Origin: Balanoglossus misakiensis
Taxonomy: Eukaryota; Animalia; Hemichordata
Reading direction: 5' to 3'
NCBI GenBank assembly: GCA_040954595.2
Contig: CM082581.2
Location: 6,316,699 to 6,380,698 of the forward strand
Length of the DNA: 64,000 nt
This document shows, in pieces, positions 1-64,000 of this stretch (position 1 is its first letter; the number at the start of each line of letters is the position of its first letter). The translations under genes were made by a program, and so were the position numbers. The notes under the pieces were generated by a model. It did no database searches. It saw only the letters and a program-made list of their open reading frames with translations, and had not been told where the DNA came from.

Positions 1-946
1 ATGCTGAAGTAATACAATGCGGAAGACAAGCTGAAGAACATTTATAGTGAAAATCACCAACTTTTACAGTGGTGTATGAACTACCAAACAGATAGAATTT
101 GGTGCATATCATTGCTATTCGCCATGTTTTAGTATAGAGATAATGCTGGTTTCTCGGGGTCAGCATTGCCTGGGTAACGAAAGTTAGGTGAACGTATTGC
201 AATCGGATTAATTTAGGTCAAACAAACCTTACCCCGGGGATTGTCCAAATGGACGGCTTATTTCAAAGTCAAGAAAGTAAATGAAAATAATTCGAGCGTT
301 AAAAAACCCTGTAGGGTCTATGATTTAACATAGAGTCGACAATATTAATCCAGATCGACGCACGTTAAGATCAGAGTCCAATCTGATGTCCGTCGTTCAA
401 TTTAATGTAGCGGGCTTGGCCGCGTCGAGTTCTTTTCATATTCCGCGCAGCGAAAGGAGATTGAACGGTAACCGTTGTTGTGACCAGATTGAATGCACAC
501 GCGGCTGCAACTCACCTCTGTTCGCGTCGATCTTTCTTTCCCAACGGTTTTGTGCATGGTGGTGGCAGTTGAACCAAAAAAGGTCCCTCGGTTATGCCGT
601 TCTATGCAATTTCGCGCAATTACGAGAGTGTTATGCCTCTCCCACACAGCCAGAAGTATTCTTAGCAAACATGACCTGTGTCCGGACTTCAACCAACGCA
701 CGTCGTCTGTGACCTATATACATACATACATATAATTTATGGAGCGCCAGAATCCAAGAAAAGATATATGTTTAAAGACGTATTTGCAAGGAATATTCAT
801 TTATAAATAAAGACCGATAGCGATTCAGATTGTGATATTTTGTGATTTTTATTAGGTCTTTAAATATATATAACGTGATTGTGATAGCCATGTTTGTTCT
901 GTTGTCAGTTGTCCTTGTATACTTTTGACAAAAAAGAAAAAAAAAA

Positions 947-1312
947 GTTCCCGGACTATTCTTTGTAATCCATGCAAGAATTATCCGTTGTCTATGTATA
1001 TAGTGTTAATTTAATGAAGTGCAAAACACACAAGTAACATACAAATAAACAAACAAACAAACAAGTCAGCCTAAATGTCCAAAAATCCCTAGGGCTTGTT
1101 TCTGTTGCAGGCCTGAGTTGTCCTTATAACTTAAGACCACAATGAAAATAAGTCCCCGGATTTTTCTGTGTAATCCATGCACGAATTACGCTATGTATAT
1201 GTACATGTATATTTTGTGTTCATTTAATGAAGTGCTAAACAGACTAACAAACTAACAAACAAACAGATCAGCCTAACTGCCCAATGATATAACTGTCGCC
1301 CATTTCAGGGCC
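947..1312. repeat. Degenerate ~200-bp tandem duplication downstream (3' UTR side) of membrane gene 1
   Basis: Units starting ~947 and ~1151 share CCCGGA..TGTAATCCATGCA.GAATTA, ATTTAATGAAGTGC.AAACA, (AAAC)n and TCAGCCTAA in the same order. Confidence 0.7.
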
Positions 1313-1332
1313 TGTTAAAATCTTCCGAAAAC

Positions 1333-3367
1333 TCATTCAGTGGCCTGTTTTGTCCCGGAGAGGTTTTGGTGCAGAAACACGGACGCTAGACTTGTGGCAA
1401 TGATGTACAAAGTGGTGAGACCAACTGAGAGAGGAACGAGGCCAATTTGGACGTCTAACGACTGAACCAACCACGACACCACGATCAAGCCTATATAGAT
1501 GAATACAAAGCATACTATGTTTAGAGTCTTCGACGCGGACGGGTGACGCGAAGCTTCACCGCTTGGCCACGCCCATCTCCGGATTCGCAGGAAGAAGTCC
1601 GTCGCGAACCAGGCCACGATGACGAGAAGGTACTGGATGGCGGGAATGCGCACCGCTTCGTTCAGCCTGACCCAGGCGCGCCCCTTGGACTCTGGGAGCC
1701 AGCTGAACAGCCAGACGATGAAGAAAAGATAGCCGCTGAACGGCAGAATCTTCGTGAATGCGGGCAGTCTCTTCCAGATGGGCAGGCCGAACAGCTGCGT
1801 CATCGCAAACACCCACATAAAGCCACTCAAAAACATCGGCCAGAGCAGAGTGCCGCCGAGTTCTGGTCCGGCCGTCTGGATCGCCGCAGTGGTGCTGTGA
1901 ACGGTCACCCAAAATTCGAGCAGCAGACGCCAGTAGCGATTCAAGTGCAGCTTGGTGTACATGAGACTACCCTGAAGCATGAACATCCACGTGTAGATGA
2001 AACCGGTTGCGTGGGCCCAAGTGTTTTCCATCGGGTGATACCAGAACGTGTACACTGCTGCCCAGGCGAATCCGTACCCATGGTACTTGCGGATGAAATC
2101 GATAGGCCCGGTGCTGAACCTCAGTTTCTGACTGAGCATTCCCCGGCTTTTCTCCGTCGGCCACCCGAAGGCCAGCCCACGGTCGCGATATTCCATCAGT
2201 AGGACGACGACAATCACCATGATTACTGAGCCTTGGGAGCTGGCGATGCTGACATCTTGGGCGAGGGCGTCGTAGAAGATGTGCGTCTGCAACAGATGCG
2301 CGAGATAAAAAGCAGCGTTCACGTACAGAGCCTTCCAGTTGAAGGACGACATGTCGGCTGTGTATCGCCGCTCTTTGGCTCTCATCTTATTCACTTGAGC
2401 CTCGTACGTGACCATCCACACAAAGATTTGGTGGAAAGCGTAACTCAGCCAGACGACACCCCTGGTCGCCATGGTGACCCTGTGGGGCGGGAGCTTCCAG
2501 TAGTACCACTTGGCCGACGCCTCTACTTTGTGGTGATCGGTATCGTTGAATTGGTCCGCGAAGGGCTCCGGGAGAAACCGTTCCGGTGATGTCAGACTTG
2601 TGTTGTGTGTGTAGCCAGAGATTGCATCCCATCCGCGCAGCGACCCCAGAGCGAACATGGCCGCCATGAGCACAGTTATGAAGACCATTCCAAGTTTCCA
2701 TGCATGGACGTCTTCTCGGACGACGCCCTTTTGTATTTTTAAAGAAAGGGGACATAATTACTTACTGTACTGAAACACTGTGTCAAGACAAAATTGAGTG
2801 TCATTCCAAGTCTCTCGTGATTCGGAAATTACATTTTTTTTCAACTTCCATGTTGACGTACCCATAGAAAGCTTAGGGTCGGCACACAATTATTAGGCGG
2901 GGGGCTAAGGGTAGCGTTCCCTCAACATTGTTTTCTTGGCGTCAGTAAAAAAAAACTCGCAGCTTTATGTAGAAAACGAGCCGATAATCAAGAAAGCTAT
3001 GGCGATCGTTACATTAACATAACGTAAAGGATAGATGGCATAACATAATTATGAAAGCTTCTGGAGAAATAATTCGTGTGTGGTGGTGGTGCGGACGAAT
3101 AAGCTCAGTTGTTGTGAAGTTTACGACACGCTTTATGAACAGTGATGTGACCTTGTATGCCCGTATAGTAATACATTGTGGAGCAATTAGGTCAGTTATA
3201 GATAAGGCGTAGAGGAAAAGAGAGCGAGTCTACAACGATCGTTTTTCATGCCGGACAAATCAGATAGGAAGCATTATGACCTAGTGTGACCCTTTGATAT
3301 TGTGACTCACCTCGATTTGCCCCGATCCGGTTGGTCGTGTTACTGGGTCCATGGTTTCAGCAGGCAT
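1333..3367 (-). CDS. His-rich multi-pass membrane protein, paralogue 1 (2 coding exons)
   Basis: Exon A 3367-3311 (MPAETMDPVTRPTGSGQIE, donor GAG|GTGAGT, phase 0) joins in frame to exon B ~2727-1333 (acceptor AAG after a pyrimidine tract), which contains the 451-aa ORF. Many hydrophobic segments; motifs HLLQTHIFYDALAQDVS, RKYHGY, YTFWYHPME, LQGSLMYTKLHLNRYW. Highly similar to paralogue 2. Confidence 0.85.
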
Positions 3368-3765
3368 AGCAGGCGATTACGTGCATTCAAATGACACTGA
3401 ACGCTGCAAGAAAGAGACTAAAAAGGACGCTGAACTCGTATAAGCTTTCTATTTAGCTGCCGTTGCCCAGCCTCTTCCAAGGGCAATGAACGGTCACTAG
3501 GACAGTGCACACCTATGACTGTTTCAAGTATCGCGCGGCATAATCAATAACTGTCGGTTGGTTGTTTCTACTGTATTTCTATCAATCAACCCGATTAAAA
3601 TCAAATTTACACAAGTGACAGCCATCATAACGAGAACACCCAGCTGCACGTGCATACATATACTCTCGTTATGGCGGCGTGAGTCGGACCGCAAAGCACA
3701 ATGGGTAATTTCTGCAGACATTTTAAATAGCGCGCAGAATCTTAAAGCAATACGTTCACCTATGA

Positions 3766-3856
3766 TTGAGATCTAGCCAATCACAGATTTTCAGTGGGTG
3801 GCACACGCGAAAAAAGAGCGCCACCATATTTTCTTTAGAACACTCAAATACGCCAT
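3766..3856 (-). mobile_element. Dispersed repeat/transposon fragment, inverted copy of 6103-6196
   Basis: Reverse complement matches 6103-6196 (AATGGCGT..GAGTGTTCTAA..ATATGGTGGCGCTCTTTTT..GCGTGTGCC..ACTGAAAATCTGTGA.TGGCT.GATCTCAAT). Confidence 0.65.
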
Positions 3857-4503
3857 TTCATGTCTTACTGGTGTACCAGTCGAAGTGGAACAGAAAGTCA
3901 ATGACAAGTACTCGCTTTAGATAAGCCAGACGTCGCTTTACGAAACCAGTGTTGCATATAAGTGTTGAACTTTCGGGGTCATATGATAAAGCTTGTCAGT
4001 GAATTGACGTCAAGTATTTGGGTCATTTAGTGAAACCTGCATATGAATGGACTGATATTTTATTTTATTTTTCAAAATCGTTTGCCATGTCTGTGTGTAC
4101 CCGCAGAGCGTCACAGCCTTACTGAATGGTCACAAGGATATCGCCCTGAATCATGTATACATGCGTTATTGATGAGTATAAGCCTCGTTGCAGTGTTAAA
4201 ACTTGTTTTTAACTGAAAATTTGGTTCCTTTATTGTCCGTTTCTGCTAGGTTTGTTGAAGAGAAAATTAATCTCACGTTCTTACTGAATGAAAGCACATC
4301 ATTCGGTTCATTGGGAAAATATCTCATCAAATATTTTAAGAATTGGGGTTTCTTACCAGGCGATGTATTCGAATTTTTGATACGTATGTTATTGATGAAT
4401 CCTTGTCAAACCGCCAAACATTTCTGAATTTAGTTTGTTGGCTTTTTACACTCCTTTAGCCAAAACTTCCTGTTTGGCGATGAGGCTGGCCGTGACCCCT
4501 TTT

Positions 4504-6822
4504 TCACTCAGTGCTTCGCTTTATACAAGCAAAGATTTGGTGCAGAAAAACAGATGCCAAAGACGTACCAATGATGTATGCAACTGTCAGACTAAGTGTG
4601 ATTGGAACCAGGTAGAATTTGATATCCAGCCACTGAACCAGCCAGGAAATCACGATCATCCCAATATACGCTAGCAGAAAGCACAGGATGTATACAAATT
4701 TTGGAACACTAGAATAACCGGGCGCGGTTTTCTTTGACCACGCCCATCTTTGGATTCGCAGGAGGTATTCCATCACAAACCAAGCCAGGACAACGAGTAT
4801 GTACAGCATGGTGGGAATCCGCACGGCTTCGTTCATCCTGACCCAGGCGCGCCCCCTGGACTCCGGTAGCCAGCTGAACAGCCAGACGACGAAGCAAAGG
4901 TAGCCGGTGAACGGCAGAATCTTCGTGAATGCGGGCAGTCTCTTCCAGAACGGCAGGCCAAACAGCTGCGTCATGGCGAAGAGCCAGAGGAAACCGCACA
5001 GGAACATGGGCCATGACTTGGTGCCGCCCAGTTCTGGACCCGCTATCTGGAACGCCACGGCGGTGCTGTGGACGGTCACCCAGAATTCGAGCAGCAGACG
5101 CCAGTAACGATTCAAATGCAGCTTGGTGTACATGAGACTTCCCTGTAGCATCAGAATCCAGGTGTAGATGAAACCGGTTGCGTGGGCCCAAGTGTTTTCC
5201 ATCGGGTGATACCAGAACGTGTACACCGCAGCCCAGGCAAATCCGTAGCCATGGTACTTGCGGATGAAATCGACGGGACCGGTGCCGAATCTTAATTTCT
5301 GGCCGATCGACCCCTGGCTTTTCTCCGTCGGCCAACCGAAGGCCAACCCTCTGTCGCGATACTCCATGAGCATGACAAGGGCCAGAAGCATAATCACGGA
5401 GCCCTGCGAGCTGGCGACGCTCACATCTTGAGCAAGGGCATCGTAAAAGACGTGGGTCTGTAAGAGATGCACTGCATAAAACCCAAAGTTCACATACAGA
5501 GCCTTCCAGTTGAACGGCGCCATCTCGGTAGTGTACCTCTTTTCTCTTGTTTTCGTTTTCGTCATTTGGGCCTCGTATGTGACCATCCAGACGAAGATTT
5601 GGTGAAACGCGTAGCATAGCCACACGACCGCCTTGCTCGCCATGGTAACCCTGTGAGGCGGGAGCTTCCAGTAGTGCCACCTGTACGGAGCTTCCGGTCC
5701 AAACCGACCGGTGACGTTGACATCTTCCTCGAAGGGTTCCGGGAGAAACCGTCCATTTGACGTCAGACTGGTGTTGTGCGTGTGCCCGGAGTTGGCATCC
5801 CATCCACGCAGTGAGCCCAAAGCGAACATGGCTGCCATGAGCAAAACTATGAACGTCATTCCAAGCTTCCACGCCTTGACATCTTCGCGTCCAACATCCT
5901 CCTGTATTTCAAGAAAAAAAAACCCAGAGTTTAGCATAAAGTTCACAAATATTATTTACCCATTGCGTGAAACGAAAATAACATAAATAATGTCAACAGC
6001 TACATATTGCGCCTCTTTAATTAAACTGGAATGAAAATACAAGACGTTTAACATATTGAGTGAGCATTGCATTAAAGGTACACGGTCACCTCCATATGGC
6101 GACAATGGCGTTTCTGAGTGTTCTAATGAACATATGGTGGCGCTCTTTTTTAGCGTGTGCCGCCTACTGAAAATCTGTGACTGGCTGGATCTCAATTTGC
6201 CACGGGTAACGAAATTGGAATCACTCAAATCGTCCTTGAAAAGGCTTGTTTACATTCCATATTCTGAAGTAGTTTCTTTGTACATATTGTATAATGCACG
6301 TAGTGATGACAGACAGGGCAAATTCAACTTCTTGCAATAGTGGAGATGAAAGAAAATGTCTCCGTCACCAGTAGGGTAGGCCTACACTAACAGATTGAAT
6401 ACCATTAGTTAAAACGTATGGCGTCATTAAAATTAGGATTTAAGCGAATCCCTTTGTTTGCAATGACAACGTAGCTTATGCCTAGAAATATCGCTCAGAT
6501 ATATCTTCGCTACGTACCAACGAATGGCTTGAGGTAGACCAAAAGTCGAAATCGGACCACATGCACTCTGGGCAAATACTGTCGATGCTGATGTGGGAAT
6601 GAATATCACCTTTTTGAGAACAAAGGCCATGTTCAAACTGGGCTATACATGCAAGTGAATCAATAAGATTACATAACTGTTTCATGACTTCACCGTTCTC
6701 TATAAGACCACGGTCACAGCGCACTATGCGACTATGCTTATAAAACGCATGTGACGAGTTCCAAATTAATGCAGACACGTAGAAGTACATACCTCTTTCG
6801 AACTGTCTTTATCTTGATACAT
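4504..6822 (-). CDS. His-rich multi-pass membrane protein, paralogue 2 (2 coding exons)
   Basis: Exon A 6822-6793 (CCACC-ATG, MYQDKDSSKE, donor GAG|GTATGT, phase 0) joins exon B 5901-4504 (acceptor T-rich..ATACAG|GAG). Same motifs as paralogue 1. The first 15 residues of the ORF-track protein are intronic. A 5' UTR intron is likely (donor ~6963, acceptor ~6838). Confidence 0.87.
6072..6196 (+). mobile_element. Transposon end fragment (TTAA-AGG start, Kolobok-like terminus)
   Basis: Begins TTAAAGGTACACGGTCACC; the internal part has an inverted copy at 3766-3856. The family guess rests on the TTAA+AGG terminus only. Confidence 0.5.
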
Positions 6823-7242
6823 GGTGGAGTATGTAGACTAAGAAAGGACAAGGTATGGCATTCATTCATATAGTTGTGACGACGTCTCAAATCGAAACGT
6901 AGCACTTCGTCGTGCACAGAAATCACCTTGAACCCTGATCTCTGTAAAATCAAATGAACATACCTGGCATGTTCTTATCAAAGTCTCCCATCTAGTTTCC
7001 TATAATCTGGTGTCTGAGCTCTTGCGCAATTTGGTGATTACGTAATACAGCTGTTTAATACGCGATGTTTATGAACCAGCTGGTATATTCAAATTACCAA
7101 CATTAAATGGAACACACCAACACATCAGAGGTTTGACCACCTATCATCAAATATTTTCCCTTCCAAAAAGAAAATGCAGTTGGTTTGAAATTAATGTATA
7201 TTAATGTATTGTGACATCATTAATAATACTATCTGCAAGAGT

Positions 7243-7360
7243 TGAATGAATGAATGAATGAATGAATGAATGAATGAATGAATGAATGAATGAATGAATG
7301 AATGAATGAATGAATGAATGAATGAATGAATGAATGAATGAATGAATGAATGAATGAATG
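7243..7360. repeat. (GAAT)n microsatellite
   Basis: Perfect tetranucleotide run between the divergent membrane and GMC genes. Confidence 0.97.
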
Positions 7361-7790
7361 TTTCCGTCGGTAAAAGTTACTTAGGCTATCGCACCAGCTG
7401 ATCGCGGTGGTCCACATCCACCATGGGTCGTTGTTTGTGTCGGGAATTATTCCACGGACACATGATCTTTGTATGAAGCTGAACATTGCAGAACATGCAT
7501 TGGCCCAATTTGAGAATTTAAACATCGTGCCCATAGGCCGGACGACAATTACCGGTATGTGTATGTGACACACTGAGTAAGACTCAAATGTTTCTACCAA
7601 CTCCATTGCAGAGACTCTCTCTATAATACCCAGTGTCATCTAGCTAAATAGTACCGTCGTCCAGGGTCGTCCTTTGTTAAATCGTTGAACCCTGGAGCGA
7701 AAGGTCTATGGTTAAATTCAAAAGACCGTGCCACCGGAGTATCGGCTGTGTTTAGGCCATTCAACCACAGACTACTGTCTATGATTCAAC

Positions 7791-10700
7791 ATGGCAGACA
7801 TCGAAGCAGTCAACACGTACGACTATGTCATTATTGGTGCTGGCAGCGCAGGTTGCGTTCTAGCAAACCGTCTGACGGAAAATGAGAACGCCAGTGTTCT
7901 TCTACTTGAAGCTGGTCCCGAAGACACCAAGCCGGAAATCCGCGACCCTGCAAAGATGCCGTCGACTCTGATGTCTGAGATCGATTGGCAGTACAAGGTA
8001 AAAGTATAGGTCCGACTCCAGTTTCCCCCACAATACACACGTATGGGACCAGTCCCATCGTTTTACGGGGGAATGTTGTTCCAGCGAGACATGTCATGTC
8101 ATAGATACTATAGTCCATCGATGTCGATGAGTAAATGCACGAAATACGGACAATTATACACATCTTTTACTTGTGCTTGTTTCATCCTGTAGCCTGTATA
8201 AGAGTCTTGTTGGCCGGCAGTAAAACATTACTTTCATATTCAAATCATGGCCACACGTGCACACTCGATATCTATCGAATGCAGTTGGAAGGTTCTTTTG
8301 ACAGTATCGAGTCTCGGACACCTGCAATCAGAGAATAATACTTCGGACTTTATTGCCAACTAGGATTGAGTACCAGCAAAGACAAACACAATACTGGAAC
8401 TGCCTATTACATAATCCACAGGCTTTTATATAGGTCTAAAGCGCGGGAAATCTTTGTTAATCAAATTAACACCTTTTACTTTTACATGGGCAAAGGAATT
8501 TTCAAGATTGCAAACTGTCAGAGTGCACAATCTCGCTTGAGATTGGTCCATTAGAACTCAAATATGATTGGTCGATTCTAAATCCTGATTTTGCATCAAG
8601 CTCGATACATTTCAGCCAAGCTGTAGAAATCTATGTAAAGTCAGTCACGATAATATCACAAGGGAAACTGCTAAAAGGTGCATGAACGATAACTTGCACA
8701 CTCGTATATTTGGCAGGTGGTTTCCCAGAAACAGGCCTGCTTTGCATTTAGAGATCGCCAATGCATCTGGAACAGAGGAAAGGTGAGTCGGCTTTTCGAT
8801 TTGTGGTTTTTAAATTTTGGGGTATCTTTTGACAATTTGAATTCGTTCATTTTTGGCAGGTATGATCGAAACTTATTTAATTGTTTGATACAATGTTGGA
8901 TGTTTTTATTAGGTATATTGTAGTTTGCACTCGCAATGTAAATTAAAACGGAATTTACTGGCTTTTACAACTTATTCAACCACGTAATTCAGGTCATTGG
9001 TGGTTCGAGCAGCATCAACGCCATGCTGTATGTGAGAGGCTGCAAGGCAGACTACGATTCCTGGGCAAGACTGGGAGCTGAAGGATGGAGCTACGACGAA
9101 GTGTTGCCATACTTTTTGAAGTCAGAAAACAATACCAAGTAAGTTTCGTGGGAGCTGATTGGTATTCTCAATGTATACATGCTAAATCGGGTGATAGACA
9201 TGCAAAGTTGCGCTTCATAATTGAATGTGTTTTATTAAATGTTATTCGCTGTTTTCACAAATAGCAATTTGCAATCATTTATTTCTATACAATTAACCAT
9301 TTCAAACCTGTTTGATATTTTTTCTTAATCAGTAAGGAATACGCGGAGAGTGAATACCATTCTAAAGGGGGATGTCTTACCGTTTCTGATCTTTCGCCTA
9401 CTTGCAAAACCAGCGAGCTAATAATTGAAGGAGGTAAGCTTATGCCAACACATGATCATAACCGATATCATGGATTCCAACAACAAACCGAAGACATTAC
9501 TAAGTGGTGCATTTCATGTCCCGACGCCATGATCAGTATATTTTGCAGACAAAGCAAACTTAGTATATACATGTACATTGTCTTCACATATGAACTTAAC
9601 ATGATGTTTCCCAGGTATACCTAAATTGTGTTGCGTTTGTTCTTTACATGTAGCCAAGGAACTGGGTTTCGAGAAAATTGACGCCAACAACGGTGTTGAT
9701 ATGGTAAGGAAAAAAATTACGTTGATTATTAGAGGTATACTGGACATACAGTTGTTCATCAATAGTTATGGATAAATGACAACACAATTCTTGTTATTAT
9801 TTTGCAGGTTGGTTTTGGCTACATCCAAGCGACCATCAAAGATGGCAAGCGATGCAGTGCCGCCGATGCTTTCCTGAACCCTGTAAAGCAAAGAAGGAAT
9901 CTAACAATCTGGACGGAGACTCTGGCAACAAAGGTAAATTAAAGTTACTTGCAACCGCCATGTCAGCCATCGGAGCGATAAGGGGTAGCGATATACACAT
10001 ACATGTATATGTGACCATGCGCACAAGTTTACTGTGTGACCTGAATTTTGGGGGCTGAAGCAAATATCCAGCTGGTATTGTGTATCGAAATTTGTTGAGG
10101 GGTAACAGCAGATACCAATTGATTAATAGGAAGATTCTGATATTCTTAACATGTATCCATGACGTATTTTTCAGGTCTTGTTCAGCGACAAGAAAGCTAC
10201 ATCTGTCGAGATCCTTAAGAATGGCAAGAAAGGCGCGGTCAACGTTCGCAAAGAATTGATTTTGTCAGCTGGAGCCCTAGCTTCTCCCCAGGTATAATTG
10301 GAAACACCCCATACATGACATTTGAACTCTGTTCTGTGTGATATTGTTCGGGTAGTCAATGCCAGACAGCCTGCGGGTACTTGACAAAAGGAATAGTTCA
10401 CCATGACCCAAATTATGTATCTTGTGATTTTCAAAATATATGCATATTATATACATATATCCTTCCTTTCTCGCAAAATTCTTCTTTCAGTTGTTGATGC
10501 TGTCGGGTGTGGGGCCTCGTGATCACCTCCAGTCTTTAGGAATACCGGTGGTGTGCGATCTCCCAGTTGGTGAGAATTTACAGGTAATGTACTGGTGTTG
10601 TTCCGTTGTGCAGTCGGCCGCAAAAGTGGTCGCCTAGACTCTAGCTGCCAGTTCTAGGGCCCTGGGTAATTCACTAAAGGGAATGGGTCAGAGGTCAACA

Positions 10701-13019
10701 CAAGAATGTCCATTTGCCATGCACATTCAGGGTCCCTTGATGTTTCGTCGCGGTGCTGCATGCATTGATGTGACGCCATTTACTGCTTTGTTTGAGTTTA
10801 CATGTATTTGGTTTGGTTAAGATAATGCATACAGTTATGTTCATTTACTGCATATATTTTCTGTTGTGGCAAGACCGATCCAGTCTCATGGACTATGACT
10901 ATGTCCTATTTAAACGTGCTATTGCTTCTAAAGCGTGCCCACTTGCATACCTCGATTCATATAATTTACTCTTCCAAGGAACATCTCTATATACATGTAG
11001 ATAAGCGTGGCATTTTAATACTCCTTTTAATACAGGATCATCTGATGACAATGGTCAAATATAAGGGCCATGCGGGTGGCATTGGAAAGGTGTGTATTCG
11101 CCTACATTCACTTCCATTTATTCGGTATATGTGGCTATACGAGATGACTGCATGGTGTTGTCAATAGTATAATATTCTCAGGTCCTGTAACATGTATCAC
11201 TAAGATATCGCTTGAAGTAAAAACTACAATGAAATTTTCTCTTGACAATGTAATCCGTAGCTTTAAACATTAATGTTGTTCTGCCTATTTTTTTTTCATT
11301 CCAGGACTGGTCATCAACTGGCCTAGAAGTTTGCGGATTTGTCAAGACATCGGTAAGCAAACAAACATCTAAAACGTATCCAATCCAATCCAATCCAATC
11401 CAATCCAATACAATACAATACAATTCAATTCTATACAATACAATACAATACAATACAACACAACACAACACAACACAACACAACACAACACAACACAACA
11501 CAACACAACACAACACAACACAACACAACACAACACAACACAATACAATATCTCACTCACACACACACAGACAGGCTCTCACACACACACTTTTCGTTTT
11601 ATTGTGAGACTTTCTGTGAGATATTTTATTGTGAGAATGCGTTCCAATCACGTAACAGGAAGAACTTCCATGGCCCGACCTACAACTTTACTACACGCCG
11701 TTTTATCATTACATGGGAAGTGACGAAAAGAAAAAGCTCAACATCAGCGAGAAGTGAGTATTGCCTGCATTTTTCGTATCACAATGAAATAAATGTCGAT
11801 TTTGCGACAATCCAGAGTCTGATTGTTCAGGGATTAGGTTAGTAGATGTGATTCCCAACACATATACTCAGTACTGATGGGTTTGTTTCAATCTCTCCAA
11901 CCAGATTTAGCGAAACTGTCGAACACGTAGACGATGCTGTAATGGATGGGACTGAGGGAATGGTCTTCTTTCCATCACTTCTTCACCCGAAGAGCGTTGG
12001 CGATCTGAAACTTGGAAGTACGAATCCACTGGACCAACCCTTAATTGATCCCCACTATCTGGAAGACCCAGAAGATGTGCAAAATATTATACGGGTATAG
12101 GTCTTCGCGCCTGTTCTGTATTAATTTGTTTACCTGTCACATGTGTAATGTTTATGGATTTATTTAACGTCGTATTCCAATAACCAATAAGAATTTCTAT
12201 TCACTTTATAGGGTGTTCGTCTTGCTCAGAAGTTGATGAATACAAACGCAATGAAAGGTCATGGGTACGTCTTCTTAAATGTCCTAATAGAGAGAGAGGG
12301 TGGAGGGAGGGAGGGGAGGGAAGGAGAGAGAGAGTGTGTGTGTGTGTGTCTGTGTTTGTGTGTTTCAAAACAGAGAAAAAATGCAAATGTGCCACTTTGA
12401 AAACTAAGAAAAGTCTGGATTTCCTCTTCGGTTGCAGGATAACTCCATCTCATTACAAGTTTCCCGATTGTCCCCATGAGATAGACAGCGATGACTACTG
12501 GAAATACGTCATTCGCTACCTGACCTGCCCGATTTGGCACACTGTGGGGACTTGCAGAATGGGAGCGGCAGATGACCCCTCCGCAGTGGTTGACCCAGGC
12601 CTCAGGTGATAAATTATTAACGAGCTTAAAAAAATCCCTTGTGCTTTCTTTCAATCATCCTCTCTTAGATGAAGGACTAAAATTGTGTGTCTATCTCATT
12701 TTGAGTCAAACTAAATATTTTTAATTAATCTATGTAGTGGTTATGACAATGGCGCTTAATCACCGTATTTGTCACGCTTTCCTCTGTGGCAATTCATTTG
12801 TCCAATATTTGTGTCATGACCTGACGACCCTTGAAAGGTTATAGTTTCTCCCCACGTCACATCACATCACACCATCTGATTTATTCCAGAGTACGAGGAC
12901 TGGAGAACGTCCGTGTGGTGGATGCCTCCATCATGCCACACCTCCCATCTGGAAATACCAACGCCCCCACCATTATGATCGCCGAAAAGGCTGCAGATAT
13001 GATCAAACAAAACATGTGA
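7791..13019 (+). CDS. GMC oxidoreductase 1 (choline/alcohol dehydrogenase-like, FAD), 15 coding exons
   Basis: Rossmann motif [19 protein letters not shown]; [14 protein letters not shown]; [18 protein letters not shown]; VGENLQDH; catalytic [10 protein letters not shown] and SGNTNAP. All exons found with GT-AG ends and compatible phases (exon 1 7791-7997, exon 15 ~12890-13019). No signal peptide. Confidence 0.93.
11378..11550. repeat. Compound pentanucleotide microsatellite (CAATC)n-(CAATA)n-(CAACA)n
   Basis: Directly visible in GMC1 intron 10. Confidence 0.95.
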
Positions 13020-14557
13020 AAAGGAGCCAAAAAAGGACAGGGGCGATCGCAAAAATCCGGCAGAAATGAAAACCTCTGTATGCGTCTGAATATAAATAAT
13101 TCTACAAAATATCATTCTCAAAAAAATACTAACTGACTGTGAGCAAATACAACGTCTTACACCCTTGTATGGCTTGAATTGATAATTATGTATGTCATTT
13201 GAACGTCATTATTACAATTAAAAAAAATATACTTCAATGGCATCTCTTTGTGACCATTCTATATAATATATAAGATAATTCAATCAATCGCTAGAAAACA
13301 AAATACTTGTTTCCTGGTGAATTTTGAATGTAATGTAACTCTATTTCTGATTAACAGTTCGATCCCATAAATCGTGACTACAGACCATGCTCTCATGTTT
13401 TAAGCGTGTTTTTCTCACAGATCGAATGTTGTTAAAGTATAGTTGGCGGTAGGGTGTTTTATTGAGAGAGAGAGAGAGAGAGGGGGGGGGAGGCCAGCAG
13501 ACCAAGTTAGCTTTTGACGTGGATTATGGGTAATTTAATCTCGATCTCGATTACGTCAAAGAGGAAAACATATCCAAAGCACAAGACTATTAACACAAAC
13601 ATTAAAAGCTGGCCAAGTAAAGATACAACAAACATCACACGCAGCATGCTATTAAACACAGGTATAATCAATGCAAATCACATACATGTACATGTACACA
13701 CAAAAATTGTCACGCTGCGTCAATCATCTCGGGCAAAAAGTATATTAGGTTCACAAGTACTGTGTAACCTCCGGTAAAAGGTGCAAAAGACATACAATGG
13801 CTGTCTTTCCAATGAGTAGCGTTTTGTTTGTCACCATATTTCTCGACCTGACCTGTTTCGGCATTCAATACGACAGACAGCGACAAACCAGACACGGCTT
13901 TTTATTAATGGAGTGGGTAGTCAAGGTTCAATAACTTGCTCTATATCTAACTTCGTAAAGTTCATTCGACCTCTCGTCTGGATTCAGGTCTAACTTCGTA
14001 ACTGACGTCATCCAGGTCACCGCACACTTCCAACCAACATTCAGCAATGTGGAGGATTGCCCGGGACTACCTGCCCTGGATGTGATATTCTTGCTTTTGG
14101 AAAAACAATTTCTTGTGTTATAGATGGTGGCAAATTAATTGATCGCGAATAAACTGAGTAGCATTAGGTTTTGCGTTACACATGCATGGTTGCTGTAGCG
14201 CGAATAAATAAAGTCAAACCACAGACGTATTAGCGTGCGCATCACGTCCAGGCCATATTTATTACGACTGCGAATCTCAATGTATCCATGAGCCAACAAA
14301 AGTGGGATGCTAATACATATTTCCCATACTCATTACATCCGCTCCTGTCTTTCAGTGAACCGGTATAAGCCTCGACCACCGTTTGTTAAATAAAAACGTT
14401 TATTTTACAAGGGTATACGCTTTCTGTTTTAAATAGAAACTCATTAAATACGTATATACCCGGTGTCATATCGCGAAATAGTACAGTCCAGGGCCATCCT
14501 TTGTTAAATTCTAAAGACCGTGTCACCGGAGTATCGGTTGTGTTTAGGTCATTCAAC

Positions 14558-17500
14558 ATGGCAGTCAGCGAAGCAGTCAACACGTACGACTATGTCGTTA
14601 TTGGTGCTGGCAGCGCAGGTTGTGTTCTGGCAAACCGCCTGACGGAAAATGAGAACGTTAGTGTTCTTCTACTTGAAGCTGGTCCCGAAGACACCAAGCC
14701 AGAAATCCACGACCCTGCAAAGATGCCGTCGACTCTGATGTCTGAGATTGATTGGCAGTACAAGGTAAAAGTCTTGCATATTGTAGGCACTATTTTCTCT
14801 GAGAGATTGTTCTAAGTGCACAGTGTTCGAGCACAGGGGGCGCTCTCTCGCCGTGCTTTTATTGTGTGCGTGTTTGTTTGTTTGTCTGTTTGTTGTTATT
14901 GATTGGCATAATAAACAAACAAATATGGTCACGTTTGTTTGTTTGTTTGTTGACATGTAAGGGTGTATTCAACGTTGAGTGAGTGTCATAAGTCTTATGA
15001 TGTGTTCGTATACTTCTCAGACAGCTCCACAGAAACATGGTTGTTTTGCATTTAAAGATCGCCGCTGCAACTGGGCAAGAGGAAAGGTGAGTCTACCAGA
15101 ATATTTCAATAAAAGTATGCCATTTATGAGAATATATAAAAAGCATCTCATTTTGGTTACTGTTTGGTGGGGGCAAAATGGCTGCCCTGACAAAGAAGAA
15201 TGCCGGTTCGTTTTTACTTGTTGTGTCCAGGTCTATCCGGTGACACTATTTTCACGCCCAGTTTTGATTTAGATGATGGGTAAGTACCTGACGACAAATA
15301 CACATGAAAACATATAATTTACTGGATGAGAGCGACCCGTTAGCCCTGAAAACATGCAACGTCATATTACAGGTTCTTGGAGGATCAAGCAGTATTAATT
15401 GCATGATGTATGCGCGGGGTTGCAAAGAAGACTTCGATTCCTGGGCAAGACTGGGAGCTGAAGGCTGGAGCTACGATGAAGTGTTGCCATACTTTTTGAA
15501 ATCAGAAAACAATACCAAGTAAGTGAGTGAGCGAGCGAGCGAGCGAGCGAGTCAGTTAGTGACGATTATATGAAAATATACATAATGAACAAGCCACACG
15601 TGCAGTACTGCACCTTCACCAGACACACACTCGAAAAACAAAAATGGCTTCCCCTTCCCCTTTTCCAGAATGAGGCTGTCCCCTCCCCATGCTTCTGAGT
15701 GATGGCGCCACACACATACGTTCTGCCCGTCTCAAAATATGTCCTAAAACTACTAATATGCACAACGGCTGCATTTATGCGTTAAATTTGATTTTGAATG
15801 GGACTCCCTGTACAGTTACACCTAGCACTGTTGTTGGGAGTTTTTAATTTTCTGTTGATATCAACGATGTCCCCGATTTTGCTTTCATTTTTTCTCTCTC
15901 AGTGAAACATATGCTGAACGTGATTACCATTCTAAAGGGGGCTATCTAACCGTATGTGACCATTCATCTACGTCCAAAACCAGCAAGCTACTCATGGAAG
16001 GAGGTATACTAACACACTTCCGTATACTACAGTAAATTGATACTCCGCGAACATAATGGTTTCTGCGACCGCGAAAAATTCTAAAGTTGGAGAGCATCAG
16101 TGTATATGTCAACAAAACAGAGTGACTTATTTTCATGTACCACCCTTTTCATTTACATCACTTTAATGGCGTTTCGCTGGTGTACCGAAAACGTTTTAAC
16201 CACCTTTCTATACTTTATTTGCGTCTCTGTATAGCCAAGGAACTTGGTTACAAGACAACTGACTTCAACAACTGTGTTGATCCGGTAAGAACACAAAAAG
16301 ATTAATGTGTATAAATGTCTTGAAAATACCTTGTAGTAATAAATTGTGAATAAGGTAAAATTAAGAAGTTAAGATTCAATCCGTTCGTAGGTTGGTTTTA
16401 GCTACATCCAATCGACCATTAAAGATGGAAAGCGATGCAGCACGGCCGATGCTTTTCTGAACCCTGCAAAGGAAAGAACAAATTTAACCATCTGGACGGA
16501 GACTCTGGCAACAAAGGTAAGATTAAGTTTTCATCGCAGTTATGTCAAACCGTCCTGCAAACTTTCCTCACAAGTCTTAAAATGTATGGGACGACAAACA
16601 CCAAAGTTCACACAGGTTAAAAAGTTGTGGGCTGGAATGAAATCACAGTGGAGGGTCAACAGCAGACGCCCAATTACTTATAGATGGGTCGGATGTTATA
16701 CTCGCATGCATGCATGTGCTTACATATAGGCGTTACATTTCAGATCTTATTCAGTGGTAAGAGAGCAACGTCTGTGGAAATCCTAAAAGGAGGCAAGAGC
16801 GGAAGAGTGGACGTGCGCAAAGAAGTCATCCTGTCCGCTGGAACCGTCGCTTCTCCCCAGGTACAATACGAAGTTTGTAATACCGACAGCATGATTGATA
16901 TCTAAAATCGTTCACAGTTATCCGGTTTGAGTTCGGCACTTGGTCTGCACAGTTGTTCCATTTTTATGGAATTCATGACTAGCTACATGTATCTATGAAA
17001 CACATGACCTACCAGTAGGTCAGCCAGCCAGACACATGGCCAGACAAACACACGCATGCATGCCTTCCCTTTTTTTCTCTTTCTCAGCTGCTCATGTTGT
17101 CGGGTGTGGGGCCTCGTGACCACCTCCATGCTTTAGGAATACCCGTGGTTTGTGATCTCCCAGTTGGTGAGAACTTGCAGGTAAGATATTTATTTGCAGG
17201 TAAGATATTTATTTCATTTGAACTGACTTACTGGTAATTCGCTTCCAATGCGTGGTTCATTAGCATATCACTTGCATGAATATGTCTATATTTAATGCTT
17301 TCATCGATACATTCAGTCGACATTCATATAAACCAGCATGACGGTACAATGTTATTTAATCGCAGGATCATCTGATAACAATCATCAAATACAAAGGCCA
17401 TGCAGGTGGCATAGAAAAGGTATGATTGACCATGCTTCCTCCTTTTTCTTCGGTTCCTGTATGTATTATCAAACATGAATATTTCGCTCATTATACATAC

Positions 17501-19414
17501 ATACATACATACATACATACATACATACATACATACATACATACATACATACATACATACATACATACATACATACATACATACATACATACATACATAC
17601 ATACATACATACATACATACATACATACATACATACATACATACATACATTCATACATACATACATACATACATTTGCATATAAATTGACACATAACAAT
17701 GCTATTGTTTATATTCACATAGGGATGGGTTACAAGTGGCCAAGAAGTAAATGGATTTATCAAGACGTTGGTAAGACTTTAATGATTAGTTACTTGAGAC
17801 AAGCAACACCGTTCTGGTGTCTTCAATGTCAGAAATATTCAATCTTCTGCGATTTATGGTAGTTATACGTATAACTAGTATTTACTAATTCATTTCCCGT
17901 TTAAAATACAGCTGAAGTGATTTGTGTAAATTTCCATTCATTGGTACTTTCTATCGTTTTTATTAACGAAACAGGAAGAGCTTCCATGGCCAGACATCCA
18001 GTTGCTCTTCGTTCCGCTTTATTACTTTATGGGCAGTGGCGAAAAGACAAATCTCAACATCAGCGAGGAGTGAGTATTGAGTGCATCACAATTAACTGAT
18101 GAAATATACCTATGGAGTGATATCCTTAACCTGTCTAATTATGCGCATACCTCATTCTGGTGTAACCAATACGACTAGAAGTCTTTTTTTGTTGGACACG
18201 GACCAATGTGTGATAATTGTTCTGTTTACATTTGACATCATATCCTACATGTAACACACACAGCCTGCGCCAGTAAGGGACTACACCTTTTTGACAAATG
18301 TTGGGTGAACATTGACCTACTTTCCTTTGTCTTGGCATCTATGAAGTATGTATGTATGGTAATAATTACATTGAATTCCAACATTAACGAATCGAGCTTT
18401 TCTATGAATTCCCTCTCCGACCAGATTCAGCGAAACCTTCGAACATGTTGACGATGCTGTAATGGATGCAACAGAAGGGATTATGTTCTACCCGGGACTG
18501 CTTCACCCAAAGAGTGTTGGCGATCTCAAACTTGGAAGTAAAAACGCACTGGATCAACCGATCATTGATCCCCACTATCTCGAAGATCCGGAAGACGTGC
18601 AGACTATGATAAGGGTAAGACTTCACGGTCAGTTGACCTGTGTTAAATCCCCTGCAGATGTGTTATTCCTAATCAGGTATTTCTATTTGCTTCATAGGGT
18701 GTTCGTGTTATTCAGAAGTTGATGAATACTGACGCGATGAAAGGTCACGGGTAGGTATTCTTTGCAAAATATACCAAAACAGAGAGATGGGGGCAGGCAA
18801 GGTGCATGGAGAGATGGGAGGGAGGGGGGCATTCATTAAGTAATAAAGATAGGATGTATTGCCGCTGGGGTTATGCGGAATATTTTCTATTCAACTTTTC
18901 CGAGTCAGTGAGATGAAGTGGACTTTTTGTATTGACTTGCTCGTGACTTCCTCTTCTGTTGGTAGAATCACTCCAACGTTATACAAGTTCGACAATTGCC
19001 CCCATGAGATCGACAGCGATGAATACTGGGAACATGTGCTTCGTCACCTGACTTGTGCTATGTGGCATGCTGTGGGGACTTGTACAATGGGAGCGTCTGA
19101 TGACCCCGCTGCTGTGGTTGACCCGAGCCTCAGGTGGTTAGATTTGCATACTCATATTGTTCTCTCCAGACTGTCTTTTCCTATGAAGGGCTAACTCTAT
19201 AGTGTCCAATATCGAGTCTCATGACTTAACGACCCTTAAAAGAGTTCATCATCACCTCATTATCACATCACTTTATATTTCCAGAGTACGAGGACTGGAG
19301 AACGTACGTGTTGCTGATGCCTCCATCATGCCACACCCACCATCCGGAAATACAAACGCCCCCTGCATTATGATCGGTGAAAAGGCAGCAGACATGATTA
19401 AGGAAAACATGTGA
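14558..19414 (+). CDS. GMC oxidoreductase 2, 15 coding exons
   Basis: Same exon structure as GMC1; upstream region and exon 1 very similar to GMC1; [32 protein letters not shown]; ends KENM-stop. Confidence 0.93.
17494..17674. repeat. (CATA)n microsatellite
   Basis: Long run in GMC2 intron 9; source of the YIHT/MYVC ORFs. Confidence 0.97.
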
Positions 19415-20869
19415 AATGGAGAGGAAGAAGCACAGAGGCGATAGCAAAAATGGAGATGAAATGAAAACTCCTTATGTGCATGAACTTGCTAGTATATTTA
19501 GTGAATATGGTTTATGTATAGACGCAACCGCCCCACGAAATCCGATTTAATGTAATTCTCTTTATCTTTCGATAAGATCTGAACAAAGCTCTCACATAAC
19601 TGTACTGTACTGTACTGTACTGTCTTTTGACACGATTGGCATATTCTGCTTTGTTAACGTTACAGTAACTTTAAATACATACATGTATTTCAATAAAATC
19701 AGTCTTTTACATACTGTCATTACGGTATTTTGTATGAAGTAATCAGAAACTATTGGACAGGTTATCGGTATAGTTGTGATTAAAAACATGTAAACAGCGT
19801 AATGCGTATTCCAACATACTGCATGCGCATACGCCAATATCCGATGATTGTACACACCAGTTTAGAAGTCATGTGACCACGTGCCAAACAGAGTAAACAT
19901 ATTACCCATTTTTCACCCCTCTCTTTAAGTTGTTGCCGTGCTGAGCGATAATCCGTCAAGTGAACACGTGCCACAAGAACAAACACAATGACCATACCTC
20001 ACTTCAGTCAAATGCCTTTTACTATATTGACTTTCTAGGCAGTCGCTCCGTCGTGGCGCCTTGGTACAGGTACATTTCAGACACAGGTACCGTGTTGTGC
20101 TGGGAGACATCGCTCAAAAAATGACACTCGCAAATAAAGCCTACATATATCATGATTTAACGCGCCGTTCCTGTGTCAGTAGTCAGTACCGAATGTTTTC
20201 TCTTTTTTTGATGATCAGTCAACCATAGAATTTCGTATAGATCAATCTTGACATATGCGCCTTTTTTCGAGAAAGTAAACAGCCGAGTGATCGAGAAAGT
20301 TATATAAATTATCGGACACCGCGGCGGCTTAATGTTCCATTGCAAAGAATGACGGAATTGGAGTAATCGCCCTTATTCATCATCTAACGCGATACAGAGT
20401 GACGTCATATACACACTGTGTGTAAAGTACTAATTGCTACACCTTCGTTCTGAAATATAATTAGCTGGCGGGGAATGATAGCATTTCGATCCAATTGTGA
20501 GGTTGCCGAACTCAAAATGGAAGAGTTGTGAGTCGGGTAAGCTTTCAAAAAAAATAATTCATGATGTAACAGTCGTCAAGCTGATTCGGCCTTTTCAATT
20601 AATTAATTCAGCGTAACAACGACGGAACAAATATCACTTCAATAAATCATATTTTTGTTAGCGTGAATGACTGCGTTGTCCGGGTACTGTGTCCATTTTG
20701 AACAAACAAATGAAATTGTTTTTCAACCCCTCTCTGTGAAGTAAAATCCTTAAATAAGCATGGCATTCGTCGCCAGCTAATACCAATCCTCAGAGTACAG
20801 CTAAGTGCGTGTTTTATTCTGAAGACCAGTACAGCAATAATAGTTTAATACCGACGAACGCAGGAAGAC

Positions 20870-22774
20870 ATGAACAACCTGGTGGTAATCGCATGCCTGT
20901 TGGCCGTAAGCAGTTACTGCGCCGGCTTTGCGGAGGTGAGTTATTTTTTTTTTCATTTCAGAAAAACATGTAGTTTCATTTTTGTTCGTTTTTCTCTAAG
21001 AAGTATTTTGCTGTTGCTTAATTCTTCACAATACGAGGCTTCGATTTCGATATGCCCCTGCAGGCATTGTCGTTTGGCGCACACCCAACCGTTCCGGATA
21101 GTCCCCGTGCTGACGTGTTTCACTCGGAGAACACATATAATCAACCACATGTTTCCGTTTTGTTGTGATATATTCAGAGCAAATCTTATTCAGTGACAGT
21201 AGACGTCGATGGAGAAGAGCAACAACAATTGGTGACCCTGGATGAAGAGAAGAACGTGGAGATATACCAAGCAGACGGATCTCAGACACAACTTGTGGCC
21301 GACTTCGATACTGTAAGTGAAGTGGTCTAAGTACTAAATAATTTCTACAAAACTGGTTTAACTCATTTACTAGACATATTCGTGACGTGTGTTATTTGCA
21401 AAAAAACGGCATTCATGCAGATGTAATTGGAAGATTAAAAAATCTGCTTCCCGTTTGCCCGTGGCAAATTGTTTACCGTGATCATCGACTTCAAGCTGTA
21501 CATCTGGCGAAATCAGTATTGTCTGCCGGTTTACTATTAAGAATAAAGGGACTACGCTGCATCTTGCTTTTTAGCCAATTTACATTTTAACTTCTCAGGT
21601 CTCGTATCTGTTCTCATTAACATTCCCATAGCCTGAGTCTCTTCGTGTTTTTTTCAGGGGCTGTTTGCCATCATGTATGGCGACGACAATGCATGTTACA
21701 TATCTCCGCTAGAAAATGACGTTTTTGACGAACCATCAAACTTGAAAGCCATCCTGGAGTCTCATGAGGTATGTACACGATAAATTCTAGGTTTTAGTTT
21801 GGCGGTCTGCCCCAGTACGTGACTGTGAAAATAGCTTGATTGAAGTATCAGAACATTAATGTCACCATAGAGCTAACGTCACGATCCTAAACCTATTTGT
21901 TTCCGAATTCCATCAAGAAAAAAATAAAAAGCCTCATTTTACAGATCATAATAGAGTAAAACATGACTACAACACAATGTGAAAGCAAGACGAAATGAAA
22001 TACTGTAAATAGGACGTGTTTTTTCTCTCTTTTTCTGAACTTTCTTAGAAATTGAAGTTCGAAGGAAAGCACATGGAATATTTCACTGTAGCTGGTGATC
22101 GCCTGAAGAACGAGAATGTGGTTGGTGAGACCATTGCCAGAGAATGTGAGGGGAGACCCATCTATTGGTTGAAAGCCGGAGAGCGCCATGGGCAAGGTAA
22201 ATCCAAATAACGCTGTATAACCATATCCCATTGGATAAGCTAAAGATAAAAGTAGTTCATGTGCATGGTAATGACAGAATTCTATTAATATTCCGTATCT
22301 GAGATGCGATTGGTGCACATGGTTTTTATTTGTAAAAATACGAAGCGGGAACTTTCACTAGAAAAAGTAAAGAAAAAGTAAAGAAGGGTGATAGTACAAT
22401 GATAGTACAAAGGCAGGATCTGTAGGATAATTGTTAATCTTCAGTCTACGATCGCAAAGTACGAACATATTTGCATATTACATGCATATCTTCACCTAAA
22501 ACACATTTCATTAAGTATGGTAAATCTAATAATCTCAGTTCACCAGCTTTAAAACCTAATTGTCTGATATGTGATCTTGGCATGCACATGAAAAGTTGGT
22601 ATGTGGGTTCTGAATCACAAACTCGAACTTCAGTTTCTACATATACCAGACGCAAACTGACTGCAATATTCTCATCATTGATAATCTACCGCACTTTGTT
22701 TCTTTCTATATACAGAGAAGCGAGGCTGCAAGTTGGCATGTTTTCTCATATTTTGTGCGTGGAAATGCGATTAG
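20870..22774 (+). CDS. Secreted BRICHOS-domain precursor with C-terminal 4-Cys peptide (putative antimicrobial peptide precursor), 172 aa
   Basis: Exons 20870-20935, 21178-21312, 21658-21768, 22049-22196 and 22716-22774 splice in frame. Signal peptide MNNLVVIACLLAVSSYCAG; BRICHOS hallmarks DFDTGL, ACYI and ECEGRPIYWL (two conserved Cys); then EKR followed by GCKLACFLIFCAWKCD-stop. AATAAA at ~22849. Confidence 0.88.
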
Positions 22775-23668
22775 CACGAAGAAACCAACGTTCGGATTGC
22801 AATCCATCGATTCTTTGTAGTGACAATTGTAGTAGTAGGTTATCAGTGAAATAAACAAGTAAATAAATTACTAAGCATCTAAATTTGTGTTCATTGTCGT
22901 TTGTCCCACAATGTATAGTAAATATGGCTGTTTGTATTTGTGTCTGTGTTAACAGTATGCCTGAGGGTGTGTCTTTCTGTTTGTATCCTCGATATATCTG
23001 GAACGGAGGTGTCGCGGGGCGATTTTGGAACATAGAAACAGGATAAGAAGAAATTAAAGTTGTGTAAATGGTTATAACAAAGAAGAAAGTGTATCAAAGA
23101 CACGCGAATATCCACGCCAACACAACGAGATGGCCACTAATAGATGCAACAGACACCCAAAGTTAGCATACAAATATAAAAGCAAATTATAATGCAAATC
23201 ACACACACATGGGTCGTCATGCAGTATCAAACATCTAGGGCAAAATAGGAGTGCGGTGTAACCTTTTGTGCAAGGACGGACTAAATGCAACCTTGGCCTA
23301 CTGTCGAATCCATCGGTGGCGTTTGGAATGTCGCGACAGTTCCTGACCTGTTTGGAGCATCCAACATGGCAGACATCGATGAATAAAACACAAAAGTGTA
23401 CAGCATCTTGTGATTGAAGCAGGTTGTTTACCAGCTTTTCGTTTGCCGGAAAACGCACACAAGACAGTACAATAATCATAGTGTACAACAAGTTATGTTT
23501 CTAACCATCAGTGTCAGTCTGTATGTAATGTACATCTTTATGGTTTAACCTTCTGTAGAAAGGTGCAAACAAGGCCTAAGGCCAATCGCTGCTTTATCCA
23601 ATTATTATTGACGTATTTATGTCGCCACATTCCTTCAGTTGATTTGACCTGTCTATGGGGCATTCAAA

Positions 23669-26600
23669 ATGGCCGACAACGTCGCACCAGTCACGTATGA
23701 TTACGTTGTTATCGGAGCGGGCAGCGCAGGTTGTGTACTTGCTAATCGTTTATCGGAAAACGACGATGTCAGCGTCCTTCTGTTGGAGGCCGGTCCGGAC
23801 GACAGCAAACCAGAAATCCACGACCCTGTGCAGATCAGGACAGCATTGATGTCTGAAATTGATTGGCAATATCAGGTGGCAATTTTTATATTTTCTTCAG
23901 TCTATCTTTCCCATCAAGTTGAAGTCAATTATGGGAATCACAGTGTTAAAAATCAGAAAAGAAACGAAACACTCTTAATGGACGCTTCATTTCAATTTGA
24001 AGCGACCGAGCAGTGCTTTTAGGGGTTATTTTGTGTGATTTAGCCTTACTTGAGAAAGTTTGAGAATATGCCCTGGGTTCTTCATATACATGTATGGGCA
24101 GACTTCACACCCACTGGTATATGCTGTTTGGATGGAAGTTATCAATACTTTTACTTGACACACAAAACTTGACTAATATACAATTGTATTACAAAACAAT
24201 TCTAAATGACGATAGTCAACTAGGGCGTATATGTGTATGCCCTCATCATGTTATCGTTCTCTAACTCAAAAGTTTGCGAGACCACAGACAGACGGTGCCC
24301 AACGTTCTAGTCACTGCATATGTCTGTCCCAGGGACGAACCAAGTCACATCTCTAAACAATCAAATCACCGTGGGCAGTTTTCAGTGGCCATTACGTCAC
24401 CTCATTCTTCCTTGACCTGTGATGCGTGCGAGAATACCCTGCTTGTAGATAGACCTTAGCCAGTTGGGTGTGTAGACTGTTAAAATGCTAAAATAAATAT
24501 AAACTTCTGAGGAAGCGAACATTCATCAGCTGGTGACAACCCTAAATAATTTCCTGAATACGGTCAATCAAAAAAGCGTTCAATTTATTTCTGTAACTGG
24601 TTTAATTTATTTTCTATTTTGCAGACGGTTCCGCAGAAACATGCATGTTTTGCTTTGAAAGACCATCGCTCTAACTGGCACAGAGGCAAGGTAGGAAAGA
24701 GGAATTTTGCCGCATATTTTAGTACTACATGCATCTCCTGGCGAGCCATTAAATTAACAGAACAGGCATCGCAAAATAGGAATATCTCTTTTCACAGAGT
24801 AAGCTACATCATGTACAAAGTTAAACATGTTGTCATTGGCCAAACTATATTTTGACAGGTTCTTGGAGGATCGAGCAGCATCAACGGTATGCAGTACGTG
24901 AGGGGCTGCAAGGAAGACTTCGATTCCTGGGCAAGGCATGGAGCAAAAGGATGGAGCTATGACGAAGTGCTGCCTTACTTTCTGAAATCAGAAAACAACA
25001 CAAAGTGAGTTCTCCGAGAATGAAAGCTCATGTGGGACATTAGCTGAATGATTTACTACAGAATTCAAAATAGCTGCAACAAACGCCAAACTAGAAACAC
25101 CATATTTCGTTGATTCCAGCGACACGTTATCTCCGAAAGTGTAACAATGTCACAATTTAGTAGACAAAGAGGCGCCCCCATCCCAATGCATAAATTATAA
25201 GGTATCCTATCGATGAAGCAATACCCAGGAAAAATAACGTGTAACAGTGGGTGAGGATAGGACCATCACTTTCTGCAGGATACATGCATATGTCGATCAC
25301 GTTGATGATGCTTTTCTGAATCCAGCGAAGGGAAGGAAAAACCTGACAATCTGGACAGAATCTCTGGCAACAAAGGTAAGAAAAGTCGCATTTTACAAAA
25401 TGTAGTTATAAAATCTCGTACCATAAACTGCATAATTATGTATTACTGTATTATTATGCTCGTAACCATATTTTAGATCGTATTCGATGACAAGAAAGCC
25501 ACCTCAGTCGAAGTCCTAAAATCCGGCAAGAGCAGCGAAGTAAAGGTGCGCAAAGAGGTCATTTTGTCAGCTGGGGCCATAGCATCTCCTCAGGTATACA
25601 CTTTATTTCTTAAAGAACTTCATTTATTTCAATCACAACATTTAGAAAAAAAATCGGTAACAGATATTACATAATTACAATGATTTAATCTCTGCCCTCT
25701 CTCCAGCTTCTGATGTTATCAGGTGTGGGACCTCGTGATCACCTTGAAGAGGTTGGAATACCAGTTTTGTGCGACCTTCCAGTGGGCGAAAACATGCAGG
25801 TAATTCAAATGAGTTGACTGAGTCAATGATTGATATAGTAACCACACCAATGCACTTTATCATATCTTGCCTGAATTTTATAACATAAGGTGACGGCTGC
25901 ATTTTGACTTTTCCAGGACCACATCATGTCATACCTGAAATATAAAGACCATGCGGGCGGTATCGAACAGGTATGTATATATCAACACTTTCTCTGATGT
26001 GTGTGGCTGCTGTCAATGACGTTCATGACTTAACCAGCTGGAACTTACTTACAGTATTGCTTACAGAACTTCTGCATACGTATATTTCAGGGTTGGTCCA
26101 CAAACGGCTGGGAAGTAAGTGGTTTCATCAAAACAGTGGTAAGTCTTAATTACCCAGTGAACAGCTATGAAATGCATTGTGGCGAGTCTATGGGGTGGGT
26201 GGAATAGCGCGCTTATACGATCAGAGGATCAATTATAGGGTACATGAGTATATAAGCTGTAGTGTTGCATCCGTGTGCAATACTTTTTACATTGCATTGC
26301 ACAGCTTGCCCAGAAATTGTAATGGATTCTTATAAGGATAGTGGTTATGTATTCTGCCATAATTGCTACAAAAGTGTATCAGTGTATGCCATTTAACAGA
26401 GTACAAGGTCAAAAAATTATTACGTACACTAGCGGCACATTTCGGTTAAAATTATCTTATGGCATGTAGCATTGCGTCATTGAGACGTGACATACTTTTT
26501 TCGAACGGGTTAAAATTGCGTATTTAATATACATAACGTATTTTGTGAGAGTGTTTGTATTATAACACGGCAGGATGAACTTCCGTGGCCGGACCTACAG

Positions 26601-27508
26601 TTATTCTACAAACCAACTTATTACTATATGGGGAGCGGAGAAAAGACAAAATATAACATCAGCGAGGAGTGAGTATTGTCCCAAAATCTCTTCTTGTAGG
26701 GATCATCGCCAAATGACCTGTGTGTCACCCGTCTTTATTTTGTTAAACTTTTTGCTGCGTTAAAAGCAGTCCAGCTTCAAAGGTGTCACCAGACTCAGCC
26801 TCATGCGTCGTCGTATATTTGTTCAAATCATCTGCTGTGACAGAACGTGACATAACAGTATTACACTAACCAAAAAAAAAATTAAATTCTATACAGTTGC
26901 GGTATATGCGAGTTGATTACTCCACGCTCTTCACAGATTCGGCGATGCTCTGGGGCACATGGAAGACGAGGCTGCAATGGATGCCGCAGAGGGCATTCTC
27001 TTCCTTCCAGGCCTGCTTCACCCAAAGAGTGTTGGTGAACTCAAACTTCGCAGCCGAAACCCGCTCGATCACCCAATGATTGATCCACACTATTTGGAAG
27101 ACCCGGAAGACGTTGAAACTATGATAAAGGTACGTGGACATGGCGGCTTGCCCCAAACCGACCTACATAGACGTGGCCAGTATACCGTTTTGGCTACCTA
27201 TCCTGGCAGGTTTTTGTCTAGGAAAATGGTGTAATGTAAACATTTAAACAGTTCTACTGTTTTTCTTGATGAGTGGATTTACGTCACAATTTCATAAGTA
27301 GATTATTCAAATTTACATGATTTCTTTCCTACTTTCCAGTGTGTCCGTTTTATTCAGACTCTGATGAATACTAATGCCATGAAAGGCCATGGGTAAGTTT
27401 CTTTAATTGACAGATTGCGTTTGTATTTTATGAGAGCTTGAGAGCTTGAGAGCTTGAGAGCTTGAGTGAGAGAGAGAGCTTGAGAGAGAGAGAGCTTGAG
27501 ACAGAGAG

Positions 27509-27548
<40 letters not shown>

Positions 27549-27574
27549 AGAGAGAGAGCTTGAGAGCTTGAGAG

Positions 27575-27624
<50 letters not shown>

Positions 27625-28216
27625 GAATTCTGACTTCTTCTCTTTCGTGTTGTAGGATAACTCCATCGTATTTCGAATTTGACAACTGCCCTCACGAAGT
27701 AGACAGCGATGCATATTGGGAACACGTCATTCGCCACCTAACATTTACGATGTGGCATTCTGTGGGAACTTGCAAAATGGGAGCACCAGATGACGCCTCT
27801 GCGGTGGTTGACCCGTGCCTCAGGTAACATTCTCATCGCGAAACGTTATATTTCATTCCACGATTATTTAACATTAATCTTCTTCTGTCCGAATAATGCT
27901 TAATATGTACCGTCTGTTATTTTTCATATCAACCCGTGAAACCTAACCAATGATGTGCACATCGAAATGCACATCACATGTGTGACCGATCCACGCGAAT
28001 TTATTAATTTTGTCGTCACCAAATAACACAGCCGTTGCATCTTTGTGATACGATTAAACATTACAGACATTTTCTTGTTGTTTCAGAGTGCGAGGACTAG
28101 ACAACGTCCGTGTGGTAGATGCTTCCATCATGCCACACCTCACATCGGGCAACACCAACGCACCAGTCATTATGATCGCTGAAAAGGCAGCAGACCTTAT
28201 CAAAGAAGCAATGTAA
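23669..28216 (+). CDS. GMC oxidoreductase 3 with internal deletion of exons 4, 5 and half of exon 6 (shortened protein or pseudogene)
   Basis: Exons 1-3 and 7-15 are intact ([18 protein letters not shown]). Only 274 nt separate the exon 3 end (25004) from a partial exon 6 (25279-25375); no exon 4/5 sequence is present. Confidence 0.82.
27432..27621. repeat. (GA)n / (GAGAGCTT)n compound repeat
   Basis: Directly visible in GMC3 intron 13. Confidence 0.95.
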
Positions 28217-28573
28217 CCGGAATCAAGAATACAACAAGGCAAACGAGTTGGCGTAGCTAAAAAAACACAGATATATGTTTATCAGTCTATCTCTGCCATT
28301 TGAATAATTATACAGTTTGTAGTCGTCAAGAATTTAATTGAAATTCGTGGTTATTTAAATAACAGTAGTGTACTAAGAAAATTAACGAAATAAGGTAAAA
28401 TAATAAACATCTCAGTTTTTTAAATGGTTACTGTATACTACATTTATTTATTTATTTAACAAGCACTCAGCTATTCAAACAGAATTCCCCAACTCAACTG
28501 ATCAAACTATTACTGACGTAAATTAGGTCACCGGGGCCAGGGTCGTTCAGCTGACCTGTCTAGGGCATTCAAC

Positions 28574-30484
28574 ATGGCCGACAGCGCGGAACCAGTCACA
28601 TACGATTACGTTGTCATCGGAGCGGGTAGCGCAGGTTGTGTACTTGCTAACCGTTTATCGGAAAACGACGATGTCAGCGTCCTTCTGCTAGAGGGTGGTC
28701 CGGACGACAGCAAACCAGAAATCCACGACCCTGTACAGTCCTTGATGCCTGATACTGTTTGGCAATACCAGGTGACAGTTTTTTTCTATGTTAATTCCTG
28801 GTCCTCGGGCGACACATACAAATGACACGTGTCAGCAGTGCCCGGATTGGCCAGTTATACATATTGTTCGAGATGTGATTTGACATGTCTGAATTTTGAT
28901 CATACCAATCCATATTGCAAACTTCATAGATCAAATATACAGTAGGGCAACGTGATCAGGAAATGGACTGCTGTGACTAAAAGACCTGTTGAGGGCGTCA
29001 TGTCCTTAGGCCTACACCCAAGAAAAATGCTTCGAACATGAACACGATCATCATACGTGAAATTTGGCAAGCTTGAATTATTTGATACATGTTTCATCAT
29101 GTACAATGTATAACCCGTGAGATAGATGAGGTTTTACCTTCAGCGCACATTCTTATCAGCATGGTGACAACCAAACCAATTTCCTGGACATAATAAGTCA
29201 GCAAATTGTTGAATTTAAATCTGGTGTTTATTTACAGTTCAGACGATCCATTTTGTATTTTGCAGACGGTTCCGCAGAAACATGCATGTTTTGCTTTGAA
29301 CGACCATAGCTCTACTTGGCACAGAGGCAAGGTAAGAAACGGGGCTTAACCACATAATTACGTTTTTTTCCGGCTCGTAGTTCATTTTATAAACAGAACA
29401 TCCTTTACAGGTTCTTGGTGGTACGAGCAGCGTAAATGGCATGGTGTATGTGCGGGGCTGCAAAGAAGACTACGATTCCTGGGCAAGGCTTGGAGCTAAA
29501 GGATGGAGCTACGACGAAGTGCTGCCGTACTTTTTGAAATCAGAAAATAACACAAAGTGAGTTCTCCAAGACTGAAAGCCCACATTTCCTATGGGACCGA
29601 AAATTAAAAAAAAAAATAATCAAAGCAATACAGAGTGAAAAAAATGGAATCCAATATTTTACTGTCACACTGTAGTGGAATTTATTTGCGGCCAACACTT
29701 TCTGTAAAGACGCATTTGCCTGTCACGTTTATATTTATTTACTTCTTTTTATTCAGAAGTAACTGGTTTGACATTTTGTTGTTGTGATTACAGTGAGGAT
29801 TATGCAGAACGTGATTACCATTCTAAAGGAGGGTACCTTACCGTCTCGGACCCATCTCATACTTGCAAAACCAGCGAGCTGTTGATGGAAGGAGGTAATT
29901 AACACACAACGCAATGTGATGAATTAACACGCATTGACTTTAGAGTTTGTTTTTCATATGTGGGAATCGTGTTTCCTGTTATTCCAACGATCATCACCGA
30001 GGTGTTTATTATGCACCTGAGCAGCGTATCCCTCTAACGTTTCACGGTTTATGAAGTGAGGAGATGAAAAGGGCTGACAATAGATCACCATTGTATTTAC
30101 GATAAAAAATTCCAATTAACATCGCGCCGTTTCTCACATTCATTCCTCGCAGCCAAAGAATTGGGATTCAAGAAAACCGACGTCAACAACTGTGTCGATC
30201 CGGTGAGCAAAATCTCACTGTATTTCCAAGACATAAGCAAACTTCTTTGACGTGTATTTTAAAGAACTGAACAGTTTTCGAATTCTGGCACCAGTGGAAC
30301 TAGAATGATTTTCTTTCCGTTTATAGTTTGGTTTCTGCTACACACAAGCGACAATGAAAGATGGGAAACGATGCAGCACAGCCGATGCTTTCCTTAACCC
30401 AGCAAAGGAAAGGAAAAATTTGACAATCTGGACTGAGACACTGGCAACTAAGGTGAGAGATGATTGTATGTATAATTCACAATA

Positions 30485-30527
<43 letters not shown>

Positions 30528-33500
30528 ATGTCTGTATGTATGTATGTATGTATGTATGTATGTATGTATGTATGTATGTATGTATGTATGTATGTATGTA
30601 CATGTATGTATGTATGTATGTATGTATGTATGTATGTATGTATGTATGTATGTATGTATGTATGTATGTATGTATGTATGTATGTATGTATGTATGTATG
30701 TATGTATGTATGTATGTATGTATGTATGTATGTATGTATGTATGTATGTATGTATGTATGTATATATGTATGTATGTGTCTGTGTACACGCCGCACACAA
30801 TCACACACGGAATAGTTTGCTGGATCATACATGTATGTTAAAAAATAATGGACAACCTGCGCCCAATCCCATAAAATTCATATTTATTAAAAAAGCATTA
30901 TGCTCGTAACCATATTTTAGATCGTGTTTGATGACAAGAAAGCCACCTCAGTCGAAGTCCTAAAATCCGGCAAGAGCGGCGAAGTAAAGGTGCGCAAAGA
31001 AGTCATTTTGTCAGCTGGGGCCATAGCATCTCCTCAGGTATACATTTTTTCTTAAAGAACTTCATTTATTTAAATCACAACATTTAGAAAAAAATCGGTA
31101 ACAGATATTACATAATTACAATTATTTAATCTCTGCCCTCTCTCCAGCTTCTGATGTTATCAGGTGTGGGACCTCGTGATCATCTCGAAGAGGTTGGAAT
31201 ACCAGTTTTGTGCGACCTACGAGTGGGAGAAAATATGCAGGTAATTCTAATGAGTTGACTGAGTCAATGATTGATACTGTAACGAGAGTAAAGCAATGTA
31301 TCAAATCTTTCCTGAATTTTACAACATAGAGTATAACGGCTGCATTTTGACTTTTCCAGGATCACATCATGACACTGGTCAAATATAAAGGCAATGCGGG
31401 CGGTATCGAACAGGTATGTACATGTATATATCAATACTTTATCTGATGTATGTGGCTGCTGTCAATGACGTTCATGACTTAACCAGCTGGAACTTACTTA
31501 CAGTATTGCTGACAGAACTTATGCATACGTATATTTCAGGGTTGGTCCACAAACGGCGTAGAAGTATGTGGATTCATCAAAACAGCGGTAAGTGGCTTCA
31601 TTAGTCACTAATTATCAAACCAGATAAACCGACGCGTTGTGGCAAGTCAAATGGCATGGTTGGAGTAATGAGCTTACGATCAGAGGATCAAGGCTTCGGA
31701 TTGTGTTATGAATATAGCTGTGGTGTTGTGTCGTCTTGTGTCCTTGAGGAAGGCACTTGACTTCTCACTGTTATAAGCTACCCAGGAGCGGTGATGGGTA
31801 CCTGGAAGGATCTCGGCAGAGGTCGTAATATGCCTCACAATAGAGTAAAAGATCAATTTACCACCGCGTATACATGAGTACGCCATGGTGATAATCACCC
31901 GCTATAGCCACGCAGTTGAACACTGTTATGTTATTAACATATGCATGCATACCCTTTTTACACGAAAGGATGCGCTCCCGTGGCCCAACCTACAGTTGTT
32001 CCACCTGCCAGTTTATTACTATATGGGGAGCGATGAAAAGAAGAAAATCAACATCAGCAAAGAGTGAGTATTGACGCACAAAACATTCTAGTTGCCATCG
32101 CCAATTACCTATACACGTGGCAATAAGCTCATTTCTCGAATGGTGCACCACATTGAGCAACAGCGAAAGTGCTTCCAATGGTATTTTCAAAGATAGACCA
32201 AAGTTCCATTTATATGCCATCAATAAGCGACTGTAGAGCGAGGTGTGTGATAGTCTGCTCGGTGTGTAAGTGGACACAGTTCGATTTTATTGTACAATTT
32301 GCACCATCCCAATTAAGTACATGTATAAAGAATCAATACTCACATTAAAACTCTCATCTTTAAAGGAGTGGTCATTGCAGTCGTCGTGTATTTTCAAGTT
32401 TTCAGCTCTATTACAGGTGGTGCATCCTATGAATTGCGAATGACTGAACGATGATTTAAAAAGGAAATGATAATTGTGTTAATGATATCCATATCAGATC
32501 CCGCTTTCTGCACAGAATATGACATGCACATTGTTCCCACAAATAATTATATACATATTTGCATGTGAGTTATTTACATCGCGCTCTTCACAGATTTGGC
32601 GATGCTTTCGGGCACATAGACGACGATGCTGCCATGGATGCCGCAGAGGGCATTCTCTTCCTTATAGGCCTGCTTCACCCAAAGAGCGTTGGTGAACTCA
32701 AACTTCGCAGTCGAAACCCGCTTGATCATCCAGTGATTGACCCACACTATTTGGAAGACCCGGAAGACGTTGAAACTATGATAAAGGTATAAACATTCAC
32801 ACAGTTCAATTTATTTCCATTATTTACTTTCAAAACATTAGTTAATTTAGAACACAATTACGCTTAGTGTCTGATTCCAATTCACCTATAATGTCTTTTC
32901 TCCTGACTAGAGTGTCCGTGTTACCCAGAAGCTGATGAACACTAATGCTATGAAGGGCCACGGGTAAGTTTCCTAATGTATGCACGCATAGGCTAACTAT
33001 ATTTTGTATTCATGAGAGAGACATTCAGAGAGAGCGAGACGGATAGACAGATATAGACACGCACAGAGAAATAAACCATAAGACTTCTTCTCTTTCGTGC
33101 TGCAGGATAACTCCGTCGTACTACAAGTTTGACAATTGCCCCCACGAGGTAGACAGCGATGCATATTGGGAACACGTCATTCGCCACCTAACATTGACGA
33201 TTTGGCATACTGTGGGAACATGCAAAATGGGAGCACCAGATGACGCCTCTGCCGTGGTTGACCCGTGCCTCAGGTAATATTCTCATCGCGAAACGTATTA
33301 TTAAATCGATGATAATTTCACAGTAATCCTCTTCCCTTGGTATAATGCTAATATCTGGTGTTATTATGTTATTTTTATATCAACCCGTGTGTCCTAACCA
33401 TTAATGTTAACATGGAAATTCCAAAATGCACATCAAATTCAAATTTAGTATTTGTGTCGTCACAGCCGTTGCACCTTTGTGATGCGATTGAACATTTCAG

Positions 33501-33651
33501 ACATCTTCTTGTTGTTTTCAGAGTCCGAGGATTGGACAACGTCCGTGTGGTAGATGCCTCCGTCATGCCACATCTGACATCGGGCAACACCAACGCACCA
33601 GTCATTATGATCGCTGAAAAGGCAGCAGACCTTATCAAAGAAAGCATGTAA
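28574..33651 (+). CDS. GMC oxidoreductase 4, 15 coding exons
   Basis: All exons present and in frame; 3-codon deletion in the exon 1 loop (DPVQSLMPD); [32 protein letters not shown]. Introns 7-9 nearly identical to GMC3. Confidence 0.92.
30485..30777. repeat. (TCTG)n-(TATG)n microsatellite
   Basis: Directly visible in GMC4 intron 6. Confidence 0.97.
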
Positions 33652-35130
33652 AGGGTAATCAAGAAAACAAGGCAACCGAGCCGGCATATCTGCAATATAA
33701 ACACTTAAATATGTTTCTTACTGGTAGTCTAACTTGAGCACAACTCCAATGAAGGATTTATCATATAAAGCTTTATTCAGTACTCTTGATTGGCTGAGAC
33801 CGAACCACGTGATGTAGGAAAAAAATTAAATGGCTGACAGAGTCTGTGGGAGGGGTAGGGGTAGGGTATATGGCCCGTTGTGAAGAGGATAAAGCCCGCT
33901 TGGGACTGTTTTTATGTTCCGCGCATCTTTTCTGCATATGAAAAATTGTCGTTCGGACGCGTTCAACCTCTCAAGGCAGCTATAGCTTTGAAGAGCGACA
34001 CTTCAGTTAGACGATAATTTACTGCAGCTGGATAGAAAACACGTAAAAGTTGTCCAAAAATATCTGATTTCCGGAGATTGAGACTTTCAATACATGCCTT
34101 GAACCTGGACGCAACTCAAACGTTCTATGCTGCAGTGTATGTATCAAATATTCGGTGCAATAAAATTAATAACACATGATGCTCGGGCAACATCATGATT
34201 TCTAGCGTGTCCTCTGGCTGGTGCTCTCTGACCATAAGATTGATGAGTTTTATGTTGGTTTAAGACATATTCATATATACATGTACATGTATATATCAAT
34301 GGAAATCCCCTCCTGTGAATCATATTTCTGTGCCATCAACATGTGTTAACACCATATGTGTCTTTGTTTTGCGTCTCGAAAGGACAGGTTTAGGAAACAG
34401 AATTATCAGTGAGAAACGGTTCCAAATGAACGGAACCCAATCCGTGTTTTCCCAGGCTTTTTCCATGAGGACAAATGAAGCAGACAAGAAAGAAAAATGT
34501 TACGTGTCAGGAATTGAAAACTGCAGCTAAGCTTAGTCAGCAACTCCTCGGATCACAGAGAGCTATTTGTGTGTGACGAACCACACTATTGGTAAACCTT
34601 GCCCTCCCCTTGAGGCAAAGCTTGTTGTCTATACATTTGCGGTGCAGCTGCACAAACACTCTTGTGTCACACCTGTCTGACGTTGTTTTTCGAAAACTGT
34701 CTAACCCGGCCACCCCCTTATCAAAAGGCCTGCCCTTTCCTTTTCATCTGCGGATCATTTGTAGGTCAGCCGCCGAGGGTTATCGATCGGTTAGTGGCGC
34801 TGCATGCAATGTTTCGGTAATTGTACTTCATGCGAGGCGACTTACCGACCTGCTTGTTACCAGTACGGTCATTCATGACGGCACGTGTACTTCATAATCA
34901 TAATGTAAGAAATATACGTTCTACTGCGTTGCAGGATTCATTAACCTATACACACGGTTGAAAATTCTTTCACTCATTAAATAACTGAGAAAATATCGAC
35001 TGTATTGCGTTGATGTTGCCTGATGGGGCATAGAACTGGCGCGTGTGTGGGGGACATTTGCTGGGTTCACATCTAGGTCCATGGCCAGGCAAAACTAACC
35101 CAAATGATTGTGAACAGATAAGCTAATCAT

Positions 35131-35482
35131 TAGTCTCCGTTCACATTGTGTGAGGCACAGTCCTGGCCAAGGTCGTCTCGCCAACCTTTGACCATATGAT
35201 GCAGAACCATGTTCGTCCTCTTCTGGTTTTTATGCGATTTTCACCATTGTCAACTGATAGGCTACACTACTATGCCAACTAAGACCAGAGTCGGACCAAA
35301 CGTGTCCACACACACCAGGCTGAGACCAAGGTCGGCCACAGACAACCCCTTTCGACTTTGACACAAAATTGGCCGACTAGACCCTTTTACGCCTGTTTTT
35401 TTTTTTTTTTTTTTTTTTTTGCTTGGCTACGTACCTGGCTAGGACAAGGGCCTGGCCTTTTTGAGCAATGGGAATGGCCTAA
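35131..35482. mobile_element. Degenerate MITE-like element with imperfect inverted ends and internal poly-T
   Basis: Left TAGTCTCCGTTCACATTG..GTCCTGGCCAAGG versus reverse complement of right end TTAGGCCATTCCCATTG..GTCCTAGCCAGG; the match is imperfect. Confidence 0.35.
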
Positions 35483-35892
35483 TTGAGGCGACGCAAGAAT
35501 TGGAAGTTACGTGGCACGTGGCTGACTTACGGGTTGTGTGTCAAATCATGTAGACGTGAATTAATACTGTACGAACTTTGGGAACTTTTGTTCATTTTAG
35601 TTGACCTAGGATGCGAAGAAAACCATGAAGAAAACCATGCATTCTAAGTCCACTCGGTGGAATGTGTTGATCGCCAGATCAAGACGCTAATGGGAATTCT
35701 ATTCAAATAAAATTTATTTATTGGTCTGCTTATCTTCATTTAAAGAGTCTAGACGTCCTTGTGTGATAAGATATAGCCGTATGACATCAAGGAGCACTTG
35801 CCAACCATACCTTCAACAAAATGGTATAATCCGTACCTTGCTACCAATATTTGCCTTATCTGTATCACCAGATGTCGAGACTGTCATTCGAC

Positions 35893-38800
35893 ATGGCGGC
35901 CAGCAAGGGAGCTGACGCGTACGACTACATCGTTGTCGGTGCGGGTAGCGCGGGTTGTGTTCTCGCAAACCGTTTATCGGAAAACGAGAACGTCACTGTT
36001 CTGCTGATCGAGGCTGGCCCCGAAGACACCAAGCCAGACATCCACGACCCTGTCCGGCAGAATGGGACATTGCTGTCCGAAATTGATTGGCAATACAAGG
36101 TAAAACGTGTTAATATTCTCTAGACAATCTTGTTTTCTCTATTTATCCCAAAATGTGCGTCTGTTACGTTCGAGGAACTTCGGACTTAATGCTCATCGGC
36201 CAGATTGCACTTTTTTGAAAACCTTCTGAAATAGACGTTCGATTATATGTAACCTTGACTGACTTTACATACTGTACTGAACCGACGGAAGGTTAGAGGT
36301 TAGCAAACGATTTATTTTTCAGGCGCCCTTGCCAAAAGAATGATTAATCACGTGACACTCCGCCTCATTTCACTGTTCTGAATAAAGTACGAAAGGTCAT
36401 GTACGATGCTCAAGGAGTGACCCTTGACATGATTTTGCACATCTCGGCATCTACAGCAGATAAATCCTTTGCATTTGGTGGGATAAAACACCTGATGGAG
36501 TCTGATGCTTTAAGTCATTAATTATGCAAACATTCTAATTGTAGGCTAACCAATCGGGTTAGAAGTTCGTTTTTGTTGAGCATGGACAAGCATGGCACCA
36601 ACCTTTGTGATACAATTTAGGGTGACTTTGTGGTGACCGAGATCTACTTTTCCACATCTACAATGCAATTTGCATATATATCAACGCTGCGCACTTACCC
36701 TTATATAAACCAGAAATCCTGAACCACATCTGATGAAACTTGTCATAGATATTGTTTCCACATCTTTTAAACTGTATTTTGACACAATTTACAGTTTTTA
36801 ATTAATAGACTGCATATTCGCCGTATTTTATGAATTAGTCCTATAATTCTGAAATCGCCGCACCGAATTTGCACTCTTATTTTGCATTTTAAATGACATG
36901 TACAATTATGAATAATTTGTATTCATTTCTATATGATTTACGATAAAAGTAAGTTATTGTTTATTTTACAGACGACACCGCAGAAGCATGCATGCTTTGC
37001 CATGAACGAGCATCGCTCTTACTGCCATAGAGGAAAGGTCAGTTTGCGAGAAATTGAATTACATAACCCCATTTGGTCATTTTGTCTCAAAACATGTATA
37101 GCCCTGCGTACAGGTCTGTGTATTCCTGGGCCTACTACAGGAACACACAGATCTGTACGCAGGGATATTTGGAGATACGCGAGTTTTATAGGCCAAATAA
37201 AAATATTCATTTTCCTCATGTTCGTAAACTCTGTGATTTTTTTATCGCACGCTCTTCTATGCCCTGCGTGTCTTCCAGGTTCTTGGCGGCACCAGTAGTC
37301 ACAACTCCATGATGTATAGGAGAGGTTGCAAAGAGGATTACGATTCCTGGGCGAGACTGGGAGCTGAAGGATGGAGCTACGATGAAGTGCGTCCGTACTT
37401 TCTGAAATCCGAAAACAATACCAAGTAAGTTTTGTTCTCCAAGAGTAGAAAGACACTAACGTTTTCAAGGAAGTCTAAGAATATATTTGGAAGGGGAATA
37501 GTGTGCACGTTGGTTTTATAGACCAAGTTATGAGGACGGCGTATGGTTCCCACTTTACAGTGTAAATAAAACGGCGTTCATCAACATGTATAAGCATTAT
37601 TGCAGAAAGTAACTTTGGAATTGCTTAATGATACTTTCTATGTTTAGCGAGGCATATGCAGCAGGTGAATACCATTCCAAAGGAGGGTATCTATCCGTAT
37701 CCGACCAGCCTATTTGTAAGAACACAGAGGCACTCGTTGAAGGAGGTAACTATTCTCACGCTACCATCGTGAATAGAATACATACACTACAGAATTGTCA
37801 ATGCTGTTACTGAGATTATTTAGTTAAAATTGTTGCAATGATAATGTTAGGGTGTCGCATTAGCACTTTATACAATACAATGAACACTTTTGGCTGGAAA
37901 CCACTAAAACAAGTGTGATGCAATGTGGTATATCACATCTCCAGGGCATGGCTTACGTACAGTTGGGTACTTTGCTATAATTGTTACTAAAGAATATACG
38001 CCAAGAACTACATTCCGATCTAGACTTACATCCGGGCTTTTTTCTCTCCATGCAGCCAAGGAACTTGGATACAAGATAAAAGACTTCAACACCTGCATTG
38101 ATCCGGTAAGATAAAATCAATTATGTTTTTAAAGGCACAGTGAGTGTTTTTTTATTGAAATTCTGACTTATGGTCAACATGCGTTGTTTGTTCATTTTTC
38201 AGGAGTGTTTCAGCTACGCCCAAGCGACCATAAAAGATGGCAAACGATGCAGTACAGCTGTTGGGTTCCTTAATCCAGTAAAAGACCGGAAAAACCTAAC
38301 AATCTGGACCGAGACCATGGCAACCAAAGTAAGAATGAGATTTTAACACTTGGGGTCATCGAGAAAAGATATTTCCTTAAAGGAACTTATTGACATGCTT
38401 ATCATGCATTTTTCGCTTTGTGGATTGTTTTATTGGGTTTGTCAAAGAGTTGTGATACATGTACATAAACACATGTGCGAATTGTTTTGTTGAAGAATGA
38501 AGTGAATGAAGGTTACGAGGGAGCTGGAGCCCGTTATACATACATACATTGTGGACATTGCACATACATTTTAATTAGCGCATGCGTGGCGTACATTTTC
38601 AGATCGTCTTCGAAGGCAAGAAAGCAACAGCGGTCAATTTCTTGAAGGATGGCAAAAGTGGCACAGTAAAAGCAAACAAAGAAGTGGTTTTGTCTGCTGG
38701 AGCCATAGCATCTCCTCAGGTATACAATTGAAGTCATTATTGTCAAGAGCCTCCACGAATTCCTTTCAGCTAGTAAGGTTTGTGTCACCCAAAAGTCCTC

Positions 38801-41477
38801 GTATGACTTGAAAAGGAATACGCGGATCGTGTCTCCGGCATGCTGCCCCCTTCAATGGACATATGTCGAATGGTGTTCGTTCCTCGCCCATCAACCAATT
38901 GGTTATTGTATTTATGTGCAAAAAATTGCACTCTTACTCATCGCCTTTGATCGCACATCTCCCGCTGATATAGACACCGCATGAATGAACAAATCTGTGT
39001 AGTTTTCTCTCAAGAACAACGTCAAGACATGAATGTACAATTTTACATCAGTCTAACACTGTTTTGTATATAAAAACAACTGTTTCTTTAAGCTTCTTAT
39101 GCTGTCCGGCGTGGGACCGCGAGATCACCTCGAAGCACTGGGGATACCTGTGGTTTGTGATCTCCCAGTTGGACAGAATTTGCAGGTAATACTAAAACAC
39201 ACCAATTACATCCGTGTAATTAGATGGTCTGTTGCATCGTCTTATCGAGACCAATATATAATGCGTCCACCCCGATTGTACCAAGTAAATCGTCTCAACA
39301 ACAACAACAACAACAACAACTAAAACAACATCAACAACTACAGCATGAACAACAATAATAATAATAGCAAAACAAGTGAGATTTACAAGTGAAGCTGATT
39401 TTGTTCAAAAAAATTAATCGTCGTTATCTGGCGATTTGCATACATGTGCGTACATTATACCGGTATATAAACTGACGTTATATCTTTTCTCGCAGGATCA
39501 CCTCATGATTCCCGTGAAATATAAAGGCAATGCAGGTGGTATTGGAAAGGTACATTTGCACCAAAATTCCCTCATGTACATGTATGTTACTACAAACCGA
39601 CATTTACGCGTGGAGCTTTTTTTCTTTTGACAGAGATAAATTATAAGGTCCAGCAACTTTGAATTTCAAAATGCAAACTTGGTCTCGCTTTCCAGACCTC
39701 GCTCGCTCCGCTTATGCAACGTTCGCCGCTTGCGGTGCGACATGGCGAGGAACAGAGCAACAGCCCGAGTCTGAAAAATATCAACCCTCACGTGACAGTT
39801 AATAAATATGTAAGTGATCGTGTTAACCTGCATTTAAATTTTCCAGGACTGGAGCACAAACAGCCTAGAACTTGATGGATTTATCAAGACAGTTGTAAGT
39901 ATTAGTATCTAGTATTAAACAAGCAGAATAGTGAATTACAGATTGGAACTATCTTTGTATAACATAGCCAGGTCACGTGTGTTTGTTTTGTACTTTAACG
40001 TTTTCTTTTAATTCATCTCGTCAACCAGGAAGGACTTCCATGGCCTGACATACAGATATTCTACGTGCCATGGTTTTATTTCATGAAAAGCGGCGAAAAG
40101 AACCTGTTGAATATAAGCGAGGAGTGAGTACAATATATTATAAATTTCCGTATGCATGCATTGAATCAAGTATGGAATTTGAAGTTTATTTACACTCGAT
40201 GTGAATGAAAGTGCGTGTACGTTCAGATGCAGTTTATAACATTTCTGTTTGGCGCCACCAGTTTGTCCAAAGTCATATTATCTCTTCACCTAAATAGATT
40301 TTTTGAACAATTTACTGGTGTTAAATGATTCAATCCTACACATAAGATTATAACCATTTTTGTTTCAATCGCTCTCTTGCCAGATTTGGGAAATCTCTGG
40401 AACATGCGGACGATGCTGTCATGGACGCGGGGGAGCCAAAGGGGATCACTTTTATCCCTGGGCTGCTTCATCCCAAGAGCGTTGGCGACATCAAACTTGC
40501 CAGCCAAAACCCACTGGATCATCCATTAATTGATCCCCACTACTTGGAAGACGAGGAGGATGTTAAAACTGTAATAAGGGTGCGTGTTCTTTAAGAACAG
40601 GACAAGAATTTCACACTTGCGTTTTGTTTATGGATGTACATGTATTTTGCCATAACATCAGGAATACCATATTTACCGTAATTATGATTCATTTGTGTTC
40701 TTTCTATAGGGTATCCGCGTTGTTCAGAAGTTGATGAGTACCAACGCCATGAAGGGTCATGGGTAAGTTAAATCGTTTGTGGAACACAGATATGTTTGGT
40801 TTTCAATCTTGATACATGGTGGACGTATGCGCAGAGCGGAGACATAGACGTGTATATAGACAAACACAGGTGCAGACAGGCAAGCAGATAGGCAGACGGA
40901 CCTGAAGTGAGGATGAAACCCCAATAGACATAAGATATATAACTTCGTTGGTCTTGTTTCAGGATAACACCGTTTTACTTCAAGTTTGCCGATTGCCCCC
41001 ATGAGGTAGACAGCGATGCATACTGGGAGTACGCCACCCGCCACTTCACTCTGACGATTTGGCACCCAATAGGGACTTGCAAGATGGGAGCGCCAGATGA
41101 CCCAACCGCCGTGGTGGACCCCCGTCTCAGGTAATATATAGGATTGACATTCGTATCGCAATCCCTGTGTCTCATAGAATGGGTAACATCGGTCATTTCC
41201 ATTGTGGTAACCCGCACACATTATTTTGGCGTGGTGTTTGGGCATCGACATTAGAGCAGTATAGGCCCATATTCCATAATTTTAGCATTATTAAGAGCGC
41301 AATTTCTCAGTAGCTTATTGAATCCCTGTCTTTCGATTAATTTGCAGAGTACGGGGATTGGAGAACATTCGCGTGGCGGATGCCGCCATCATGCCGCACC
41401 TGCCATCTGGCAATACCAACGCCCCCTGCATAATGATCGGCGAAAAGGCTTCGGACTTGATTAAAGAAGACATGTGA
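35893..41477 (+). CDS. GMC oxidoreductase 5, 15 coding exons, with SSHNS flavinylation motif
   Basis: Intact; [34 protein letters not shown]; 2-codon insertion in exon 12, one codon shorter in exon 4. An in-frame upstream ATG lies at 35872. Confidence 0.92.
39297..39370. repeat. (CAA)n/(TAA)n microsatellite
   Basis: Visible in GMC5 intron 8. Confidence 0.85.
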
Positions 41478-42407
41478 TCTGGAGCTCACGAAGAGTATTC
41501 CGATCAGGAGTGTCGATATATTATTAACCCAGATTAAACTTTTTTTTCTTCTTGTGAGATTATTAACGAACTTATAAAGGGCATTATCAAAAAAGGTATT
41601 TCAATGTATATTCAACAGCGTTTATGGAATGCCATGCCTGTCACAAGGTTTAGGCATTGCATAACATATAATGTGGATGTATCCTCGTTTGTTATGCAAG
41701 TTTAGGGTGTATATCCACCGATCATAAACTTAATTACGTATAATTAATTTTAGAAACTGAGGCAATTCAAATTTTTCACAATCGTCATCTTGAGTGGAAT
41801 TTGTTCCCCGTTATCTCTTGAACAGAAAATTCATGACAGAATGTAGAAGAACTGGAATGATGTCATTATCGAATCTTTTATCTGATTGACTCGTGAGATA
41901 ATGTATAATATTGGCCATTGGCTTTTGAAAGTGGTTGGTTTCAGACAATAAATTTATTTTGCCTCGATATACTTTTCGACTGTAATTTCTTGGCGTATAA
42001 GTGACCTTCACCCAATTGTACGTTTTTGCAACACCATATACCTACATGTATTTCTCTAAAGGATTTCGAAAGACGTGTATTCGTAAGGAACTGAGTTCAC
42101 GCAGAATCTGTTCACATTTAAATCTTCCATCGAATGTTAATCAAGGCTACCTATAGCACAGAATAAGACAGATGCACAGTTTACAAGAGAGATTAAATAA
42201 TTTCACGTTCCATCTATACATTGGATCTAATTAGCATATATTTTTGCTTCACACGAACCGCAGGTTTGTTTGAGACAAAATGTCCCCAACGAATCATGTC
42301 CGCATTCGTCCTCCCCCCCCCCCTCGCAAAAATGGTACAGCCTGCAGACCATGTTTTGAAGTCATCGTGCGAGGCCGCTCGCGCTTGGTCGATGGTTATT
42401 ATTCAAC

Positions 42408-45400
42408 ATGGCGGCCAGGGAAGAACCCGGTTATGATTACGTTATTATCGGTGCTGGAAGCGCCGGTTGTGTTGTCGCAAACCGGTTATCAGAAGACGAG
42501 AGCACCAGTGTTCTGCTGCTAGAAGCTGGCCCCGAAGACACAAAACCGGAAATCCATGTTCCCGAAAAGCAGAAGAGTACTTTACTGACCGAAATTGATT
42601 GGCAATACCAGGTTAAGTCATAGACCCACTCAAGGGTCTACAGTTGAATATATAATACTACTATTCTGCAACATGGTGGAGGTCCCCCTTTGTCCCTTAC
42701 ATGTGTGGCTCTCTGCTTTAATTTAGAAGTTTCCTTTAGATGCTGCACGATTACTTAATACATCGGCAAAATCTTGTTCTCCCCATGGAAGATTTCGATT
42801 CAAATGTTTTAAAGGTTATCGTCCCGGATGACCTATAGGCCTAAGTAAAGATGTAGTGAGTCTGGGTCACCGCAGTGTCGCTCTTATCACATGCGTCAGA
42901 AAAATAGGCAGTATACATCTTACGTGAGGTTTTGTTGTAAGTTATTAGCAGGATTTCCGTAATGCATACCATGGAATACTTTATTTTCACTTGAATTGAT
43001 TTTCTTAATGATAGAAACTGTTGAAAACTAATCTGAATTATATTTTCAATATTCTTGTCAACGTATGTATACAGAACGGGTAACTTAATTTTACAAGGAA
43101 TACATGGCAAAAAACGGGATTTGTTTGTTGGTACAGATGTCAAAATTTAGCATGATTACTGGCGTTTTAATCACTTTATACATAGAGTGCAGCTTTTGCA
43201 ATAAGAGATTACTACAAGATTCAATTTAGTAGCAACAGCAGCCAAACCAGCGACACGTTATCTTTGAAAGTGTAACAACGCTCATTCGTAATATATACTT
43301 GAATTTTGTTTCTTTATTCCTACTATATTTCATATGCTTTAATCTACAGACAGTTCCACAGAAACACGCATGCTTTGCTTTAAAAGACCATCGTTGCAAC
43401 TGGAGCAAAGGAAAGGTGAGTCTAATAGACAACAAATCCTGGCTTTGACTGCTAAAACATACTAGTGCAGCTGTTCAGCATGACAAATGGTTTTTATATA
43501 CTGGAACTGATGAAATTGGATCTCTAACGCCCAGAAACCCCCATAAGAAATGAATGGAAAAATTGACAAATGTTGTAGTTAAAATATGATCCAATGAAGG
43601 TTAGCATTACCTGCATGTGTGGTTTTCAGGTTCTTGGCGGATCAAGCAGCATCAACGCCATGATGTATGTCAGAGGCTGCAAAGAAGACTTCGATTCCTG
43701 GGCAAGACTGGGAGCTAAAGGGTGGAGCTACGACGAAGTTCTGCCTTACTTTTTGAAGTCAGAAAACAATACCAAGTGAGTTTCGTCCTCATGAATTTGA
43801 AGATAGTATGATGCTCCTAGGTAATGTGACGCTGGTTGCATTATCGCAGGAGTATAGAACAAGCAGTTTGATGTTGTATATTGTTCCAGCTGACAATAGT
43901 CCGCCTCATATTTGAACACCAACACATTGAAATGTGTACTTTCAAACATGCGTGTTGTATTTCAATCTGGTGAATTATTTTATACATTATGTTATTTTAT
44001 ATGTATGTTCATTTTGATATTTAAAACGCGTTTCCTCAGTAAGGAATACGTAGGAAATGAATACCATTCTGAAGGAGGATATCTAACCGTATCTGACCTA
44101 ACAGCTACTAGCAAGACGAGCGAGCTGATTATTGAAGGAGGTAACACTAATAAGTAATAAGTCAGCGACCACATTTAACGTAAGTGTTTTACTGTAAAGG
44201 CATCCATAGTGTTACCAATGCTACTTCTGTAACGTTCATGTTGTTTTTTGGCCAGAAAGACACGTGGTTTTTCTTACTTTCTTACTGTTTCCTTTCTTCC
44301 CACAGCCAAGGAATTGGGTTTCAAGCAAAATGACGTCAACAATTGTATTGATCCGGTAAGATGAAATCTGTTTGTAATTTTAATGATATCGTTTTGTTCC
44401 CGTGCTATAAGGCTCACGTAAATTATTTCATTTGCAGGTTGGCTTTAACTACATGCAAGCGAACATTAGAGATGGTAATCGATGCAGCACAGCCGATGCT
44501 TTTCTGAACCCGGCGAAGGGAAGGAAAAACCTGACAATCTGGACAGAATCTCTGGCAACAAAGGTAAAAAGTTTGCGTTATCATAATTTACTTCACCTGG
44601 ACTCCGCGTGTTTCGGAAATAAGCGTGTTTATGAAATATACACTTTTGATCGGATTGGATCGGTGTATAACAACCTATTAATTACAATACATGTATGTTA
44701 TTCAAGACGATCATTCTATATCTTGTACTTAAAATCTCGTGGATCCAGTCATTCTCATGGCATATGTGCATTTTCAGATCGTGTTCGACGGCAAGAAAGC
44801 AACCGCGGTTCTGATCTTGAAAAACGGCAAGACTGACACAGTAAAGGTGCAAAAAGAGGTTATTCTTTCTGCAGGGTCCATAGCATCTCCTCAGGTAAGA
44901 CAGACAGACAGGCAGAGGGGCAGGTAAACAGACAAACAGACAGTACTTAAAGACGAAGATTTGATCGATGTATTTCAAGAAAATCTTGGTTGTTTGTTCA
45001 CTTTATAAACTTCGTATTTTAGTAAACGCTATATACATCAGGGTTCATAAACACAAAGCTTTTTCTGGTATACATACATTTTCTTAGAATACAATCGAAT
45101 GCGCCTTTCCAAAGTTTGGGCATCTGGACCAGCTCCTTGACGTACAAGAATACTTGACCAAAATCTTGTGATCAAACATGCTGCCACGATTAACCTACTA
45201 AATGCTATACTTTCCCTAAAATATACCTTTAGGTGCTCATGTTGTCTGGTGTAGGACCCCAAGATCATCTTCGTGACTTAGGAATACCTGTCGTGAGTGA
45301 TTTGCCAGTGGGACAGAATTTACAGGTATCAAATGACTGGAAATTACATCTAATCACATGGACTCATGGGTGCCTAATAAAGGACGTTTTCCTGTTGAAA

Positions 45401-47691
45401 TGTCACAAATGAAAACCGTTTCCCTTTAAAAGATAGCCCCGTTTGTATGTGCGTCACCGTCATCAGGCTTTGTGGACAGAGACTACCGTAAAATGTATAT
45501 ACATGTAATACGCCCCAAGAGGTGATCCTTATATAGTACATGCGTTTGTGACCTCTAGCTCTCCTGAATCAACTTTTATTTGACTTCAAGTTGTCTCTAA
45601 TAAAGTACCACTGTTTACGAGGGACTGTGATTTGTATCATAGGACGACGAAATAGTGGCAAAAAATTCATGTTTTAGTGTGTGTTTTTTCACAGGACCAT
45701 ATCTTGGTATTGGTGAGATACAAAGGTAACGCTGGCGGCATTGGAAAGGTGCGTTCATATAACCCTGTCCACTGTTAATTATTTGCCTCGGGACATTCTA
45801 GTTCAGTGGCTGCGTGTATTAATTAAAAGTGCATTATGTGATGCTCGCGTGGTTTGTTGGCGCAATACAAGTTGTAAATGAATCTACATGAATGTATATG
45901 TGTTTTTTTCAGGACTGGGCCACAAATCATCTGGAAGTCTGTGGCTTTTTCAAAACCGAGGTAAGGCCGAGTGTTCACTACCTGAGAGAAACTATAAAAT
46001 GTTACTTTAATCACAAGCTACCATTTCCATTTCACACAGTGACTATTTTCAGCGGCGATTTTTGAACATTAATATTATTATTGTCGAAATTAAATCTTCT
46101 AGTGATAAAATGAAAACTTTTAAATTATGCAAATTTTCAAGCTGTTATAAATATATATCAGATATCGGTAACATCCATATCGCTAGCACTCTTTTGTTCT
46201 ATTTTGTGCTTGCAATCATAAGCCAAATATTTGATTATCGCAACTTTTAAAGGAGCATACAAACTTTTCGCCTACGCTCTTCTTATTCGATCAACAAAAC
46301 AGGAAGAACATCCCTGGCCTGACATACAATTATTCTTCATACCAACGTACTATTGTGAAAAGACAGTATGCAACATCAGCGAGCAGTGAGTATCGCCCAC
46401 GTCATAGCTTTTGCGAATATTATGCCTTAGACGCGTTTGAATTATGTCAACTACTCCAATTTTTTATTCGAGCCATTTTCCCATTTTGGCCGATATTATA
46501 TCTCTCATTCAACCTGAGTTCTCTGTTATATAGTATCGTTTAACTGATATTATCCGCATGTATCTGTACACCAAGATCGTATACATGTATGTACAATGCG
46601 TATCTCGCATCACTACTCGCATCTTATCGTGCAACCCGTGATGTCAACTTTTTCCGACCAGATTTAGCAAAGCCCTGGAGCATACCGACGATGATGTGAT
46701 GAATGCCACAGAGGGGATACTATTCTTTCCGGGACTACTTCACCCAAAAAGTGTTGGCGACATCAAACTTGCCAGTCAAAATCCTTTGGATCATCCAATA
46801 ATTGATCCCCACTATTTGGAGCAACAAGAAGACGTACAGACATTGTTAAAGGTGAGAATTAGCGCTGACCCGTGTCAAATTTGAAATGACTGCTGATTTT
46901 CACGTTTCAACAACCGAAACCGAATACTGATTGAGGTGTTTTCTCTCCATTTTAAAGAGCGTTCGTGTTATTCAGAAGTTGATGAATACTAAGGCTATGA
47001 AGGGTCACGGGTAAGTCTTAATATCAAATTGAAATACGAAAACATTAATGACGTTTGTGATGTACAAAAAGAGGAAGAGAGACAGACAGACACGTGTCGG
47101 GGAAAAAACAGTAGACATTATGATAGTATAACATTAAAACAGACAAGATGAGTAAAACTCAAACTCTTCTTACAGAATAATTCCGTCATATTTCAAGTTC
47201 GACAACTGCCCCCACGAGGTGGACAGCGATGCATACTGGGAACACGTCATTCGTCACTTAACACTTACGGTATGGCACCAAGTAGGGACTTGTAAAATGG
47301 GAGCCTCTGATGACCCATCTGCCGTGGTTTATCCGTGCCTCAGGTAACATTCCCATGTGACTCTATTCGTGTACATGCATTGAAGAAATGTCGTTCATTC
47401 TAGACTAAAAGAATGGCGAAGTGATGTTTTTCCTCAAAGCCTGTTGTATAGCAAGACTTGGCAACTTCCTTGTAACGTTGTTTAACTATCGTCGTCAATT
47501 TTCATTCGTAGAAAATTGTGTATTCTTGCATATAAATGCGAACACTTCATTTCTGTTTCAGAGTCCGCGGACTAGACAACGTCCGTGTTGCGGATGCTTC
47601 CATCATGCCACACCTGACATCTGGCAATACAAACGCCCCTTGCATAATGATCGGTGAAAAGGCTTCAGATTTGATTAAGCAAGACATGTGA
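42408..47691 (+). CDS. GMC oxidoreductase 6, 15 coding exons
   Basis: Open frame throughout; [18 protein letters not shown]; in-frame 12-nt deletion in exon 11 and a VVDP>VVYP change relative to its twin GMC7. Confidence 0.9.
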
Positions 47692-48271
47692 TGTGGAGCT
47701 CATGAAGTGTATTCTGATCAAGATTTTCGAGACATTGACCACTCTGAATATATTGTTCTTTAATTCGAGATACCTCTATCATGACGCCCCCTCAACCTTG
47801 CAGAGCAAAGGCAAAAGCCATTATATCTGGAAAGGTTTCGGATTTGATTAAGCAAACAATGCGATTTTTTGCGCTAAAACAAGTGGAAGAAGAGATGTAT
47901 CTTAAATAAAAATAAAAACAGCTATATCTGCATAGTATCACTGACTTCATATAGCCATAGCCTAGTTTATGTAATACACAGCATGTCTGGTTAGGCCTAT
48001 ATACATATCAGGAACTGGGGCAAAATACGGGTCATACCCTTTTGCAGCAGGTATATGTCAACGCACAAGACATGGACGGATAATAGTGTGTGTATGCAAC
48101 ACGCATTCGCATGACATGACTTCATGACCCTCACAAACCAGTTTGAGACAAATTGTCCCCGGCGAGTCATGTTCGCCGTTCGCCCCCTCGCCAAAATGGT
48201 ACAGCCTGCAGACCATGTTTTGAAGTCATCGTGCGAGGCCGCTCGCGCTCGGTCGATGGCTATCATTCAAC

Positions 48272-51200
48272 ATGGCGGCCAGAGAACAACCCGGTTACGA
48301 TTACGTTATAATCGGTGCTGGAAGCGCCGGTTGTGTTGTCGCAAACCGGTTATCAGAAGACGAGAGCACCAGTGTTCTGCTGCTAGAAGCTGGCCCCGAA
48401 GACACAAAACCGGAAATCCATGTTCCCGAAAAGCAGAAGAGTACTTTACAGACCGAAATTGATTGGCAATACCAGGTTAAGTCATAGACCCACTCCAGGG
48501 TCTACAGTTAAATTTATAAGGTCCCCTATGTCCCTTACATTTCTTGCTCTCTGCTTTAATTTAGAAGTTTCCTTTAGATGCTGCACGATTACTTAATACA
48601 TCGGCAAAATCTTGTTCTCCCCATGGAAGATTTCGATTCAAATGTTTTAAAGGTTATCGTCCCGGATGACCTACATGTATAGGCCTAAGCAAAGATGGCG
48701 TGAGTCTGGGTCACCGCAGTGTCGCTCTTATCACATACGTCTGAAAAATAGGCAGTATACATCTTATGTGAGGTTTTGTTGCAAATTATTAGCGCGATTT
48801 ACGTAATGCATACCATGGAATACTTTATTTTCATTGGAATTGATTTTTTTAATGATGGAAACTGTTGAAAACTACTGTGAATTGTATTTTCAATATTCTT
48901 GTCAACGTATGTATAAAGAATGGGTAACTTGATTTTAGCGGAGCATTCTGCAAGGAACACATGGCAAAAAACGTTATCTTTTTGTTGGTGCAAATTTCCA
49001 AATTTAGCACGATTACTATAGCGTTTTAATAACTTTATACATACAGTGTATAGCTTTTGCAATAACAACAGATTAATGCCCATTCGTAATACTTGAATGA
49101 ACGGTAAATTTTGTTTTTTTCATTCCAACTATATTTCCTATGCTTTAATCTGAAGACAGTTCCACAGAAACACGGATGCTTTGCTTTAAAAGACCATCGT
49201 TGCAACTGGAACAAAGGAAAGGTGAGTCTAATAGAAAACAAATCCTGGCTTTGACTGTTAAAACATACTAATGTAGCAAAACAATTGGTTTTATATACTG
49301 GGACTGATGATGCCCAGAAACCCCCATAAGAAATGAATGAAAAAATTGAAAACTTTTGTTGGTAAAATATGATCCAAAGCTAGGAATACCTGCATGTGTG
49401 GTTTTCAGGTTCTCGGAGGTACGAGCAGCATCAACGGTATGCAGTACGTGAGGGGCTGCAAGGAAGACTTCGATTCCTGGGCAAGACTTGGAGCTGAAGG
49501 GTGGAGCTACGACGAAGTGTTGCCATACTTTTTGAAGTCAGAAAATAACACGAAGTGAGTTTCGTCCTCATGAATTTGAGGATAGTATGATGCTCCTAGG
49601 TAATGTGACGCTGGTTGCATTATCGCAGGAGTATAGCATAAAGCAGTTTTATGATGTATATTTTTCCATCTGACAATTGTCCGCCTCATATTTGAACACC
49701 AACATGTGTACTTTCAAACATGCGTGTTGTATTTCAATCTGGTGAATTATTTTATACATAATTTTTAATGTATGTTCATTTTGATATTTAAAACGCGTTT
49801 CCTCAGTAAGGAATACGTAGGAAATGAATACCATTCTGAAGGAGGATATCTAACCGTATCTGACCTAACAGCTACTAGCAAGACGAGCGAGCTGATTATT
49901 GAAGGAGGTAACACTAATAAGTAATAAGTCAACGATTTATAATACGTTTGTGCGACCACATGTCACGTAAGTGTTTTACTGTAAAGGCATATAGTGTTAC
50001 CAATGCTGCTTCTGAAACGTTCATGTTGTTTTTTGGCCAGAAAGATACGTGGTTTTTCTTACTTTCTTACTGTTTCCTTTCTTCCCCCAGCCAAGGAATT
50101 GGGTTTCAAGCAAAATGACGTCAACAATTGTATTGATCCGGTAAGAGGCAATCTGTTTGTAATTTTAATAATATCGATATTTGTTCCCGTGGTATAAGGC
50201 TCACAAATAAATTATTTCATTTGTAGGTTGGCTTTAACTATATGCAAGCGACCATGAAAGATGGTAAACGATGCAGCACGGCCGATGCTTTTCTGAACCC
50301 AGTGAAGGAAAGGAAAAACCTGACAATCTGGACAGAATCTCTGGCAACAAAGGTAAAAAGTTATTTGCGTTATCATAATTTACTTCACCTGGACTCCGCG
50401 AGAAACGTTATGATATATCTGCAGCGGGTTGTATTGTGTTTCGGAAGTAAGCGTCTTTATAAAATAGATTTTGATCGGATTAGATCGGTGTATAGGGAAT
50501 GGCATATGTGCATCATGTGCATTTTCAGATCGTGTTCGACGGCAAGAAAGCAACCGCGGTTCTGATCTTGAAAAACGGCAAGGCTGACACAGTAAAGGTG
50601 CACAAAGAGGTTATTCTTTCTGCGGGATCCATAGCATCTCCTCAGGTAAATGAAGCGAATTTTAAGTACTGACATAAGTAACCAATGTCCATTTGTTACT
50701 ACGGTGTTTCTTCAGACAGACAGGCGGACAGGTACATTGTAAACAGACAAACGGACAGGAAGTGCTAAAAGATGAAGATTTGTTCGATGTATTTCTTGGT
50801 TTTTTGTTCACTTTATAACCTTCGTTTTTTAGTAAACGCTACATCAGGAGTGATAAACACACATTCCTTTCTTATAATCGAATTTAACGCGCCCTTCCAG
50901 AGTTTGCGGGGTATTTGGACCAGCTCCTTGACGTACAAGAATGCCTGACCAAAATTTTGTGATCAAAATTGCTGCCGCGATTAACCTACTAAATGCTATA
51001 ATTTCCCTAAAATATGCCTTCAGGTGCTCATGTTGTCTGGTGTAGGACCCCAAGATCATCTTCGTGACTTAGGAATACCTGTCGTTAGTGATTTGCCAGT
51101 GGGACAGAATCTGCAGGTATCAAAAGACTGGAAATTACATCTAATCACATGGACTCATACGTGGAACGACCCTACGACGTTTTCTTGTTGAAATGTCACA

Positions 51201-53723
51201 AGTAAAAACCGCTTCCCTATAAGATAGCCCGGTTCATATGTGCTTCACCGTCATCAGGCTTTGTGGACAGAGACTACCGTAAAATGTATATACATGTAAT
51301 ACGCCCGAAGAGGTGATCCTTATATAGTACATGCGTTTGTGACCTCTAGCTCTCCTGAATCAGCTCTTGGAAACTTTTATTTGACTTCAAGCTGTTTCTA
51401 ATAAAGTACCACTGTTTACGAGGGACTGTGATTTGTATCATAGGACGACGAAATAGTGGCAAAAAATTCATGTTTTAGTGTTTTTTTTCACAGGACCATA
51501 TCTTGGTATTGGTGAGATACAAAGGTAACGCTGGCGGCATTGGAAAGGTGCGTTAAATATAACCCTTTCCGCTGTTAATTATTTGCCTCGGGACATTCTA
51601 TTTCAGTGGCTGCGTGTATTAATTAAAAGTGCATTATGTGATGCTCACGTGGTTTGTTGGCGCAATACAAGTTTTTAATAAATCTACGTGAATGTATATG
51701 TTTATATTTTAGGACTGGGCCACAAATCATCTGGAAGTCTGCGGCTTCTTCAAAACAGAGGTAAGGCCGCGTGTTCATTACCTGGGAGAAACTATAAAAT
51801 GTTACTTTAATCACAAGCTACCATGTCCATTTCATACAATTACAGTGGCGATTTTTGAACATAATTTACGTCGAAATTGAAGCTTCTTGTGGTAATGAGT
51901 CTCTCAGTACGCTGATATATTTAGCTAATTTTAGCTTTTTTGGCAAGCCTGGACGTAAATTGTTAATTGCCAACTTTTCCATTATGCAAATGTTCAATAT
52001 ATATATCAGATATCGCTAGCACTCTTTTGTTCTATTTGTGCTTGCAATCATAAAGCAAAATCTTTGATAATCGCAACTTTTAAAGGCGCATACAAACTTT
52101 TCGCCTACGCTCTTCTTATTCGATCAACAAAACAGGAAGAACATCCCTGGCCTGACATACAATTATTCTACATACCAACGTACTACTGGGGAGGTTCTGG
52201 TGAAAAGACAGTATACAACATCAGCGAGCAGTGAGTATCGCCAACGTCATAGCTTTTGCGAATCTTATGCCTTAGAAGCGTTTGAATTGTGTCAACTACT
52301 CCAATTTTGTATTCGAGCCATTTTCCCATTTTGGCCGATATTATATCTCTCATTCAACCTGAGTTCTCTGTTATATAATATCATTTAACTGATATTATCC
52401 GCATGTATCTGTACACCAAGATCGTATACATGTATGTACAATGCGTATCTCGCATCACTACTCGCATCTTATCGTGCAACCCGTGATGTCAACTTTTTTT
52501 GACCAGATTTAGCAAAGCCCTGGAGCATACCGACGATGATGTGATGAATGCCACAGAGGGGATACTATTCTTTCCGGGACTACTTCACCCAAAAAGTGTT
52601 GGCGACATCAAACTTGCCAGTCAAAATCCATTGGATCATCCAATAATTGATCCCCACTATTTGGAGCAACAAGAAGACGTACAGACATTGTTAAAGGTGA
52701 GAATTAGCGCTGACCCGTGTCAAGTTTGAAATGACTGCTGATTTTCACTTTTCAACAACCGAGACCGAATTCTGATTGAGGTGTTTTCTCTCCATTTTAA
52801 AGAGCGTCCGTGTTATTCAGAAGTTGATGAATACTAAGGCTATGAAGGGTCACGGGTAAGTCTTATGAAATGGAAGTACGACAAACCATAGTGACATTTG
52901 TGATGTACAAAAGGATAAAGAGAGAGAGAGACAGGCACACAGCGGGAAAGAACCAGCGATATTCTGACACAGACAGGCACAGTTATCAGACTAATGGGAG
53001 GAGGACCAGTGTACCCCAATCTGATTAAAATCAGATGTAGAGTTGGTTCGATCTTTGCATTTTATTGTTCTTTGCAGAGGTTCGCCATATCCATACACAC
53101 AGACAGCAAATTACAAGCAAATGCAAACAATCTAGCCAATACTACATTTAATTTAAATTTTACCACATTGAGTACACCGAAACCACACTCTGACTCTAGT
53201 TCTCCTTACAGAATAATTCCGTCATATTTCAAGTTCGACAACTGCCCCCACGAGGTGGACAGCGATGCATACTGGGAACACGTCATTCGTCACTTAACAC
53301 TTACAGTATGGCACCAAGTAGGGACTTGTAAAATGGGAGCCTCTGATGACCCATCTGCCGTGGTTGATCCGTGCCTCAGGTAACATTCCCATGTGACTCT
53401 ATTCGTGTACATGCATTGAAGAAATGTCGTTCATTCTAGACTAAAAGAATGGCGAAGTGATGTTTTTCCTCAAAGCCTGTTGTATAGCAAGACTTGGCAA
53501 CTTCCTTGTAACGTTGTTTAACTATCGTCAATTTTCATTCGTAGAAAATTGTGTATTCTTGCATATAATGCGAACACTTCATTTCTGTTTCAGAGTCCGC
53601 GGACTAGACAACGTCCGTGTTGCGGATGCTTCCATCATGCCACACCTGACATCTGGCAATACAAACGCCCCTTGCATAATGATCGGTGAAAAGGCTGCAG
53701 ATTTGATTAAACAAGACATGTGA
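48272..53723 (+). CDS. GMC oxidoreductase 7, 15 coding exons (recent duplicate of GMC6)
   Basis: Exons, introns and 3' flank align closely to GMC6; [32 protein letters not shown]. Confidence 0.92.
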
Positions 53724-54135
53724 TGTAGAGATCATGAAGTGTATTCTGATCAAGATTTTCGAGACATTGACCACTCTGAATATATTGTTCTTTAATTCGA
53801 GATACCTCTATCATGACGCCCCCTCAACCTTGCAGAGCAAAGGCAAAAGCCATTATATCTGGAAAGGTTTCGGATTTGATTAAGCAAACAATGCGATTTT
53901 TTGCGCTAAAACAAGTGGAAGAAGAGATGTATCTTAAATAAAAATAAAAACAGCTATATCTGCATAGTATCACTGACTTCATATAGCCATAGCCTAGTTT
54001 ATGTAATACACAGCATGTCTGGTTAGGCCTATATATATATCAGGAACGGGGGCAAAATGCGGGTCATACCCTTTTGCAGCAGGTATATGTCAACGCACAA
54101 GACATGGACGGATAATAGTGTGTGTATGCAACACG

Positions 54136-55959
54136 CAGTCAGATCGCACGGCATTCATTAACATATGCAAATGAAGAAAGTACTTCAAACCATGTAGCCG
54201 TTAGAGTGGGCCCCGCTGAAGGGTCGCGAAATAGGCCATTTTTTTACTCGATATTATAGAGCTGTTTTCAGGCGATGTGGATTATTTTAAGACAAAACCG
54301 TGGATTCACTTGAAGGTAGGTATACTGGATTGTTACTGAATGATTTTTTGGCAACTTCTGTCGAGTAGTTTCTTTGTAATCACGAAATTTCTGACGACTG
54401 TGAAAAAACACATAGCGTTGACATCCTCTCGATTATTTTTAAGCTGACCGTTACACATGGATTTTACCACGAAATTTCAAACTTTTATCAAAATATAGAC
54501 ATCAAACTCCCTCTCTTTGAGTTTTCATTCACTTCCAAGCTTTGATAGTGACGATATGACCAGTTCAATTTTGTTTACCTTTCAACCTGTGAGCGCCATT
54601 TTGTTTACTTTTCAACCCGTGAGCGCCACTTCTTCTGCAAAATGGCGGGAGAAGACAGCATGCATGTGTACGTATATACGCTGGCGCAGGCTTGATCCTG
54701 GGTTGTACCAGCTGCGTAGTTTTCCCTCCTCTCTCGTGCGAAGAAATTTTGATTGCTGATATGTAATCCCGAGTTTTACTAAACCCTAACAATTATTTTA
54801 TGAAGGTTTGCCCGTCAAGGAAGCTCACTTTTTTTAATTTTATTGTTCTTTCAGATTGATGAAGACTGATTTTTGTGGTGGTGGTGTTGCAGTTGACTGT
54901 TTTATTTTAGCTGTCTGAGTTGACAATTTATTCTGTATTTTATTGTATTTTTAACTCTTTATCCTGTATTTTGTAGTAGTATTTTGAACACTGTTTAATA
55001 AATAAATTACTATTATTATTATTTATCGACCCAATGCAGTGATGACAAATCGCTCGCCTTCAGACACAAATGTTGTATTTATTGCATATATCATCGGCGA
55101 ATAAAGGGAAGTGGTTTCGAAGTTACACTTGGCATTTTCGAAAAGTCTACTTATATCCCACGATGCGGAGAAAAAAATATATACTAAATACGTCAGCTGA
55201 GCTCCTCACGTACGGTAAACCTGGCATTCTGTGCATGGGTAATCAAATATTTGTTTGTAGCCCAATGTAGGCGAACGACGTGGAGCACCCGGGCGCGGCA
55301 CTCGTGCGATTGATCGATGTTGTGTCGAAATCAGGCCAGTAATTAAGTTAAAACTTGGCTGATATGTTACCTTAGAGTGTTATACACTATCCAGTAACTT
55401 TTACTTGACAAGTGTCTTTTAGAAACTGTTTTCCCCACGATAAACGTGTCGTTTCACGAGCAACGCAACACTTCCGTATTTACAAGCCTAACATGGAGAG
55501 GTCAACGTAGGGCCTATACTTCCGGGTCATATCGTCGAACTACATCGATTATTTTTAAGCTGACCGTTACACAAGCATTTCGAGTTAATTTCTTTTCACG
55601 GATGTTGGGACCGATATTAGACCTATCTGTCACGAAAACTTGGTTAACTTCCGAGGTCGTCTTCAAATGATTTTTGGCACGTTTGTGGACGTCTTTTCCG
55701 AGGTCACCAACATACCACCGAAAACACGCTAAAAACTACTACTATTACCGACAGATTCTCATAAAATTTACGTCTGCAGTGCAAAATAGGAATCACTTTC
55801 GAAATTTATCGAGCTAGCATGGTATTTTATTGTACCACGGAGTGTAAAAATCAAGTTGAAAATCACCTTGAAAACTGGCCTATTGCCGTCTGTTTGAAAA
55901 TTAACGGTCGCTGGCTTGACGAACTTTCATATGCAAATGAGCACCGTGCGATCTGACTG
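54136..55959. mobile_element. 1.8-kb non-autonomous DNA transposon with terminal inverted repeats
   Basis: Perfect 16-bp TIR CAGTCAGATCGCACGG / CCGTGCGATCTGACTG, extending imperfectly inward. Flanked by CACG direct repeats (54132-54135, 55960-55963); the empty paralogous site is visible at ~48097-48110 (CAACACGCATTCGC). Internal 29-bp direct repeat at ~54429 and ~55545. No transposase ORF. Confidence 0.9.
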
Positions 55960-56038
55960 CACGCATTCGCATGACATGACTTCATGACCTTCACTAACCA
56001 GTTTGACCCCGAAGTGGAGTTCATATGTCATAACCAAT

Positions 56039-59000
56039 ATGGCCGCCAGTGGAGAAGCAGACGCGTACGATTATATCATTGTGGGCGCTGGTAGCTCGGG
56101 CTGTGTTCTCGCAAACCGTTTATCGGAAGATGAGAACACCAGCGTCTTGCTGCTGGAGGCTGGTCCAGACGACACCATGCCAGAAATCCATGCCCCAGAA
56201 GAGATGATGCAACTTATGTTGTCTGACGTCGATTGGCAATACCAGGTGAGAAAACATACAGTAGAAATCCACCAAGACATTGGCCAGCAGACGTTCTATC
56301 TCGTCCCTCAATCCCGTCCCTATATCGTCGTCTCATCTCCAAAAATCTTACGATTCATCTGTTAATCACTCTGCTGACGTTGTCAACTATCAACAGAATC
56401 ATTATAGTCATATTCTAAAAAAAATAATAAAACGGTATAAATGTATATTTTGCAGACAGTTCCACAGAAACACGCATGCTTTGCTATGAGGGACCATCGT
56501 TCTTATTGGCACAAAGGGAAGGTGAGTCGATCAAAATAAGTATATCACTGCATACGATGACCATCCCTGCTATAAAAAGGGCGAAGAACATTTATTTTTC
56601 CAGGTGAACCTGGATTAGATCACACTGTACAATTTTTACCATGGCTTCCAGGTCCTTGGAGGTTCCAGCAGCATCAACGCTATGCAGTATGTGAGGGGAT
56701 GCAAAGAAGACTACGATTCCTGGGCAAGACTGGGAGCTAAAGGATGGAGCTACGACGAAGTACTTCCGTACTTTTTGAAATCAGAAAACCAGACAAAGTA
56801 AGCCTGTGTAAGAATTTAGAAAACACTCAATATCGGTTGCAAATAAATGTTCATGTATGCAGTATATACCATTACATAAAACCTGACACTAGGCAAGCGA
56901 AAATAATTACACTAAACCTAAATAATATTATTTTTGAGCAATATTACTATCTCCTGACTGTCCAGACTCCTGCCTATTTAGGTCGGAAAGGCTGTTCAAA
57001 GGTTGCCCCTCCCCTTATTGAACTGTCTGTGAACCCACGAGACCCATAAGTCATGCAGCTGTTGCTACAGAAAGTTTCCCTCCCCCGGGAAATATAATAT
57101 ATGTGCCGCGTATAAGGAAGTAACTGCAATAAGCTGGGAGGGAGTACTGGCACTCACCTGAACATACAGGCACTCGACTTCAGACTTCGCCACCCGAGCC
57201 CTAGATTATCGTCTGCATTTAAAAAGCCAGCATCCCTTGAGGGCGCTGTCTTGAGACAACGTAATGTTGCTAATTTGAATGTACCCCAAAATACCCATTT
57301 TCTATTTAAAGTTACTTTGTTATTACAAGTGGACTTTTTTCATAGAGAGGAATACACAGAACGTGAATACCATTCTAAAGGAGGGCTACTGACCGTATCT
57401 GATCTACCTCAGATATGCGAAACCAGCAAACTCGTAATTGAAGCAGGTAATTACATATCCAAAATTTATCATAAATATAGTCCATACTTCAAATCAAGTT
57501 TGATGTAGTCACCTAAGTCAAGGCACTGTTTTATTATGGTGAAATTAAACAAATAATTATACTTAGGTACAGTAATGACCATGATTCTTTGATAACAAAA
57601 TAAAAAGCGGATTGAGCTGCACAGAAAGAATGTACTGACCATCTAATAGTCATTATCATCGTAAATCACTTGCATATATGATATCATTAACAATTTTGTC
57701 ATTGTTCATGCAGCTAAGGAGCTGGGTTGCAGGATACATGATGTGAACAACTGTGTTGATACGGTAAGAAAAACAACAACAATCTTTCTTTTCTTTTAAA
57801 TATTACGTTTCAAAAATACAGCATTGATGAAAATAATTTATAATATTACGTTTTAGGTGTGCTATGCCTCCTTACAAATGACCATGAAAGATAATAAGCG
57901 ATGCAGCACAGCCGTTGCATTTCTGAACCCAGCAAAGGGGAGGAAAAACCTGACAATCTGGACAGAATCTATCGCGACAAAAGTAAGGATTAGATTTTGC
58001 ACAGTTGCTTCCTACGTTCACACGGCATTTGCTTGTCGTGCACGGTATTTTGCAGCGGGTGGGCGCGGCAAGGCATGCATGCATGCATTATTGTGATGAC
58101 ATTAAGCCAGTCAAGTTACGGATGGGTATCGTTCATTGAATGCGAATAGCAGATATACGCCTGTAGCAGGTTTACATATTAGTCGTGCCTGAATGTGAGT
58201 CTGACGCGTATCTGCAGATCGTTTTCGAGGACAAGAAAGCGACCACGGTTGAGATTTTGAGGAGTGGCAAGAGCAACACAGTAAAGGTGCAGAAGGAAGT
58301 GGTCTTGTCAGCGGGAAGCATAGGATCTCCTCAGGTAATGAACTTTAATATGAACACCGTATGCACATTCCTATACTCTTGCAGTGCAGTTTCACGGGCG
58401 ATGCGTGTTGCTTTTGCGTACTGAAGTGGTCCGTCAAGACAGACATGCGTTGCTTAAATGCCACAGACGTTCGCATTCATGACGTTTCTCTCGCATTTGC
58501 GTTCCTTTCAGCTGCTTATGCTGTCAGGCGTGGGACCCCGGGATCATCTTCAAGCTATGGACATACCTGTTGTGTGCGATCTTCAGGTTGGAGAGAATTT
58601 ACAGGTAATATTATATTCCAACCATAAAGGCACATGTGAGGGCGATACATATTAAATTGTGATTCTGTTTGTTTTGCAAAACATCATAAGTTGGCTTATC
58701 CTACATGGGCACTCACTATATATATGAACAATACCTTGACCACTTCTACCCATGATCTGTGTTTTGTATCTGCCTTCATTATACATTAATAAACTAAGGT
58801 AAAAAGGTAACTTTGCTTCACACACAGGATCACATCATGACCATGGTGAAATATAAAGGCAATGTAGGCGGTATTGGGCAGGTACGTTTACACCAGAGAA
58901 CCAGTGTAATAGAAGAAGAGGACCCAATATAAATCCGTTTTTAATCATGGTCTGCACTCCTAATATCCACGATTATCGCCAAAAGTAAATTATGCCACTA

Positions 59001-61478
59001 TATATAAATACTCACTTTCTCGTCGTTTTTGTCATATTTCAGGATTGGGTCACAAATTGTCTTGAGGTTTGCGGGTTTATCAAAACTCTGGTAAGAAACT
59101 TAACGTCAGACTCCTTGGCCAGGTTAAAATTATCCACGCTATGTGGAGAATGAGTTAGTACATTACACGCGCATGTCTGTAAAGTTTTGATCGCCAAAGG
59201 GGAATTGAGATTACGTCTACATGTATGATATCTAGCAGTCTATTATTTTTTTTTTAATTTCACTATATGTTGCTCAATTTACAAAACAGGAAGAACTGCC
59301 GTGGCCCGACATCCAAGCAAATTACTCACCTTTTTATAATTTTATGGGAAGTAATGAAAAGAGAAAAATTAACATCAGCGAGGAGTGAGTATTGCCCATA
59401 TGATATTTACTTTAATGGTTCGGGTTCTGAGGCGGAAGATCTCTCAGTGGTAAATTAATTTTGTTTCGCAGAATTTATGCCAGTTATTCATTCCCACACT
59501 ATGTTCTGTTATAGGCATAACTACTTCAATCGAGATGTAATATGGGGGTCCCTGTATGACGTTTCTGAAACGTTTCAGATCAAAAACTGTCGTTAATTAT
59601 TATATGTGTACGGTTTAAGTGGTCCTGAAACGTCTCGGATTTGAGACGGCTTTGCCAGCCACACCTGAGCCGGTGTAAGGATTAACACCTCTCCGCAACC
59701 CATTGCCGGGGCCGAGCCTATACATAAACTGTGTGTGTGTGGACACGAGGCGACTCAAATGATTAAAGCTCTGTGTTTACCATAGGCAAATAGTGTCTCA
59801 AATTTTACCCTGTGTGAACCTGGTATAATAATAATGTTGAAAGTTCCCGGCCTTTATTTATTTACACATGTACTGATACCAACAATGGAATTCCCTTTGT
59901 TCCAATTTTCGAACCAGATTCAGCGAAACTTTTGAATGGCACGACGATGCAGTGATGGATTCCGCCGAGGGGTTAATCTTCTTTCCAGGACTGCTTCACC
60001 CGAAGAGTGTTGGTAACATCAAACTTGCTAGTCGAAATCCGCTGGACTATCCCCTTATTGATCCTCACTATTTGGAAGATCAAGAGGACGTACAAACTAT
60101 TATAAGGGTGAGAATTTATATCCAAAGCATACATTTCCGCTTAGGCCAAAATAAAAAAAAATATGTGCTGTTCCGATTACCCGACCCACCCTAATTTTTT
60201 AAACTTTTTAGAGTTTCGTAAACCCGGAAGTGAAATAACGATGTCAAATATACAAAAATTATGAAAATTGCGCAAATCACGCGAGAACTAGGACGAAATC
60301 GGGCGCATCACGCAAGAACTATGACGTCACTCTTCTACACTACGGCGGCAAGATAAATAAAATACTCGCAAAATAAAAATAATCCTTACCTACCTACCCT
60401 ATTTTTGAAAACCATGTAATCGGAACAGCACATATTACTTTTTTGGCCTTATAATTTTTAAATGCGTCATGTGACACTTTGTTCTGATTCAGGTATTTTC
60501 TTTTCATTCTTCCAGGGAGTTCGTTTTATGCAGAAACTGATGAATACCAACGCTATGAAGGGTCATGGGTATATATTTCTGATAAAACTTATTTCATGAT
60601 GTATAGACAGGGAGAGCGAAATGTTTCTTTTTAATCAGTATTTTTCGTTTCGTGTACATTTGCTTTTTCTCCACCCTATAGTATTCTAAAATATCAAATT
60701 TTTCTGCTCGTTCACAAGTCATGTGTATGTTTTCAGACCAAAGCTATTGTTGACAAATAGAAATTAATACAATACTACTGATTATTCTCACAACGCTATG
60801 CATGCTGGGAAGATTAATACTTAGATTGTGTCCTTCTTTTAGGACAAGAAACCGTATAGCACAGGAAGAATAACCATGGCCAGCGGTGGGGCTTTAATGC
60901 TTCTTCTTATATATGACTTCTGTTCACTTGATTTAGCATTACTCCGGTGTTTTTGAAGTTTCCAAATTGCTCCCACGAAATAGACAGCGATGGATATTGG
61001 GAACACGTCATTCGTCACATAACGATGACTATTTGGCACCCAGTGGGCACTTGCAAGATGGGCGCGTCTTGTGATCCCTCTGCAGTGGTTGACCCGTGTC
61101 TCAGGTGATATTCTCATTGCAAGATATCTTTTTTTGCTTTTTATGTGTAATTTTCTTCGTCTACACTAACATTGGTTACAATATGGTGGAAGTAGGGCCC
61201 TGTTTAATTGTTTAATAGGTACAATCATCATCCTTGCACTTTCATACTTAACTGGAAAATAACTCAAAGCCCTTTGTCTAATGTACATGTTTGTCATCAA
61301 TGTTAACTGGTTTTAACATTAAAATGTTGTTTTTTCCTGTTGATTCAGAGTTCAAGGATTGGACAACGTACGTGTTGCGGATGCCTCCATCATGCCGCAC
61401 CTACCATCTGGAAATACAAACGCCCCCTGCATCATGATCGCCGAAAAGGCTGCCGACTTGATCAAGCATAACGCGTGA
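56039..61478 (+). CDS. GMC oxidoreductase 8, 15 coding exons
   Basis: Intact; [38 protein letters not shown]; ends KHNA-stop. Confidence 0.92.
60144..60448. mobile_element. MITE, PIF/Harbinger-like
   Basis: Inverted ends GGCCAAAA..AATATGTGCTGTTCCGATTAC / GTAATCGGAACAGCACATATT..TTTTGGCC flanked by a TTA 3-bp target-site duplication; lies in GMC8 intron 12. Confidence 0.85.
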
Positions 61479-62310
61479 TTTTGGACCTCAAAGAAAACCA
61501 TAGATCGAATCAACATTGCAACGTTGCCATAGAAATCATGTTGTAGGCCCCATATGTGATATTCTATATGCATCACTAACTGTAGTTCTTAAAATAACAA
61601 CCAAATGTCTGTTTTGAGTCGCGTTGTGGACGGTATCGTGGTATACATTTGTATGTATAGGGTGAATACTTAGAGACGTGAAACGATTACGTATTCGTGG
61701 TCACAACAATTTATAGTGAATCTATATTGTTGATTGTTTCTTCCTGGCAACAAGTCTTTTGGTTTGTGAAATATCCATATTTCCAATAAAAAACGTGGTG
61801 TCTTAATCCAGGGCACGTAGTCTGCAGGCGTGGGTTTTATTTATCAAAAAGGTACAAGACAGTGGCCGACATCACTACAACTAACCATAACCTCGAACTA
61901 CTAAACGTGAGGCGGTATGGTTTTGCTCCTTGAAGTATGACCACATGCGCATCGAGATATATGTTTCATTTGTGGTTTAGTGTCACCTCATTTAAGGACT
62001 TCTGTTGTCAGAACAACTGACCTTGTACATTTAATATTTTTACGAGGACTGGACAATATCACCGTGATTCACACGTCCTTGGTATCAGGGACGAGCCCGA
62101 GCTCCCTCCCCAAGTTATGCAGCAACATTGTGAACCACACTAACCTCGGCAAACTAGTTCCCCTTGGACGCTGGCATATATTACCTTCAAAATAGAACGA
62201 CCCAAAATTTACCATTGTTTACTAATGCTCCCGGCCATGCCAGTCCAATGACATGTGCACACGAGTGGCCTTGGTGACCTACATGCAAGCGTGTCACCAG
62301 ACGCTTCAAC

Positions 62311-63998
62311 ATGGCCGGCAGCGAAGGGTGCGATGCCTACGACTACGTGATCGTCGGTGCTGGTAGCGCGGGTTGTGTTCTCGCCAACCGTTTGTCTGAA
62401 GAAGGCAACACGACGGTTCTGCTCATAGAGGCTGGCCCCGAAGACACCAAGCCAGAAATTCACGTCCCCGTCCAGCAGAGGTCTACCTTGCTGTCTGAAG
62501 TTGATTGGCAATACAAGGTAAAACTTCCTGTAGATCTCGCGTTCCCACACAGAAGCACATAACGTGCTGTAACGATTTCTGTCCGTCTGACCGTCCGTGT
62601 ATCTGCCCGCGTGTCAATCAGTCTGTCTATCTGTCTCTCTGCCTGTGTACCTGTCTGCCTGTGTACCTGTCTGTCTATCTGTCTGTCTGCCTGATCGTCT
62701 CACCGATACCTCAAGGAGAGCCGACAAGACGTTAAGATGTCTCTCATGATTTATCACCAATGCTTTGTTCGCTGAAAGCAGAACAAGGTGAACTTTTCTT
62801 TTTAAAAGAAGGAAAGTACAGTTCACTTGGTCGTACTACATGCATATTGTGAAAGTCAATACTCTCATTTTTACAGACAGCTCCACAGAAGCATGCGTGT
62901 TTTGCTTTGAGAGATCACCGAGCTAACTTTCACAGAGGAAAGGTAAGTCCGATACGATATTACGTTTGGTCTGAAAATCTCCCTGAGAATCCAAGCCTTG
63001 TACACTATAGCAATGGCCAAAGTTGTAAAATACGATTCACTTATAGTTGGTGGGGCCCGTTCAACCCTGAGATTTCGTCGGATGGTCGATCTGTAAAAGT
63101 CGCACACGTCTTCTGCAGGTCCTTGGAGGTTCCAGCAGCATCAACGCTCTGCAGTATGTGAGGGGCTGCAAGGAAGATTTCGATTCCTGGGCAAGACTTG
63201 GAGCTAAAGGATGGAGCTATGATGAAGTGCTGCCGTACTTTTTGAAATCCGAAAACAATACCAGGTGAGTTGTGCCGTAAGGAACTAGAATGCAGTTTTT
63301 TTTTGCATTTCTAACTCATCCAAAATGATGTTTTACAAAATGACACTTGTCTTCTGTTAGGATTTCGTCTGTCTATTAGGCCCGTCACTTTCCATATAAG
63401 AATCACAGCCTTATGCAAAAAATGTACTTCCAATTTGACAATGGGTTTCTTGTTTTCGCAGGGAGGAATATGCAGAAAGCGAATACCATTCTAAGGGAGG
63501 GTATCTTACCGTATCTGACCTTTCACCTACTTGCAAAACCAGCGAGCTCCTACTGGAAGGAGGTACAGTCTAATGATACTATAGCATTGCGCCACGAAGC
63601 TAATTATTTTGATTACTCAGCGACCGTATTCAAAATTGCTGTCAAAGATTTCGTAGTGTTATGTCGCCTATGCAACATGTCTGTCCTTTAAAGTCGTAAT
63701 ATTTTGACTAAATGTATATTTTGGTTTATACACCTCTTGCTTTGACTTGTATATAGTCTAAGTATAGGGGATTACGTAGGCTGATATGCAAATTTTCATG
63801 GAAATTATTTTCAAGCATTTTTATATGTCCGATTTCCTTTTACGTCTTAAATACTAGACGCAACAGTTGCCATGGATCAGTGCCCTATTGTTTTAAAACA
63901 AGACGTTGACTGCTTAAGTAAGGCTTGTGTTATGTTTTCTTTACTCAGCTAAGGAACTGGGGTTCAAGCTAAATGACGTCAACAATTGTATTGATCCG
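62311..63998 (+). CDS. GMC oxidoreductase 9 (exons 1-5; continues beyond window)
   Basis: [26 protein letters not shown]|[16 protein letters not shown]; the exon 5 donor is at the last bases of the window. Confidence 0.9.
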
Positions 63999-64000
63999 GT

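What the first reader, a model, noticed from the sequence alone, without database searches (positions are those of the whole stretch)
20870..22774. Hidden BRICHOS precursor encoding a candidate new 16-aa beta-hairpin defence peptide, GCKLACFLIFCAWKCD
Seen: five small exons, invisible in the ORF track, splice into signal peptide + acidic linker + BRICHOS domain + dibasic KR + a hydrophobic 16-mer (22724-22771) with C-x3-C-x4-C-x3-C spacing; the KR site and peptide sit on their own exon. Known: annelid arenicin, alvinellacin, capitellacin and nicomicin are made as signal-BRICHOS-peptide precursors, with BRICHOS chaperoning an aggregation-prone hairpin. Inference: nested disulfides (C2-C15, C6-C11) give a very short hairpin with net charge about +1, less cationic than arenicin-type peptides. 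It could be a new antimicrobial or cytolytic peptide, or a signalling/amyloid-forming peptide.
Basis: partly seen in the sequence, partly recalled or inferred. Interest (0 to 1): 0.85.

Follow-up and report, generated by a model that had tools for sequence, protein, structure and literature searches.

The report
Acorn-worm chaperoned uncharged hairpin peptide
An intact five-exon gene, most likely from an acorn worm, encodes a folding-helper (BRICHOS) protein with a signal-peptide-like start and a short, greasy four-cysteine tail that is predicted to form a hairpin, is likely cut off and likely serves in surface defence, although it lacks the strong positive charge of the worm antibiotics that are made the same way.

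Summary
The gene is real. Five GT-AG exons give an open 172-aa frame, and Pfam BRICHOS matches exons 3 and 4 in order. All 14 named relatives are from the hemichordate Ptychodera flava; some are auto-named 'arenicin-like'. Three of the 14 end in the same C-x3-C-x4-C-x3-C-Asp-stop frame and group with this gene on the pro-region alone (97/99), which confirms the last exon. The spacing is not new: tachyplesin, gomesin and the BRICHOS-made capitellacin share it. The chemistry differs. The tail is +1 here and -1 in the three relatives, against +5 to +8; it is hydrophobic, has no Arg, and has a Gly-free inner loop. Only 2 of 4 members keep the dibasic site. Non-Cys tail positions are hypervariable, as expected of defence peptides. 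Best reading: a chaperoned, secreted, non-cationic defence hairpin, not an arenicin-type membrane lyser. Transcripts, cleavage and activity are untested. My searches found no paper on hemichordate BRICHOS peptides. The scan noted similar precursors in a brachiopod and a clam (unchecked notes).

The parts
20870..20935 (+). Exon 1: start codon and signal-peptide-like segment (22 aa)
   Evidence: Kyte-Doolittle 7-residue means 2.4-3.5 for windows starting at residues 3-8. No SignalP run.
21178..21312 (+). Exon 2: acidic N-terminal strands of the extended BRICHOS fold, ending in the conserved Asp (D64)
   Evidence: tblastn of P0015: 53% identity, E 1e-10. Strands E23-63 in the model of P0015. Aligns with the Asp region of Bri2 BRICHOS 8RNU.
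21658..21768 (+). Exon 3: BRICHOS, first conserved Cys (C80)
   Evidence: Pfam PF04089 positions 14-48, E 0.0046
22049..22196 (+). Exon 4: BRICHOS, second conserved Cys (C137); phase-1 donor
   Evidence: Pfam PF04089 positions 60-91, E 0.0019; phmmer hits
22718..22723 (+). Lys-Arg, candidate convertase site (no Arg at P4, so not the full furin consensus)
   Evidence: Sequence; cleavage inferred
22724..22771 (+). 16-residue tail GCKLACFLIFCAWKCD; Cys at 2, 6, 11, 15; net +1; GRAVY 1.17; 1815.8 Da monoisotopic with two disulfides
   Evidence: Same Cys frame and terminal Asp in P0003, P0014 and P0015.
22850..22867 (+). Two AATAAA candidate polyadenylation signals
   Evidence: use not shown

Best explanation
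The gene encodes a BRICHOS precursor whose hydrophobic 16-residue four-cysteine tail is predicted to fold as a two-disulfide hairpin, is likely held by the BRICHOS domain during secretion, is likely cut off at Lys-Arg, and likely acts as a surface (mucus) defence peptide by hydrophobic binding or clumping rather than by charge-driven membrane lysis. Shown: gene structure, BRICHOS homology, membership of a short-tail subfamily with a fixed C-x3-C-x4-C-x3-C-Asp frame, hypervariable non-Cys positions, and near-zero charge. Predicted on a relative: the hairpin and its register. Inferred: secretion, chaperoning, cleavage, tissue and defence role. My odds by step: real expressed gene 0.95; secreted precursor with a chaperoned hairpin 0.9; release at KR in this species 0.65; defence role 0.6; host is an enteropneust 0.85.
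For: Open canonical exon chain. BRICHOS by Pfam, by the family profile against Bri2 BRICHOS 8RNU, E 6.7e-11, and by Atlas structure for P0015, TM 0.80 to ITM2B models over residues 7-175. The tree of pro-regions without tails puts the gene with the three short-tail P. flava proteins, 97/99. The AlphaFold model of P0015 has tail strands 161-166 and 169-174 at pLDDT 71-76; these limits place Cys161 opposite Cys174 and Cys165 opposite Cys170 (register inferred, coordinates not inspected). The three P. flava paralogs share 79-84% of the pro-region but only 1, 1 and 4 of 11 non-Cys tail positions. Their sister paralogs carry R-x-K/R-R sites (9 of 9 parsed) and tails of +3 to +6 (7 of 9), i.e. arenicin-like cargo. 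The alvinellacin gene also keeps the peptide on its last exon (PMC5431198, passages). Weakly charged hydrophobic hairpins RCB-1 and AC12 have narrow or no direct antibacterial activity (PMC13001179, passages and supplement). Lead only: two LECT1-annotated genes of the hemichordate Schizocardium are enriched in epidermal cluster 4 (PMC13554239 supplements; orthology untested; file cut after cluster 12).
Against: Two of four short-tail members have no dibasic site: a single Lys in P0014 and Lys-Pro in P0003. The window's site lacks the P4 Arg. The Atlas feature search for P0015 ranks gastrokine clusters first (0.94, 0.93). A profile built from the three P. flava tails did not place exon 5 among its top 8 rows in the window: beyond Cys and Asp the tail is not conserved. 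The window protein has a long branch (0.74) in the tree. No activity, expression or peptide data exist for any member.
Confidence: 0.5

Rival explanations
1. Classical arenicin/capitellacin-type antibiotic: the released hairpin binds anionic bacterial membranes and disrupts them.
For: Same precursor layout, same 3-4-3 Cys spacing as capitellacin, tachyplesin and gomesin, and cationic sister paralogs. Charge +1 is at the floor of the class range of 1-8 (PMC13001179, passages).
Against: Peptides with this spacing in that table carry +5 to +8 and negative GRAVY. This one is +1, GRAVY 1.17, with no Arg; the three relatives are -1. The review finds Arg enriched, Asp/Glu rare and loops rich in Gly/Pro/Arg/Asn; here the loop is FLIF and the terminal Asp is fixed in 4 of 4.
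Confidence: 0.18
2. Gastrokine-like mucosal protein that works uncut: the hairpin stays in the BRICHOS groove and the whole protein acts as an extracellular chaperone or mucus component. That gastrokines act largely uncut is recalled, not checked here.
For: Dibasic site missing in 2 of 4 short-tail members. Gastrokine-1/2 clusters are the top Atlas feature hits, with similar length. Human gastrokine 1 has been studied for anti-amyloid activity (PMC10182729, passages).
Against: A structural, retained hairpin would be expected to be conserved with its groove; it is instead the most variable part. KR is present here and in P0015.
Confidence: 0.2
3. Secreted signalling peptide or immunomodulator acting on a host receptor.
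For: Short disulfide loop with aromatic residues, and a PC1/PC2-type dibasic site rather than a furin site (inference). AC12, of similar charge and hydrophobicity, is immunomodulatory rather than antimicrobial.
Against: Only 1 of 11 non-Cys positions is shared with each relative; there is no amidation signal.
Confidence: 0.1
4. Chance assembly of exons, or a pseudogene.
For: No transcript evidence was obtained.
Against: Four exons are recovered in order by relatives, the frame is intact, the family profile gives 172.6 bits, and the tail frame is conserved.
Confidence: 0.02

Closest known systems
Polychaete BRICHOS-AMP precursors (arenicin, alvinellacin, capitellacin, abarenicin, nicomicin, HfBRI peptides)
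   Same: Signal segment + acidic proregion with BRICHOS + dibasic site + C-terminal Cys peptide; peptide on the last exon as in alvinellacin; Cys spacing identical to capitellacin.
   Different: Closest relatives are hemichordate. The tail is 16 aa, shorter than the 18-91 aa HfBRI range, +1, Arg-free, strongly hydrophobic, and ends in Asp. Orthology to the polychaete AMP group was not tested: no polychaete precursor was retrieved.
Tachyplesin, polyphemusin, gomesin
   Same: C-x3-C-x4-C-x3-C frame; gomesin has Cys at the same positions 2, 6, 11, 15 (supplement of PMC13001179, read by eye).
   Different: They are +6 to +8, amidated and Arg-rich, with polar or Gly-containing loops. That their precursors lack BRICHOS is recalled.
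Ptychodera flava XP_070562310 (P0015), XP_070564302 (P0014), XP_070564303 (P0003, auto-named arenicin-2-like)
   Same: 47-53% identical pro-region, same Cys frame and terminal Asp, one clade.
   Different: Unstudied gene models; tails are -1; two lack the dibasic site.
Gastrokines (GKN1/2) and ITM2B/Bri2
   Same: BRICHOS followed by a C-terminal hairpin; top Atlas hits by features and by structure.
   Different: Vertebrate families; the four-Cys hypervariable tail and the paralog expansion are not shared as far as examined.

Membership tests
BRICHOS superfamily | BRICHOS domain homology | tested here: met
   Pfam on exons 3 and 4; relatives at 45-56 bits; profile hit to 8RNU
BRICHOS superfamily | Conserved Asp and two Cys (PMC2751770) | tested here: met
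   D64, C80, C137; D/C/C columns conserved in the family alignment
BRICHOS superfamily | N-terminal hydrophobic segment and C-terminal beta-prone region | tested here: met
   Hydropathy; hairpin in the model of P0015
BRICHOS superfamily | Fold match to a solved BRICHOS structure | tested here: inconclusive
   Foldseek top rows 8RNU (E 0.019) and 2YAD, none at E <= 0.001; VIA-align 2YAD Z 5.2, rmsd 3.0, 66 aligned, tied with LolA rows
Polychaete BRICHOS-AMP group | Dibasic convertase site before the peptide | tested here: met
   KR at 22718-22723; absent in 2 of 3 closest relatives
Polychaete BRICHOS-AMP group | Mature part enriched in positive residues | tested here: not met
   +1 with two Lys, no Arg, one Asp; relatives -1
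Polychaete BRICHOS-AMP group | Phylogenetic grouping with the AMP family of BRICHOS domains | not tested
   No polychaete precursor came back from the searches, so the tree has only hemichordate-type rows
Polychaete BRICHOS-AMP group | Antimicrobial activity of the released peptide | not testable with these tools
   Needs synthesis and assay
beta-hairpin AMP class (PMC13001179) | 11-25 aa, Cys pairs at least 3 residues apart, charge 1-8 | tested here: met
   16 aa, spacing 3-4-3, +1 against the class ranges
beta-hairpin AMP class (PMC13001179) | Arg enriched over Lys; loop enriched in Gly/Pro/Arg/Asn; Asp/Glu rare | tested here: not met
   0 Arg, 2 Lys, loop FLIF, terminal Asp
beta-hairpin AMP class (PMC13001179) | Experimentally shown disulfide-closed hairpin | not testable with these tools
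   Only a prediction on a relative

The most novel reading that the evidence does not exclude
Acorn worms carry an expanded, undescribed arsenal of BRICHOS-chaperoned defence peptides, so this system reaches the deuterostomes and may be ancestral to bilaterians. Within it, a short-tail class has kept the tachyplesin/capitellacin disulfide frame but dropped the charge, giving salt-insensitive hydrophobic hairpins that would trap or inhibit microbes in mucus by binding or controlled aggregation once freed from their chaperone.
Probability: 0.3. Interest if true: 0.7.

Novelty: new variant of a known kind. Interest (0 to 1): 0.48.

Why it matters
In the papers I read, BRICHOS-made antibiotics are described only from annelids. 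A 2026 review lists 25 natural beta-hairpin AMP families in five phyla, none of them Hemichordata. A hemichordate family with both arenicin-like cationic members and a non-cationic short class would link the worm system to the vertebrate BRICHOS proteins (gastrokines, Bri2), whose released hairpins have largely unknown roles. It also offers a natural test of what a tachyplesin-type frame does without its charge. The 16-mer is cheap to make, so the question is directly testable.

Tried and rejected
No whole genome is held, so copy number outside the window and synteny are unknown. Sequencing runs: no RNA holder listed; this is no evidence either way, and no reads could be laid. The word-indexed search with exon 4 against longer proteins found 0 of 9 candidates. 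The Atlas search with exon 4 alone was uninformative. PDB sequence searches: the tail gave one chance row at E 8.3 and exon 4 none. Single-sequence folding of P0003 failed (pLDDT 33.5). The second profile search added only P0021 and no other taxon (7 of 3106 candidates); it depends on shared 5-residue words, so absence in other phyla is not shown. The metagenome scan gave 384 pattern matches and none confirmed. The tail-only profile did not find exon 5. P0001 and P0004 (2 of 7 hits) were dropped as tandem-repeat artefacts without BRICHOS. P0019 and P0021 were mis-parsed or unparsed and left out of the site and charge counts. P0014's site was mis-parsed there and is read instead. P0017, P0019 and P0021 were left out of the tree. 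No second copy of the gene lies in the window. Rejected: that the gene lies in an intron of a GMC oxidoreductase (it lies between two copies), and four alternative acceptors for the last exon. Paper searches with no result: BRICHOS + hemichordate, + Saccoglossus, + Ptychodera, arenicin + hemichordate. BRICHOS + amphioxus gave 5 papers. Hemichordate + antimicrobial peptide gave 34, of which 20 were listed and none was on topic by title. The library lacks most subscription papers. APD/DRAMP, SignalP and ProP were not available. The spliced protein itself was not scanned against Pfam or folded; those two results rest on single exons and on relatives.

Full report
Observation. All introns are GT-AG (242, 345, 280 and 519 nt; phases 0, 0, 0, 1), and the frame is 172 aa without a break. 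The last exon starts with two bases of a split Glu codon, then KR, the 16-mer and the stop; two AATAAA follow. Pfam BRICHOS hits exon 3 and exon 4 at consecutive profile positions (17.6 and 18.8 bits, each below the cut-off of 25). The Cys motif occurs once in the window. It occurred in 5 of 100 control windows, and in 0 of 100 when followed by Asp-stop. No RNA support could be obtained.

Relatives. phmmer with exon 4 against 1.84 billion representatives gave 7 hits. Four are Ptychodera flava BRICHOS proteins, one is an unnamed single-exon BRICHOS piece, and two are repeat artefacts. Profile searches gave 10 of 2643 and 7 of 3106 candidates. With cluster members, 14 named proteins were seen, all from P. 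flava, an enteropneust hemichordate; several are auto-named arenicin-1-like or arenicin-2-like. The best match is P0015 (47.5% over 160 aa, E 1e-50). The window's organism is therefore probably another acorn worm; this is inferred from these hits alone. P0015 recovers exons 1-4 in order by tblastn, exon 1 only at E 2.1. A profile of 16 relatives scores the spliced model at 172.6 bits.

Two subfamilies. Most relatives carry long tails of 27-36 aa behind an R-x-K/R-R site (9 of 9 parsed), and 7 of 9 are +3 to +6: they look like arenicin-type cargo. Three of the 14 (P0003, P0014, P0015) end in C-x3-C-x4-C-x3-C-Asp-stop, like the window gene. A tree of pro-regions with tails removed (15 rows) puts these three with the window gene at 97/99 support, though the window row is a long branch. 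This is independent support for exon 5. Within the short class the tails are +1, -1, -1 and -1; 10-12 of 16 residues are hydrophobic; the inner loops are FLIF, VFFV, FNFY and FYYD. The pro-regions of the three P. flava paralogs are 79-84% identical, but their tails share 1, 1 and 4 of 11 non-Cys positions. Only the window gene and P0015 keep a dibasic site. Against this, a profile made from the three tails alone did not rank exon 5 among its top 8 rows: only the Cys frame and the Asp are conserved.

Structure. The family profile matches Bri2 BRICHOS (8RNU) at E 6.7e-11, with the conserved Asp and both Cys aligned. AlphaFold on P0015 with the 16-row alignment gave mean pLDDT 75.9 and pTM 0.72. 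The part encoded by exon 2 forms four strands, so the 'linker' is part of the fold. The tail forms strands 161-166 and 169-174, limits that fit nested disulfides. The Atlas model of P0015 aligns with ITM2B models at TM 0.80 across the tail, and its feature neighbours are gastrokines. Fold searches against solved chains were inconclusive. Published AlphaFold analyses place C-terminal hairpins in the face A groove of most human BRICHOS proteins (PMC9714404, first part of the text; PMC10182729, passages). I infer the same here; I did not inspect the docking.

Context. The gene is single-copy in the window. It lies in unique DNA between the second and third of nine tandem GMC oxidoreductase genes on the same strand (first exons at 14582 and 23672). 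Nothing links it functionally to them.

Mechanism. Most likely the precursor enters the secretory pathway, and the acidic BRICHOS part (net -15) holds the aggregation-prone hairpin while its disulfides form. A convertase would then cut at KR and release the 16-mer at a body surface. A constant pro-region with a hypervariable cargo on a fixed Cys frame, among sister genes with cationic hairpins, points to defence. The lack of charge argues against electrostatic membrane lysis and for hydrophobic binding or clumping. Every step after the gene structure is inferred. As a lead, two LECT1-annotated Schizocardium genes are enriched in epidermal cluster 4, one with log fold change 1.69 in 91.6% of cells (PMC13554239, supplements 3 and 5). 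The marker file was cut after cluster 12, and I could not test whether these genes belong to this family.

Comparison with what is known. Polychaete BRICHOS-AMP precursors have the same layout (PMC10745061, first two parts of the text; PMC6265681 and PMC7761999, passages). Alvinellacin also has its peptide on the last exon (PMC5431198, passages). The supplement of PMC13001179 (read by eye) shows the same 3-4-3 spacing in tachyplesins, polyphemusins, gomesin and capitellacin, all +5 to +8. So the scaffold is known and the chemistry is not typical. The nearest entries by charge and hydrophobicity are RCB-1 and AC12, one narrow-spectrum and one without direct antimicrobial activity. The gene is a clear BRICHOS superfamily member. 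It works like a BRICHOS-AMP precursor, but it fails the cationic-cargo feature and its orthology to the polychaete group is untested. Hedlund 2009 (PMC2751770, two of three parts) mentions a divergent echinoderm/amphioxus pair, and Chen 2022 (PMC9627735, one section) an invertebrate-containing set of groups I, II and AMP; I could not place this gene among them.

Novelty. Four searches pairing BRICHOS or arenicin with hemichordate names found no paper; the library lacks most subscription journals. NCBI's automatic names already hint at the family. The scan's own notes describe similar precursors in a brachiopod and a clam (unchecked). Verdict: a real gene, a new variant of a known kind, interest 0.48.

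Noticed in passing
window 7794-63600, + strand: Tandem array of nine GMC oxidoreductase genes (first exons at 7794, 14582, 23672, 28577, 35920, 42432, 48296, 56066, 62338). Segments 47157-48108 and 53193-54140 are 98% identical, suggesting recent duplication or gene conversion.
   Followed up: partly
window 1333-2757 and 4504-5955, - strand: Two tandem uninterrupted ORFs of 474 and 483 aa, 78% identical in DNA, rich in hydrophobic stretches, with no Pfam hit at E 0.01. Long intron-free frames in an intron-rich region; a transferred bacterial-type membrane protein is a possibility that I did not test.
   Followed up: no
P0005, P0006, P0009-P0013, P0016, P0018-P0020: P. flava and unnamed relatives carry 27-31 aa four-Cys tails, mostly +3 to +6, behind full furin sites. 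They are better candidates for classical antibiotics than the window peptide.
   Followed up: partly
P0002 (unnamed record, 70 aa): 64% identical to exon 4, and it runs on into unrelated sequence at the same point as the window's exon 4 read-through, suggesting the same phase-1 intron in another genome.
   Followed up: no
P0007: A paralog with a 36-aa, two-Cys, net -4 tail behind a furin site: a second non-cationic cargo type in the family.
   Followed up: no
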